Shown here: positions 1 through 64,000 of the stretch, piece by piece | Numbering within the stretch: position 1 is the stretch's first letter | Layout: every line of letters begins with the position of its first letter | Assembly (NCBI GenBank): GCA_020184695.1 | Contig: JAANOX010000205.1 | Coordinates: forward strand, 434,001 to 498,000 | DNA: 64,000 nt | Direction: 5' to 3' | Source: Histomonas meleagridis 2922-C6/04-290x | Lineage: Eukaryota; Protista; Parabasalia | The notes under the pieces: generated by a model | Database searches by the model: none | What the model was told of the DNA's origin: nothing | The model's input: the letters and a program-made list of their open reading frames with translations, nothing else | Program-made: the position numbers and the translations under genes

Positions 1-2
1 CT

Positions 3-1079
3 GAAACTAGCACTTATTCAAGCATCAATTTATTAATCGAACCTAAAATGTCATTTCTGGAGTTAAATGTACATTTTGGCACGAATTTTCCCTCGGTTAA
101 AATCGGCTCTGGCTGGACATTCTTTTTAAGTGGGCTAGTTCATAATGGCACATTCAATGTAGTAAGTGGGGTTGCAACTATTGATTCGGAGTCAAAGCCA
201 CTTAATAATTGGAATATCACAGATGCAGGGAAAGTTTCAATTCGTGATAGGCGCATTACATTCGATTTAATTCTGTTTCCTCAAACATTAAAGGATGAAC
301 TTAAGTTTACAGCTGTACATGGTGGTTATGTTCATAACGAAGTAATAAATATATCGGTATTGGAATCAGGAAATGTATATTCTCATAATGTAATTTTCCC
401 TGAAACCTTTACATTCACCCAAAGTAATACATTAACTAATTCAAATACATTCACCCAAAGTAATACATTAACTAATTCAAATACATTCACACAAAGTAAC
501 ACATTTACTGCGTCGAATACATTTAATAAATCAAAAACATTCGCAATGTTATTTACAAATGATACACAAACTTTGAATACGCAATCACAACATTCTTCAT
601 TAATTAGTTATGTTTTAATAAGCTTTTTATCTATTACCCAAACAATGAGTATAATCAATTCTTTATCATATGCATTTACAGTTTCAGTATATAAATCTTC
701 TTTTATTTCATCGATAATAGAATATGTTTATTATCAATATACAATTATCCATTACACATCTGAATATATTTTATATTCTCAATTTTATGTATTGAGGAAT
801 TTGAATTTAAATCAAGATAACATTAACAATAATAGCATTAACATTATAATTATTGTTGTTTGCGCAATAGTAGGTGTAGCATTAATAAGTTTACTTGTTG
901 TTTTACTTATTCGTTATCGAAACCATAAGCAAAATAAAGATTATAATGAAACAGAAAGTATTCAAGAAGATAAAAATGAAGTAGTTAATGATTTAGAGGC
1001 TGTTGTGCAAGTTTCACATATTGCAGAGGATCCATTTGCAAATGATTTTAATGAAGATAATATAATCGCACATATATAA
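3..1079 (+). CDS. Single-pass surface protein, 5'-truncated by the window edge: beta-rich ectodomain, (TFTxSN)n stalk, Tyr/Ser-rich segment, TM helix, acidic tail ending in EDPFANDF
   Basis: The frame is open from base 3 to the TAA at 1077-1079. It contains near-tandem TFTQSNTLTNSN repeats at about 412-540, the TM segment IIIIVVCAIVGVALISLLVVLLI followed by RYRNHK, and a DPF motif at 1029-1037. Confidence 0.8.
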   Translation, partial: ETSTYSSINLLIEPKMSFLELNVHFGTNFPSVKIGSGWTFFLSGLVHNGTFNVVSGVATIDSESKPLNNWNITDAGKVSIRDRRITFDLILFPQTLKDELKFTAVHGGYVHNEVINISVLESGNVYSHNVIFPETFTFTQSNTLTNSNTFTQSNTLTNSNTFTQSNTFTASNTFNKSKTFAMLFTNDTQTLNTQSQHSSLISYVLISFLSITQTMSIINSLSYAFTVSVYKSSFISSIIEYVYYQYTIIHYTSEYILYSQFYVLRNLNLNQDNINNNSINIIIIVVCAIVGVALISLLVVLLIRYRNHKQNKDYNETESIQEDKNEVVNDLEAVVQVSHIAEDPFANDFNEDNIIAHI

Positions 1080-1995
1080 TATTTATAGATTTTGGATATC
1101 CATTCGCATATGTTAATATACAGAATAAATCATTTTTTTATGTTTTATAATTTAATAAAATTACAATTATTGTTATTTTGTTGATTTTCATTGGGGATTT
1201 TTGATATGAATATTTGAAAATATAACCAAAAAGTAATCTTTTTTATTTTTTTTATAAATTTGGATTATTTTTGTCTAGAAAAAAAGCTATATGAATATTA
1301 AATCATTATGAGAAGTGAGTTTCGATCAGTGTATCACTTTTGTTATCTCAATGGCACACATGTTTTAAATGATCAAAATATATAGATGTTCTATTTGAAA
1401 CAAAATCTGACCCAATTAAATTTTCTTTCATCATACGGAAAAGGATGTAATCCGCTTCACTTTCACCAACTCGAAGAAGAAATTGTCCAAACATTTTAAA
1501 TATCTGTAGATTTTTATTAAGTATTTGTATTTCTTTAGTTTCAACTGATTTTAAATAGAAAAAATATAAATCAATTTCCTTCCTTTGTGAAAGTAATGAT
1601 GAATAAATTGATTCAAAAATAACAATATTAAAAGATTCCTGAAAATTTACATTAAAAAAATTTGGTTATTTCCCATATTTACCTCCAATTTTTACCAAAA
1701 TTTTTGAGAAAATGTTAAACATAGTAATTTAAATTATTTCACACACAAAATTTTTATTTGAATTTGGTATATAAGAATCAAATAATGTGTTTTATTAATT
1801 AGTCAACACTTAATGTTGAAGTTCCATTAACTTTTACTCAGTTATTCGAATACCCAAATCGTTAGTAGAGCTTTTCCTTCAGCTCATTTTAATGAAAATT
1901 TTAAATTTCAAATCAAATTAACGGTCGCTTGATGAGCATCAATATTTTGATGTTGAAATTAAATAAATTATTTGACTTAATCATTGCGTGACAAC

Positions 1996-3066
1996 TCAAC
2001 CTGTTTTTTTTGTTGGTTTCTCGACTTTAATTTCTTTTGGTTTCATTTGAATTTTTAATTTTGATTGGTTGCCATTTCCTTCATTACCAGTACTTTTTTG
2101 AACTCTCTCTATAGTAATCTCCTTTTTTGGTGCCGCACTCACATTGCTTTCATTTCGATTTGTTGCTTGGTTATCATCTTTATTATCATTATTTTCAGAC
2201 ATAACAATAGAAATCGATATACGCTTCGTTTGATTTTCGCCTGCATTTTGCCTTTGCGAATTATTTTTCTTTTTCTGCCGATTAATGTTTTCCATTTTAT
2301 TCTTTAAGTTTTGAACTTCAGATGATATCTTCTTCAATGAAAAGTCTAATTGCCTCTTTCGTTGGTTGTGTCGTTCTCTTTCGGACGTGCTCTTTGAGGA
2401 GTACATTTTGGCAATACCGTTCATCAAATCAGGAACTTTGTATAAATCAAAGATTTCCTCATTTTCAAAGATTTGCTTAATTTCTTCATCGGATAATTCA
2501 TTAGGATTAAGAAAGTTTGCAAGATATGAGTACTTTTTGCCTTTGCTTATAAGAACTTTGCAAATAAATTTGAAAAATTGATGTTGATCTTTAATTTTGC
2601 ATTCCTCTTGTTTGAAAATCTTATCCAATATTCCTGGAGGAAGAGATGCAAACAGATCAATGTTAATTAACTCGTTTATGTGTTTAACCAATATTGATAG
2701 ATATTGATTAATTGATAAATTTTTTGCAACACAATCTATTGTTTTGCTTAAAGCGTATTTTGGTTCGCCTAAAGATTGCTCAAAGTTCTCAATTTTCTCC
2801 AAAAGTGATTCAGCTTTCCATTCTTCAGCGAGTGATCTTAAATCGTTTAAGTTTTCCTCATTGATATCTACTTTTTTTCCTTGCACAGCGGGCAAAAATA
2901 ATTTGAAAGATTCAATTGGAGTTGAAGCGTCGATAACCATTTGTCCATTTTTTATTGAATTTGGGTCGTAGTACTGTGAAAACACCAGTGAGTTCTTTGC
3001 GAATTCTTGTGGATCGATTACCAAACTTTCTCCGTTATATATTATGGTGTATTTCTGATCTGACAT
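1996..3066 (-). CDS. Hypothetical protein with a BTB/BACK-like N-terminus and a coiled-coil, low-complexity C-terminus
   Basis: 356-aa ATG ORF. The N-terminal pattern YTIIYNGESLVIDPQEFAKNSLVF...SIESFKLFL...NLNDLRSLAEEW resembles the BTB-like domains common in trichomonads. Confidence 0.6.
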   Translation of the reverse strand: MSDQKYTIIYNGESLVIDPQEFAKNSLVFSQYYDPNSIKNGQMVIDASTPIESFKLFLPAVQGKKVDINEENLNDLRSLAEEWKAESLLEKIENFEQSLGEPKYALSKTIDCVAKNLSINQYLSILVKHINELINIDLFASLPPGILDKIFKQEECKIKDQHQFFKFICKVLISKGKKYSYLANFLNPNELSDEEIKQIFENEEIFDLYKVPDLMNGIAKMYSSKSTSERERHNQRKRQLDFSLKKISSEVQNLKNKMENINRQKKKNNSQRQNAGENQTKRISISIVMSENNDNKDDNQATNRNESNVSAAPKKEITIERVQKSTGNEGNGNQSKLKIQMKPKEIKVEKPTKKTG

Positions 3067-3236
3067 AGAATGGCACTTTTTTGAGAACCGTTTATCACTT
3101 TTTCTTACGCCGACGGTTATTATTGTTGAAGCAACGTCTCTCTCAAACAGACGGTTTTATGGAAAAATTGAATAAAAAGGGTTTGGTAAATGGTCGGTTT
3201 TTCACAAAATTTCTGAAGACGTATTTTGGAACAAAA
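3067..3236. promoter_or_regulatory. Bidirectional promoter with clustered M3-type (Myb-recognition) motifs
   Basis: The 170 bp between two divergent ATGs contains AACCGTT (3086), GACGGTT (3112, 3150) and TCGGTT (3194). These fit or nearly fit the T. vaginalis M3 core element [AGT][AG]C[GC]GTT[TAG]. Confidence 0.55.
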
Positions 3237-4643
3237 ATGTTTCACCACGTGTTTGTAAAGCAAGCAGGAGATCTACAAGCTGTAGATTCAGGCGGAACTT
3301 CCGATCCATACGTTATTGTTCAAGCTGTAATGGGATCACGCATATATGTTATTGGAAAAACCCCAGTTATCAAGAAAAATCTGTATCCAGTATGGGATGA
3401 TGAAATGAAGAAACCATTTAAAATACCATCATTTAGAGCAGAGAAATTTGTTTTTATAGTTATGGATAATAACGTTATCTTAAAAGATGAATTTCTTTCA
3501 AGCTGTACATTCGTCCCTGGAGTTAACCCAACTGATACTGACATCGATTTCCCATTAACGAAAGGTTACTTACGTGTTCATGTCAAACTTAATGTTGAAA
3601 GGTTTAGGATCAATGAAATGAAAAAGCCAGAAGGTTGTATCTATGCAATTACCAACTTCCCAATGAACTTCTATGGTGTTTCTGAAAAGAAGGGTCTTAC
3701 AACATATGATGATTGGGATCTTGTAACTACGAATGCATATCGTCTTCGATCTGATGCTGAAAGCGATAACATATATCACCCATTGTTATCCATTCCGAAA
3801 GGTGAAAGTAATGAAACACCACAATGCCTCATAATTGTCGATGGCGGTAAAGAAACAGCAGATGGGGGAGTATTCACAGCTGAGGACGAACCTGTTGTCA
3901 TTTTGCATCGCGAGATTCCTGTCAATGATGTCAATACCCCCAGTCTATTTACTGCCGGATTTAATTTCCAATTTACGGATTCACAAGTTAAAGTTCAAAC
4001 CGAAAACCGAATACTTCAAAGTGACTTTGAAGACGACGAAAGGTTCATAGCAACTGTAGCTAACAACAAGTTTTTCCATTTACGCAAATTTTTCAAACCC
4101 GGTCAATTAGCCAAATTACCCATAAAATCGTTCAGCGTTGTGACGAAGTTCATCTGTCGCATTGACCTTATCGGAATCACCGAAAACTTCAAATACGCTT
4201 TCCCCAACTTCATGTCGACCGTTAATCCCAAATCAATGCGACCGTTAGCGGGTCTTCGAATGTTACGATGGGGCGGAAACTTAAGCATTATACTTAACTC
4301 ATCGAAGTGGTCTCAAAGTGTCAAGTACTTCGTGATGGTAATCCATAATAGGCATACGATTATGACGCCCGAAATGAGAGTTCATATTGTGTCAAAAGAT
4401 TCAGCATCTGGTGAAGCACATGAATACTTCTGTTCGCCTGACCCACCGAAAGGTAATGGCGACGCTTTCATCGTAGGCGTTTTCGTCAAGGCGCAACCAT
4501 TGCATTTTTATCCAGTGTGGCAATACTTCGAAGAATTCCCATTCGTTATGCCTGCAGTCATTAAGGAAGCAAGAAAGTATGTGAAACATAACGCAGATAA
4601 GATGATCGATACAAGTGGTGGACAAATTAATTTCGTCAACTAA
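3237..4643 (+). CDS. C2-domain protein with two C-terminal beta-rich (possibly TerD-like) domains
   Basis: C2 motifs AGDLQAVDSGGTSDPYV and KTPVIKKNLYPVWD. The probable start is aaaaATG at 3237, in frame with the track ORF that begins at a TTG (3081). Confidence 0.8.
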   Translation: MFHHVFVKQAGDLQAVDSGGTSDPYVIVQAVMGSRIYVIGKTPVIKKNLYPVWDDEMKKPFKIPSFRAEKFVFIVMDNNVILKDEFLSSCTFVPGVNPTDTDIDFPLTKGYLRVHVKLNVERFRINEMKKPEGCIYAITNFPMNFYGVSEKKGLTTYDDWDLVTTNAYRLRSDAESDNIYHPLLSIPKGESNETPQCLIIVDGGKETADGGVFTAEDEPVVILHREIPVNDVNTPSLFTAGFNFQFTDSQVKVQTENRILQSDFEDDERFIATVANNKFFHLRKFFKPGQLAKLPIKSFSVVTKFICRIDLIGITENFKYAFPNFMSTVNPKSMRPLAGLRMLRWGGNLSIILNSSKWSQSVKYFVMVIHNRHTIMTPEMRVHIVSKDSASGEAHEYFCSPDPPKGNGDAFIVGVFVKAQPLHFYPVWQYFEEFPFVMPAVIKEARKYVKHNADKMIDTSGGQINFVN

Positions 4644-5766
4644 AAAAAATTATTAAAAAAATTTTTAATACAATAACGGTCGTCGCCGAGTCATCGGCAC
4701 TCAGAATTTTATTGAAAAAGTTTTTGTTAGCATTCAAAACTTTTGAATTCAAATTGGACACGAAATTACAAATAAAAATATCTTGATAAAAATTAGGAGC
4801 TGAAGCATAATATTCACATTATGAACTATATTGCTCACTTCACCAGGATATATAATATAATTGTCTTTTGTAAAAATTATTCAACATATGTTTCTGAATT
4901 GAAGTTCCTGATGTAATGACATTAAATTCAATTTATTTTCTATTTTTATCAAAATTACAATAATTGCATTTCTTTCTTAAAATGCATTATTTTAATGAAT
5001 AACTTTATTCAATGATCAAAATTCTTTTGATTTTTATTATTCAGAGTATACGATAATTTCATTTAAATCTTTTTTTCATGGTTTTGTGATTTTTAAAAAT
5101 GTTTTTCAATTCACATGTCACATCATAATATTGAAATTTGTTGTTGTTTAAATGGAAATTTTCTCTAAAATGTACGAAAGAATTTTGATAAAACCTTTAT
5201 AAATACAAAATATTGATTATATTCTATTTAATAGTACTTCAAATTTTATAATACCATTGTGGAATTTTTTGTAACAAATCGAAATAATATCATATGAAAA
5301 AAAATTAAACATGGTGGAAAATTTCATATAAAAACAATTCCATTCTAACTTTAATATTATTTGATAATTAATGAACCAAAATATTCAATTATAATAAAAA
5401 TATTTCAATATTTTGAGAATTTCGAAAAAATCATTAAATTTGCGATTTCAAATTTTTTTAAAATAAAATACAAAATTATATTTATTAAGGTACCTCTGTA
5501 ACATATAAAAAAATTGGCTTGATTTTATTAAGGATAAAGTTCATTTTTTGGGAGTTTTTTTTCGCTTACACTACCATATTTTACCCGATAACAAATCAGT
5601 TTTATCATTTAAAACTATCACATCATTTAAAACTATCACAGTGTGTAGAAGAAAACATATCAATATGCAAACGATTAAAAAGGAAACTAGTCAATTATTA
5701 ACAGAACAGTCAATTCAAAATAAACGGCCGTGTCAAAATATGAAATAATAAAAGTGACAAAAGCTG

Positions 5767-6129
5767 ATGAATACAGCTCAGCAACCAATGCCTCCAGAAC
5801 AACAGCCTGAAGATTTCATGCAACCAAGCGAAATGACAAATTTACAAAAAGGACCAATGGGGCCACTTGTTGATGCTGTCAATACTAAACAACCAATTCT
5901 TGTACAACTCAGAAGTAATAGGAAACTTTATGGTATTCCAAAAGCAATAGATAGACATTGGAATATGATTTTAGAATCAGTACTGGAAATGTGGTCTCCA
6001 AACGTAAAAGATGGAAAGCCTGTAAAAATTGAATCGCGTAAAATTGACCGTCTTTTCCTTAGAGGAGATAATGTAATATCTGTTTACCCAAACCCAACAA
6101 AAGGTCCGGAAGATATGAATCAACAATAA
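5767..6129 (+). CDS. SNRPD2: Small nuclear ribonucleoprotein Sm D2
   Basis: GPMGPL..AV...QPILVQLRSNRKL.G..KAIDRHWNMILE and RKIDRLFLRGDNVI match the SmD2 Sm1 and Sm2 motifs. Confidence 0.92.
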   Translation: MNTAQQPMPPEQQPEDFMQPSEMTNLQKGPMGPLVDAVNTKQPILVQLRSNRKLYGIPKAIDRHWNMILESVLEMWSPNVKDGKPVKIESRKIDRLFLRGDNVISVYPNPTKGPEDMNQQ

Positions 6130-6148
6130 ATTCTTATTAAATCAAAAT

Positions 6149-6556
6149 TTATTCATCTTCAAGTGTTTTAAGCTGTTCTTCAATTAATTGTACAAGATAT
6201 GGTGTACGGTCATAAGTACATAAATTGAGTTGTTTGCCAAGTTCTCTGCGATTTAATTCTATTTCGGGATGTTGAGATTCGTATTTAAGAACACTTGGAG
6301 CAAACTTGAAACCTGCTGATTGTAAGAATTCAAGAACCAAAAGATATTGAAGTTCTTTATCTCCATCAACTGGAATGCTTGGAAATGCTTGAAGTTCTGG
6401 TTGTGTTTCATCAAGAATATGACGAGCTGCTATTTTGGCTAATTCTTGAGCTTCACCAAGCACCTTCTCCTTAATTCCTTTTTTCTCTACAAGCTCTTCG
6501 AGTTCATGTACAACTTCTTGTTGTGCATCATTGACAAACTGATCCATCCAAGACAT
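6149..6556 (-). CDS. LisH-motif protein (FOP/FOPNL-like)
   Basis: 135-aa ORF with YLLVLEFLQSAGFKFAPSVLKYE, a LisH consensus. It lies tail-to-tail with SmD2, 19 bp apart. Confidence 0.65.
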   Translation of the reverse strand: MSWMDQFVNDAQQEVVHELEELVEKKGIKEKVLGEAQELAKIAARHILDETQPELQAFPSIPVDGDKELQYLLVLEFLQSAGFKFAPSVLKYESQHPEIELNRRELGKQLNLCTYDRTPYLVQLIEEQLKTLEDE

Positions 6557-6873
6557 TTTTTTCTCTAATAATTATTAACGTCCTTTAATTGAATGATTTA
6601 CAAATTCAAAAAGAATTCTCTAAAATTAAACCTGTATATAAACTCGTACAGTATGTGTAGGAACTCTAACTTATACCACAAGATCATTGCTTTTCTATAG
6701 CCATTTATTTGTAAGACAACACATTTTGATCATCGATATCATCAACACATCCTAATCAACAAAATTAGTACAAAGCCTCAGATACAAAAATAATCACACT
6801 AGAAAACTATTTTTAAGGATTTAAAAAAGCTTTGGGAAAACATTGTACAAAAGAATAATCAAAAATTTTGGCA

Positions 6874-7012
6874 AATGGCAGTCGAAAGTGATAGTCACTT
6901 GCGGTTCTGCTTCAGAGCCTTGTTTATGGATACATGTGGAGTTTCAATGAAGCATCGCTGAAGCTCATAGCCGTTGTATCCGAATGGCGGACCAAACCGC
7001 AAAAGTGCCGTT
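6874..7012 (+). ncRNA. Candidate structured non-coding RNA of unknown family
   Basis: 66/139 GC (47%) in AT-rich intergenic DNA, with five nested helices, a potential pseudoknot, and G-U pairs that favour the + strand. See findings. Confidence 0.45.
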
Positions 7013-7064
7013 ATTCAATTTGACGAACGTTAAAAAAATTATTTCAAAACAAAAACAATAACAT

Positions 7065-8357
7065 TTATAAAACAAAATTTAGTTTCGCTAGTGAGCGAAA
7101 TTCTATTGGTGGCAATCTTGGATGTATTATATTTAATTGTGGGTTTTGGAAATGTATTGGCGCATTAATTTGTTGTTTTGATTTTATCTTCGCTTGTGAC
7201 ATCATATGTCTTTTATTAAATTCGATTACTCTCTGTGCAGCCATTTTTCTTGTATCAGAATTGTTGTCTGGTTGCTTATCTGTTTTTTGATTATTTAATG
7301 AGAAAGGAATTACATAATTATTAACCTTCTGTACCCCAATAGATGTATATGATAGGTTTTCTTTCATATAAGGCTTTGATTGTTTGTATTTTTGAGAATT
7401 TTTGGCTTCTGTCGCAAAAAGTGCAAACGGTTTTGATCGGTCTGTTTTCTCCCATATCAAATCCTGTTGATGCAGAAATTGGAATGCCGGCGATTTCAAC
7501 GCCTCGTCTGCTGTTATCCTGTCATTTGGGTCGTATACGAGTAATTTCTCTATGAGGTCAATGATTGGCTGACTAACATTTGGGAGTAAATCCCGAAATG
7601 ATTGTTTCTGCTTTTGTGGAAATGCCATACTAACATTATTACTTTGGATTTTAGCAAGAAGACTCTTAGATGGAGTACCTAAGATTGCGTGGATTTTGTT
7701 TAATTGATCCAGCTGATGCTTTCCTGGAAATAATGGCTTTCCTGTAAGAACTTCATATAATACACAGCCAATGGCCCATACATCTACAGCAGGTCCGTAA
7801 ATCCCTGATGTAAGAATACATTCAGGAGCTCTGTACCATCGAGTTGCTACATAATCTGTGAATCTGACTTTGTTAGCAATAGAACTCACTGAACCAAAAT
7901 CAGTAAGCTTTAGCTCTAATGTCTGTGAATTGATTAAGCAGTTCTCTGGCTTGACATCACGATGAAATATTCCGCGAGAATGAACATATGATATTGCTTT
8001 TGTAAGTTGGTAAGTTATTAAAAGCGCATCGAATTCTGGAATCGGTGCTTTTGCTTTGGAAATGTATTCGTATAAATTCATTTCCATGAGTTCTAAAATG
8101 AGTGCAACATGTCCACTTTGTGAGTCATACATTAAAGAACGTAAGTTGATAATATTTGGATGTTTCGAAAGTGTGCGAAGTGCAGCGACTTCGGTGAGTT
8201 GTTTAACATCTTCAAAAGATCGATAGCGTTTCTTTAATCTTTTTTCTGCATAGAATTGTTGATCCTTCAATGACTTGACCTTGTATACATCGGCAAATGA
8301 GCCTTCCCCGAGTTTTTGTATGATACGAAACTCATTTAAGGATTGCCCATCTATCAT
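7065..8357 (-). CDS. CMGC protein kinase, MOK/MAK/ICK type
   Basis: LGEGSFADV, HRDVKPEN, DFG, TDYVATRWYRAPECILTSG (TxY activation loop) and SGHVALILELMEMNLYE resemble MOK. Confidence 0.9.
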   Translation of the reverse strand: MIDGQSLNEFRIIQKLGEGSFADVYKVKSLKDQQFYAEKRLKKRYRSFEDVKQLTEVAALRTLSKHPNIINLRSLMYDSQSGHVALILELMEMNLYEYISKAKAPIPEFDALLITYQLTKAISYVHSRGIFHRDVKPENCLINSQTLELKLTDFGSVSSIANKVRFTDYVATRWYRAPECILTSGIYGPAVDVWAIGCVLYEVLTGKPLFPGKHQLDQLNKIHAILGTPSKSLLAKIQSNNVSMAFPQKQKQSFRDLLPNVSQPIIDLIEKLLVYDPNDRITADEALKSPAFQFLHQQDLIWEKTDRSKPFALFATEAKNSQKYKQSKPYMKENLSYTSIGVQKVNNYVIPFSLNNQKTDKQPDNNSDTRKMAAQRVIEFNKRHMMSQAKIKSKQQINAPIHFQNPQLNIIHPRLPPIEFRSLAKLNFVL

Positions 8358-8779
8358 ATGCGAGGATGAAAAAACGTTTTTTCCTTTTCTATGGGACGTA
8401 CAGAAAAGTTAAACTTTTTGAATTGGGATTTTATATTAACGGTCTTTCGATAGGTGCAGAATGGATTTTTCAACATTTGTACATCATTAAATTTTTATAC
8501 TGTATGAAATCAAATGCATGAAGTTAACTTAATTATTTTGAGAATCATTTAAAGTATAAATAATGAACAAATTTAAAAAGACTATTTCTCAAAATTCAAA
8601 TCTTCAGAGTGAATTTTAAAAAAGATGTTATAAAACATGAAAGTCAAAACAAACATAAATACTAATAAGTGTTCTCTATTCATTTCAATAGAATTCTTTG
8701 TTATTTAAATTATACATCATGACTCATTATATTTAAAAGAATTAATTAATATTTCTATTTTTATTATTATTGAAAATAT

Positions 8780-9382
8780 TTAACAGCAATCAAACATATA
8801 ATCGTATCCGTCGAAATCCATGTCCATGATATTTTCATCAATAGGATATGCAAATGAATCTTCTTCAAAAATTGATTCATTATTAATATTTTGCTCTGCG
8901 TGTATATCTTCTTGAATTTGTTGTGAGACATTTAAAGGATTTGGCGAAGGCGCTTTCGCTGATTGCATGTTATAATTTTGTATTTGATTAATTTGATAGT
9001 TTGGAAATTGAAATTGATTTTGCAAAACGTTATTCGACAAATAAATTTCATTAAATCTACGTAAACAAGTAAATCTGTTACGTATGCTGATTGATGTTCT
9101 TCCTGGAAAGAACTGTTCCATCAACTTCCATTTGGGTCCAATTTGTTGATACTTAATCCTTAACAAATTATCTTCTTCTAAAGTCCATTTACTCTTATTA
9201 ACTGTTTCTTTTAGGTGATTGACCCATCTTTCACGGCATTGGCGAATTGACCTGTTTGGCATTTCTGAAGCAATTTGTCTCCAGGCATTTTCGCCATACT
9301 TTTGAACTAGAGACGAAAGTGTTTCGTCTTCTTTTTGACTAAAGTGCATTTTTTTATTCTGCAATTTGCTCGTAGAAGTCAT
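8780..9382 (-). CDS. R2R3 Myb transcription factor (paralog A)
   Basis: FSQKEDETL...W..IA..MPNRSIRQCRERWVNHL...KWTLEED. The true start is probably the ATG at 9382 (MTSTSKLQ), preceded by a TCACTTCATTTT initiator and co-linear with paralog B. The track extension to 9535 translates promoter DNA. Confidence 0.92.
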   Translation of the reverse strand: MTSTSKLQNKKMHFSQKEDETLSSLVQKYGENAWRQIASEMPNRSIRQCRERWVNHLKETVNKSKWTLEEDNLLRIKYQQIGPKWKLMEQFFPGRTSISIRNRFTCLRRFNEIYLSNNVLQNQFQFPNYQINQIQNYNMQSAKAPSPNPLNVSQQIQEDIHAEQNINNESIFEEDSFAYPIDENIMDMDFDGYDYMFDCC

Positions 9383-9427
9383 TCTTGAATAAAAATGAAG
9401 TGACAAAAGGACGGTTTTCCTCTTATT

Positions 9428-9773
9428 GAAATTCAGAATGTATTGAAAACCACACAAAAGATTAGCTGGACGACTTTTTGTGCAGATTTCAAAATTCCGA
9501 ACTTTACTAAATATTTTGTGAACTTTATTCTCCATCGTAATTTTTATTGCTTCAATTTCCTTGACAAATAAGGAATATTAATCTTAATATAATATCAAAA
9601 CGAATGACACCTAAGCATTAAATACCTTTGCCTATGATATGGTTAATTTATTTAGTCATCTTTGGGATTTATCCGCTACTGAATGTTTGGGGAATTTTCA
9701 ATGCATTTTTGAATACCATACAAAAAGTCGTCCAGCTAATCTTTTGTGTGGTTTTCAATACGTTCTGAATTTC
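9428..9773. repeat. 54-bp inverted repeat (9428-9481 and 9720-9773, 53/54 identical) with a 238-bp spacer
   Basis: ACAAAAAGTCGTCCAGCTAATCTTTTGTGTGGTTTTCAATAC[A/G]TTCTGAATTTC reads on the minus strand at 9481-9428 and on the plus strand at 9720-9773. Both track ORFs translate it as TKSRPANLLCGFQY. Confidence 0.95.
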
Positions 9774-10718
9774 TATCAATTAATTGAATGGGGTAGATGC
9801 TCATTTAATGACAAGAAAAATATGATGAAACTCATTAAATATAAAATAAAAATTCGCTTGCACGAACGAATACCTATGTAAATTAAAATTAATATCAGAT
9901 TTATATAATTAAAGTAGAATATATAAATTATAATCATAAATTGCACATTAATGCAAAAATTCAAAACCACCGAAATATTTAACTTGAAAGAATCAATCAG
10001 GTTATATAGTGAAACAAAATTTAATATACATTTTAAAAAACTGGATATTGATAAAATTCATCTTTCATTACATGTCATATTCATTTACATTTAGATATTG
10101 TTCATAATACAAATACATGAACAGTGTATATAGATAATTACAAAAAGTTTTAAATTAATAATTGATATTATACATTATGACAACAGTCAAGAATCAAAGA
10201 AAAATATGATTCATACCATAAGTGAATGCGATATATGTTGAGTGTAATATATGGTGTTGGTTCATATCTATAAATTATTATGTAAATGTTGGTGCAAGTA
10301 AAATTAATGGTGTATAATAAGTAATGATATGATTTTGATACAGTGTTACAATGAAATTATATAGAAAATTACGTGTTCACATCTTTTTAAAATTACGTTA
10401 ATATTATTCAGTGAAGCGAATGTTCTTGATGATATTTTTGATAATTGCAATTTTATGTCATTTAATTGAATTATTTAACGTCTGAACTAACTGAATCATC
10501 GTGTTGATTTCTTATTTAATTATTTCACTGATTTATGAAACCCGTTTTAGATGACACATTCCAAAGAAAACTTTTGATATCAAAATATTCAAAATTAAAT
10601 TTTTAGTTATTGAATCGTGTTTTTTTTCAATTAATTATTCTTTTCAGTGTAAAATTATTGTCATATAAAAAGAGAATTGAGTGTAATTGTAAAAATCCTC
10701 AATTCATGCGCAAATAAA

Positions 10719-11333
10719 TTACCATTCATTAAGAAATTCCAATCCAAAGTCCATAGCATAATCCTCGTCTTCTAATTGTGTGGAGAATTCTGGTGATTCC
10801 TCTTCAACGAAATATTTAGGTATATTTTGTGTTTCGTTCATTGTAATTTGTTCTTTTATATTTTCTTGTTGAGTATTATATATATCATTTGGATTTGATA
10901 ATGAAACTCTTTGTAATTGATTCAAATTTGGTTGATTTATGTTATTTTCTGACTGCGTTTGTGATGGTTGTATATAATTGTTATTTTGGGAATATATTTC
11001 ATTAAACCTCCGAAGGCAACTAAATCTATTGCGAATATTAATCGATGTTCGACCTGGAAAATATTTCTCCATTAATTTCCATTTAGGACCAATTTCTTTA
11101 TATTTTATCCTTAAAAATTCATCTTCTTCTGGACTCCACTTTCTTTTTACGGGAATTACTTTCAAGTGATATTGCCATCTTTCACGACATTGGCGTACCG
11201 AACGATTTGGCATTCCAGATGCAATTAGACCCCATTCATTTTCCCCGTATTTTTGAACAAGAAATTTAAGTGTCTCATCTTTTTCGCGTGTAAAATGTAT
11301 TCTTTTGAGTTGTAATTTATCCTGAATTGTCAT
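10719..11333 (-). CDS. R2R3 Myb transcription factor (paralog B, tandem duplicate of 8780-9382)
   Basis: Near-identical Myb repeats (MPNRSVRQCRERW, IGPKWKLME..FPGRTSI.IRNRF.CLRRFNEIY) with a diverged acidic tail. Confidence 0.92.
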   Translation of the reverse strand: MTIQDKLQLKRIHFTREKDETLKFLVQKYGENEWGLIASGMPNRSVRQCRERWQYHLKVIPVKRKWSPEEDEFLRIKYKEIGPKWKLMEKYFPGRTSINIRNRFSCLRRFNEIYSQNNNYIQPSQTQSENNINQPNLNQLQRVSLSNPNDIYNTQQENIKEQITMNETQNIPKYFVEEESPEFSTQLEDEDYAMDFGLEFLNEW

Positions 11334-11360
11334 TCTTGGTGCAAAATGATGTGAATTTTA

Positions 11361-11455
11361 TAACCGTTGTTTTTTTCAATGAGTTTCTAAAGGTATTCAA
11401 TGTGTATTGAATTCTTCACAAATGATTAGCTGGGAAACTTTTTCTGTGCCATTCA
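11361..11455 (-). promoter_or_regulatory. Conserved upstream element of Myb paralog B (third, diverged copy of the 54-bp element) plus an M3 site
   Basis: The minus strand reads TTTGAATGGCACAGAAAAAGTTTCCCAGCTAATCATTTGTGAAGAATTCAATACACATTGAAT, homologous to 9428-9481. TAACCGTT lies at 11361-11368. Confidence 0.7.
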
Positions 11456-12194
11456 AAAGTCGGATTCTTCCCAATTTCAGGCGGCCAACTAAAGCTGAAA
11501 CAATAAATTTTCAAATGTTATTTTCTGAATTAAAATGTGTTAAAAAAAATTCATAAGCAAAACAACTATAAGAATAAGTAAAAGTCATGATATCAAATTT
11601 TAACTTCAAATGAGCTGATCAGCTCTATAAAACAAAACAAAATAAAAAAGTAATCAAAAACCAAAGCGCCTTTTAAGTTCCTTTTCAAACACAACACTTT
11701 CTACCAAAAAACTTTATATGTTTGGTGATTTTTAATAATTATTTATTTTTTTAAATCATCGAATTTCTTTTATTAGAAGGCACTATCTTTAAGGAAAAAT
11801 TTTTAAAATTCAAAACATCAGATTGTTTGACTTTTTCTGAAATTTTCTTCATGAAAAAATGTTTAATAAATGATTTCATAGAAGGTAACCAGCACTTTAA
11901 TTTTTATTCCACAAAACAAGAAAATCATTTTTTTTTTTCAATTCAAATAAAATTTTAAATAATTTTTTAAATTTAAAACAATAGTTATTAAATCTCACAT
12001 TTTTTTTTAAAACACCACCAAAACCATCTATCCTGTGTGACAACTACAACTCTTGAGAGTATGGAATTTTTTTTTTCAACAAATTTAACAAAAAGAAAAA
12101 TAGCCATAAACGTCCTCCCAAATTTGAAAATAATTTTAACGAATTTTAATCAAAATTTTGAGGGGTGTAATAAACTGTTTGTTTACATTTATTT

Positions 12195-15005
12195 ATGAAA
12201 CAAAAATGGATTTATATTACAGACGCAAATGATATAGCTCATGCAAAACCTGCCAACAATTTTTTACGAATGAAAGCAAATGAAATATTAAAAACAATGG
12301 GATTTGACAATAACAAATACATATTGAAAATTAAAACGCCATTATATTCGAAAGAGATTTCACCAAAAGCACGAGTTCTTAAAAGGTATCCAAATTTATT
12401 ATTAACAAATAAGCCAGATCAATATGATCATCCAGCGTTCTCACTTTCTATAGAACCGATTACTAAAAAACGAATTGTATCTTTGTTCGTTGATGTCAAA
12501 ACCACGAATCAAATAGAAATTCCATCTTTTTGTGTCGATATAAATCTTACTGAAAATAAATCTGGTCAAGAATTACTCCAAAAAATGGACGAATCATTCC
12601 AACTTCCTCACACAGATGGTTTTTGTTCATCTATTAATCCAACTGATAGTATACAAAGCATATATAAACATTCCAAGAAGAACAAATTAACTTTTAAATG
12701 CACACTTACCACTGAATCTCTTCATATTATTGCCCAGCGTCAAAACATAATCAATGAAATCATTAAAACAGAATCCAATTATGTATCAAATTTATCTGTC
12801 ATATTAAATTATTGGCAACCCAAGATCAAGAACTCGAAAATTTTCACGGACATTGACATCAACAAGATCTTCAAAGGCATTCCAGCCATATATAAATGTC
12901 ATTTCTTATTTTTAGAGAATTTACGCAATCAAATCATCTCATACAGTACCATTGTTTCTGATGCTTTTTTAGAATTTTCTGATTATTTCAAAGTTTCTTT
13001 ACCATACATCTCCAACTATCCCAACATGATTCAATTGTTAACGCCTAAGATGAATAATCGAACACTTTTATTTCTTGATAAAGACGGGAATCAATTTTCA
13101 TCATTTCTCATATTACCAGTTCAACGCATGCCACAATACTTATTATTTCTCCGGCAATTAATAAAATATACTCCTAGTTCTCATCCAGATTCATCACGTC
13201 TAAAATTAGCGTTAAATAAAATCGAAAAAGTTACGTTCGAAATGGATAAAGCATCGAAAAATGCGCAAAAGATTAATGACGTATTAATATTACAACAAAA
13301 GTTAACAAAACATATTCAACTTGTCGAAGCTTCACGTTATATTAAAAGGATTATTAATGTGAAATATAAAAATCGGAATTATAAATTTTATTTATTTAAT
13401 GACTTAATTACTATAAATCAATTCGATAAGAAAACAGAAACAATTTTATATTATCAAAAAATTATAAATTTTAAATATTTCCCTTCCTTTAATTCTTTGT
13501 CATTTTTCGATAAAAATAAATTACGAAAAATACAATTCGAAAGTTCAAGTGATTATTCATTAATTATTACACAAATAGAACAAATTCGAAAAGAATTATA
13601 TCAACGAATTAATGAAATTGACATTGATAATATGTTTATATGGAGTAATCCAACATTATTAAAGAAATTACCATTAGCAATTGAATCACGCTCACTTACA
13701 TATGAAAACATATTTTATTATTTTACTAATTGTAATTTAATCATTTTAGATCCATATAAATTATCCTTAAATTTAATACATTTAAAACAACAACGTTTTG
13801 GTTATTCTTTATGTAATAATAAGAATTTATTTTATTTAATTGGAGGTGTTAATAATCATAAAGAATATTTTAATGATATTATTGAGTTTAATTGTAATAC
13901 GAAACAATTTATTAAAATTAATACAATAAATTCCGAAATATTTGAACCTCGTTGTGAACATACATCGATTATATATTCAAATAAAATTTATATTTTTGGA
14001 GGAAGAAACAAAGAGAAATATTTTAATACAATAATATGTTTTTCTTTATTAGAAAATAAATTTTATGAAATCGATGTTAAAAATCAAACATTACCGAATC
14101 AAAGATCTTTACATTCTGCGATATTAAAACAAAATTATATGTTAATTTATGGCGGACGGAATCATCGAATTGTATTTAATGACATTTGGTTATTTGATTT
14201 AATGAATTATAAATGGAATCAAATAACTTCGAATAATATCCCTAAAAGATTCGGTCATAACACTATAAATATTAATGATTATATAATAAACATCGGCGGT
14301 ACTAACGATGGAATTAATGGAATTCCGATTCTAATATATAAATTAAATGGATATAATATCGAAAAGGTTCAACAATATGAATCGTTTGGTAATTTCCCGA
14401 ATTTAATCATAAACTTTGGTATTTGTTCTGACATTGAGAACAAGTTAATCATGTTTCATGTTTCATCTTTTTTCATCATTACATTACCGAAAATTATCAT
14501 AAACGAAATCGAAAGCATTAAAATTAATAATAAGAAACGAAGTGAAACAATTAAAGATATTAAAGCACATTACTTTAAAGATAATAATAATATGTTTAGT
14601 AAAGATACAACATCAACATTACATATGTATCGAACTACAAGACAAAACTCAACAATTAATAACTTTAATATGATTCGAGGAGAAGAAAATGTGAAAAATG
14701 ATGACGATGAAGACGATGAAGAAAATTCGTTCCAATCTTCTTCTGAAACATTTAGCTCGGAACAAAGTAATAATTCGAGTAAAGACTTCAGAAGAAAGAA
14801 ATCATTGGATATGATCCCAATTAAAGAGGATATTTATAAGAAGAAGCAAAGAAAATATACTTTGCAACCACTGAAAAGAGAAAACGGTGTAAAAAAAAGA
14901 AATATGAAACATAACATGAGAAATGCAAGCAGATTGAATTTTAGTGAGGAAGAACTACAAAATGAGGCAGACAGGGAAAAGGATAAATCAATTTTGGAAT
15001 CATAA
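12195..15005 (+). CDS. RhoGEF (DH-PH) protein with Kelch repeats
   Basis: DH motifs RQNIINEIIKTESNYVSNL and FLILPVQRMPQYLLFLRQLIKYTP. Kelch blades contain FYLIGG, IYIFGGR, MLIYGGR..FNDIWLFD and IINIGG. Confidence 0.9.
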   Translation: MKQKWIYITDANDIAHAKPANNFLRMKANEILKTMGFDNNKYILKIKTPLYSKEISPKARVLKRYPNLLLTNKPDQYDHPAFSLSIEPITKKRIVSLFVDVKTTNQIEIPSFCVDINLTENKSGQELLQKMDESFQLPHTDGFCSSINPTDSIQSIYKHSKKNKLTFKCTLTTESLHIIAQRQNIINEIIKTESNYVSNLSVILNYWQPKIKNSKIFTDIDINKIFKGIPAIYKCHFLFLENLRNQIISYSTIVSDAFLEFSDYFKVSLPYISNYPNMIQLLTPKMNNRTLLFLDKDGNQFSSFLILPVQRMPQYLLFLRQLIKYTPSSHPDSSRLKLALNKIEKVTFEMDKASKNAQKINDVLILQQKLTKHIQLVEASRYIKRIINVKYKNRNYKFYLFNDLITINQFDKKTETILYYQKIINFKYFPSFNSLSFFDKNKLRKIQFESSSDYSLIITQIEQIRKELYQRINEIDIDNMFIWSNPTLLKKLPLAIESRSLTYENIFYYFTNCNLIILDPYKLSLNLIHLKQQRFGYSLCNNKNLFYLIGGVNNHKEYFNDIIEFNCNTKQFIKINTINSEIFEPRCEHTSIIYSNKIYIFGGRNKEKYFNTIICFSLLENKFYEIDVKNQTLPNQRSLHSAILKQNYMLIYGGRNHRIVFNDIWLFDLMNYKWNQITSNNIPKRFGHNTININDYIINIGGTNDGINGIPILIYKLNGYNIEKVQQYESFGNFPNLIINFGICSDIENKLIMFHVSSFFIITLPKIIINEIESIKINNKKRSETIKDIKAHYFKDNNNMFSKDTTSTLHMYRTTRQNSTINNFNMIRGEENVKNDDDEDDEENSFQSSSETFSSEQSNNSSKDFRRKKSLDMIPIKEDIYKKKQRKYTLQPLKRENGVKKRNMKHNMRNASRLNFSEEELQNEADREKDKSILES

Positions 15006-15804
15006 ATTGTTGTTAAAAATAAAAATATAAATGCGAGCGAATTTTGTTTTTATTTGATATGAAACAGGGCGAAGTTTTGGTGGAACGAATAGAGAAAAAG
15101 TTGTAAATTAAAGACCCAACTATTCAAATTAGGCAATTCCACTGTGCGTTAAGTCTATCATGTTTACAATAAATTTAATTGACATCGACAATATTCAATA
15201 ATCAAAAGATTTACAAAAAATTGTAATTTGATCAATCTTTTGAGATATCAAAAATTTTATTAATTTTATTTGTAAATTATGCTTATCTTTAGTGGATTAA
15301 GACAGTACATAACTCAGTTTTGTATGTTTTTGGTTGAAGCATTTTCTTAGGTTTACTCACATCGTTCCGTTTTTTTGAAGAAATCATTTTCAACGCACTC
15401 ATAGAAAAAAAAAAGATTACTTGTTATTTGAGACATTTTTCAGTTTGTTATGGTCTTCTAAACCGAAATTTGAATACAGAAAAATTAAAAATTAAACCTA
15501 TACAACCGTTGTGGAGAACAAAACGAGGCAAACTCAAATCGATGAAAAGATTAATTTTAAAAACTTGTTGAACATAACCTAATTCATATGAATGTATACA
15601 CACACACGCACCTTAAAACCACATAAACTACTAGAATTTTATGGGGTTTCAAATATTTGTAATCTTTTTGTTTCGTTCGAACGAAGATTACCGCACAAAG
15701 TGTTGAAATAGTACTAAATTTTCAATGCACTGTCAAACCAGAAATCAAAAGTTTTGAAACTATTCAAAACGACTTTTTGAAAGAAAATTTCTTCATTTCA
15801 CAAA

Positions 15805-16311
15805 ATGAAGTGCAATGTTGTGTTTTTTGGAGATAAACGCGTTGGTAAATCATCATTGATCAGACGTTTCGTTGATGGCATTTTTGTGCAAAATCCTGTT
15901 CCAGTTATTGGTTCAAACATTCAAGATCATTCAATTGTTATAGACGATGAAAATGTTGAATATAAAATATTTGATCAATGTGGATCAGAAGAATTCCCAA
16001 CTGTAAGAAAAATGAGGATAAAACAAGGAAATTGTTATCTCATAAATTATTCAATTGAAAACCAAACATCATTCGAGTCAGTCGAAGAATATTACAAATA
16101 TATTATAGAAGTTGTAGGTAAAGATGTTCCAATCATAATATGTGCAAATAAATGCGATCTTGAGGAAGAGCGTGCTGTATCTAAATTAAGTGGTGAGGGC
16201 CTTGCCAAAAGATTGGGAGTGGAATGCATTGAGACATCAGCATTATCCAACATAAATGTTGATGATACATTTATTACCCTTGCCAGAATGGTTCGCAAAT
16301 CATCAAAGTAA
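15805..16311 (+). CDS. Ras/Rap-family small GTPase lacking a C-terminal CaaX
   Basis: G1 GDKRVGKS, G3 DQCGSEEF, G4 NKCD, G5 ETSA. The protein ends RKSSK*. Confidence 0.88.
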   Translation: MKCNVVFFGDKRVGKSSLIRRFVDGIFVQNPVPVIGSNIQDHSIVIDDENVEYKIFDQCGSEEFPTVRKMRIKQGNCYLINYSIENQTSFESVEEYYKYIIEVVGKDVPIIICANKCDLEEERAVSKLSGEGLAKRLGVECIETSALSNINVDDTFITLARMVRKSSK

Positions 16312-16699
16312 AGCAATGCAAACATCTTGTTTTTGAGAAAAAAACAATATGAGGAATGAGTGTTGATCATCGATGTTTTGACAATAAATATGTTTTCATA
16401 AAGCAAGTAACAAACTTTGTATTTATTTATAAAACAGGATTTTTGTGTTTCTGATGCAATTTTATGCCTTTGCCATGAATACCAACAATTTTTGCAAAAA
16501 TGAATATTAGGTGATTTTAATTAAAATTTGGTGTTTTTCAATTTTAACATTTTGATTATTTGCCATATCTTATCTTGATTATTTCATTAATTAATGAAGT
16601 TGCTAATCATTCTTTTAAAGTTTTTCAAAAGAAAAAAAGATATCATTGTCACTTTTTATTTATGATTACGGTTTCATAAGATCTAACCTGAATGTCTTC

Positions 16700-17557
16700 A
16701 TGCTTGATATCTTAAACAAAATATCAGATGACATTAAAAGTAAAAAGGCTGAATTACATATTGACAAAATTATAAATGAATATATGATTGAAATCATCGA
16801 AAAATGCAAACAATCTGAATTATTGAAAGATATAGTTCAGAAATTAAAACAACTACCAAATGAATTATCTTCTGAATATATTTTTAGGAGCTCTATTACT
16901 GTAACAATTCAAAGTTTTTTGGCTCAACATAATTTGGAAAAATTAGATGAGTTACTTATTAACTATCTAAATGAAAGCTACAACGCATTGACAAAATGCA
17001 AAGAAAGGTATGTGTTTAGTGTTGAATTAAAGGAATATGAAGATAAGTTATCTCGAGTTATTTCTATTCCAACCAAAGTCTCTTTATCAGACTTTGGCAT
17101 TGGTATTATATTAGCCTTCCGTGGTAATTTCACCCATCTTATGCAATTTAAAATTCGTTCGAAATATTACGGGATTTTTAATGAAGACTATGATGATGAA
17201 GAAAATGCAGTAGACTGGATTTTAGATAAACTCAAGTTAACAGAAAGTACAAAAATATCCTTTGAATATGATTTTGGTGAAGGATATAAATTTAATGTAA
17301 AATTAATTGGACGCGAAAATGAATCAATTTCACCATACCCATACGTAAAAGACGGTAAAGGTCATGGGATATGGGAAGATAATTACCATTTCCTTCGAAT
17401 GTATTATGAAGATCCAAATGCTTCAGTAGCCGATTACATTGGAGAAGACAAAGCTGTAAAGGATTTATACAATTTTAATCAGGAAGAATATAACCAGAAT
17501 GAAATTAATGAATATATTTCCAACCTCTTCATGATTTGTCATAAAAATTGTAGATAA
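16700..17557 (+). CDS. pRiA4b ORF-3-like (MM3350-like) domain protein, bacterial type
   Basis: YVFSVEL...RVISIPTKVSLSDF..IILAF....HLMQF and ISFEYDFGEGYKFNVKL...YPYVKDGKGHGIWED match the family pattern (YxYDFGDxW; YPxxxxGxGxxxxED). First ATG at 16700; the track starts at a TTG (16646). Confidence 0.7.
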   Translation: MLDILNKISDDIKSKKAELHIDKIINEYMIEIIEKCKQSELLKDIVQKLKQLPNELSSEYIFRSSITVTIQSFLAQHNLEKLDELLINYLNESYNALTKCKERYVFSVELKEYEDKLSRVISIPTKVSLSDFGIGIILAFRGNFTHLMQFKIRSKYYGIFNEDYDDEENAVDWILDKLKLTESTKISFEYDFGEGYKFNVKLIGRENESISPYPYVKDGKGHGIWEDNYHFLRMYYEDPNASVADYIGEDKAVKDLYNFNQEEYNQNEINEYISNLFMICHKNCR

Positions 17558-17903
17558 ATTTTTTTTGAAATATTTTTTAGATGCTAAAAATATTATTCAA
17601 TGAATAAAATGTTATAGTTAACTTACATTTAAAATATTTGAGCACAATTCATTAAATTGATTCAAAATTTGAAATTTTCCTTTATCCAATTATAAAATAC
17701 ATATAACTTTCTTTGAAAGTAATAATGAAAATAAATCATTTTTTAATCAAAAGAAATTATGAATCACACGAAGAAAGACAAGACACAAATATAAACTTCA
17801 GAATAACTTAATAAAGCTCATAAAATTTTTTGAACTGCGAAAATCAATACAATATAATCGTTAATCTTGAGAAATTTCTCCTCGACCATTTCTTTAATTC
17901 TTC

Positions 17904-20387
17904 ATGGAAGTTAACATAAACAATGTTAATGTTAGCTTCCCTTATCAACCATATCCAGTTCAGAATGATTTTATGTCCAAAGTAATTGAGTCAATTGATA
18001 CAGGGCAATATGCTCTCCTTGAGTCTCCGACTGGAACAGGAAAAACACTTTCGTTACTTTGTTCTGCCCTTTCATGGCGGCGTCAAAATAAAGCAGAAGT
18101 TCAAATTGTTTATGCATCTCGAACACATTCTCAACTTTCAAACGTAATGAAAGAACTTAAAAAGACAGTTTTCCGTCCTTCTGTTTCACACGTTGCTTCA
18201 CGATCTATTTTATGCTTAAATGATTTTGTCAGAAATCGGGATGTTGGAGATCAAGCACGTTTTTGTTATCAAGTAAGAAAACTTCGAACATGTATCTATG
18301 CCAACGACCAACAAATTATTTCCGCTGCTGAAACTCTTTTAAACAGATGTCTAGACATTGAAGAATTCATAGCTGAATGTGATAATTTTCGAGTTTGTCC
18401 ATATTTCACAGCCCAAATTAATTCCAAAAAAGCCGGATTAGTTCTCACACCATACACATATCTTGTAGATCCAATTGTTAGCAGTTACATGCCTATGGAA
18501 TATATGAGTGGATCTATTCTTATTCTTGACGAAGCCCATAACTTCCCAGATCAATGTTCCAACAGCATGTCTTTTGATCTTCCGTTTTATCTTGTTAGCA
18601 AAGCGCATGCTGCCCTAACTAAAATCCATAACGCGAACTTTGCTGTAGCCCAAAGTCAGACTACTATTGATTTTTTTAAAGTTGGGGTTGCTCGTGCAGC
18701 AATGGAACGCCTTTATCGCACACTTCTTTCACTCGAAAGCGACAGCGAATTTTCACAAATCATTTCATTGAAACAAACCGAAAACAATTTCCAAGCTTTA
18801 CAAAAGGACGTTAATTTTCTCTTTCAAATTTTTGACTCAGCAAAAATTGATGAAGTCACCGGCACATCTATTCGTCTTACACTTGATGATGTTTTAGCTC
18901 AAGCTATTCCATTAGGTCTTGAAAATGACTCTACATATGCACTTGAACGTGTAATGCATTTTCTTCAAACCGTTTTTCATAACAGTCAAATTAATCGGCA
19001 AGAGGATTATCAATACCTTAACAGCCTATATACTGTTTGCCTTACTAATCAGCCCGCTATTTCGCTTTTATGTTTTTCATCGAATCCAGGATTTATGCGA
19101 ATTATCAATGAGAAAAAACCACGAACAGTTATTCTTACATCGGGAACACTTTCGCCAATGGACTCATTTGCGCAAGAGATTGATCCCTCCAACCAATTAT
19201 TTCCGATACGTTTAGAGAATAATCATGTTGCTAATCCTAACCAAATATTTGTTGGAATTGTTGGCAAAGGCGTTGATAACAATCGATTTCATTTTGTTTA
19301 TACCAATCGTAAGAGCGATAAACTCAAAAAAGATTGCGTCAAATCATTAGCCACCATTTATAACATTGTTCCATCAGGCGCGTTAACATTTTTCCCATCA
19401 TTTTCTATGCTTGAGGAATACGCGCCACTTCTTCTTGAATCCAACCAAAGTAAAAAGCGGATTTTTATCGAACCACGAAACGCATCGAAGATGCAGTTAG
19501 TGTTTAATAACTTCCAACAAGCTGCTCCTAAAGGCGCTGCGTTGATGGCGGTGTGTCGCGGCAAGATGTCGGAAGGCTTAGACTTTGCCGACGATTTCGC
19601 GCGGTGCGTTTGCGTCGTCGGAATTCCGTTTCCAAATTACTCCGATTTCCACGTCGAGTTTAAGAGGGAATGGCTGGAGAGAAGGCAAGCGGGAAGCGGC
19701 AAGAAATGGTACATCGAATCCGCCATTCGAGCCGTGAACCAAGCTATAGGCCGCGCGATTCGGCATAAGGATGATTACGCGGCCATCCTATTAATGGATG
19801 AAAGGTATAACGGGTTCAAGAACTTAATATCGAAATGGATTCGTCCATCAATACATGTAATTGATAATTGGGAAAAACTAATTTCGGAATTACAAAATTT
19901 CTTTTTTGAGAAAGAGAATATTATTTACACTGAAAATAAAACGAAAGTGATGATGAGTAATAAAAATATTACAAAAAATAGTATTAAAAAATTGGATAAA
20001 AAAGAAGAAGAAAAAGAAATTGTTCCATTACATAAAAGAAAAGTAGACGATTCAAGGCCCGTTTCACTTCAAATGTCGCACTCAAAAGAATTCAAACAAA
20101 AACTGACACCGATAGATATGCAAAAAGGTCTCGCGTCACTTTTTACATTGTCAAAAACAGATTCACAACAAAACTTAAAACAAGATAAAAGCCAAGTGAA
20201 AATTAAACAAAATGATATCTTCGAGAAATTGGCTGAAAAGGCAAAATTTAAAGAAGAAAAAATTTGCGCTTTTTGTAATAAAAAAGAAGGTCAAATGAAG
20301 AAAATGAAATGTTCGCATTTTGTCTGTTTGGAATGTTTCGACTTTATGTCAAGTCTACAAATGAAATGTCCAAAATGTAAGAAATAA
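17904..20387 (+). CDS. XPD-family Fe-S DNA helicase (RTEL1/FANCJ-like) with a C-terminal RING finger
   Basis: PYQPYPVQ, LLESPTGTGKTLSLLC, SRTHSQL, Fe-S cysteines, DEAH, TSGTLSP, RGKMSEGLDF and QAIGRAIRHKDDY. The C-terminus is CAFC..CSHFVCLEC..CPKC. Confidence 0.93.
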   Translation: MEVNINNVNVSFPYQPYPVQNDFMSKVIESIDTGQYALLESPTGTGKTLSLLCSALSWRRQNKAEVQIVYASRTHSQLSNVMKELKKTVFRPSVSHVASRSILCLNDFVRNRDVGDQARFCYQVRKLRTCIYANDQQIISAAETLLNRCLDIEEFIAECDNFRVCPYFTAQINSKKAGLVLTPYTYLVDPIVSSYMPMEYMSGSILILDEAHNFPDQCSNSMSFDLPFYLVSKAHAALTKIHNANFAVAQSQTTIDFFKVGVARAAMERLYRTLLSLESDSEFSQIISLKQTENNFQALQKDVNFLFQIFDSAKIDEVTGTSIRLTLDDVLAQAIPLGLENDSTYALERVMHFLQTVFHNSQINRQEDYQYLNSLYTVCLTNQPAISLLCFSSNPGFMRIINEKKPRTVILTSGTLSPMDSFAQEIDPSNQLFPIRLENNHVANPNQIFVGIVGKGVDNNRFHFVYTNRKSDKLKKDCVKSLATIYNIVPSGALTFFPSFSMLEEYAPLLLESNQSKKRIFIEPRNASKMQLVFNNFQQAAPKGAALMAVCRGKMSEGLDFADDFARCVCVVGIPFPNYSDFHVEFKREWLERRQAGSGKKWYIESAIRAVNQAIGRAIRHKDDYAAILLMDERYNGFKNLISKWIRPSIHVIDNWEKLISELQNFFFEKENIIYTENKTKVMMSNKNITKNSIKKLDKKEEEKEIVPLHKRKVDDSRPVSLQMSHSKEFKQKLTPIDMQKGLASLFTLSKTDSQQNLKQDKSQVKIKQNDIFEKLAEKAKFKEEKICAFCNKKEGQMKKMKCSHFVCLECFDFMSSLQMKCPKCKK

Positions 20388-20591
20388 ATAGAATTTGTTT
20401 GTAAATGTTTTTTTAAATCATATCAATTGATTTGTCAATATTAAGAAATTACTCATTCTGTTTCTGATTTATTTATTTATTTATTTATTTAGAATCAGTT
20501 TAACAATATCAAAAAGAAAAAAAAAATTATTTCATTAAATATTTATAAATTCATAAATTTACATTAACAACTTTCAAAAGAAAAAATATTT

Positions 20592-21521
20592 TTACTCTTT
20601 ATCTTTCGCATCATCACTTTCACTATTCTTGTTTTCTTTTTCTTTCTCTTTGCCTTTTCCATCATCATTATCATCCTTCTTCATATACTTATCTCGTAAT
20701 TCTTCTACATCAACAGTTTCATCTTCTAATTCAAGATCTCGAAGTCTGTCGTTCAGTTCTTCAATTTCATCAAGTAATCTGTTGATTCTTCCATTCATCT
20801 TTTTCTCTTTGCGTTGTTTCTTTTCTTTCGCTTCCTGAAGTGCTGTTTCTGTTTCTGTTTGCGAAAGAAGTGCAGATCGTTCATGTCGAACTTCTTGTGA
20901 CTGTGGAATGGTGCATGGCTTCGTATTGTCAAACTCTTTCTTCGTTTTGTTGACTTTGGACCTCAAAAATGATTTTTTGGATGAAAGTTCTTGATATTTG
21001 GTTTCAAGATCTGTGGCTGTTTGATATTTGTTACTAACGACACATGACGCAAGCTGTTGCTTTTGGGTTTGTGCTTGCTCGTGCGCAAGGTCTATGGTCT
21101 TTTTGTTTCGTTGGATTTCAATCATTAAATAAGCTTTTTCTTTTTGAAGACCAAGAGCAACTGATGGGTGATGCACGGACTTGGCTTTTTGAAGCTCTGT
21201 TTCTGCATCACGAATTTCAACTTCAAGCTCTGAAAGACGTTTTTTACAATCTTGCTCAGTTTGGGATCCTTCTGCATCGGCATCAAGATAATTGGCTAAA
21301 GCATTACCATAGCCTTCACGTTCTTTAAGCGTCTCACTTGCTTCTTGATATTCACGTTCAACTTGTTGATACTCATTCTCAGCTCTTCGATATTCGGTAA
21401 GCGCTTTTTTATATTCATCAATTAGGTATTCTTTTTCATGTAGGCCATCACCTCCTCTCCAATAAAATTCTTTGTGCTGAGATTGTGATGGTGTTCTCTT
21501 TGCAAACGGAACCCTTGACAT
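20592..21521 (-). CDS. Coiled-coil hypothetical protein
   Basis: 309-aa ATG ORF rich in heptad-like E/K/Q/L, with coding-like composition. Confidence 0.75.
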   Translation of the reverse strand: MSRVPFAKRTPSQSQHKEFYWRGGDGLHEKEYLIDEYKKALTEYRRAENEYQQVEREYQEASETLKEREGYGNALANYLDADAEGSQTEQDCKKRLSELEVEIRDAETELQKAKSVHHPSVALGLQKEKAYLMIEIQRNKKTIDLAHEQAQTQKQQLASCVVSNKYQTATDLETKYQELSSKKSFLRSKVNKTKKEFDNTKPCTIPQSQEVRHERSALLSQTETETALQEAKEKKQRKEKKMNGRINRLLDEIEELNDRLRDLELEDETVDVEELRDKYMKKDDNDDGKGKEKEKENKNSESDDAKDKE

Positions 21522-21697
21522 ATGGACTAACGAACAATTCTATAAAATATTTTGTCCATACATTTGATCGGTACAAAAAGTCGAAAATAAACGGCCTATA
21601 AACTTCCTTTCCAAAAAACTCTATTCACTACATGAAACATATTTTGAATTTGTTTTTTCTTAAAAAAAATATACAACTGCAAATCTTATTTATTTTT

Positions 21698-22825
21698 TTA
21701 AATGAGATAGAACAGAAAAAGAATTAATGTACCGCACAAATAAGCAAGCCAATTTGTATTTTTGGGAAGCAAAAGGATTCCAAGAAGTGAAAGCAACAAC
21801 GCAATGATGGTTAATACGTAAGGTTGATGTTTTTTCCATTGTTCAACATAATCATCATCATTAAACTCTTCATTGCAAAACTTCGACTTCATGAAGTAAT
21901 AAAACATTTTATTTTGTCTTGAAACAGATTTTTCAATAAATTCCTTATCATATACTTCAACATTAAAGTCAAGTGAATAGGCGCCACGATACGTAACGGT
22001 CTCTCCCTCCTTTTTGAAAAATAACTGAAAACGCATATTCAAAACGTTTGAATCTGAAGTTCTTGAAAATTTGGAATAAACATCAAAAGCTAAAGAGTCG
22101 CCAGACTTCATAATGTTGTTTGTTGATGTTACACTTAGTGGTTGAAACATTGGTTGAACATAATGAACAGTTCTTGTTAGGCCATCTTTGTTTCTGGTCC
22201 AATCTGAAACAGCTAATCCAGTACTACCAAACATTGTTAGAATTTCAGTTATGTTTTCAGGCTTTTTGAGGATTTCAATAATTGTTTTGAGATTCGTATT
22301 GATTGTTTCTTCAAATACATGAGGAGCCTTAAGGAGAGTAATCCTTTTGATAACTTCTGTTTCATCTTTTGAATTAAATCCAAACGATTGATTAACACGA
22401 CAATGAGATTCTGTTAGAAGTTTAATGAATGAGACAATTTTATCTCGATTTTGAAATGAACTAAAAATTACCTTTTGTGAATCTGAAAGAACAATTTCTA
22501 GTCCTTTCTCAAAGCCGCGTCGATTTATTTTAGCAAGTATTTTTATATCACTAAAATCAATTTCAACAGACCATTGATATATATTATGTTTTGGAACAAA
22601 TGTTAACGAATTATATGTGATTACCATGTCTCCTTGGATTGTTTTCCCTTCTGGAGATGAATAATATCCACTTGATTTGAAAATTATATCAGAAGATTTT
22701 GGAATATTTGTTGCATATTTAATATATGAAGTGGAAGAAATGGAAGATTTAGAACCTTCGCTTAAATCGTCTGAAAGTGATGGAAAACGGTCAAGAACAA
22801 CTGATCTTTCTGTGTTTGATATCAT
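21698..22825 (-). CDS. GRAM + VASt (StART-like) domain protein with a C-terminal TM (Lam/Aster-like lipid transfer protein)
   Basis: GRAM region QGDMVITYNSLTF...IDFSDI...FSSFQNRDK, VASt-like AVSDWT...TRTVHY, and two hydrophobic C-terminal segments. Confidence 0.75.
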   Translation of the reverse strand: MISNTERSVVLDRFPSLSDDLSEGSKSSISSTSYIKYATNIPKSSDIIFKSSGYYSSPEGKTIQGDMVITYNSLTFVPKHNIYQWSVEIDFSDIKILAKINRRGFEKGLEIVLSDSQKVIFSSFQNRDKIVSFIKLLTESHCRVNQSFGFNSKDETEVIKRITLLKAPHVFEETINTNLKTIIEILKKPENITEILTMFGSTGLAVSDWTRNKDGLTRTVHYVQPMFQPLSVTSTNNIMKSGDSLAFDVYSKFSRTSDSNVLNMRFQLFFKKEGETVTYRGAYSLDFNVEVYDKEFIEKSVSRQNKMFYYFMKSKFCNEEFNDDDYVEQWKKHQPYVLTIIALLLSLLGILLLPKNTNWLAYLCGTLILFLFYLI

Positions 22826-22889
22826 CCTCCATGAAATTGAGAAAGTTTGTTCGGATATTATTGAATATGTTCGTTTGAATTGTGGGAGA

Positions 22890-24299
22890 ATGTTCTCAAG
22901 GTTTTTTATTTTAAAGCGTTATTTTTGGATCAGATTTATAGTTTTTATTTTCCTTTTTTTAGCTTTTATCCAATTGATTTTAATGCCAAAGACAACTTCT
23001 AATAAAACTATTTATCCAAAATCAATTAATTCAATTCGAAAGAATGAAATGCCCCATATGAATAGTGGTGTTTATCTGGACTTTACAGGAGCAGGCGTTT
23101 ATAATGATAGAGTTTTTGATGAATATAAAAACGAAGTATTAAATTCATTTTACCCAATAAATCATTCATTGCATTCACACAAGAAAACACAAGAAGAAGT
23201 TGTTGAAGAAATTAGGCAAGAAATTCTTGATTTTGTTGGTGCATCTAAAAATAAATTCTCAGTGATTTTTGTTGCTAGCGCCACACAAGCGCTCAAAACA
23301 ATAGGAGAAAACTTTCCATGGAAGCCATGTTCCAAGTATGCATATACTAAATATAATCATAACTCAGTTCTTGGAATTCGGAAATATGCAATAAGATCCA
23401 ATTCAAGTTTTATCCCACTTGCTTGGCCTCCAAATATCACAGAACTCAAATCCATCAAAACGGAACCTAATTGTCCCAATTTATTTGCGTTTCCTTTTGA
23501 AGATAATTTTGCAGGAACTAAACCATCTCCAAATTTTATTCACGAAGTTACCACAAACAAAGACATTTTAAACAATTGGTATATTCTTGGTGATGTTGCT
23601 GCATATTTACCTACAAATCCTCTGAACCTTAGCGAAACTTTTCTTGACGCATCAGTTCTATCGTTCTACAAAATTTTAGGGTACCCCAACACCGGTGCAT
23701 TAATAATTAGTAACAGATTAAAGAAGCATTTACATAAAACTACATTTAGTCTTCATTCATCTTTATCTATTCTTGAAGATGATGAAGTCCCGATTATGTT
23801 AAACATGGCAGTTCTTTCAGGTCTTCGATATCTAAAAGAAATTGGGATGAAAGAAGTACAAAAACATGTTTCACGACTTACGAATAAACTCTATAAAGGA
23901 TTAAACTCATTTATTCATTCGAATGGGCAAAAGGCTATTGAAATATATGGGAATCATCAAATTGGAGATGATTCATTTCAAGGCGGAATTGTATCATTTA
24001 ATGTCAAGAGAACTGATGGTGGTTATCATGGCTATTCCAAAATAGTATCTGAAGCAAGTAAAGCGGGATTCCATTTGAGGGGAGGATGCCAATGCAATCC
24101 TGGCGCATGCTTTGAGTCAATGAAAATAAGTGAAGACAAAGTGCGCAGTTATTACGACAAAAAAACAACTTGTGGCGATAACAATGATATCATCGATGGA
24201 ATTCCATTGGGAGCTGTAAGAGCATCTCTTGGTTGGGCTTCAACTGATAGTGATGTTGATTCTTTTTTGGAATGGATTAATGACAACTATGTCTTTTGA
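22890..24299 (+). CDS. Molybdenum-cofactor-sulfurase-like PLP-dependent enzyme (aminotransferase class V) with an N-terminal signal anchor and no MOSC domain
   Basis: YLDFTGAG, ASATQAL, NHNSVLGIR, SFYK (PLP lysine), HLRGGCQCNPGAC and GAVRASLG. The probable start is ATG 22890, followed by FWIRFIVFIFLFLAFIQLILM. Confidence 0.88.
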   Translation: MFSRFFILKRYFWIRFIVFIFLFLAFIQLILMPKTTSNKTIYPKSINSIRKNEMPHMNSGVYLDFTGAGVYNDRVFDEYKNEVLNSFYPINHSLHSHKKTQEEVVEEIRQEILDFVGASKNKFSVIFVASATQALKTIGENFPWKPCSKYAYTKYNHNSVLGIRKYAIRSNSSFIPLAWPPNITELKSIKTEPNCPNLFAFPFEDNFAGTKPSPNFIHEVTTNKDILNNWYILGDVAAYLPTNPLNLSETFLDASVLSFYKILGYPNTGALIISNRLKKHLHKTTFSLHSSLSILEDDEVPIMLNMAVLSGLRYLKEIGMKEVQKHVSRLTNKLYKGLNSFIHSNGQKAIEIYGNHQIGDDSFQGGIVSFNVKRTDGGYHGYSKIVSEASKAGFHLRGGCQCNPGACFESMKISEDKVRSYYDKKTTCGDNNDIIDGIPLGAVRASLGWASTDSDVDSFLEWINDNYVF

Positions 24300-24444
24300 T
24301 GTTTTATTTGTTATAAAGAGATGTTTGATATATTTTAAGGTATTAATTATTTGAAATTGAATTCCAAACGTCGAATCAAATTTTGTGCAGAGAAAACCTA
24401 TTGTGCACCTTAATATTCGTAAGATTCATTTTGTTATGATGGAA

Positions 24445-24446
<2 letters not shown>

Positions 24447-24476
<30 letters not shown>
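24447..24476. repeat. (AT)15 microsatellite
   Basis: 30 bp of perfect AT dinucleotide. Confidence 0.97.
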
Positions 24477-24482
<6 letters not shown>

Positions 24483-24818
24483 TGAAATTTGTGAGAGAAC
24501 CACCTCGATCACGACAAGTCCTCTCCAAACTTTGATCCCTTTATAAAATCTGCTTTTTGTTGATGAATATGTATATTTTTTCCATGATAATATAAGTGCA
24601 ATCGGATTTTATGAAAAATTAAAGAAATACTTAAATGAAAATATATTGTTGAAAATAGTTTTGATGTAAACTGTTCGCTATTAAATATTCATATTATTAT
24701 ATATGTTTAAAAATGTTTTTATAGCATTTATTTTTTATTAAATTATCTAAAATAATTTCATTAAATAAATTTAATAAATAAGAAAATTATTTTGTTCTTA
24801 GAATATATTTATATATAT

Positions 24819-25136
24819 CTATCTATTAAATTTTTCAACTTTGAAATCGTCTGCAAATGGATTTTCTTCAATATTTGAATAATTATTAATCCCAACTGAA
24901 AATGTATTATCTATTTCATTAATTTTATTATTATTATTATTTTCTTCTGAATTGTTCATTTCTTCTTCATTTTGTTTTCGCTTCTTATTTTGATATTTAA
25001 TCATAAATATTATTATTATCATTATAAATACAATAATTATTACAATAACAATTATAATGACAATTAATGTATTATTATCATCAGTGCTTATTATTACATT
25101 TTCTATATAAGAAATGTAAAACATTACCAAACCCAA
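24819..25136 (-). pseudogene. Orphan TM + cytoplasmic-tail fragment of a surface protein
   Basis: TLIVIIIVIVIIIVFIMIIIIFMI-KYQNKKRKQ...IEENPFADDF. It has no stalk or intact ectodomain, and the track start is a TTG. Confidence 0.7.
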
Positions 25137-25229
25137 TTGGTGGCGCAGAACCTTTTATTAGTTTCTCCTTCCAAACACAAATGATATTCTGATGTGAACC
25201 TTCTTTCGATTGCTTAAAATGAAAATGAT

Positions 25230-25785
25230 TTGAGATCAAACAAAGAAGAAGCTGATTCAATGAAAGAAAAGTTTTTAATTCCTGAATCCGATCATTTAAC
25301 GTTATTAAATGTATTTAACATTTGGTCATCAATCGGTAAAACTGCATCAAGTGACGTGATCGTGAAATAGAACGCGCTTCTTGGTCCAGGAAACATTTCT
25401 TACATAATGTCTTATTGATTAAAGCGAATGAAAAACGGAAGCAATTAATCGATATAGCGAAAGAAGCGAAACTCGAAATTACGAGTTGTAAAGATTGGAC
25501 TATCGTACGAAAGGCAATATGTTCTGCATATTTCCATCAGGCTGCAAGGTTACAAGGACTGAATGAATACGTAAACTTGCACATGGGCGTGAAATGTTAT
25601 TTGCATCCGTCTTCTTCTTTGACTGGCTTGGGTTATGTGCCTGAATACATTGTTTATCATGAATTGGTTTGACTTCGAAACATTTCATTCATGGAGTAAC
25701 TGCAGTGGACCCTTTGTGGCTGTCGCAAATGGCGCCCGAGTTCTTCACTGCAACTGACGCATTCGGCAACGTGCTGGAAGAGGTG
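25230..25785 (+). pseudogene. PRP16: 3' fragment of the spliceosomal DEAH helicase Prp16/DHX38 with two frameshifts
   Basis: KEEADSMKEKFLIPESDHLTLLNVF / SWSRKHFLH / DWTIVRKAICSAYFHQAARLQGLNEYVNL..G..C.LHPSSSL.GLGYVPEYIVYHELV / TSKHFIHGVTAVDPLWLSQMAPEFF. One-base deletions occur near 25353 and 25669, and the helicase core is absent. Confidence 0.88.
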
Positions 25786-26500
25786 TTCTTACAGTATTAT
25801 AATTCCGAATAAAATTACTGAAATTGCAAGTCATTTATTTTATCAATGTTCATCATTAGGAACAATAATTATTGAAGAAAGTGTCAAAAATATTAATGGG
25901 GATGCATTTGGTTATTGTACTTTATTAATAAACATTACAATTCCAAAATCAGTAACTTCAATTGAATCAGGTGTTTTTGAAGGATGTAGAAATCTTTAAT
26001 TTATTGATGTATCAAAAATTATGAAAATGATTACAATGGAATTTTTCATACTAAAATCTACCCACAAATTACTTGTTATCCATCAAGAATTCGGAATGAA
26101 ACATTTGAAATTCCAAATTCAATTCGAGCAATTGAAAGGTATGCATTTTCACATCGTTCATTTTTAACTAAAATTTCGATATTAGATTCAATTGTAACGA
26201 TTTTTGATTATACATTTCAATTTTGTTCATCATTAGAAACGATTATTGGAGAAAAAGTTGTGTTAATTGATTCATATGCATCTATTTATTGTACATCATT
26301 AAGAAACATTACAATTCCAAAATCAGTGAATTTATTTGGCACAGGTTTTTTTACAGGATGTACAAATCTTTTATTTAATGTATCAAAAGATAACAAACAT
26401 TATGCAAATGATGAAAATGGAATTCTTTATACTAAAAATTTTACAGCAATTATTTGTTATCCATCATAAATTCTGGATGAAACATATGAATCATTTGATA
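25786..26500 (+). pseudogene. Internal BspA-like LRR fragment with stops and frameshifts
   Basis: SIIIPNKITEIASHLFYQCSSL.TIII.ESVKNI...AFGYCTLL.NITIPKSVTSIESGVFEGCRNL* ... NGILYTKNFTAIICYPS*. It has the same repeat grammar as 29515-32106. Confidence 0.88.
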
Positions 26501-27566
26501 AACGAACTATGAATGTCTCGAGTTGTTGATACCTTTTGAATAGCGGTAAATAACTACACACACACTAAACAATTCCATTGTGTTGCTAGACAACACATTT
26601 CATTGTGGTGTGTTTTACACAAGCATGCACATGGGTAATTTTCTAAAGCAAAAAATTTTGTTTTAGCATTTTGACAATCAAACATATAATTTACACACAA
26701 AACTCTTATACAAATTACACATTCAAAATATATCTTATTTATATATTCATTTAATCATACATATATTTTCACACAAAAATATCGTTCTTCATAAACACAA
26801 GCTAAAACTAAAACATAAAATGTATTTTTACACAAATATTTGTTAATTAGACATATAAATTCACACGAAATTCTATCACTCAAAAGCTAAACCATATTTT
26901 TTTCATGAAAAATGTGTTAAAACACCCCATTTCTCCCTGCAAAGTTGCAAGCTCCCTGCAATGTCAAAATTACGATAAAAATAACCCAAAATATCGTTCT
27001 TCAAAAACACACACAAATTTTTTTTTTATAAAAATATATGATGATACTGTGATTTTTTAACAATACAAATTTCTACATATTCTTGGTATATCATTATTAT
27101 CAACACTAACATTATCATCAGAATAATCATTTTCTAAATCAACATTATTAATTTTGATATATACAGGTTTTTTACTATCACAATAATAAATATGTTTCTA
27201 CATATTTTTATATAAACTATACAAAAATATTAAAGCATCATATAATGATCGCCACTTTAGTGGCTCGAGCACAGAGTGCGATCTGGGTTATAATAACCTT
27301 ATCAAAATATATTTAATTACGTATCGAATTTTACATGTTTCTTATTGTCATGAATCATTATATTTATTTTTAGCTATCTTTCTATGATTATCTAAATATT
27401 TATTTAAATCATTAATTTTATTATATTTTAATAATAATTTTTCATTAAAAATATCAACTTTAGAGATATTAAATTTTTTATGTAATTCAGATGGACCATA
27501 ATATTATGTAATTTCAATGCACATGTTTCAATAAATTTATAATTTCCAAAATAGGAATTGTTTACT

Positions 27567-28910
27567 TTACTCCTCTGCCGAATGTACATTATTATTATCA
27601 TCTTCATGTTCAGCTTCTTCTTCATCTGCGTTATCTATTTGCATCACGTCCAACACCATTGGTCCTTCGTCTTCTTTTTCGTCGAACTGTTTGTACTCTT
27701 GTTCTGAGCTGGAATGCAACATGAACAAAATGAAAGAAGAGCATGTCAAATAAATGAAGTTCTTCAAGTTCACTTGTGTTTCTGAGAATATTTGCTTGCC
27801 AGTGGCGACGTAGTAGATGTCAGAATAGAAGGTCGATGCCAATATAAATAATGTGATCAATGAATAAAAGACAAGAACTCGGGCGCCAGAGGTACTCTTG
27901 ATGAAGGCCATCAACAAGAAGATACAAAGAACAACAATGTATAATATATCTACAAATAATAACATTTGCTCTGTCTGGAAAACTGGGACTAAAAAGTCGA
28001 AAGTATAGAAGGCGGAGCTTCTGTCAAATGAAGCGGCGCATTGAAGGATCGCATAAATAAAGAAAAATATTCCCATAGCAATATTGAGAATATATCCAAG
28101 ATTGTTGAACGAAAGTTTAATGATGAGTACCATAAGTACATACCTGAAAATGGTAAGGAATATGCTCATGGAAACTTGATTGAAGATATTCTCGGATGAA
28201 AATTGTAAGAAATATTGGAATGGATTGGTGGCCAATATACTGGAAAAGCCCAAGATGGTAAGTGAGAGATTGTTGTGGATCTTGAAACCATTGGAAAACA
28301 AAAATATGAAGAACATATATATTGATAAAAATGTCATAAGCATGTTATAAGACCTCTCATACTTAACAGCATTTGCGTTGTAGAAGGAAGAATCAAACTC
28401 AAGAGATGAAATCTTTTCGATATTACCAGTTAATGAAAATTTGATTTTGATTGAATCAAAATCTAAGATTTGTGACTTTAATACAGTGAATGGCTCCGAT
28501 CTTTCGGTAAAATCAAATGTTTGTTGGAATGTATTTTTCTCTGTCTTCTTTTCATCATTGTTGAAATATGTTGTTTCTACATCAATTTTGTAGTCAAGCT
28601 TTTCATTTGGTGTTGGGTTAGCTTTAATCAATGAACAGTTCATAATAATAAAACGATGTTCTTTTTGGATTTGACTTAGTGAAAGATCTAACTGTATTTC
28701 CTTATCAGAACCCTTTGCTCCGACGTTGAAAACATCTTTTTTGATTGAAACCGGAACTCTAGAATATGAAAATATGTGTAAAAATACATAAAAACAAAAT
28801 AGAAGAATTGTGATTACATAATTAAATGTCGATGTTGTCTCAACAAAGTATGAGGTTCTATCTATATGTGCTTCTGCTAATTCAACGTCTGAGAATTCTT
28901 TTTCTTCCAT
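27567..28910 (-). CDS. Multi-pass membrane protein, TMEM181/Wntless-like
   Basis: One N-terminal TM, a roughly 150-aa lumenal domain, about 7 further TMs including ILATNPFQYF (cf. LYNDPF in TMEM181), and an acidic tail. Confidence 0.5.
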   Translation of the reverse strand: MEEKEFSDVELAEAHIDRTSYFVETTSTFNYVITILLFCFYVFLHIFSYSRVPVSIKKDVFNVGAKGSDKEIQLDLSLSQIQKEHRFIIMNCSLIKANPTPNEKLDYKIDVETTYFNNDEKKTEKNTFQQTFDFTERSEPFTVLKSQILDFDSIKIKFSLTGNIEKISSLEFDSSFYNANAVKYERSYNMLMTFLSIYMFFIFLFSNGFKIHNNLSLTILGFSSILATNPFQYFLQFSSENIFNQVSMSIFLTIFRYVLMVLIIKLSFNNLGYILNIAMGIFFFIYAILQCAASFDRSSAFYTFDFLVPVFQTEQMLLFVDILYIVVLCIFLLMAFIKSTSGARVLVFYSLITLFILASTFYSDIYYVATGKQIFSETQVNLKNFIYLTCSSFILFMLHSSSEQEYKQFDEKEDEGPMVLDVMQIDNADEEEAEHEDDNNNVHSAEE

Positions 28911-29514
28911 TTTGGAATGGCCAAACTTTTTTCATTTCTATGAAAAACTTGTTTTTTGAATAGTTTACATGTCAAATTTTGATGTTTGGTTTTCTTTTGT
29001 TATTTGAAAATTGAAACACTCTCCTAACATATACACATAAAACAATAAATAATGAGTTTTATTGATGGTTATCATAAAAAATGAGTCTGTAAGAAGAATG
29101 TTTCAATTTTGATTTCAAATCTTGGAACGATTTTTAAACTCAACTCAAGTACTCATATGAGGCATTATGTGTATAGCACAATACTATTCATATTCTTTTT
29201 TTTTATGGAGTTGTGGTTTCTAAAGGCAAACTTATTTTCGACATGAAAACCGACGAAATGTCTTTTTTTTTAAATAAAACCGCCTGACTTTGCAGAATAC
29301 GATCTAACTTTTTGAATAAATATAATTGGACCGTTTTTGATCAAGCAGAAGTTCTGAACAAATGTTTAAAATGTAAGAAACTTAAAAAATTCTGATTATT
29401 TTAGGAACATGTCAAAATGTGCATCTTATTTAAATTCAGTGGAATGAATAATAAAAACTTAAAATCAATGAATTTATACTTTTAACATTAAAAAATAAAT
29501 TATTATACAAATTT

Positions 29515-32160
29515 TTATATATTTCCCATAAATTGATCTTCAATAAAATCTTTTGCAAATGGATCATCTTCAACTCTAGCGATATCGAAAACAGTTGAAT
29601 AATTATTTGTTGGCGTTGCTTCATTTGTATTTATTTCATTTGCTTCTAATTCATAATCGCTACCACTTTGTTTCTTATTTCTCATTCGTATCAATATTAC
29701 TACAATTACTGAAATTATTATGATTACTACAACAGCAATACATACACTAATGATTATAATGATATTTTTATAACCATTATTATTTTCATTTGAATTTTTT
29801 TCGTTTTGAGTAAAAATAAAGAAATAATTAGAATAAAACATATAACATGAAGTATAAGCAAAATATATATATTCATAATAGATCATTGTATCTTTAATAA
29901 ATGTATTTGAAGAGAAATAAAATGTGTTTATAATTGTTGACTTGTAAATAATTGTTTCTGTGATTGAATATGAATAAGTTAATGAAAATGAAAAAGTTAT
30001 ATTCGAATTTATGTAGATTAATGTATTTGATTGAGTAAATGTATTACTTTTTGGAAACGTATTTGACTGAGTGAATGTTTGTGTCGGCGTTATTGTACAT
30101 TCTTTAGTTTTTGGACCTTTTATTACATTTAAATTATAAAATAAGGAACCTTGATATGTATATAATGTCATAACAGTTTCAACAGATGTTGGAAATGATG
30201 AAATTATTGGTTCTTTTTCACCATAAAAAATAACACATCGAAGATTATTACAATCTTGAAATGCCCAACTATTAATTATTGTAACATTTTCACCAATAAT
30301 TAATGTTTCTAAATTAGAACAACCAGCAAATGAATATGGACTAATTATAGAAACATAATTTAGTATTTCAAAACTTTTATTTTGGTTTCCTGATGGATAA
30401 CAAACTATTTGTGATAAATCTTTAGTATAAATAACTCCATCATTTTTATAATTAGTATAATACTCATTATCAATGGATACATTAAAAGATTGAAGATTTT
30501 CACATGAAGGAAAACATGGAAGTTCAATATTGTTAACTGAACTTGGAATTATTATATTCTTTATAAAACCACAAGAATAAAATGCATAACCATAAATTTT
30601 AGTAACATTATTTGGAATTTCAAATATTTCATTTGTTTTTCCTGCTGGATAAAATAATAATGAGCTTAAACTTTTGGAATAAAGAACCCCATCATTATTA
30701 TAATTGGAATAATAAGCATTTTTGGAAGATACATTAAAAAATTGAAGACTTATACAAAAAGAAAAAGCACCAAATTCAATAGTTTTAACAGAACTTGGAA
30801 TTGTAACATTTTTTAAAGAAGAGCATTGATAAAACGCAAATTTGTTTATAGTTGTTAATTTTTCTCCAAATATAACTGTCTCTAAAAGTGTACAATATTG
30901 AAAAGAATAGCCATCAATATAAGTAACATATGGAAGTTCTATAATTTTTAATGAGGAACAATAACGAAATACATCACTATTAATTTTATCAACATTTTCT
31001 CCGATTAAAACTGATTCTAAACTTGAACATAAATAAAATGCTCGATCATCAATCAATTGAACTGAATTAGGAATTTCAATCTTAATCAATGAAGAACATA
31101 AATAAAAAGCATCTTGATTGATTGTTGTAAGAAAATCTGGAAATATTATGTTTGTTAAATTGGAACATGAATGAAATGCATATTCTCCTATTGTATTAAC
31201 AGTTTTTGGGATTTCATAAGTTTCATTTGCATTTCCAGCTGGATAACATATAATTGTAGATATATCTTTATTGTATAAAATACCATCATTGTAATAATTG
31301 GAATAAAATTGATTTTCTTCATAAACTTTAATTTCTTTAAGACTAGTGCAATATTTAAAAACAGTCGATTCAATTGAAGTAACAGAATTAGGAATAACTA
31401 TATTTATTAATGAATAACAATAATTAAATGCCCAATCATAAATTTTCGTAACATTTTCTCCAATTATAACATTTTCTAGATTTTCACAGCCATAAAACAA
31501 TTGCATTGAAACTGAAGTTACCAAATTAGGAATTATTACTTTTTTAATATTAACACAATAAATAAAAGCATCTGTTTGAATTTGTGTAACTGATGAAGGA
31601 ATTTCATATATTTCATTTGTTTTCCCGATTGGATAATATATAAGTCTTGTAATTTCTTTGTCATAAAAAATACCATCTTCCTTCCAATTGGAATATTTTG
31701 AATTATTTTTATTTATGTTGATAAATTGGAGTTGTCCACAATATCTGAATACATCAGATTGGATTAAAGTAACTGATGCAGGAATTACAATTGTTTTTAA
31801 TGAATCACAATATGAAAATGCAGAAGAAGAAATTGTTTCCACTTTTTCTCCAATTGAAACATTTTCTAATTTGACACAGGAACTAAAAGAATAACCACCA
31901 ATTGTAATAACAGAATTTGGAATTATAATAGTTCTTAAAGAAGTACATGATTGAAATGCATACATTTGAAATGTTGTTACATTATTTCCGATAATAACAT
32001 TTTCTAATTGCGAGCACCCACTAAATGCATAACTTCCAATGATTTCAACTGAATTTCCAATAGTTACAGAAATAATTTCTTTCCATCGCATAAAAGCTGC
32101 GCTCAAAATTTCTTTAACTCCGTCCTCAATGATAACATGTTTTGCTAAATTTTTAAATTC
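29515..32160 (-). CDS. BspA-like (TpLRR) surface protein with stalk, TM and DDPFAKDF tail; 5' end disrupted
   Basis: More than 20 repeats of the IP.SV..I...AF..C..L type. The frame is open to about 32200 but the first in-frame ATG is 32091, and the leader lies in another frame (32145-32723). Confidence 0.88.
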   Translation of the reverse strand, partial: EFKNLAKHVIIEDGVKEILSAAFMRWKEIISVTIGNSVEIIGSYAFSGCSQLENVIIGNNVTTFQMYAFQSCTSLRTIIIPNSVITIGGYSFSSCVKLENVSIGEKVETISSSAFSYCDSLKTIVIPASVTLIQSDVFRYCGQLQFININKNNSKYSNWKEDGIFYDKEITRLIYYPIGKTNEIYEIPSSVTQIQTDAFIYCVNIKKVIIPNLVTSVSMQLFYGCENLENVIIGENVTKIYDWAFNYCYSLINIVIPNSVTSIESTVFKYCTSLKEIKVYEENQFYSNYYNDGILYNKDISTIICYPAGNANETYEIPKTVNTIGEYAFHSCSNLTNIIFPDFLTTINQDAFYLCSSLIKIEIPNSVQLIDDRAFYLCSSLESVLIGENVDKINSDVFRYCSSLKIIELPYVTYIDGYSFQYCTLLETVIFGEKLTTINKFAFYQCSSLKNVTIPSSVKTIEFGAFSFCISLQFFNVSSKNAYYSNYNNDGVLYSKSLSSLLFYPAGKTNEIFEIPNNVTKIYGYAFYSCGFIKNIIIPSSVNNIELPCFPSCENLQSFNVSIDNEYYTNYKNDGVIYTKDLSQIVCYPSGNQNKSFEILNYVSIISPYSFAGCSNLETLIIGENVTIINSWAFQDCNNLRCVIFYGEKEPIISSFPTSVETVMTLYTYQGSLFYNLNVIKGPKTKECTITPTQTFTQSNTFPKSNTFTQSNTLIYINSNITFSFSLTYSYSITETIIYKSTIINTFYFSSNTFIKDTMIYYEYIYFAYTSCYMFYSNYFFIFTQNEKNSNENNNGYKNIIIIISVCIAVVVIIIISVIVVILIRMRNKKQSGSDYELEANEINTNEATPTNNYSTVFDIARVEDDPFAKDFIEDQFMGNI

Positions 32161-32723
32161 ATCTGTAAAATCACTTGTATTATATACAGAGTTTGTTTTG
32201 ATTCATCAAATATTTCAGATGTATGATATAAAAATAATGTGAATATTAGTGAATTAAATATAATATTGGATTTTCCATTGATATTATTATCTTTTAATGA
32301 TTTTTGACAAATCAATCTTTTAAATATATGGAAAAATATGATAAAAATAATAATTTCCGTGATTGATGTATTTTCATCTATAAGATTAAAACATTTTATC
32401 ACAGTTTGAGCAAAGTATGAGACAATAGTTTTTTTGAAATTATAATTTTTGATAAAATTAATTTTTTCGATGATAGATACATTTTTTTGTTTATCAGTAT
32501 CATACCAACATATATTATGACATCTAAAAAACAAACTGTGTTTATAATATTCCAAGTTTGAACTGTACTTACCTCCTTTAGCTCTATGATATATTTCATT
32601 TAAATCACTTGTTTCTGAATTCTGATTTTTATTGAATCTTGTTGGATTAAATATTAATGAGTTACTTACCAAACAATTAACACAAGAAATAATGAAGAGT
32701 ATCAAAATCCTGAAAGACGGCAT
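32145..32723 (-). other. Upstream ORF carrying a signal-peptide-like N-terminus, probably the displaced 5' part of the BspA gene
   Basis: It begins MPSFRILILFIISCVNCL and ends ...EIFDESKQTLYI, one base out of frame with NTSDFTDEFKNLAKHVIIEDGVKEI. It contains two GTAAGT donor-like sites (32669, 32572). Confidence 0.45.
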
Positions 32724-33423
32724 TGCGAGAAAAATTTGTTTGCAACGACAGAGTAAACATCACAAAAATTGTTGGAAAGTTTTTGTAAAACTTTTTGAGT
32801 GTCAATATCGAATAAGTATTCAACTTTGAGATCTGGAATACAGTTGTAACCGTCGGGTTTGAATTAGTTTTTTGAACCGTTGCGGTTGGATTGTTTTGAA
32901 GTTCTTATGATGGAAGCGACATAAATTTTTCCAAAATATCTAACATGGCTTATTTAATCTTCAGTAAAAAAGTATTTAACATGTTTGTAATCTAAATGTT
33001 CAATATGCGATTGAAAATTTAATTCAATGACAGATATAAAGCGAATATATTTTAGTAACACTAATTTTTCATGAGCACTAGTGAATTTGAAGTACCACAG
33101 GAAAAACCTGTGAGCAATGCTTAACCATAAAATTTTTGGCTTTTCACTAGCAAAAATAAACAATGAACAGCCTTTCTATATAAATAATTTCTAAATGTAT
33201 GCCAAAAGGTGGGCCTTTAACATTTTATGTATAAAGAATATTGAACTTTCACACTTAATAATATCAAAATATTTTCGACAAATTAATGCCATTTTTAAAA
33301 AAAACTAATTATCCAAGATAAATCTAAAAATGTTGTCAAGATTCTAATGCACAAAATAGATAGAGTTTGCTGCAATGAAGCTTCGCAACATTTTTATATT
33401 TGAGAAAGTATGTTCGATTTAAT

Positions 33424-33726
33424 ATGAACAAAAAGCAACCAAAAGCAACCAAGTTCGATTTCGATTTCATTTCTTTGATTAGAAAATGCTTGAACCTCAT
33501 GGTAAAGCCAGAAACTACAGAAAAAGATATTAACCAATGTGCCAATCAATTTAAGAATATGATGGAAGATGCTCAGAAATATCTTTCGAATATACCAGGT
33601 TTAGACATGACAGAAGAGGAACAGAACCAAAGGATAGAAGATCTAAAAGAAGCTATTCGACAAAAACAACATTTGATTGATGAATGCACGAATTGTTTTG
33701 AAACATGGGACATACAAACAAACTAA
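33424..33726 (+). CDS. MED9: Mediator subunit Med9-like
   Basis: FKNMMEDAQKYLSNIPGLDMTEEEQNQRIEDLKEAIRQKQHLI matches the Med9 C-terminal pattern (xPGxxxSxEEQ...L.xLREQ...K). First ATG at 33424. Confidence 0.6.
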   Translation: MNKKQPKATKFDFDFISLIRKCLNLMVKPETTEKDINQCANQFKNMMEDAQKYLSNIPGLDMTEEEQNQRIEDLKEAIRQKQHLIDECTNCFETWDIQTN

Positions 33727-34066
33727 ACATAACGCTTTTGTTTAATCATATTGTATTTTTTTGGAATCGTGAAATTATTAATGATTTTTTTCATTAATGT
33801 TTAAATTCAATATTTTCAAAATTAAATTAGACACAGTACTAATTTCTTATGTTTTAAATAATAGGTGTTATATCTATATATGAATATTCTTATGTCATTC
33901 AAAAAATTAATTATCATAAACAAATTTTTTATGACATAGAATTACTTCCACTGTGCTATTACCTTTTATACAATATCATTTGAATAAACTGATTGATCAA
34001 ATTTGGTATATCTGAAAAATAAAATTTAAATGAAAAAATATATCGCTTGAATAATTTTATTCACAT

Positions 34067-35749
34067 TTATAATTCATTTATCACATCTTCTGTTTTCAGC
34101 TTTCTTAACATTTCCTCGATTAATTCTTTTTGATATTTCAATAATTCCTCTGTGAATTTTTTAGCTATTTTCGCGTGAGCGAAAGGGATCTCTATTCTTG
34201 CTTTCTGTACCATTATTAATGACACTCTTCTACCTCCGGAGTCGTTTGTTATTTCGATTTCCACATTTTTCCTATTTAACTGAACAAACGTGAATTTCCA
34301 AAGACGGTAATTCTTTTCACCTATTATTAAATCAGTTGCAGACAACTTTACTGGCTTTGATGGGTCAAGTGTTGGGAAAACTTCGTAAACGTTCGAATCC
34401 TCCGGTGAAAAAGTGAACCAGCCAAACCTCTTTGAATTTTGTCTGCATATTGAATATTCGATTTCTATGAGCTCATTCAAACTGATTGGTATTGAATTTT
34501 GTTCGATACCTTTTGGCGACGATAGAAAGTCGAAGTCGAATCTTTGCGGAGGTATTGCGTTGATGAAATAAGCCATTTTCAGGTTTTGTTCATTAGCCAA
34601 TAAGACATCTATCAAGTAGTTTCTATTTTTGATTAACAATCGATAGATTTCTCCTGGAAATTTCTTATACAATTTTTCGAAAATTCGTAATATCACTGTT
34701 AAATGCATTGGTGATGAAAGCATACAACTTTTGATCTTATCGATTGCTTTTTCTTTATTATTATCTTTATTTTCGTTATTAGTTTGTTGATGCTTTGAAA
34801 TGGATTTCATTTCTGAGATTGGGTTTTGAATAAACCCAAGTTTAATGGCTACGTCTAAATAAAGTATCTTAAATGATATAGAATACAATAGAATTCCTAA
34901 TGATAATATATCATTCATTGGTAACGTGGGTAAATATTTTGACACCGTGTGGATCAAAACCGGCCTTAACGGGCTCTCCGATAGGAATTGTAAACTGCAT
35001 CCAAGCAAATGGATGTCGATTTGATTGGTTTTATCGGGGTTAAATTTGGATTTAAAGATGGAAACAAGAAGGTTGGTAAGTTGTGGTGGTGATACATCAA
35101 ATAAATCGGATAAAAAATCAAAACCGTCATCAACTGTACTAAGTGTATCTACAAAATGGACATAATGCTTCTTGGTTGGCTTGAGATCTATAATATCAAG
35201 GATTGGGGGTTCTTTAAGAAGACATAAATTTAAAATTACTAAACGAGCTGCTGATACAGAAATAGAATCTGTGGATGAGATAAATGGAGAGGCATTAGTA
35301 TGTAAAGCACATGTGCGCTTTTCTGAGGAAAAAAGATAGGATGGATTTATGATCTTAAATTTCATTGAAATGCCTTTTAAAACTGTTAAGTAAGCTCGTT
35401 GAATATCTATGTTATTAAAATCAAATTTATAGTCAATAAAGTTATTGGTAAAATCTTTTTCGAATAGGATTTGTGTTTCTTCTTGAGATGAACATCCTTG
35501 AATAATAGAATCATAAAATCGTAACATCTTAAGTTGAAGATCTTGGATAATATCGCCTTCATAAAGAGCAAAAGATATTGTATCAAATATTACTTTTGAA
35601 ACGATTTCTAATTTATTTTTGTAAGAATCCTTAACATTTGCGAAAATACCCAATGTTTCAATTAGCTGCTCTCCGAAGAGAATCTGATTACTTTGGTTAT
35701 AATTTTTTTTAAGCTCTTTTGCACATTTTTCCACCCCACCAAGATCCAT
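34067..35749 (-). CDS. CLEC16A/GOP-1/TT9-like protein (FPL domain)
   Basis: FIDYKFDFNNIDIQRAYLTVLKGISMK...ALHTNASPF...SVSAARLVILN aligns with the CLEC16A FPL domain. The ATG at 35749 is preceded by TCACTT. Confidence 0.7.
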   Translation of the reverse strand: MDLGGVEKCAKELKKNYNQSNQILFGEQLIETLGIFANVKDSYKNKLEIVSKVIFDTISFALYEGDIIQDLQLKMLRFYDSIIQGCSSQEETQILFEKDFTNNFIDYKFDFNNIDIQRAYLTVLKGISMKFKIINPSYLFSSEKRTCALHTNASPFISSTDSISVSAARLVILNLCLLKEPPILDIIDLKPTKKHYVHFVDTLSTVDDGFDFLSDLFDVSPPQLTNLLVSIFKSKFNPDKTNQIDIHLLGCSLQFLSESPLRPVLIHTVSKYLPTLPMNDILSLGILLYSISFKILYLDVAIKLGFIQNPISEMKSISKHQQTNNENKDNNKEKAIDKIKSCMLSSPMHLTVILRIFEKLYKKFPGEIYRLLIKNRNYLIDVLLANEQNLKMAYFINAIPPQRFDFDFLSSPKGIEQNSIPISLNELIEIEYSICRQNSKRFGWFTFSPEDSNVYEVFPTLDPSKPVKLSATDLIIGEKNYRLWKFTFVQLNRKNVEIEITNDSGGRRVSLIMVQKARIEIPFAHAKIAKKFTEELLKYQKELIEEMLRKLKTEDVINEL

Positions 35750-35861
35750 ATAGGAGAAAAGTGACAGCAAAGTTTGTGTAAAAAATGTCAAATAACCTTT
35801 TTTAATTGGTTAAAAAGTCAAATTCAATTTCTCACAAAAAATCGAGTTTTTAATAATAAAG

Positions 35862-37463
35862 TCAATTCACCGATACGTGTCGCTTTGTTTTGTTGCCTTT
35901 CATGTTTCGTTTTGTATCTATTGTGTGTCTCCTTTTATTGTTTTCACCCTTTAGGTTTTTCATGTTTTGTGATATTTCTGATTGTGAAACTTGGATGTGT
36001 TGTAATGCTTGAATTAATGGTTTCCCTTTCCACATGAAGTCTTCACCATTATTCTCTTTGAAGCATATCAAGTTCAGTTTTAGTTTCTTTTCTATCCTTG
36101 GAAGATTATATTTGTATCTTCTCGTGACTTTTTCTTGGTGCATTTTTTCTTGTAACTTCGTTTCTTGGTCTTCTTTGCTTTCGATTTCATCAGTGGTTTT
36201 ATGTTTTCGGTGATGTTTTCTATGTGCATCTGTTTCATCTTCTTTTTCAGGATTATTCAGTTTATTATAATCATCAAGTATAGCTTCCCGTTGTTGAATT
36301 AGATCAATTATTGGCCGTGCAGCAATTTGAAGCTTTTTCAAGTAAATCAGTTCATTTTCATAATTTGTATAAATACGGACAAGTTTGTCAGTCTCCTCTT
36401 CTCCAAGCGAATTATTGTTATTGAGGCGGAAAGTGACTTGGGATTGACGTTTTGGCTTTTCATTTTCTTCAGATGTATTATCATTTTTTTGATTGAGGAA
36501 ATTTGTACAACGATTGTAAATTTCTTGAATCTGATCTTTGCTGTATGTAAGTTCAGTACATATGTTGGAAATTTCGTTGCGCATTTTTTCAATTATTGAT
36601 GGAAGTTGTCTGTTACGTTGTCTAGTAAGCTTTTCAATCTCATATACACAATCTTGTACATTCTTTTGGCTAAGAAGTGTGTGAGAGTTGATGAAATAAG
36701 ATCTTTCTTGTTGACCAATTTCAAGGATATCCCAAAGACGAGTAATAGTAACAGCCATATCAGCAACAGATTTCTTCCTGGATTCATGGAGTTCTTGAAG
36801 ATATGGAAGATAATCAAGTAATCTCTTGAATGCAGAATTAGAATAAATTCGTTTTGAAAGAATATCATCGATTTCTTTAGGTTTTTCTTCTTGAAGTTCT
36901 TCTGTGAGTTCTTGGATTTGATTTTCTATTTCCTCAAAGCGAATAGATCTTGAATTCACTTCTTCATCAAGTTGCCTTGCTTTAGCTTCAAACTGTGATA
37001 GACGTTCCTTTGTAAGATCTTCTTTAGATATCTCTGCAAAGTCTCCTTTTTGGTTACTATTTGTAATTCCAAGTAGTGAATAACTCAAATCGATTTTTTG
37101 TTTTAACTCTTCAAATTGTAGATATCTATCATTATATACCCTAGAATAACTATTGAAGTTGTTTTGAACTTCGTTATATCTTTCTGTTAATGAACCCTTT
37201 TTTCCGCTTTCATTAACAAGATCAATTTCTGCTTGTGTTGCATTCATGGATTCGAGCATTTCAATATGTTTAGCTTTTATTTCTTCAATTTCAGCAAGCA
37301 TTTTTTGACATTTTGAAAGAGTAGAAGATATAAAACCAGATCTTACATCCTCAATTGATTGTCTAATTTTAGCAATTTTTTCCTCTTTTTCATTTTTGGT
37401 GTATCCTATTTCATTCCAGATTTTATCCAAATCTTGATAAAAATCTTTTGTTGATTCTTCCAT
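35862..37463 (-). CDS. Microtubule-bundling protein of the PRC1/Ase1/MAP65 family
   Basis: LDKIWNEIG, ITRLWDIL, EIEKL...LPSIIEKMRNEI and EKVTRR...LPRIEKKL....F...NGEDFMWKG. Confidence 0.82.
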   Translation of the reverse strand: MEESTKDFYQDLDKIWNEIGYTKNEKEEKIAKIRQSIEDVRSGFISSTLSKCQKMLAEIEEIKAKHIEMLESMNATQAEIDLVNESGKKGSLTERYNEVQNNFNSYSRVYNDRYLQFEELKQKIDLSYSLLGITNSNQKGDFAEISKEDLTKERLSQFEAKARQLDEEVNSRSIRFEEIENQIQELTEELQEEKPKEIDDILSKRIYSNSAFKRLLDYLPYLQELHESRKKSVADMAVTITRLWDILEIGQQERSYFINSHTLLSQKNVQDCVYEIEKLTRQRNRQLPSIIEKMRNEISNICTELTYSKDQIQEIYNRCTNFLNQKNDNTSEENEKPKRQSQVTFRLNNNNSLGEEETDKLVRIYTNYENELIYLKKLQIAARPIIDLIQQREAILDDYNKLNNPEKEDETDAHRKHHRKHKTTDEIESKEDQETKLQEKMHQEKVTRRYKYNLPRIEKKLKLNLICFKENNGEDFMWKGKPLIQALQHIQVSQSEISQNMKNLKGENNKRRHTIDTKRNMKGNKTKRHVSVN

Positions 37464-37778
37464 CCCAAAAATGAGTAAACGTATGAAAAAGTGTCAATGA
37501 AGATTTTCTTTTTGAACAATTGGACATATCTTTAAACATAATTTAGATACTGAAAACCATTTTGTTGCAAACACATTAAAACCAACAAGGTTCAGTCACT
37601 CTTGTTAATAAAAAAATTCTAAATCATCTTTCACATCTTATGCTCCTAAATGATTACAACAAATATAGAGGGCGCTACAGCTCTGTAGCAAACTTTTAGA
37701 AGTCAAAAAGCTGCTAACTAAATTGAAAGCAATCAAGTTGTTAATTTTATAAATTAAAAAAAAAGACTCAACATAAAT

Positions 37779-38966
37779 TTATGCACATCCGCTGAAAACA
37801 TAGTTTCCAGCCTTTGTTGTGTACTTAATAGCTTTTGTTACTTTTGGCATGTTTTCAACATCAACAGCTTCCACCTTTAATCCACTCATTGTAAATCCAG
37901 GAGCAGTGAAGGAAACAAAGATTGGGATTTCACAAGCTTCTGGCTCGAAGTCGGTTGAGATCGATGCGCTTCCACTCAGAATCAAAAATTCTTTCTTTGA
38001 TATATTCACATCCCATTTCACAGTTTTGGTTGCAACGTCATAAGACACAGAGCCGGCAGCAGTTGCGAGTGACGGACATGAAATTCCATCGGGAAATGAA
38101 AAAGTGACTTTAACGTCCTCCAACGGTTTTGGTAAGTTTTGATCAATGCGAATGTTGATCTCGAAAATCACTCCTACCTTCGACCATGTGAACTTGGGAA
38201 CCAAGAAAACAGGGAGATTTGCAATTTGAGGTTTGGTGGTATATGTCATTAATACAAAATCACCATCTGGTGGAACAAATTGGAACTTTCTGCCAAGGTA
38301 CTGAGAAGAGCCAATACATCTATGGAAAGTGTAATCGTCTAAAACATTGGATATTGCAATAGATAAATTAACTTGTGGTGAACCATTGAGATGGGAATGA
38401 ATAGAAATAGATCCTCTTACCATAAGGAGATCAGATTTACCATGGCTATTGATTCGTGTTTCAATTGTCTCAGTTGCTTCAACATATATTTCGCCAGGAC
38501 CTTTAACTGTTTGTGATGTTCTCCATGGGTGCTGATTATCCACATTAATTTTATCCGAATTTTGGCTTTTCATAGTTGAAATCAAAACATTTTGTTCATC
38601 CAAAAATGGATAACCACAGTTAAGAATTTGATCAAGCGTCTGATAAACTACAGGATACTCTGTTTTTACAGATGCCTCCGTGAATCCATTTTTCATTGTG
38701 TTTTGAAGAATTGGTGCAATACTTGATAAAATAACAGATGTAAAGAGTGTTGGTGCATCTGCATCACATGCACCGACAATGAAAAGGTTATTTTCTTTGA
38801 CGATTAAATAAAGGATTCCGAATGATTCAATTATTGGAGGTGGATTTTGAGAATTTTTGATGGAATAACAAACTGGCTCGAGTTCTTCACGTTTTGTTTT
38901 GTCTTGGTAGTGCTTTTCGATGAGGACTTCTCCATTTTTGCTAATGATGAAAATACTTTTTATCAT
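37779..38966 (-). CDS. AP3M: Adaptor complex medium subunit, AP-3 mu type
   Basis: MIKSIFIISKNGEVLIEKHY, VYQTLDQILNCGYP, HPWR, EIYVEATETI, FHRC and FVPPDGDFVLMTY. ATG at 38966. Confidence 0.85.
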   Translation of the reverse strand: MIKSIFIISKNGEVLIEKHYQDKTKREELEPVCYSIKNSQNPPPIIESFGILYLIVKENNLFIVGACDADAPTLFTSVILSSIAPILQNTMKNGFTEASVKTEYPVVYQTLDQILNCGYPFLDEQNVLISTMKSQNSDKINVDNQHPWRTSQTVKGPGEIYVEATETIETRINSHGKSDLLMVRGSISIHSHLNGSPQVNLSIAISNVLDDYTFHRCIGSSQYLGRKFQFVPPDGDFVLMTYTTKPQIANLPVFLVPKFTWSKVGVIFEINIRIDQNLPKPLEDVKVTFSFPDGISCPSLATAAGSVSYDVATKTVKWDVNISKKEFLILSGSASISTDFEPEACEIPIFVSFTAPGFTMSGLKVEAVDVENMPKVTKAIKYTTKAGNYVFSGCA

Positions 38967-39172
38967 TCCAAATGTCAAATGACGGACACCAAAAATTTGA
39001 GAGAAAATAAAATTGTCAATTCACAATAGAACGTTTATACAGTGCCCAATTTGAATCAAATTTCATTTCACATAAATAAAACAATCCAGAAGAAAGAAAT
39101 AATACTTTATCAACTTCAATAAATACAACAAATGCAATTCAATAAGTGTTTACTATTTCCAAATGATGGGAT

Positions 39173-39910
39173 TTATTGCGCATTTTCCTCTGTTTGATTT
39201 TCCGGAATTATTGGATCTGTTGTTTGTTGTGATGTACCATGTGCCAGTGCCATCGGTGCTGAAACTGGAATAATATCAGTGTGATTATCATTGGCTTTCT
39301 TCTGTAAAAAGATATACCTAAACCGACACTGTACATCACTTCTGTTTCCTAACTCAGAAGATACCCTTGTCCAAGACTTGGTCCCAAAGGCTTTGACTGC
39401 TTCAAGGAGCTTTTCTTCTTCTTCTCTTGACCAATTACATTTTGTAATCTTTGGATCAAGAACACGGTGCCATCTCTGGCTGCACTGTGATCTAGTCCTT
39501 CCGCCTCCTACATAATTAGCAACCATTAACCAATTATCATATCCATGAAGTTGAATTCCTGTTATTAATCGTTCGTCTTCTTCAGGAGTCCAATTTTGCG
39601 CTTTTCTTCTGAAACCTGCGAACTGACCTTTGTGACTTCTTTTATAGAAATTACTTACAATTGTATTTGAATGTCCAATTTCATTTGCTTGTGCTTGAAT
39701 CGTTTCTCTAACCTTTTGTAGCGTGTGTGTTGTTTTAGTTAGTTCTTCAAGCCTATGATTTGTTTCATCTGAAGTAATTTCTTGAGTAAAATATTGGTTT
39801 AATATTTCAAAGAAGCTATAAGCCATATCCTTGTTTTCTTCTGTTGTTGTCCCTGTTATAATTTTGAACAGCTTATCGAAAAATGGAATATTTCCAGTGA
39901 CTTGAGCCAT
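39173..39910 (-). CDS. R2R3 Myb transcription factor
   Basis: WTPEEDERL..GI..HG..NW..VA..VG.GRTRSQCSQRW.RVLDPKI.K..WSREEEEKL...W..VS..LGNRSDVQCRFRY. ATG at 39910. Confidence 0.92.
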   Translation of the reverse strand: MAQVTGNIPFFDKLFKIITGTTTEENKDMAYSFFEILNQYFTQEITSDETNHRLEELTKTTHTLQKVRETIQAQANEIGHSNTIVSNFYKRSHKGQFAGFRRKAQNWTPEEDERLITGIQLHGYDNWLMVANYVGGGRTRSQCSQRWHRVLDPKITKCNWSREEEEKLLEAVKAFGTKSWTRVSSELGNRSDVQCRFRYIFLQKKANDNHTDIIPVSAPMALAHGTSQQTTDPIIPENQTEENAQ

Positions 39911-40235
39911 TGCAAAAATGAGGTGCCTTTGAACCAAACTTCATAACACATTCAATTTTCAATAATTTATTTGTGAGTGCTAAGGAGTACGTTAGCACGA
40001 TATGATCTGGTTTTTCATTTTTATAGAAAATAATCAAAATAATTTGCTCTAAATAATTTATTATTATCTATTATCGAATTGGAGAAAAATATATTCATTA
40101 CAAAAAGGAAAAGCAATAATAACGCGAGAAATGTTTAGATAAAGATTATAACTTTTTCAATTGCGATATCAACTTTTTGAAACAAAAGTGATATTTTGGC
40201 GCCAAATTTGATAGGATTTTATTCAAGAATTTTTG

Positions 40236-40841
40236 TTATGATACAATGCATAATTCCTTGATAGATTCATCTTTCTTAGAATGTTTTTCATGTGTTGGAG
40301 CTTCAACATGTAGTTCTTGCTTTTCTTCATTTTCTTTACGATCTTTAATAAATTTAGTAATTTCAAATAGGGATTCTTCAACATTTAAACCTGTTTTACC
40401 CGAAACTTCAAAGTATTTAAGGTTATACCGATTCTGTAAAGTGTTAATTTTATCTTGAGGAACAACTTTTTCTTGATCACAATTATTTCCAATAAGAAAA
40501 ATATCCGCATTTTTAATTTCATTTTCCATGGCTGAATTTATCCACCTTTCCACCATTGCAAATGTATTTTGATTTGCAAAGTCAAAAACCATAAGCATTG
40601 CATCTACACCTTTTGCAAAAGATTTCTGAATTGTGTGATAATGTTCCTGACCATCACAATTCCAAATTTGTAACTTAATGGGAGTGTTATCAATGTTCAT
40701 ATGTTTAAACTTATAATTAAGATTTATAGTTGATAACTGTTTTTCATTTGTTTCTTCGCCAAAGATTCTTTCCAAAAAATCTGCCTTACCAACAGATGTA
40801 TCACCAACAAGCAAAATTTTTATTAGCATTTCATTATCCAT
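40236..40841 (-). CDS. Divergent Rab-like GTPase with degenerate G-boxes and a C-terminal CIVS
   Basis: Rab1/8-like scaffold (IKILLVGD, IKLQIW, FEVSGKTG.NV) but with GKA, WNCDGQE and GNNCD. Confidence 0.85.
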   Translation of the reverse strand: MDNEMLIKILLVGDTSVGKADFLERIFGEETNEKQLSTINLNYKFKHMNIDNTPIKLQIWNCDGQEHYHTIQKSFAKGVDAMLMVFDFANQNTFAMVERWINSAMENEIKNADIFLIGNNCDQEKVVPQDKINTLQNRYNLKYFEVSGKTGLNVEESLFEITKFIKDRKENEEKQELHVEAPTHEKHSKKDESIKELCIVS

Positions 40842-41335
40842 CGTCCTTTCTGACTATCAGGATTCGCTCAAGTTGGTAAAAATTGAATTGTAATGGGGCA
40901 CCCCTTTAACTTATGCTAACGGCTTCCTTACATGAGGGTAGCAAGTTATTCATAATAATTAGCTGTTGGCAATTTTTTATTTTTAATATTAATAAGCAAA
41001 TTCTTATTTTGATCCATGTTTGGTCTGATCATGGTTTATATATCTATTGAGATTTGATGGTTTAATCAATTTAAAAATTAAGTAGGCTTTCCTCTTGTAA
41101 AAGCATTAAAAACATTCCTAAAGTATTTAGCGGTCATATAAACAATTAATTAATGAAAATACAAATGATGGATATGATTAGAATAAAAAGAAAAAGATTC
41201 TTTAAAATCAATATAACAAGAATTATGTGCGCTAGCCTATTTATCATAGCTGGGATTGTTCTAGTTTAGCTTATGATGGAATTTCAAAACTTGATTTTTT
41301 TACAAACGTTCTGGTACCAAAAGTGACACAACAAT

Positions 41336-42256
41336 ATGTTCTACAAGAAATTTGATGAAATTTCTTCAAAAATTCCAAAGATATTCAACAACAGAAAAGG
41401 CTTATATGAAGCAGCTAAAGAATATGCAGATCTTGCAACAACTCAAGATGAACAAAATCCATTCGAATGTGGTCTTGTAGCACTTGCAATATTTGGCGAA
41501 ATGCAATGCTACAAAAAATTAGACGACAAACAAAAAACAGTTCGAACTGCTGTCAAAGCAGCTCGACTCTTTATCAAATCAGCTACATTTAATTATGAAA
41601 TCTCACGTAACCTCCGTGATACCTGGTCAGATCCACTTGCTGATGGTCTCCACTGTTATAGGGTTGCAGCAGATGTTCTTAAATCCCAAGGTAAACATAA
41701 TCTTGCAGTTGTTCTTCTTATTGAGCTTGGCAAAACGGAAGCACAATTTGATTTATTCCATTACGCTGGCAACACGTATGAGGAAGCTCTTACTTTATGT
41801 ATTGATCAAACACTTTCTCCCCCATTATTATTTGATTCCACATTTTATTGCATTGATTGTTACAATCGTGCTGATCGCCTTGACTTAGGTCTTTCCGTTG
41901 TTGACAGAGTATTTTCCAAGATTCCTCAAGCCTTACTTGACCAAGTAAGAACATCACCATTAATGAATCGGCAATTTTCTGATTTACAAATCTTTAAAGC
42001 ACAGTTACTTTTAAGTGCATTTAGGCATGCTGAGTGCATTGAGTATTCCGCGGCTAATCTAGATGAAAAGGTCGCGTCAATATTCAGTTCGCTTTGCGAA
42101 GCATCAAAAAGTAATCAAATAGCGGTAATTGACGCGTTGATAAATGACGCGAAAGCACAGAATTATTTCACAGAACAACATATAGCATTGTTTGAAAGAC
42201 ATTTGTTCTTACTCTCAAAGAGTATCGAAACTGCTTATTCAGAACTTGCGCATTAA
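41336..42256 (+). CDS. HAP40/F8A1-like TPR (SNAP-like) helical protein
   Basis: By-eye co-linearity with human HAP40 over about 150 aa, including IS.K..K.F...EA, AARLF, W/YxDPL and G...A..L..EL. Confidence 0.6.
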   Translation: [306 protein letters not shown]

Positions 42257-43006
42257 CATTTTATAACAGAGCGAAAATAAACGTTTTTGTTTGAATTTTT
42301 GATTTTCTCTCCTTATAATCAAGTGCAAAGTCAGAAAATATTAATGTTGAATGATTTCCAATGATTATTTTGAAAAATTCTTTCATGTTAAAATAAATAT
42401 TAACATCAATTCCTTTTTATCTAAGAAGTAATTTAACTTTCTCGAAACAATCATTTTTAAATGCTAGTAAATTTATAAATGTTGTATTAAATAATTTTAA
42501 TAAATTCCAAACATCACCTTGAAATATGAAATCATTAAAATAAAAATCAAATAAAATGTATAAGTATCTTAGCATTACCATCAATTCATTTTAGTTAAAG
42601 AAGTAATTTAACTATTTCCATATATCCAATTATAGATGCCCAAATAGGCTGTTTTAAATTATTTGTATGAATCATTAAGTACATATTTAATCTTAGGATT
42701 ATTTTAATGAACAATATGCTTAATTTTTTTATGGTGAAATACATTTGAACTTCATCACTGAACTATTGAAAATATTTTTTCCTCTATAGCTATTAATTAA
42801 TATAAAAATCAATTTATAATATCATATTCGCTAAATGAAAAACCCAAAGCATCCATTCATGTAGTTCACCTAAACACTGAGGAGCAGCTCTCCTTTGAAT
42901 GGTATCAATAAATAACATTTCCAAATTCATTCAAGAAGAATTAAGAAAAAAATTTTTAATTAAAATCAGTTTTTGAAATATAATTTTATTAATTGGCTCT
43001 ATTTAT

Positions 43007-43837
43007 TCAATCGAATAGTCCCTTCATTGGGTCTTCTTGCTTAGGAATGTTTTGTCTTCTTTCTTCTCTCTTTGCTTGTATGTCTCTTTCCTTCATTCTC
43101 CTCTTTGCCTTCTTGATTCTGTCTGCCTTCATCTTCTTATATGGCGAAACAAACAACGGATTTTCCCATATCTTTGAGCCCTTAAATGCGCCTGCGAGGA
43201 CAAGAACAGGAAGAAGTTGCACGCGAGGACCGATTTCCATTAACATTGGAGGTTCATCGTCATTCCACTGGATTTGGTAATGACGAATCATGATTGTATC
43301 ATCAACTTTATAGAACGTAAGAGTTTGATCTACAAATGGTTTGGAATGTGGATCTTGATATGGAACAGAAAACATTCGTCGTAAAAGAATTTTGGACATG
43401 GAAAAAATGCCATTGTCATCAAGGGCTGGATCAAAGAAGATTAAAGGACGTGAACCTTTAAGACAATTACCAAGAGCGCGAAGTTGACTAACACTAATAG
43501 CATCTTTGATATAAAAGGAAACAGAAGGACCATTTGGAATACTAGAAATCCACATGTAACATTCAGGATTCTTTCGATGTCGTGTTTCAAATAAAACAAC
43601 AGTATCACAATGACGATCTGATGCAATTGTATCAAGAAAATGGATTTCATCTGGCGGCACTGCACCTTCCTTTTTGGCATGTGGAATTAGTTTAAAGAGA
43701 TCATCCAAAACTTGATGATGAACATGTAGAAGTCCTTTATTTCCAAGAACCATTGGGCGATGATGCATTGGTCCTGTGTAATGCTTTTTATGCTCTTTAT
43801 CTTCTTTAGGAGCAAGCTTTTTTAATACAGCAGACAT
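43007..43837 (-). CDS. BRX1: Ribosome biogenesis protein BRX1 (Brix domain)
   Basis: LIPHAKKE, LFETR, WIS..PNGPSV.F, GNCLKGSRP...FD, SKPFVD, IRHYQI and EIGPR. Confidence 0.93.
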   Translation of the reverse strand: MSAVLKKLAPKEDKEHKKHYTGPMHHRPMVLGNKGLLHVHHQVLDDLFKLIPHAKKEGAVPPDEIHFLDTIASDRHCDTVVLFETRHRKNPECYMWISSIPNGPSVSFYIKDAISVSQLRALGNCLKGSRPLIFFDPALDDNGIFSMSKILLRRMFSVPYQDPHSKPFVDQTLTFYKVDDTIMIRHYQIQWNDDEPPMLMEIGPRVQLLPVLVLAGAFKGSKIWENPLFVSPYKKMKADRIKKAKRRMKERDIQAKREERRQNIPKQEDPMKGLFD

Positions 43838-44178
43838 GTTTAATCTACTTGACCAAAGGTTTTGAATTGATTTTAATCGTCACTAAAATGCTAAATTTTT
43901 TTTCTCTTTTCCCTAATTATAATTCTTATTATTTCAAATATAGGTAATTAAATCTTTTAATTTATTAATTAAATAATCATATTCCTAATAAAATTAAAAT
44001 AGTACAAAAATAATTATTTATTAATGTTATATGGTTAAAACTTTTCTTCACAAATTTTGAATATATAAAGAAAGCTAATAAACAAACACTTATTAAATCA
44101 ATACAAAAATCATCTAAAAAATCACTTCTTTAAAAATACGGAAATGTGATATGAAAGATATGGTTCGAAAAGTGGCAT

Positions 44179-45456
44179 ATGTCCTCTGAGAATGATGAAC
44201 CCCCGACAGTGTCTGGTCAGCTTCGGCTGAAAGGGGTATTGGGAATATGGAAAGTACGTCATTGTTGGCTCAAAGGGAAGAAGCTATATTTTTCCAAAAC
44301 AAACAATTTTGCAGATTGTTATGAATATGTTAAAATTAACGACAAAACAGAAATTACCCTTGAAGACAACAAGTCACAGTTCACCATAAAAACGGAGAGC
44401 GGTGACAAATATACATTATCAGGCGTTTTACCGGAAGTATTAAACTGGGTCTTTGCACTTCGAACGTGCAAATCTACATCCAAATCATTCTCTATGGATC
44501 AGTTCCGTGTCATCAGTGTTTTAGGTCGAGGCTTTTATGGGAAAGTCATGCTCGTTGAAAAGCTTGACAATGGCCAACTTTATGCAATTAAAACCATTCA
44601 CAAGAAGCGAATTCTTGATCTCAAACAAGAATCCACCGTACAAGCCGAACGAAATCTTTTACATTCACTTGAACCGAATCCATTTATTGTTCGAATCGAG
44701 TTTGCCTTTCAAACAGCACACAAGTTTTATATTGGTCTTGAGTATGCACCAGGTGGTGAATTACTTCATCATTTATCAAATCTTAATGTATTACCCATTG
44801 ATGACATTCGCCTTTATATTGCCGAAATAGTATTAGCACTCGAACACCTTCACAAGAACAACATCATATATCGAGATCTTAAGCCTGAGAACATCCTCCT
44901 AAGTAAAGACGGCCACATCAAACTAACCGATTTTGGCCTCTCAAAACAAGTCGAAGAAAACAGCACGAGCACTTTTTGTGGGACCGCCGAATATTTAGCG
45001 CCGGAGATCATTGCACATAAGCCGTATACATTTAAAGTTGATTGGTGGGCACTTGGGATTCTATTCTATGAGATTATGTTCCAAGAGACGCCATTTTATG
45101 ATGAAAACCAAAACAAAATGTTCGAAAATATTTTGAACGAAGAACCTGAAATACCAAAACATAGTCATAAGGCTGCTTCTGATTTAATCATTAACTTGCT
45201 GAAAAAGGATCCTGAAGAAAGATTCGATTGTGACCAAATTAAGGCGCACCAATTCTTTCATGGATTGAATTGGGAAAAAGTTATGAGATGCGAAATAGCT
45301 CCAAAAGATTTTAAGGCTGTAAATGAAATGGATCCTGAAAACTTTTGCTCAGCTTTCACTGGTGAGGTGCCAATGGACTCGGAACTGATGACAAAGGATC
45401 CGAACTTCGAACTCTCAAACTTCTCATTCGGACCAACAAGCAGCGACTTCCTTTAG
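44179..45456 (+). CDS. PH-domain AGC kinase (Akt/PKB-like)
   Basis: N-terminal PH domain (WKVRHCWL...WVFAL), GRGFYGKV, YRDLKPEN, DFGLSK, TFCGTAEYLAPE and an AGC C-tail F..FSF. Confidence 0.93.
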   Translation: MSSENDEPPTVSGQLRLKGVLGIWKVRHCWLKGKKLYFSKTNNFADCYEYVKINDKTEITLEDNKSQFTIKTESGDKYTLSGVLPEVLNWVFALRTCKSTSKSFSMDQFRVISVLGRGFYGKVMLVEKLDNGQLYAIKTIHKKRILDLKQESTVQAERNLLHSLEPNPFIVRIEFAFQTAHKFYIGLEYAPGGELLHHLSNLNVLPIDDIRLYIAEIVLALEHLHKNNIIYRDLKPENILLSKDGHIKLTDFGLSKQVEENSTSTFCGTAEYLAPEIIAHKPYTFKVDWWALGILFYEIMFQETPFYDENQNKMFENILNEEPEIPKHSHKAASDLIINLLKKDPEERFDCDQIKAHQFFHGLNWEKVMRCEIAPKDFKAVNEMDPENFCSAFTGEVPMDSELMTKDPNFELSNFSFGPTSSDFL

Positions 45457-45886
45457 GGCTTAAGTAAAAGGTCATGAGAAAATTCTTTTTTCTTTTGCGT
45501 AAGTGAACCGGATGAAAAATACATTGTGATGCAATTGAAACGATTTACAATTTGTTCTTTTATATATGAATGCTTAGCTGAAATTGTTGGATCTTAATCG
45601 AAATGGTTTAAATTATGGTAAACTATTTTTTGCTTACAATTTTATATAAAACATAAAACTATAATGCAAAATAGAAGATATTCTTAAATAATATTCATTA
45701 AATATCTTGTTTATGTACATTGAACCAAATAGGTCTTAAGAAGAAAAGAATTCTTTAAGGAATAGATCTTAGAGATTTTCCATTTATTTCAATATCGTTA
45801 TAATTGCAAAAATGAATTCACTATAAGTTTATTAAAAATGTTTTACTTTGGCTTATAACCATTTTAACATTAAATTCAGGTAAACC

Positions 45887-46492
45887 TTAAATTGCTTGGT
45901 GTATTTCATTCAAGAGAGGTTCAACGCCAATGTCTTTCAACAAAGAAACTTCAAATATTTTGTATGATTTATTTTCCAAGTATTTCTTACATTCAATTTC
46001 TAAATCATTTGGAGTAAAAGATCTTTCTTCAGTAATATCACACTTGTTATACACAACAATCACTTGGTGTGGTATGTTCATTTGGATTTGTGAGAAAAAT
46101 TTTATGCTTTTCAAAGAGTTTATATGATCAGGACTAACAACAATAATTACAACATTCGCATGACTTGTATATAATTCCGCTGTTATAGCATTGTAGGTTT
46201 CATCAAACTTTCCAGAGTTATCATAAATTGTCTTATTTTCGTCACCATTAATATGACTTAAAGTTCCTGGAAGAGTTGATTTGTATGTGTCACTTTGTTC
46301 AATGCCACACAAAATATTAAAAAGTGTTGTTTTACCAGTGGCTTCAAAACCAATAATAGTAGTAATCGAATCCTGATTTGTTGGGTTTTCGGGTGGGAGT
46401 TGACCAGTATGACCAAGGTATCTTCCATTCTTATCTCTTACAACACAGGGATCGTCATCATAATATATGGTTTTAGACTGATTCATTCCCAT
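45887..46492 (-). CDS. Atypical Ras-superfamily GTPase with a predicted N-myristoylation motif
   Basis: It starts MGMNQS, has G1 GFEATGKT, G3 YDNSG, G4 NKCD and G5-like VSL, and has no C-terminal cysteine. Confidence 0.75.
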   Translation of the reverse strand: MGMNQSKTIYYDDDPCVVRDKNGRYLGHTGQLPPENPTNQDSITTIIGFEATGKTTLFNILCGIEQSDTYKSTLPGTLSHINGDENKTIYDNSGKFDETYNAITAELYTSHANVVIIVVSPDHINSLKSIKFFSQIQMNIPHQVIVVYNKCDITEERSFTPNDLEIECKKYLENKSYKIFEVSLLKDIGVEPLLNEIHQAI

Positions 46493-46785
46493 TTTTTGAA
46501 TTTTTCCAAAAATCTGATTTTTAAAATTAACGTCTTCTTATTGTCAACAAAATTGATGTTTTGATCGGTTTTAATATAAAAAGTGAAAATTTTAGTCAAA
46601 TTTTTTCTCCAAGTTTTTTTAAATCGATTTTAATCGTGTTTTCGAGTTTTTCATGTGTGACGGGTATCGTTAGAAAGGTTTTGGAAGTTTCAAAAAACCG
46701 CCCAGGTTTTCTCAAATTTTAATGACAAAATTGGATTCTCCACAATTAACCGACCCTATTTGTGTTCGTGTGTTTGGAACTTTTC

Positions 46786-47900
46786 CTATTTCACCCTTAA
46801 GGGTGAATTTGTAACAAATGTCTGTTCTTTAAAATCATTAGAAAATGGATCTTCTTCAATATCCTTATATGATAATACACTAAAATTGTTGATTTCATAT
46901 GTTTTATTTTCATTTTCTTCTTCAAGTTTATTTTCGTCATTCGTTTCATTTTCGTTTTTTGATGTTGTCGTAATATTATAACAAAAATTACAACAATTAT
47001 ATAATAAAAACAATTATTCCAATTATAATTCCAATAATTAAATATATATCATTTCCATTTTCGTTATAATTTTCTGATTTCGAGTTTATAAGAATATAAA
47101 AATTGGAATAATATGAAATATATGTAGAATTTTATAATCATATTAAATAATTTGCTCTTATAATATTGAAAATATTCCGAAATTCGTAAATGTTATCGTA
47201 TTTGAAATATATATTTTATTAATTGAAATTGTGTTCGTAATTGTTAATGAATTTATCAAAGTATTCGATAACGAAATTCCATATGAATATGAATCTGTTT
47301 CTATTTCTTTTTGTGTATACGAAAGTGTTAGTGAGATAATAAATGATTCTGATATGGTATTTGATTTTTTGTTAATGTTTCTGGTTTGATTAATGTGATT
47401 GATGAAATAACGGAATTGATTCCAATTAATGTTCGTGTCTTTGATTCACTAAATGTTTCTGCAAATGTTTCTGAATTCGTTTTTGTTAATGTTTCTGTTA
47501 TTGATTTCCTTGTAATTGGAATATATATTTGTGATGATGTCAATGAATTCGTATTTGTGTACGTTCGTGACTGTGTTGTTGTCGGTGAACGTGACAATGT
47601 ATTCTATGCTACTCTTGAAGATGTATAAGTTTCTGTATTTGAAGCGGTATTTATTTCTAATCCATGTATCTGTATCTATATATTTGCCATTTACTTTTGT
47701 GTGTGTGTATGTATATATGGTTGTTTTTGTTATTAAATATGCAAATGTTTTAACACTTGTACTCTTGTATGTCACAACATTCACACTTGTATATGTTTGA
47801 ATTGTTGTGTAAACTGATGTATATGATAGTGTTGATGTTTGAATATAATTTTCTGTATTTGAAGCGTTATTTATTCTAATCCATGTATCTGTATCGATAT
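46786..47900 (-). pseudogene. Frameshifted Thr/Ser-rich mucin-like surface protein gene with TM and EDPFSNDF tail
   Basis: Thr-rich segments are scattered over several frames (47328-47597, 47449-47784). They are followed by YISYYSNFYIL, the TM IIGIIIGIIVFII/IVVIFVII broken by frameshifts, and the tail IEEDPFSNDF. Confidence 0.75.
47631..47895. repeat. Direct repeat of 45-46 bp (47631-47676 and 47851-47895)
   Basis: TTCTGTATTTGAAGCG[G/T]TATTTATT[T/-]CTAATCCATGTATCTGTATC, with one substitution and one indel. Confidence 0.92.
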
Positions 47901-47995
47901 TTTACAATTTTTGATCATTTATTTAACTGAGTTCTTTTTATCAAATATATATTTTAAATAGAATTCATTAAAATAAAAATAATTTTAAAACATTT

Positions 47996-49462
47996 TTATT
48001 CAATTGGTCTGGAAATCTTTTCAATAATATTTGTTTCATCCTTAAAGTTTTTATCATAATTATCCAAAGCCACACCATAAAACAGCTTTGCTATTACTTT
48101 ATTCCTTGGCACCAAAACTCCATCCCAAAACGCGTCTCCGATTTTTTCATATATCAAACCCTCATTTTCCTCATCCACAATATCCTTTAATCTCAACAAA
48201 TACGTTTCGTTATCACTAAACACTAAAGCTAAATGCGCTAAAGCCAAAGGATTTGTTGCAGCTCGTGAAAAGAACATCAACGCTCTTTTCTTCTTTTGAT
48301 ATAAATAAAAAAGAATTATGCCAATCATAGTGGAAGCTGTTTCACTTCCTTTTGCTAATGCTCTATAAAATATGTTCACAGACATATCATAATCTCCGAC
48401 CAAAAACGCGATGAATCCGCAGCGAATTAAATCGCTTTCTGTTCCACATGTACATTTGTTCTTAAACAAGATGTTACTTAATATGTCTCGTGGTGACTTA
48501 TCATAGAGTTGATGAATAAATATGTTACACAACTGCAAATTTCGTTCGCGAAGATTCGGTGATGCAGTTGTAAATATTTTAATGAGTAAAAGTGATTTAG
48601 TGTTGTTTTGGACACATAAAGGTGTAATATAACATTCATCAATCGATTGCGCAATATTAGGACGGAATTGAAGTTGGATACTTGAGTCATATGAAAGTTG
48701 TTGTTGTTCGTGTTTGATGCAAAAACTTTCAGAAAGTTGATTTACTTCACTGTAATCATCTAGAACAGCAGGTGGCGATAAGCGAATAAGTGAATAATCA
48801 ACAGATTCAAATGTTGGAGAATATTTATCCCAAATATCGGGATTTAGTTTTTGCATATAAATTAATGCTTTTTTATATCCACAAATTGCACAATAACGAT
48901 ACCAACGGATATGAATGGGATCATTAAGTAAGTAAAATATGTTGGAAACTAGAAGCGCTCGTCGACTATTTATGGTATTATCAAAAATGAATAACGTAGA
49001 ACGGGGTATAAAATGGAGTGCTTGGAGATATTGACCTGAGCGTATAAATGACTTTATTATGTCAATGGATAAGAGTTGTGGATTGGAGCGATAAAAACGT
49101 TTATGCCAAAAAAGAGATTTTTTTGTATTATTTAGATAATATGACCCAAGTAAAGAAATGGCTTCCAAGCTACCATGGTCAACTGCTTTCTTAAGAAAAA
49201 ATTTGGATGTATGAAATAATTGATGCTTTTTTGAAAATAATGCTAACAATAAATAAATGTTATAACATCTTTCTTTGTTATTAAGACTAAGCGATAAATC
49301 AACCTGCCATAAACGTGAAAATATTTGGTTAACTGATGAAATATTTTGAAAATCATTATTTATATCTGTAGAAATTTGATTGTCTAACGTCTGGTGATCA
49401 TTTATTTTTTTCTTATAATGCCGCTGGTGAATAATGGAGTGAGGTGAAGGAACAAGAAGCAT
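47996..49462 (-). CDS. Sel1/TPR-like repeat protein
   Basis: LKKAVDHGSLEAISLLGSYY, WYRYCAICGYKKA, FYRALAKGSETA..MIG and IGDAFWDGVLVPRNKVIAKLFY. First ATG at 49462. Confidence 0.72.
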   Translation of the reverse strand: MLLVPSPHSIIHQRHYKKKINDHQTLDNQISTDINNDFQNISSVNQIFSRLWQVDLSLSLNNKERCYNIYLLLALFSKKHQLFHTSKFFLKKAVDHGSLEAISLLGSYYLNNTKKSLFWHKRFYRSNPQLLSIDIIKSFIRSGQYLQALHFIPRSTLFIFDNTINSRRALLVSNIFYLLNDPIHIRWYRYCAICGYKKALIYMQKLNPDIWDKYSPTFESVDYSLIRLSPPAVLDDYSEVNQLSESFCIKHEQQQLSYDSSIQLQFRPNIAQSIDECYITPLCVQNNTKSLLLIKIFTTASPNLRERNLQLCNIFIHQLYDKSPRDILSNILFKNKCTCGTESDLIRCGFIAFLVGDYDMSVNIFYRALAKGSETASTMIGIILFYLYQKKKRALMFFSRAATNPLALAHLALVFSDNETYLLRLKDIVDEENEGLIYEKIGDAFWDGVLVPRNKVIAKLFYGVALDNYDKNFKDETNIIEKISRPIE

Positions 49463-49638
49463 TTCGCAAAGCGCACCCACCAAACGGTTTTTGAAGAAAA
49501 TTAATTATTAACGGTCACATTCAAATTTTGCTATGTTTAATTCTGTAAGTATTTAAGCTTTCTGTTTGTGTTTTTACATAACACAATTTCAAAAAATGGA
49601 TTTGTATCTATTTAGTATTTATTTATCTATAATTGTAC

Positions 49639-52485
49639 TTACAACATGAAGTTGATTTTAGGTGTTTCAAACACGAAATCAACCATTTTTAGTTTCTGGA
49701 GTTTCATTGGAGGCTTCTTCTTTATTTTCTTCTTTGGCATTTCAGGAGTAACTTCAAGATTCTTTATTTCCCACATTTCGCTTTGTATATTTTCATTTGT
49801 TTTATCACTTTCCAAATCAGATGTAAAAAATGATTCAATTTTCATATTTTTACCTTTTGCAAAATTTTGTTTTTTACTTCTGCTTCTTTTGTTATCTTTG
49901 TAAGTATCAATTTCGTTTGACTTTCTTTTCATATTATTTTTTGATTTAGCATTTATTTCGAAGAAATTTTCTGCTTCTGATGAAATTTCTTTTTTGTTTT
50001 TTCTTTTTCGATTAGGTTTAGTATCAGATTCTGATGAAATTTCTTTTTTGTTTTTTCTTTTTCGATTAGGTTTAGTATCAGATTCTGATGAAATTTCTTT
50101 TTTGTTTTTTCTTTTTCGATTAGGTTTAGTATCAGATTCTGATGAAATTTCTTTTTTGTTTTTTCTTTTTCGATTAGGTTTAGTATCAGATTCTGATGAA
50201 ATTTCTTTTTTGTTTTTTCTTTTTCGATTAGGTTTAGTATCAGATTCTGATGAAATTTCTTTTTTGTTTTTTCTTTTTAGATTTGGTTTGGTATCAGATT
50301 CTGATGAAATTTCTTTTTTGTTTTTTCTTTTTAGATTTGGTTTAGTATCAGATTCTGATGAAATTTCTTTTTTGTTTTTTCTTTTTCGATTAGGTTTAGT
50401 ATCAGATTCTGATGAAATTTCTTTTTTGTTTTTTCTTTTTCGATTAGGTTTAGTATCAGATTCTGATGAAATTTCTTTTTTGTTTTTTCTTTTTAGATTT
50501 GGTTTTGTATCAGATTCTGATGAAATTTCTTTTTTGTTTTTTCTTTTTAGATTTGGTTTGGTATCAGATTCTGATGAAATTTCTTTTTTATTGCTTCTTT
50601 TTAGATTTGGTTTAGTATCAGATTCTGATGAAATTTCTTTTTTGTTTTTTCTTTTTAGATTTGGTTTGGTATCAGAGTCTGACGAATTTTCTTTTTTAGT
50701 ATTTCTCTTTTGATTAGGTTTTGTATCAGATGATGAATTTTCTTTTTTATTGTTTCTTTTTCGATTAGGTTTAATATCAATCTTAATATCGAAATTGGAA
50801 TTATTTTCGATGTTTGTTGTAATTTCTTTTTTATTTTTTGTATTTCTTTTTTCTTTTTTCTTTTTTGTTATTGTTTCAGTTTTGAATTCTAATTCAGATG
50901 AAATTTCTTTTTTAATATTTCTTCTTCGTTCTTTAGTTTCAGTATCTGATGAAGTTTCCATTTCCATTTTTATTTCATCATCTTCCAATTCTGAATCTGT
51001 TAAAATTTTAACTTTTCTTCTTTTTGTTTGTTTCTTTTTCGCATTACTTTTCTTTGTGCTTTTCTTTTCGCCAAAAAATCCATCAAAGTCAAAATCATCC
51101 GAATCAGAGAACAATTCACCAAATGTTTTACCACTTTTCTTTTTAATTCCACCAAATAATTTCAATTCGAGTTCCGACATTTTCTCTTTTTTCTCTTCTT
51201 TATTTGTTTGATTCTGAAGAAAAAATGGTGGAACATAAGGTTTCTTTTCCTTAACTTCGTTTATATTATTTTCATCTTTTTTTTTTTCATTATGGCCATT
51301 CTGTTTTTTCGACATTTGTTCTTTATTCTCATTCATTGATAATGCGATTCTATTTAAGTATTCATTCGATGATGAAATATATGAAACTTTTCCGATTGGT
51401 TTCGATGGTGAATTTATTGTACTGACACTATCAATTTTATTTAAACTTTCAGTTGATGAAGATTTATTTAGAACTTGGTTTTGTTCATTATTTGTTTTTT
51501 GTGAATAGGCTTTTTGAGTAATATAATTTATTGCCGTGGATGAGGTGAAAATCGGTTTTGGGCGTTGGAAGTCAATTTTTAGTTTTTCAATGCTTACCGA
51601 CTTTTTCAATGGATTACTTTGATGCTCATTTTTTGGCGCCGCATCTTCGGAAGTCGTTGTATCATTGTTGGAATTATGACTTGGTAAATCAGATTCTTTT
51701 GTGGAGGATTCAGGAGCTTTTGACTTGAGTTCCAATTTTGGATTAAAGGATTCATATGGATTGAATGATAAAACTGGCTTGAATTGTGTTTCAGTTGTAT
51801 CATGGTGGGTTGGATTGTAAGATTGAATTGGTTTAAAATTTGGTGTTGGTTGGTTGGATTGGTTTGAATTTATTAATGGAACTGGTTTTAATTGCTCTGT
51901 TGGCTGACTGGGCTTGGCTGGTTTTATTGACGGAGTTGGTGTCTGTTGTTCTGTTGATTCATCCTCTTTTATGATGGATTTCTTTTTTGGTTTTGATCGA
52001 TGAGTTGACATGGAGCGTTGTTTTGGAGCCACTTTCGGTTCTTCATTTACTTCTTCTTCGTGTGATGATTTTTTTCCCCTCCTGCTTTTTCGCTTTGCAT
52101 TATGGCTTTTTGATGTTTTTTCCTTTGTTTGATTTTTTGTAACATTCTCCTTTTCTACAGGCTGCTTTGTGCTTTTTTGTGGTTTTGGTGTTTCAACTTC
52201 TGGAATGAAATGTTCGATTTTTTTTTCGACAATCTTTTCAGGAGTTTTCATAAAAGGAGCACTCACCATCTGATTACAAGAAAGTGGGATCTTCCTTACG
52301 GACTGTTCATTAGTTACTTTTTGTGGACTCCAGCATGAGGTTGGCGAAAATAATCCTGGTGAATTCTTGAAAATACCTTGAGAAGTCTGAAATAATGGGC
52401 GGGATGCTTGTGTGCTATTAGAATTATTACCTTTATTTGGAAAAATACCTGTTGAGGAAGCCGAATTTCCCCCTACATTAAACAT
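49639..52485 (-). CDS. Low-complexity K/E/S-rich protein with an 18-aa tandem repeat (predicted disordered, nuclear or nucleolar-like)
   Basis: 948-aa ATG ORF with alternating SSESD and KRKNKK blocks. Confidence 0.78.
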   Translation of the reverse strand: MFNVGGNSASSTGIFPNKGNNSNSTQASRPLFQTSQGIFKNSPGLFSPTSCWSPQKVTNEQSVRKIPLSCNQMVSAPFMKTPEKIVEKKIEHFIPEVETPKPQKSTKQPVEKENVTKNQTKEKTSKSHNAKRKSRRGKKSSHEEEVNEEPKVAPKQRSMSTHRSKPKKKSIIKEDESTEQQTPTPSIKPAKPSQPTEQLKPVPLINSNQSNQPTPNFKPIQSYNPTHHDTTETQFKPVLSFNPYESFNPKLELKSKAPESSTKESDLPSHNSNNDTTTSEDAAPKNEHQSNPLKKSVSIEKLKIDFQRPKPIFTSSTAINYITQKAYSQKTNNEQNQVLNKSSSTESLNKIDSVSTINSPSKPIGKVSYISSSNEYLNRIALSMNENKEQMSKKQNGHNEKKKDENNINEVKEKKPYVPPFFLQNQTNKEEKKEKMSELELKLFGGIKKKSGKTFGELFSDSDDFDFDGFFGEKKSTKKSNAKKKQTKRRKVKILTDSELEDDEIKMEMETSSDTETKERRRNIKKEISSELEFKTETITKKKKEKRNTKNKKEITTNIENNSNFDIKIDIKPNRKRNNKKENSSSDTKPNQKRNTKKENSSDSDTKPNLKRKNKKEISSESDTKPNLKRSNKKEISSESDTKPNLKRKNKKEISSESDTKPNLKRKNKKEISSESDTKPNRKRKNKKEISSESDTKPNRKRKNKKEISSESDTKPNLKRKNKKEISSESDTKPNLKRKNKKEISSESDTKPNRKRKNKKEISSESDTKPNRKRKNKKEISSESDTKPNRKRKNKKEISSESDTKPNRKRKNKKEISSESDTKPNRKRKNKKEISSEAENFFEINAKSKNNMKRKSNEIDTYKDNKRSRSKKQNFAKGKNMKIESFFTSDLESDKTNENIQSEMWEIKNLEVTPEMPKKKIKKKPPMKLQKLKMVDFVFETPKINFML
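49977..50730. repeat. Coding minisatellite, 54-bp unit x about 14
   Basis: The unit recurs at 50031, 50085 and onward (period 54). It encodes SSESDTKPN[L/R]KRKNKKEI on the minus strand. Confidence 0.97.
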
Positions 52486-53720
52486 TGAGTCCAGAACTTT
52501 GGGTCTTTGAAATTACGAGGCCACAGGTTCGGTTTAGATAACCGCCCTTTTTTTGTGTTTTTTTGTTGGTTTGTGGCCGTGGAAAAAACAAACAATTTAA
52601 ATCCCATAAATCATAAAGATTGGATGAAAGACGACAATACTGATGGAATAAAGAGAATGCTCATTCTCAGCACTTGATAACGAAAAGAAAAAATTGAATT
52701 CAATAGAAAAAATAAGAGTTTGTTGATGTGATAATTTTGTCTGTTGGTTGAAGAATGTTTGTTTTTTGTTTTGAAAGAGGAAATTAAATAGCAATGCATC
52801 TCTAACCGTTTAATCGCCCTTTTAAAAAACCGGTTTTACAATGAAGGTTTTAGGTTTTTGTACATGCGCTACGGTTTTTTAGAAGTTTCTGAACCTTACG
52901 ATTATTTTCATTAAATTTTACAAGCAGTTTTTTTCGTTTGGAATTCTGGATATATACGTTAACTTTTTTGAATGGAATTGAATGGTTTATTGTTACGGAT
53001 TTTTGGAGATGAGAGTTTTCATAAAAGTAGGTAATCTTACAAAAGAAATGTTGTTAAAAATATGAAATAGCATTAACAAAACGATGGCAACATAAGGTTT
53101 TTAAAAATTCCTTTTTATCTTACTAATACATGAAAATATTTTTGGTTTTCGCAAAACCGAATTTCAAGCCCTTTGAAAAATTTCTGATAAATTGAAATCA
53201 GTTCATTTCGATTTGTTAACAAAAAAACCAAGTAAACATATGAAAAAATCAAGACAAACTGTACATAACCCCCGATCTTCGTTAAAAGGGTAAAAAGCTT
53301 AACACAATGAAACTAAATAAAATGTCTCAGTGCTTCTTAAAACATTTATTTTTGTAAAAAAAACAAAAAATTTGAAAACTGATTTTTATCTCATATCTTT
53401 AATTTTTTGAAATATTTTAAACTTAAAATAATAAATATAGTAAAGACAACTATAGGCAATATGACTTTGTTTTAATTTTTTTTTAAAATATGAATATTCA
53501 TTGAGAAAAGCAAAAAAATTTACTAATTTTCACTTAACTTTTGGCACTTTTTTACCATTGTTTTTTCGTTTACCATTTTTTAATGCTCTCATTTTGTGTA
53601 TAAGATTTCGGTTATTGGTGAAAAATTGAATAGACACTCAATTTAAATAATAAACAAACGACATCCTTAAACTTCTCTCTTTCCCCGAATAAACAAATAA
53701 TAAATGTAAATTACGAACCT

Positions 53721-56162
53721 GTGTATACAGTCGATAAGTTTCTTTCAGCTTTCCCGATTTCACAAAATTTTTCTTCTTATTCTGCCTATCAAGAAAAAGC
53801 AATTTCTTGGTATAAAAAAACTAAACGAATGGCTAGAAAATTATCACTTCCTCTTCCTGTACGGGGTTCTCTTCCGTGTCCTTTTAAACCATTTATTAAT
53901 CCAAAATTAAAAAATAGAATTCCGTCAGGATATTTAGGGCCAGAAAATCATCTTCAGCTTGAATCTATAATACTAAAAGAAGAGGCGTTTGATGAAGAGA
54001 GTGCTTTTTCCCAAAAGGGTAGATTCAATAAAACAGTACCCATATCTGCACATATAAAAAAAGATAATCAATGCAAGCTTATTCCTCCAGAGCCTAATCC
54101 AGATTTTTATGACACATATGAAAGCTATCTTGAAGCAGTAAATAATTGGACAAAAATTTGTTCCCAAGCTTCTTTTATTCCCGATCATCCAGAAAAGTTT
54201 AAAGAGAACGAATGTCAAGAAATGGCGCCCAATCCAAACCTTGGGCATTATATGACTGATTTTGATGAATTTGAGGATCTAATTAGTAATCCAATTCAGA
54301 ATTCGGATTGTATTTCTCAAAAATCAATGAAAAGCAGGCGGTCAAGGAAATCCAGAGGGTCCAAGCAATACAAAATTAAAGTTGTTGTCAAAAAAGTCAA
54401 AAAGAAGCCCAAGATCAATCTCAAAAAATCGAAGAAATCACTTAAGAATCTTTTCAATTCTTTGCAAAAAGTTGAACCGTATGAAGCACCGCCTCCTCAT
54501 AAGACCAGTTTTCGATATATATCATTTCCAGTTTTCCCTACTTCTTTAATTTATTCAATGCAATCTTATGGAACTGATGATCTTGATCCAAAAACCTTCT
54601 CTATTTCACGTGTCTTCAAGCTCATTCAATACTCCATGAATGCAGCAACACAATACGGCTCCATCACCACTTTTGAATTCAAACCGTCTCCATCGTTCAC
54701 TGAAATTTGCGATTCGTTAAATAAGGCTAATACATCATTTGAATCAATATATATGTTTTATTTCCTACATAATATCTTTGAAACAAATTCAACCATATCA
54801 AAAATGTTAGTTTCTGATACTCAATCATTATATTCTACTTTACGAATCTTAATCAAATTTTCTCATGTATCTGATTGTATTTATGACCCAATGGTAAATC
54901 ACTTCAAGGAACTTATAAAAGATGAAACTGATAAAAAATATGAATTATTTTATCAATCTTTAACAGGAATTAACAACCTAAATATCCTCAAAAAAGTACT
55001 TGTACAGACATTACGAAGGAATGAAAGCCTTTTTAACGTTATTGAGACAGCTTATATGACATTTATGGAATCTTTTCTTCAAATGATTACAAAGTCATCG
55101 ATGTTTTTTATCGACTGGATGTATTACCTATCCCAAAAAGATCCGATTTTCTTATCTACGTTGTTTATTTATATCTTTTCGATTACTTCAGTCATCCCAT
55201 TACTTGAAAAATTTTTAACATCCTTTAATAGTAATAATCGCTCTATTTTTTACATATTTAAGTCCATTGCTGAAGCAGACTTAAGTAAGTTTCATATATT
55301 ATCCATCATTATAATTTATAATTTATCGAATTCTTTAATCATTTACAAAATGTTAGAAAGCTCTCAAAATTGTCAATCTCTGTTTGATTCTCTCAATGAG
55401 CATTTAACTAATTTCATTTCTTCGTTGTTCAATATGGATGTTCAATATTATTGTTTACCACTTGATAACATTAATGAATTAATTAATAAAATTCCTTTGT
55501 TGTCACCACATAAAACGACCGTTACGCAGACGTTACTTTTGGACTCATTGATAGATTTACTTATCAGAGCCTGTTCAAATTTGCAACCGCACCAAACACA
55601 CGATTATTTTGTCAGCGCACTTTTTGTCACGCGTAAACTATTCAAAAACTCTAAGGATTGGAAAACTTTATGCAAAGTACTAGAATCCTTACAGATGATT
55701 ACAGAAAAATTACATAATTACGGTACACCTTTACACGATAATGTAATGATTATCGAAATAATGAAATGTATGGTATCTGATTCTTACTCTGTATCTTGCG
55801 CTGCTTGGAAAACTTTCGTGACTTGGGTAACTGTTACAAAGAATACACTACAAGAGTTCGTCCATGAAGAAGCTTTAAAACAACCTTTCAAAGAAATGCT
55901 GGAACAAATTACACCAATGCACTTTCTGCCATTTGCTGAAGCGATGGGAATGATTATAAGTTCCGATATAAAACAAGCAGACATAGGTTTGTTCATGAGA
56001 TATGTAAATGGATCAATCGATTGTCAGTTGGTATATAATACATTGGTCGAATTAATGGAAGATAAAAGAATCGTATATAGGAATGACTTCGTGAAGAAGT
56101 TCAGGAAAATGATGAGGACACATAAGGAATTGTTTAAGACAACAATAAGTACGGAATTATGA
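53721..56162 (+). CDS. Large hypothetical protein with a helical (ARM/HEAT-like) C-terminal half; start uncertain
   Basis: 813-aa frame open from 53634 with no ATG until 53829. It has a repeated N-terminal motif (FSSYSAYQEKAISW; FYDTYESYLEAVNNW). Confidence 0.72.
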   Translation: MYTVDKFLSAFPISQNFSSYSAYQEKAISWYKKTKRMARKLSLPLPVRGSLPCPFKPFINPKLKNRIPSGYLGPENHLQLESIILKEEAFDEESAFSQKGRFNKTVPISAHIKKDNQCKLIPPEPNPDFYDTYESYLEAVNNWTKICSQASFIPDHPEKFKENECQEMAPNPNLGHYMTDFDEFEDLISNPIQNSDCISQKSMKSRRSRKSRGSKQYKIKVVVKKVKKKPKINLKKSKKSLKNLFNSLQKVEPYEAPPPHKTSFRYISFPVFPTSLIYSMQSYGTDDLDPKTFSISRVFKLIQYSMNAATQYGSITTFEFKPSPSFTEICDSLNKANTSFESIYMFYFLHNIFETNSTISKMLVSDTQSLYSTLRILIKFSHVSDCIYDPMVNHFKELIKDETDKKYELFYQSLTGINNLNILKKVLVQTLRRNESLFNVIETAYMTFMESFLQMITKSSMFFIDWMYYLSQKDPIFLSTLFIYIFSITSVIPLLEKFLTSFNSNNRSIFYIFKSIAEADLSKFHILSIIIIYNLSNSLIIYKMLESSQNCQSLFDSLNEHLTNFISSLFNMDVQYYCLPLDNINELINKIPLLSPHKTTVTQTLLLDSLIDLLIRACSNLQPHQTHDYFVSALFVTRKLFKNSKDWKTLCKVLESLQMITEKLHNYGTPLHDNVMIIEIMKCMVSDSYSVSCAAWKTFVTWVTVTKNTLQEFVHEEALKQPFKEMLEQITPMHFLPFAEAMGMIISSDIKQADIGLFMRYVNGSIDCQLVYNTLVELMEDKRIVYRNDFVKKFRKMMRTHKELFKTTISTEL

Positions 56163-56726
56163 AATAAAAATTTTGTTTTGATTAATAAATTTTTGTTTGC
56201 AATTGGTTCTCTTGGATGAGCACTTCGTTCATTTATAATAAAGAAAATGTTTTTGATTAAGTTTTTCTAATGAAAGATTTGAATGTTTGTTATTAACACC
56301 AACGAGGCAGATACTTGTATCTATAAAAAAGCAAACTCTCCATTAAAAAAATTCATTAAAAGTTATTTGATCAAAATGGGTGTTTTCATCCAACGGCATT
56401 GCCCATCGGCTTTCGTACGTTTATAACCGCATGCCGCTCTCTGAAGGAGATTTTTAGGGACTGTAAATTGTTATGAAATTAAAGAAATTCAAGGAAACAA
56501 TTTGAGTAATAAAATTTCATATGAAGCTAAATTGGCATTTTTTATTATAGTTGCTGTTGTTTATCCAGATAATGCCAAATTCGAAAATTAAATAGCTTAA
56601 CGTTCAAAATTGGCCGATGCTAGATTAAGGGGGTGTTGGCGGTTGATATTGTCAAAAAGTGGCCGATACTATCAATTAAAATCGGTTTAAGTCAAAATTA
56701 ATTTTCTTTGTTCACATCACTTAAAA

Positions 56727-57347
56727 ATGTTCTTTGTTATTTTAGCAACAGCATTCTCACTGAAAAAGAATTTCTATTCTAAAGAAAATATCACAGAGCT
56801 CGTAAGTAATAACACTTATGTCGCTGTTTTTAATCTGAACGTAACTGAAGAATCAACTAAAAATCTTAAGACAATCTTCAAGATGGCTAAAAAGATTTTC
56901 AAGAAAATGTCTACTGCTAAAGTTGTTATTGCTGTTTGCGCTGATTCAGAAAAGGAAACAGGCGAACTTCAATTTTATGTCAACGGAACAATAGCACAAT
57001 CAGTTGAAATGGAAAAACTTGAAAAGAACCAATTAATTGAAATCTTAAAGGCTGAACAAATCTTGAAAGAAAAGAAAGAGAAAACTGAATTTAATGAAAA
57101 TGTTGAAAAGGAAGAAGAAAACGATGAATTCAAGCAAAAAAAGAATGAAATAAACCAAAAGATCAAAGAGTTAAAGCAACAAAAGAAGGAACTCAAGAAG
57201 CAAAAGAAAGAACAAGAAAAGAAGGCCAAGGAAGAAGCAGAAGCAAAAAAAGAAGAAGCAGAAGCACCAAAGGAAGAGGCAAGTCAAGAGAAAGAAACAG
57301 CTCAAGAAGAAGTCAAAACTGAAGAACCATCTACAAAAGAATTGTAA
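56727..57347 (+). CDS. Secretory-pathway (ER-lumenal?) protein: signal peptide, thioredoxin-like segment, K/E coil, C-terminal TKEL
   Basis: Leader MFFVILATAFS, YSKENITELVSNNTYVAVF..., and a KDEL-like terminus. Confidence 0.6.
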   Translation: MFFVILATAFSLKKNFYSKENITELVSNNTYVAVFNLNVTEESTKNLKTIFKMAKKIFKKMSTAKVVIAVCADSEKETGELQFYVNGTIAQSVEMEKLEKNQLIEILKAEQILKEKKEKTEFNENVEKEEENDEFKQKKNEINQKIKELKQQKKELKKQKKEQEKKAKEEAEAKKEEAEAPKEEASQEKETAQEEVKTEEPSTKEL

Positions 57348-57371
57348 ACACTAAACAGCTTCTTTTAATAT

Positions 57372-58199
57372 TTATTGGATAACTAATCGAACGCCATATT
57401 CATTTGGTCCTTCATTGTATTCTTCTTCTTCGAATATTTCTTCTTCTTCTGTTGGAGGGAAATCTTCGTTTTGATCGTCTTTAGGGGTGTCCCGTGTGTG
57501 ACCGTTTGTGTCGCCTTCTGGTGGAATCCATTCGCCATCATTTCCCCAATCTTCTTCCTCTTCTGGTGAACCTCGCCATGGATCATATTCTGGTTCATGT
57601 GCTTGTGGTGTTGTTTGATTCTGTTTGGTTTCTTCAGTTTCAGTACCTGAAATTGATAACTCATCTGATAGCTCTGCTTCATCATAACTGTAATCTCCAT
57701 CAGAAGCTCCAAATGCTGACTTGAGAAATCTGATATCAGATTTGGCTTGTTGGATTTCTTCTTGGAGACATTGAATTGTGAACTCATAATCGTCACAATT
57801 ATCAATGGAAATGTTTTTTTGTGCTTTTTGAAGTAAATCATTGGATGATCGTATTTTTAAATATTGACTTTGAAGCTTATAAATTTTTTGATCGTGTTCC
57901 TTGCTGATTTGGAGAAGCGCTTCATTATTCTCTTTTAATTCTTTTGTCTTAGTAGATGCAGAAGTTTTGAACGCATTTGATTGTTTTAGTTGATCATTTA
58001 CAAGTGTAAGCATTTCTTCCATTTCATGTGCTGTTGTGTTAGGATCTCTTGCTGCCTTTTGAATTTCAAAGATAAGTTTTGTTTTATCTATAGAATAATT
58101 ACCTTTGTGATCTTTTGAAAATATTCTTGCCTTCCATGAATTTCCTTGTGTTGTTTTTGTTGCTTTTGATGCTTGACTTGCTTTTGAGCTTGTTTTCAT
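57372..58199 (-). CDS. Coiled-coil protein with an acidic C-terminus
   Basis: 275-aa ATG ORF, tail-to-tail with 56727-57347 (24 bp apart). Confidence 0.7.
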   Translation of the reverse strand: MKTSSKASQASKATKTTQGNSWKARIFSKDHKGNYSIDKTKLIFEIQKAARDPNTTAHEMEEMLTLVNDQLKQSNAFKTSASTKTKELKENNEALLQISKEHDQKIYKLQSQYLKIRSSNDLLQKAQKNISIDNCDDYEFTIQCLQEEIQQAKSDIRFLKSAFGASDGDYSYDEAELSDELSISGTETEETKQNQTTPQAHEPEYDPWRGSPEEEEDWGNDGEWIPPEGDTNGHTRDTPKDDQNEDFPPTEEEEIFEEEEYNEGPNEYGVRLVIQ

Positions 58200-58544
58200 C
58201 TATATATTAAATACAAAAAAAAAAGATAACTGATTTTTTACATAACATTTCACAAAAAACACGTTAACTGCAGAACAAACAAAAATATATATATTATTTC
58301 ATTGTTTCAGTTTAGCCTTTTACTTTATCCTTAGCAGTTAAAAAATTAAAATGTGAAGGTATGTTTATTATTGATAAATTGATTCAATGAAAAAAAGATG
58401 AAGACACAATCAAAAGAATTAATGATAAACTAACTAATACTATGAGTTTCTAAATTATTTTTGCAAGCAGCTAAAATCTTAAAACAGAATGAAGAAATAG
58501 AATTTTTGTGTTTGAACATATTCTAATTGTACATTCTAAAATGT

Positions 58545-59021
58545 TCACTCAATATCAGCTTCTTTCAAAATTCTGATAAATTCTTCTTTGCTAATTTCGC
58601 CGTCTCCATCTTTATCGGCTTCTTTAAGTATTAATTGGAGTTCACTATCAGTTAGCTGCTCTCCTAGTTCAATTGAAACTCGCTTTAAATTTCGAAATGA
58701 AATTTTTCCTGTGTCATCATCATCAAAATGCATAAACACTTTTTCCATTTCTTCAATAGGGTCGCGTGATTGCATTACTCTGGTAAATATAGATATGAAA
58801 TCATCAAAGGATATTGAATGTGATTTAATTTGAGAAAGTTCGTGAATTATTTTCTTTATTTCCTGTGAAGAATCATTAAATCCGAGTGAATCAAGTGAAG
58901 CTAAAACTTCGTGTGGATCGATTTCTCCACTCCCGTCAATGTCAAATAAGTTAAATGCTTCTTTCAATTCATGGATCTGTTCATTACTGAGTGATTTGTG
59001 GAGAGAATTGAACCCACTCAT
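58545..59021 (-). CDS. Centrin (EF-hand, caltractin family)
   Basis: LSNEQIHELKEAFNLFDIDGSGEID, FMHFDDDDTGKISFRNLKRVSIELGEQLTDSELQ and EADKDGDGEISKEEF. Confidence 0.93.
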   Translation of the reverse strand: MSGFNSLHKSLSNEQIHELKEAFNLFDIDGSGEIDPHEVLASLDSLGFNDSSQEIKKIIHELSQIKSHSISFDDFISIFTRVMQSRDPIEEMEKVFMHFDDDDTGKISFRNLKRVSIELGEQLTDSELQLILKEADKDGDGEISKEEFIRILKEADIE

Positions 59022-59226
59022 TTTTTAACGTATTTTTACATATCAACTCACATCACATCACAAATCATTTCTCGATTATTTTTGTTCATTCACAATGAAT
59101 ATAAATAAAATAAAAAATATAAAATAATGTTCAATTATTTGAAATACTTTTACATTTATAGATAAAGAATGTTATGAAAAAAAAAACATATAAACATAAT
59201 ATATATTTAGTTCTTGAGCGAAATGT

Positions 59227-60045
59227 TTACTTGTGATTTGATACCACTGAACTAAAAAATGACAAATCTCGTGATTGATCATGAGTAATGTTTTGCTGGT
59301 TATTAAATTCTGGCGAAAAAGGATTTGGAAATAATTGGGAACTTTGGTTTTGAATTGGACTCTGCTGTATTACATTGCTGTTAATTGGAATTGTAGGGAA
59401 AATTGGTTGAACGCATTTATTTTCATATGCTCTTAATAAATTATTTTGTTTTATTGTTCTATTATATCGATACCTGCATTGGACATCTGTTCTATTTCCA
59501 AATTCCTTTGATATTTTTGACCATGAGTGAACACCATATATTTGAACCAAATTCATTAATTTATTGTCTTCTTCTTTTGTCCATTTTTCTTTCTTCATAT
59601 TTGGATCCAAGCACCTGAACCATCTTTGACCACATTGAGCTGCTGTTCTACCATTACCAACAAAGGAAGAAACCTTTTGCCAATCAGAGAATCTATAGTG
59701 ATATATCCCAGCAAGTAAAAGTTCATCTTCATCCATTGTCCAAGGCATTGATCTTTTTCTCGTTCTATGACTTGCTTCATTCTGAAGATCAAGGTCATTA
59801 TTTTGAGGCGCCTGCTTTGTCGAATTAGATTTCGCATTAATTATTCTCATTAAACGAATTACTGAACGTGGATCATATCCATCTGCAACTAAAAGATTTG
59901 AAGCATCTTCAAGACTTATTTTATTATTTATAAAATTCGAGAAAATTCTTGTTAATTTTTCTCTGACTTGAGGATCGAGTTTATGTGGGGAATACCCAGT
60001 AGCAGTATAAATTGATACATCAATTAAAGGCTGGGGAAAAGGCAT
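59227..60045 (-). CDS. R2R3 Myb transcription factor (same subfamily as 39173-39910)
   Basis: WTMDEDELLLAGI.....DWQKVS.FVGNGRTAAQCGQRW.RCLDP..KKEKWTKEED...FGNRTDVQCRYRY. Confidence 0.92.
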   Translation of the reverse strand: MPFPQPLIDVSIYTATGYSPHKLDPQVREKLTRIFSNFINNKISLEDASNLLVADGYDPRSVIRLMRIINAKSNSTKQAPQNNDLDLQNEASHRTRKRSMPWTMDEDELLLAGIYHYRFSDWQKVSSFVGNGRTAAQCGQRWFRCLDPNMKKEKWTKEEDNKLMNLVQIYGVHSWSKISKEFGNRTDVQCRYRYNRTIKQNNLLRAYENKCVQPIFPTIPINSNVIQQSPIQNQSSQLFPNPFSPEFNNQQNITHDQSRDLSFFSSVVSNHK

Positions 60046-60836
60046 ATAAGAAAATTTACAAGCTAGTGAAATGATCTTAATTCTATAAATTTTATATTGT
60101 AACTTTTAAAAAATAAGATTCCACTCATTGAAAATAAAGAACAATTGTAATTGTTTCTTATGATTCTTTTATATTCAATCTATTGAATACAAATTTTTCT
60201 TCAATTTGTTAATAAAAAATCATACGATGAAATTATAGATTATAAACTATTATTATTATATTTTTTGAAGCAAATGTAATATAGTGGCAATATTACCTTT
60301 TGAACGATTTCGTAAAGAATTTATACTACTCGATAGAATTAATTTTTATTGTTTCCTTACAAGCATTTAAATCTCAGAGGTTTGTATTTAAATAAAGGAA
60401 ATCCATGGAGAATAGAATTTTTTTATTTTGACATTTTTATAATTACATTGATAACAATAAAATAATTTACTATTAAATATAAAACGGAGCAAAATAACAC
60501 CAGAGATATTATTATATAAAATTATATTAAAATGTACACCAACATCTTTTAACATTAAAAAATTTAAATTCAGTAAAAATAATTTTCTTCACCAATTTCA
60601 TTCTATTAAAATAAAAAACATCGAAATTAATTATTATTATATATATGATCAAATCTTGTCTATCATTAGAAACTAATAAACTATTTTACAAAAACTTTTA
60701 GATAAAAAACAACAAAATTCATTACATTTAATAAATCTTTAAGGATTGGATTTAAATTATATAATATGTATATACATTAAAAAAACTTTTATTTAATATA
60801 TTTGTGCATTAATTCCTATTAGTTTAAATTTTGTTA

Positions 60837-61445
60837 TTATGCTTTACGATTTATTTTTTCATATTTTTCAAGCTCCTTTTGAAGTTCCTTATTTTCTTTT
60901 TTGATTTCATTTATCTGCATCTCAAGGTCTTGTTTTGCCTTTACAGCAATCAAATAATCTGTCACTTCTTTCTGGGAATTATAAATTTCCAATGAATGGA
61001 TTTTTGCCTCAGGAGATGGAAAAAGTCTGGTTTGACGTAACAAAAGAAGGTCAAGATCTCTTTGCAATTGTTGAACCTGTTTACTTTTCTGATTGAGAAT
61101 ATCTGTTATCCTTGGATTATTTTGAGTCGCTAGATAATGTTGATATTGCTGATTGTTTGTTAACTCAATTAGCCTTTTTGTTTCATTCAATCGTTTTGCT
61201 TCAAAATTTGCCATCATTGCTACTGCTATTTCTTCTGTTTTCTCATCCATGTTACTCCATGGACGATCATAACCGATTTTTATTAAGAAACCGTTAATTT
61301 TTAATAATGAAAGACGAAAATTTTTTCTTTTATTGTCATTAGCCAATTGCGAATTAACAAAAATGTGGGAAATGGTTTTTATTAAATTGTTTATTCTATT
61401 TAATTCCTGGTTTCTACTGAAGTTCAAGTTACCATTGAAAAACAT
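60837..61445 (-). CDS. Coiled-coil hypothetical protein
   Basis: 202-aa ATG ORF, in frame with and 3 nt downstream of the 61449 ORF stop. Confidence 0.65.
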   Translation of the reverse strand: MFFNGNLNFSRNQELNRINNLIKTISHIFVNSQLANDNKRKNFRLSLLKINGFLIKIGYDRPWSNMDEKTEEIAVAMMANFEAKRLNETKRLIELTNNQQYQHYLATQNNPRITDILNQKSKQVQQLQRDLDLLLLRQTRLFPSPEAKIHSLEIYNSQKEVTDYLIAVKAKQDLEMQINEIKKENKELQKELEKYEKINRKA

Positions 61446-61448
61446 GGT

Positions 61449-61694
61449 TTATTGACGTGGAAGTGGTATAGTAACACTTTTACCTCCTTCTATTTGACGT
61501 GAAATCTCTTGTTTGATAATAAACGCAGTTGATCTACTAACAGGATCTGTATCATATTTCAAAGCTTGAGAAGGATCTGAGAGTATAGCAATATAATGTT
61601 GCATTTTAAGTGGAATTTTTGATTCTGTTTCATCGCTTTTATTGGGTTCAAGAGGCTTAAGAAGTTTCAATTCACCTCCATCAACACAATCCAT
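61449..61694 (-). CDS. Small hypothetical ORF (81 aa), possibly the 5' part of 60837-61445
   Basis: ATG at 61694 with coding-like composition. It ends ...PLPRQ TAA ACC ATG. Confidence 0.5.
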   Translation of the reverse strand: MDCVDGGELKLLKPLEPNKSDETESKIPLKMQHYIAILSDPSQALKYDTDPVSRSTAFIIKQEISRQIEGGKSVTIPLPRQ

Positions 61695-62000
61695 TGGCGA
61701 TGTAATAAAATTAAACGTTCGCAATTTTAGTCATGGTGATAAATCATGATTTCTTCTGATAAAAAACATAATTTTTAGAATATTATCAAAATATAAAAAA
61801 GCTTTTGAATGAAGTTACATCTGAAACCATAAAAATTATTACCATTACTTAAAATTGAAATAATTATATTTATAAATTTTGTTATTGATTTGTCGTAATT
61901 CTTTATTTAACACATGTAACACAATTAAATTCAGTAAGTTAAGGGTTCTCGTTGGAATTTGGGGTTTCGTTCTTTGTATTTAAACGTTCTCAAGTACTTT

Positions 62001-62026
62001 AACGGTTTTGGCCTTCCTTTGGCCTA
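62001..62026 (+). promoter_or_regulatory. M3 + M5 type core promoter of the ribosomal protein gene
   Basis: AACGGTTT at 62001-62008 and CCTTT at 62016-62020, 7 nt before the ATG. This is the arrangement described for T. vaginalis Inr-less promoters. Confidence 0.65.
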
Positions 62027-62341
62027 ATGGTGCATTACCCAAAAACAAAGAAATTCTTTTGCAAATTCTGCAAAAAGCACACCACTGTTAAGGTAACACA
62101 AGCCAGCCGTGGTGAAGAACGTAAAGTCGCCCTTGGTCGCCGTAGATATGATCGTAAACAAGAAGGTTTCGTGGGTCGTGTTAAACCATTCCTTCGTCGT
62201 AGCAAGAAGACATCAAAGAAGATCAGCCTCCGTTTCACATGCCAACAATGCAAGAAATCATCAATGTATTGCCTTGGACGTCTTAGGAAGTTCGAATGGA
62301 TGGTTGACAAAAAGAAGAAGCATGCCGAACCAACATGGTAA
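62027..62341 (+). CDS. RPL36A: 60S ribosomal protein eL42 (L44/L36a)
   Basis: MV..PKT...FC..C.KH...KVTQ...G...GRRRYDRKQ.G..G..KP......KTSKKI.LR..C..C, with high-expression codon usage. Confidence 0.93.
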   Translation: MVHYPKTKKFFCKFCKKHTTVKVTQASRGEERKVALGRRRYDRKQEGFVGRVKPFLRRSKKTSKKISLRFTCQQCKKSSMYCLGRLRKFEWMVDKKKKHAEPTW

Positions 62342-62469
62342 ACGGAGTTTAATAAAAATTCATTAATAATCAAATTTGCAAAATCGATTTTACTTCTATA
62401 TGTGTTTACATTGAGTTCAAAAATATAATTGTTGCAATGGTGTAACTCAAAAAATATTTAAAAAATTAT

Positions 62470-63093
62470 TTAGCAAACGAGACGATATGTTATATATCTA
62501 TCTGCAGTTTCGGAATTTCTTGTAATTTCCACAACAGTTCCAACATCAACTCCCAAGTATCTAATGACAGGGTCAGTCTTTAAAATTCTTGGAATTTGAG
62601 ATTCTGATATCTGATATCTATCTAAAAGTTGCTTCTTTTCTTCATCTGCTAATGGACGGTGCCTTGGAACAAGTTCGTGTTCGGTAATATTGATCAAAAC
62701 TTCTTTTTGTTCAAATAATTCTAATTGAATTCCTTCTTGCGTTTTTATTTTTTCAACAGTTTTTACAGTCATAGGAGTCATAGATCCATCGGTAACAATC
62801 AAAATTGCATGATTTATGTTTTTTGCTTTCATTGTAGCTAAACAATCTTTAAGTTGCTTATTTGTGAAGTGTCCATCATCATAATCAAATTTTGTCATGA
62901 TTGGTTGAATGTTTGGATTATTATGTTCATATATTTTGTTATATTGATCAGTATTAGCGCCAGGGAAAGTTGCAAGAAATGTATCAAAATCCATTTCATA
63001 ATCAATAGGATCAACGTTGAACCCACGATCCCTGATCATTTGAGAAACTGTTCTCCTCATTCTGAAGAATCTATTTGCTATTTCTTTATCCAT
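62470..63093 (-). CDS. RPB5: RNA polymerase I/II/III shared subunit RPB5
   Basis: RMRRTVSQMIRDRGF, ELFEQKEVLINITEHELVPRH, LPRI-like IPRILKTDPVIRYLG and SETADRYITYRLV. ATG at 63093. Confidence 0.95.
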   Translation of the reverse strand: MDKEIANRFFRMRRTVSQMIRDRGFNVDPIDYEMDFDTFLATFPGANTDQYNKIYEHNNPNIQPIMTKFDYDDGHFTNKQLKDCLATMKAKNINHAILIVTDGSMTPMTVKTVEKIKTQEGIQLELFEQKEVLINITEHELVPRHRPLADEEKKQLLDRYQISESQIPRILKTDPVIRYLGVDVGTVVEITRNSETADRYITYRLVC

Positions 63094-63165
63094 CTGAATG
63101 GGCAACCATGTCAAAACCGCCACGGCCATCGACCGTTTATTTTAAGAACGTTTACAATTTCATAC

Positions 63166-64000
63166 ATGTTTCGAAGCAAAGATACAGATTCAAATCCTTC
63201 AGATAAAATAAAAGAGCTTGTATCAAATCGTATTTTTGAACGTGGTTTTCAAAAACTTTGGGATTCTGTTCCATCAAATAATAATCAAGAATTTCCACCA
63301 CCTGCAGAATATTATGACCAAATTGCAGCATCTTTTTACAACAAACAGGAAGGAGATCTCATTAATGCAATGAATGATTTTTCAACATTTTTATTTCAAA
63401 ATGGATTTGATGATCCTCAAGAATTTTCTGAAAAACATTTTCTTGAAATTTTATACCAATTATGTGAGATTCCAAATCTTCAAATTAGTCAAACAGCTTT
63501 TCATATTTTTTCACTTCTCTTATCACGTGGGCCACGAACCATTGAAGACTGGGATGTGCCTTTCTTCATTAACTTTTGCTTTAGATACCTAACAGATCCC
63601 AATGCACCCATTTTTTATTATGCCTTTGTCTGCATAATTGATGTATGTTGTGATAGTATTGATTATCGCAATGAAATACTTTCACGAATACCAATTAATC
63701 AACTTGAAATTCTTCTTAATAATCCAGAAGATTCAATTAAAGAAGCAGCACTTGATCTTGCATTGCAATACACAAGTTTTCCACTTGAACAAGAACATAT
63801 CAGACAACTGATAACACTTTGTCGAAAATCCTCAAATTTAAATCTTAAATGTTTATATCATTCTACGTTTTGGATTTTAATACGAATTATTCGATATTAT
63901 GAAGAATTTACATTTGAAGTTTTAACAGATGATTTTATAACACGTTGTGAAGATCTTCTTGAATGTGATTCATCGTATGAGATATTACCCGCGTTATTAT
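63166..64000 (+). CDS. ARM/HEAT-like helical protein, 3'-truncated by the window edge (absent from the ORF track)
   Basis: ATG at 63166, then MFRSKDTDSNPSDKIKELVSNRIFERGFQKLWDS..., open to the end of the window. It is divergent from RPB5 with 72 bp between the starts. Confidence 0.78.
   Translation, partial: MFRSKDTDSNPSDKIKELVSNRIFERGFQKLWDSVPSNNNQEFPPPAEYYDQIAASFYNKQEGDLINAMNDFSTFLFQNGFDDPQEFSEKHFLEILYQLCEIPNLQISQTAFHIFSLLLSRGPRTIEDWDVPFFINFCFRYLTDPNAPIFYYAFVCIIDVCCDSIDYRNEILSRIPINQLEILLNNPEDSIKEAALDLALQYTSFPLEQEHIRQLITLCRKSSNLNLKCLYHSTFWILIRIIRYYEEFTFEVLTDDFITRCEDLLECDSSYEILPALL

Follow-up and report, generated by a model that had tools for sequence, protein, structure and literature searches.

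The window analysed here is a stretch of 64,000 nucleotides of Histomonas meleagridis DNA (C205:434001-498000), and the genome searched along with it is an AT-rich parabasalid genome of 43 Mb in 281 contigs. Within the window, a spacer of 508 nt separates two minus-strand genes, one for a FOP/LisH-type protein and one for a MOK-like kinase, and holds the element under study (Table 1). This placement agrees with a preliminary description of the locus, which had taken positions 6874-7012 as a plus-strand structured RNA with a pseudoknot and switch-like alternative pairings. The GC-rich island noticed there is also evident, the GC content being 0.49 at 6900-6999 versus 0.22-0.32 around it. Beyond the FOP gene, and tail-to-tail with it, lies an LSM-domain gene (window:5767-6129, plus strand); the same arrangement occurs on the orthologous contig L002 (L002:943-1299), and this LSM/FOP synteny is absent from the next-closest relatives (L003, L004 and Trichomonas vaginalis L053). 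On the other side, a perfect 7-bp hairpin, TTTCGCT-AGTG-AGCGAAA (window:7081-7098, plus strand), lies within the final codons of the kinase and has a weak Rfam match to the bacterial sRNA isrJ (E 0.12) that is almost certainly due to chance.

Table 1. Features at the FOP-kinase spacer, with positions counted in the window.
Feature	Position	Strand	Basis or remark
FOP/LisH-type gene	6149-6556	-	84 homologs across parabasalids
Conserved non-coding block (whole unit)	6858-7037	n/a	86% identity to L002:41-227; single-copy
T-run (U5; U6 in L002), possible Pol III terminator	6861-6865	-	conserved block ends a few bases beyond; with flanking bases Sm-like AAUUUUUGA
ANA trinucleotide one base after second hairpin	6866-6868	-	AAA; AUA in L002; not canonical ACA
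Second hairpin of proposed minus-strand RNA	6870-6919	-	minus-strand MFE in both species; both-strand consensus fold
H-box-like ANANNA in hinge	6920-6925	-	AAACAA; ACACAA in L002
First hairpin of proposed minus-strand RNA	6928-6981	-	predicted on both strands, both species
First hairpin, lower stem	6928-6934/6975-6981	-	invariant in L002
First hairpin, internal loop ("pocket")	6967-6974 + 6935-6938	-	invariant in L002
First hairpin, upper stem	6939-6945/6960-6966	-	invariant in L002
First hairpin, tip	6947-6959	-	variable; holds the five substitutions of the hairpin
Initiator-like CCATT (TCATT in L002)	6983-6987	-	proposed start A6985, judged from sequence
Promoter-like region of proposed minus-strand gene	6986-7037	-	enriched promoter words
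Word CGGTTTGGTCC (Myb/M3-type promoter word)	6989-6999	-	genome count and L130 promoter
MOK-like CMGC kinase gene	7065-8357	-	protein search

The spacer was compared with that of one orthologous contig, L002 from an ENA metagenome, which encodes a FOP protein 97% identical to that of Histomonas and on which the LSM gene is also syntenic. Within the block, 156 of 182 alignment positions are identical, while in the same alignment the flanking parts of the spacer reach only 45.5% (left) and 33% (right); the core at 6870-6981 is 90% identical. The conserved unit is accordingly wider than the boundaries 6874-7012 drawn earlier. Between the two FOP genes, 23 of 52 four-fold sites differ (44%) and 52 of the 57 coding differences fall at third positions, and with divergence this heavy the spacer outside the block can hardly be aligned. 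Each of the six frames of the block is interrupted by stops in one or both species, and the plus-strand ORF of 28 codons shows 10 non-synonymous changes and a single synonymous one, together with a shifted stop; a coding remnant was rejected for these reasons. The contrast in identity between block and flanks, the stops and the pattern of changes in the ORF all argue for purifying selection at the nucleotide level on a non-coding sequence. As judged from this pair of sequences, the block is a real, selectively constrained and unannotated non-coding element.

The block is single-copy in the 43-Mb genome, since both BLAST and the covariance model R1 recovered the locus itself and no paralog. The search for orthologs at syntenic MOK-kinase/LisH loci, as proposed earlier, was successful in one case, L002, which kept the block, but in the more distant parabasalids it was not recovered: BLAST, nhmmer and the covariance model found no such element at the FOP-gene loci of L003, L004/5 and T. 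vaginalis L053, nor at the kinase-ortholog loci L037-39. In the JGI metagenomes a 20-mer anchor gave no match, and the 60 matches of a 17-mer anchor were all chance matches with a flank identity of 25-36%. In an ENA metagenome scaffold (L056:1-791), the terminal ~100 nt of a parabasalid FOP gene are fused to GC-rich sequence of bacterial appearance; the scaffold is probably an assembly chimera. No Rfam model gave a gathering-score match anywhere in the window, and on 6560-7120 only chance-level matches appeared at E<=10; a tRNA search with ARAGORN found none. A literature string search for four 16-17-mers of the block was likewise without a match, nor is there a related sequence in the supplementary material of the paper on Trichomonas snoRNAs. 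The notion of a lineage-specific ncRNA outside the known families, put forward in the preliminary description, fits these observations: the element is under selection, non-coding and single-copy, matches no Rfam family and was found in Histomonas and one close relative only. Non-coding RNAs of parabasalids are barely catalogued, and none has apparently been described for Histomonas in the searchable literature; a conserved, unannotated small RNA gene would enlarge the parabasalid inventory.

All 39 base pairs listed for the helices of the earlier structure can form in the Histomonas sequence, and the plus strand of 6874-7012 folds at -47.7 kcal/mol (z -3.42), none of 200 shuffles being as good, and is thus more stable than shuffled controls; the minus strand of the same segment folds at -35.8 kcal/mol (z -1.56). 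In L002, however, helices P1, P2 and P5 of that structure lose one pair each and P6 loses two of six, and a one-sided change occurs once (U-G to U-A in P1), whereas compensatory double changes are not seen. The GGAUAC/GUAUCC pairing, formerly regarded as a pseudoknot, is in every fold the ordinary nested lower stem (6928-6934 with 6975-6981) of a long hairpin.

The consensus fold of either strand over both species consists of two hairpins, at 6870-6919 and 6928-6981, which are numbered here in the order of a minus-strand transcript. The 26 alignment differences between Histomonas and L002 are sharply clustered, with invariant runs of 18-27 nt between the clusters. One cluster takes in all three loop bases of the second hairpin (6892-6894) and the adjacent 6900, another the hinge (6924 and 6926), and a third consists of five tip bases of the first hairpin; further differences are at 6987-6989, 7008 and 7010, in a 2-nt indel after 7012 and at a few bases of both ends. 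All 11 substitutions in the two-hairpin core (6870-6981) are thus located in loops or the hinge, and both arms of the second hairpin, 22 nt each, are invariant. When the Histomonas sequence is folded on its own, the minimum free energy (MFE) structure of the minus strand is exactly the two-hairpin fold, with 3 of the 11 substitutions at paired bases (P 0.028), whereas on the plus strand the first half folds differently and six of the 11 are at paired bases (P 0.25). Variation avoids the stems of the two hairpins in this comparison of two sequences, a number from which covariation cannot be shown.

The duplicated words pointed out earlier do allow alternative pairings within the Histomonas sequence, but none of the alternative helices is supported by L002, and conserved, mutually exclusive helices are not found; nor is there evidence for cis-action on a neighbouring mRNA. 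The kinase stop is directly followed by UAAA and the kinase mRNA therefore probably ends before the block, and the start of the FOP gene is 300 nt away across unconserved DNA. A minus-strand micro-ORF of 14-18 codons, with its ATG at 6968 (17 nt after the start proposed below), is present in both species with two synonymous changes and two conservative replacements; its stop differs between them, however, and conservation is higher over the 50 nt that follow it than within the reading frame. Both a cis-acting switch and a micro-ORF peptide are thus considered very improbable.

The orientation of the block is less evident than its conservation. The plus strand, chosen in the preliminary description, would give a structured non-coding RNA of ~180 nt, to which no function is assigned, starting at the initiator-like TCAAA (6859-6863), ending near the UAAA and A-rich stretch at 7031-7040 and forming stem-loops at 6870-6919, 6928-6981, 6982-7016 and 7020-7033. 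In Histomonas and L002 alike, each of its hairpins is 1.4-4.8 kcal/mol more stable than the minus-strand counterpart, in line with the z-score of 6874-7012 given above, and four to five G-U pairs form on the plus strand only. In the small 3' hairpin at 7020-7033, one U-A pair has become A-U by a double compensatory change and one G-U pair has become A-U. The two ends of the block are marked by an HCAHW-type word and UAAA, which correspond to the start and poly(A) signals of parabasalids. These signals are, however, motifs of low information in AT-rich DNA. The G-U argument, on which the original strand assignment had drawn, lacks significance: four plus-strand G-U pairs would turn into C-A mismatches if read from the minus strand, against a single position in the reverse sense, which is too few. 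When the entire block of L002 is folded, the z-score of the plus strand is -1.0 and does not surpass that of the minus strand, and the upper part of the helix at 6982-7016 is lost there; the single-sequence fold is contradicted by the six substitutions at its paired bases; and the invariant 18-nt run at 6990-7007 consists of promoter words of this genome and is not an obvious RNA feature. The "Sm-like" AAUUUUGG seen earlier on the plus strand becomes AAUAUUGG in L002, and here the minus strand reads A-U5-G-A in Histomonas and A-U6-G-A in L002. A plus-strand RNA is possible, but doubtful.

Promoter words were collected from positions -50 to -1 of 86 genes in 264 kb, comprising the window and the 10-kb pieces L117-L136 (C205:500001-890000). 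ACGGTT and CGGTTT are enriched 14-17-fold in these upstream regions, and AAACGT and AAAGTG about 6-fold. The promoter hexamers of the 86 genes sit at about -20 to -35, and AAAGTGNC is often found 10-16 nt before the ATG. In minus orientation, the region 6986-7037 holds CGGTTT, an ACGGTT-like and an AAACGT-like word, and TTGAAT, words that are enriched 6-17-fold; the minus strand there reads CACTTTTGCGGTTTGGTCCGCCATTC. A gene on L131 carries CACTTTTACGGTTT 4-17 nt before its ATG, and this CACTTTT+RCGGTTT arrangement is that of the block. In another gene, on L130, CGGTTTGGTCCTGCC stands 24 nt before the ATG in the orientation of the gene and shares with the block the 11-mer CGGTTTGGTCC, of which the whole genome has 17 copies versus three of the reversed control. 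Furthermore, AACGTT followed by TTGAAT is found both in the block and upstream of all three U2 genes. The composite promoter pattern is not specific, since it is found within ORFs as well, and the plus strand too carries a canonical word, AAAGTGCC at 7002, with no ORF behind it.

The last observation bears on a different explanation, according to which the block is a regulatory module acting as DNA and yields no stable RNA, its Myb/M3-type sites and promoter words driving or insulating the neighbours or a kinase antisense transcript. The presence of promoter-type words in both orientations is in its favour, and clustered GCGGTT/CCGTT sites had already been named as an alternative in the preliminary description. 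The promoter words, however, account for only about 6986-7037, and the core next to them keeps its 90% identity, its invariant runs of 21-27 nt forming two inverted repeats. That exactly the loops and the hinge vary is the signature of hairpins and not of a cluster of sites, and the genuine promoters of the three U2 paralogs have only short islands in common. A module of this kind is held to be distinctly unlikely.

Several features of the minus strand indicate where a transcript might begin and end. The CCATT of Histomonas and the TCATT of L002 at 6983-6987 both match the initiator (Inr) consensus HCAHW of T. vaginalis (PMC7370421). Directly before the first hairpin stands GGTCCGCCATTC, which matches at 11 of 12 positions the GGTCGGCCATTC that directly precedes the RNase MRP RNA gene, and the RNase P gene of Histomonas has GGGCCAATTGT at the corresponding place. 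At the other end, the conserved block stops a few bases beyond the T-run, after a shared GATTATT; in Histomonas, the genes for RNase MRP, RNase P and U6 are likewise followed by T-runs. Because of the promoter words, the MRP-like start context, the T-run at the end of the block, the positions of the boxes described below and the pattern of substitutions, the block is, with moderate probability, read from the minus strand, opposite to the original proposal. A promoter of ~50 bp (7037-6986) with Myb/M3-type words and the initiator-like CCATT would then direct transcription from near 6985, and an RNA of ~123 nt would end in the T-run at 6865-6861. Such a unit of Myb/M3-type words, CCATT start and T-run would offer a picture of small-RNA transcription in Histomonas.

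[quoted passage not shown] In contrast, the block has no sequence or structural homology to these RNAs, whose genuine genes lie elsewhere in the genome (94 and 97 bits). A homolog of either was rejected, RF00030 and RF00009 giving no match at E<=10 and local alignment giving z-scores of 1.5 and -0.3.

Read from the minus strand, the putative RNA would consist of a 4-nt leader, hairpin 1, an ANANNA hinge, hairpin 2 and an ANA-UUU tail, which is the layout of the H/ACA snoRNAs and scaRNAs. The likeness includes the length (~120-125 nt), the order of hairpin, hinge, hairpin and tail, seen in the minus-strand MFE structures of both species and in the consensus fold, the ANANNA in the hinge and an ANA one base after the second hairpin. 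The hinge reads AU-AAACAA in Histomonas and AC-ACACAA in L002, and the plus strand has no such motif there; the tail reads A-AAA-UUUUU and A-AUA-UUUUUU, respectively. Both boxes occur on the minus strand only, although ANANNA carries little information in A-rich DNA. All three substitutions in the hinge and tail (6924, 6926 and 6867) spare the consensus adenines, 6867 being the free middle position. Hairpin 1 begins with a lower stem of 7 bp, opens into an internal loop (8+4 nt) and closes again in an upper stem below the variable tip. The distance from its upper stem to the H-like box is 13 nt, which would place a target about 14 nt from the box, and the conserved internal loop at ~14 nt from the hinge box is a further likeness to H/ACA RNAs. 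The loop of hairpin 2 is ~10 nt from the tail box, which does not fit the guide-pocket distance. One usable pocket among two stems is what has been reported for all H/ACA candidates of Trichomonas and Giardia, and T. vaginalis has both one- and two-stem Tv/ACA RNAs (PMC3228867). When both strands of the 264 kb were scanned for this layout with a TTT behind it, in a search designed after the locus had been seen, only the locus itself and one match inside the LSM coding region were found.

The Cbf5/dyskerin complex would presumably bind such an RNA, with the target uridine placed in the conserved loop of hairpin 1. Targets for the pocket were sought in the rDNA and in U2, U4, U5, U6, RNase MRP and RNase P RNAs. 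Nothing above shuffles was obtained in the rDNA, either as an rRNA antisense match or as an H/ACA target. For the invariant pocket ACGGCUAU / CACA, the single best target was the bracketed U in GUG[U]AGUAUCUGU of U2. The match comprises 10 pairs (3+7) with one mismatch, and shuffled guides equal its score in 4% of cases for the small-RNA set and in 16% for all targets. In U2 snRNA, GUG[U]AGUA is the sequence that recognises the branch site, and its bracketed uridine would be the best candidate target; with a match this weak, it is a lead and not a finding. In vertebrates, U92/SCARNA8 guides pseudouridines in the branch-site region of U2, and in yeast the pseudouridylation of the branch-site recognition sequence of U2 is carried out by a stand-alone enzyme. 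If the lead were true, it would mean RNA-guided modification of the reader of the branch site in the spliceosome of a deep-branching, intron-poor eukaryote.

The differences from H/ACA RNAs are, however, considerable. The tail is AAA or AUA rather than ACA and is followed by a T-run resembling a Pol III terminator, an rRNA target is lacking and the match to U2 is short, the minus-strand stems carry C-A mismatches, and the block has no sequence similarity to the H/ACA families of Rfam. The assignment to this class is weakened by the non-ACA tail, the distance of the hairpin 2 loop, the C-A mismatches in the stems and the lack of an rRNA target. A single-copy small RNA gene on the minus strand, with a promoter of its own and an architecture of the H/ACA guide type, may nevertheless be put forward tentatively as the best of the readings considered, plausible rather than probable. 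Somewhat unlikely is an undescribed type of small RNA confined to the Histomonas lineage, either a Pol III-terminated, ANA-tailed guide to the branch-site region of U2 or a structured RNA without a family.

A minus-strand RNA of yet another class, specific to the Histomonas lineage and either Sm-binding and snRNA-like or La-bound and made by Pol III, would account for the conserved Sm-type site A-U5/6-G-A at its 3' end, which resembles the site of Histomonas U4, as well as for the T-run and a start context like that of the MRP and RNase P genes. The tail that is not ACA and the want of a convincing guide target also point in this direction, as does the fact that Rfam finds U2, U4, U5, U6, MRP and RNase P elsewhere in the genome and no U1. 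With the Sm-class snRNAs U1, U2, U4 and U5 the block shares, besides this site, its low copy number and its size range. Unlike them, it has no Rfam match (U1, U2, U4, U5, U11, U12, U4atac and U7; E<=10 on 6560-7120), no complementarity to a 5' splice site or branch site, and no hairpin 3' of the site; the Sm-type motif RAU3-6GR lies between stem-loops in these RNAs, whereas here a hairpin precedes it and none follows, and conservation ends there. A snRNA-type promoter was also tried and rejected: the resemblance by eye (ACGGYTATGAG..TGAAAC) is striking, but a profile of four U2/U4 upstream regions did not hit this locus even at E<=100, and the CGGTTRT..GATAA..TTTGTTGC element of the Histomonas U2 and U4 genes is absent from the block. 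An RNA of this other class is considered unlikely.

Further small-RNA classes were also considered for the block. A C/D box snoRNA was rejected, the box-like words not being conserved between Histomonas and L002, and so was a SECIS or K-turn reading of an AUGA word, in which the partner GA is missing by inspection. As for telomerase RNA, the block has no template-like repeat, and no telomere repeat was found at 20 contig ends. The block is likely a new, snoRNA-like gene candidate and not a riboswitch or ribozyme.

Elsewhere in the genome, Rfam models matched U2 (three copies), U4, U5, U6, RNase MRP and RNase P, and the U1 model gave no match at E<=10 in the whole genome (G000); the U1 of Histomonas must be divergent. 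The three U2 genes (L011, L012 and L013) and the U4 gene (L006:~1425-1458) share an upstream sequence, CGGTTRTnnGATAAnnTTTGTTGC..TGAAA, about 50-76 nt before the RNA, which is likely the proximal sequence element of Histomonas snRNA genes. A near-identical element of 30 nt follows both U5 (L009:~1611-1641, C117) and U6 (L014:~1612-1645, C14). It reads GGTTCGA(A)TT(A/C)ACTGATGTATC(A/G) and ends in 7-8 T residues; its beginning resembles a tRNA T-arm, and small RNAs of this genome may use it as a common signal for 3' processing or termination.
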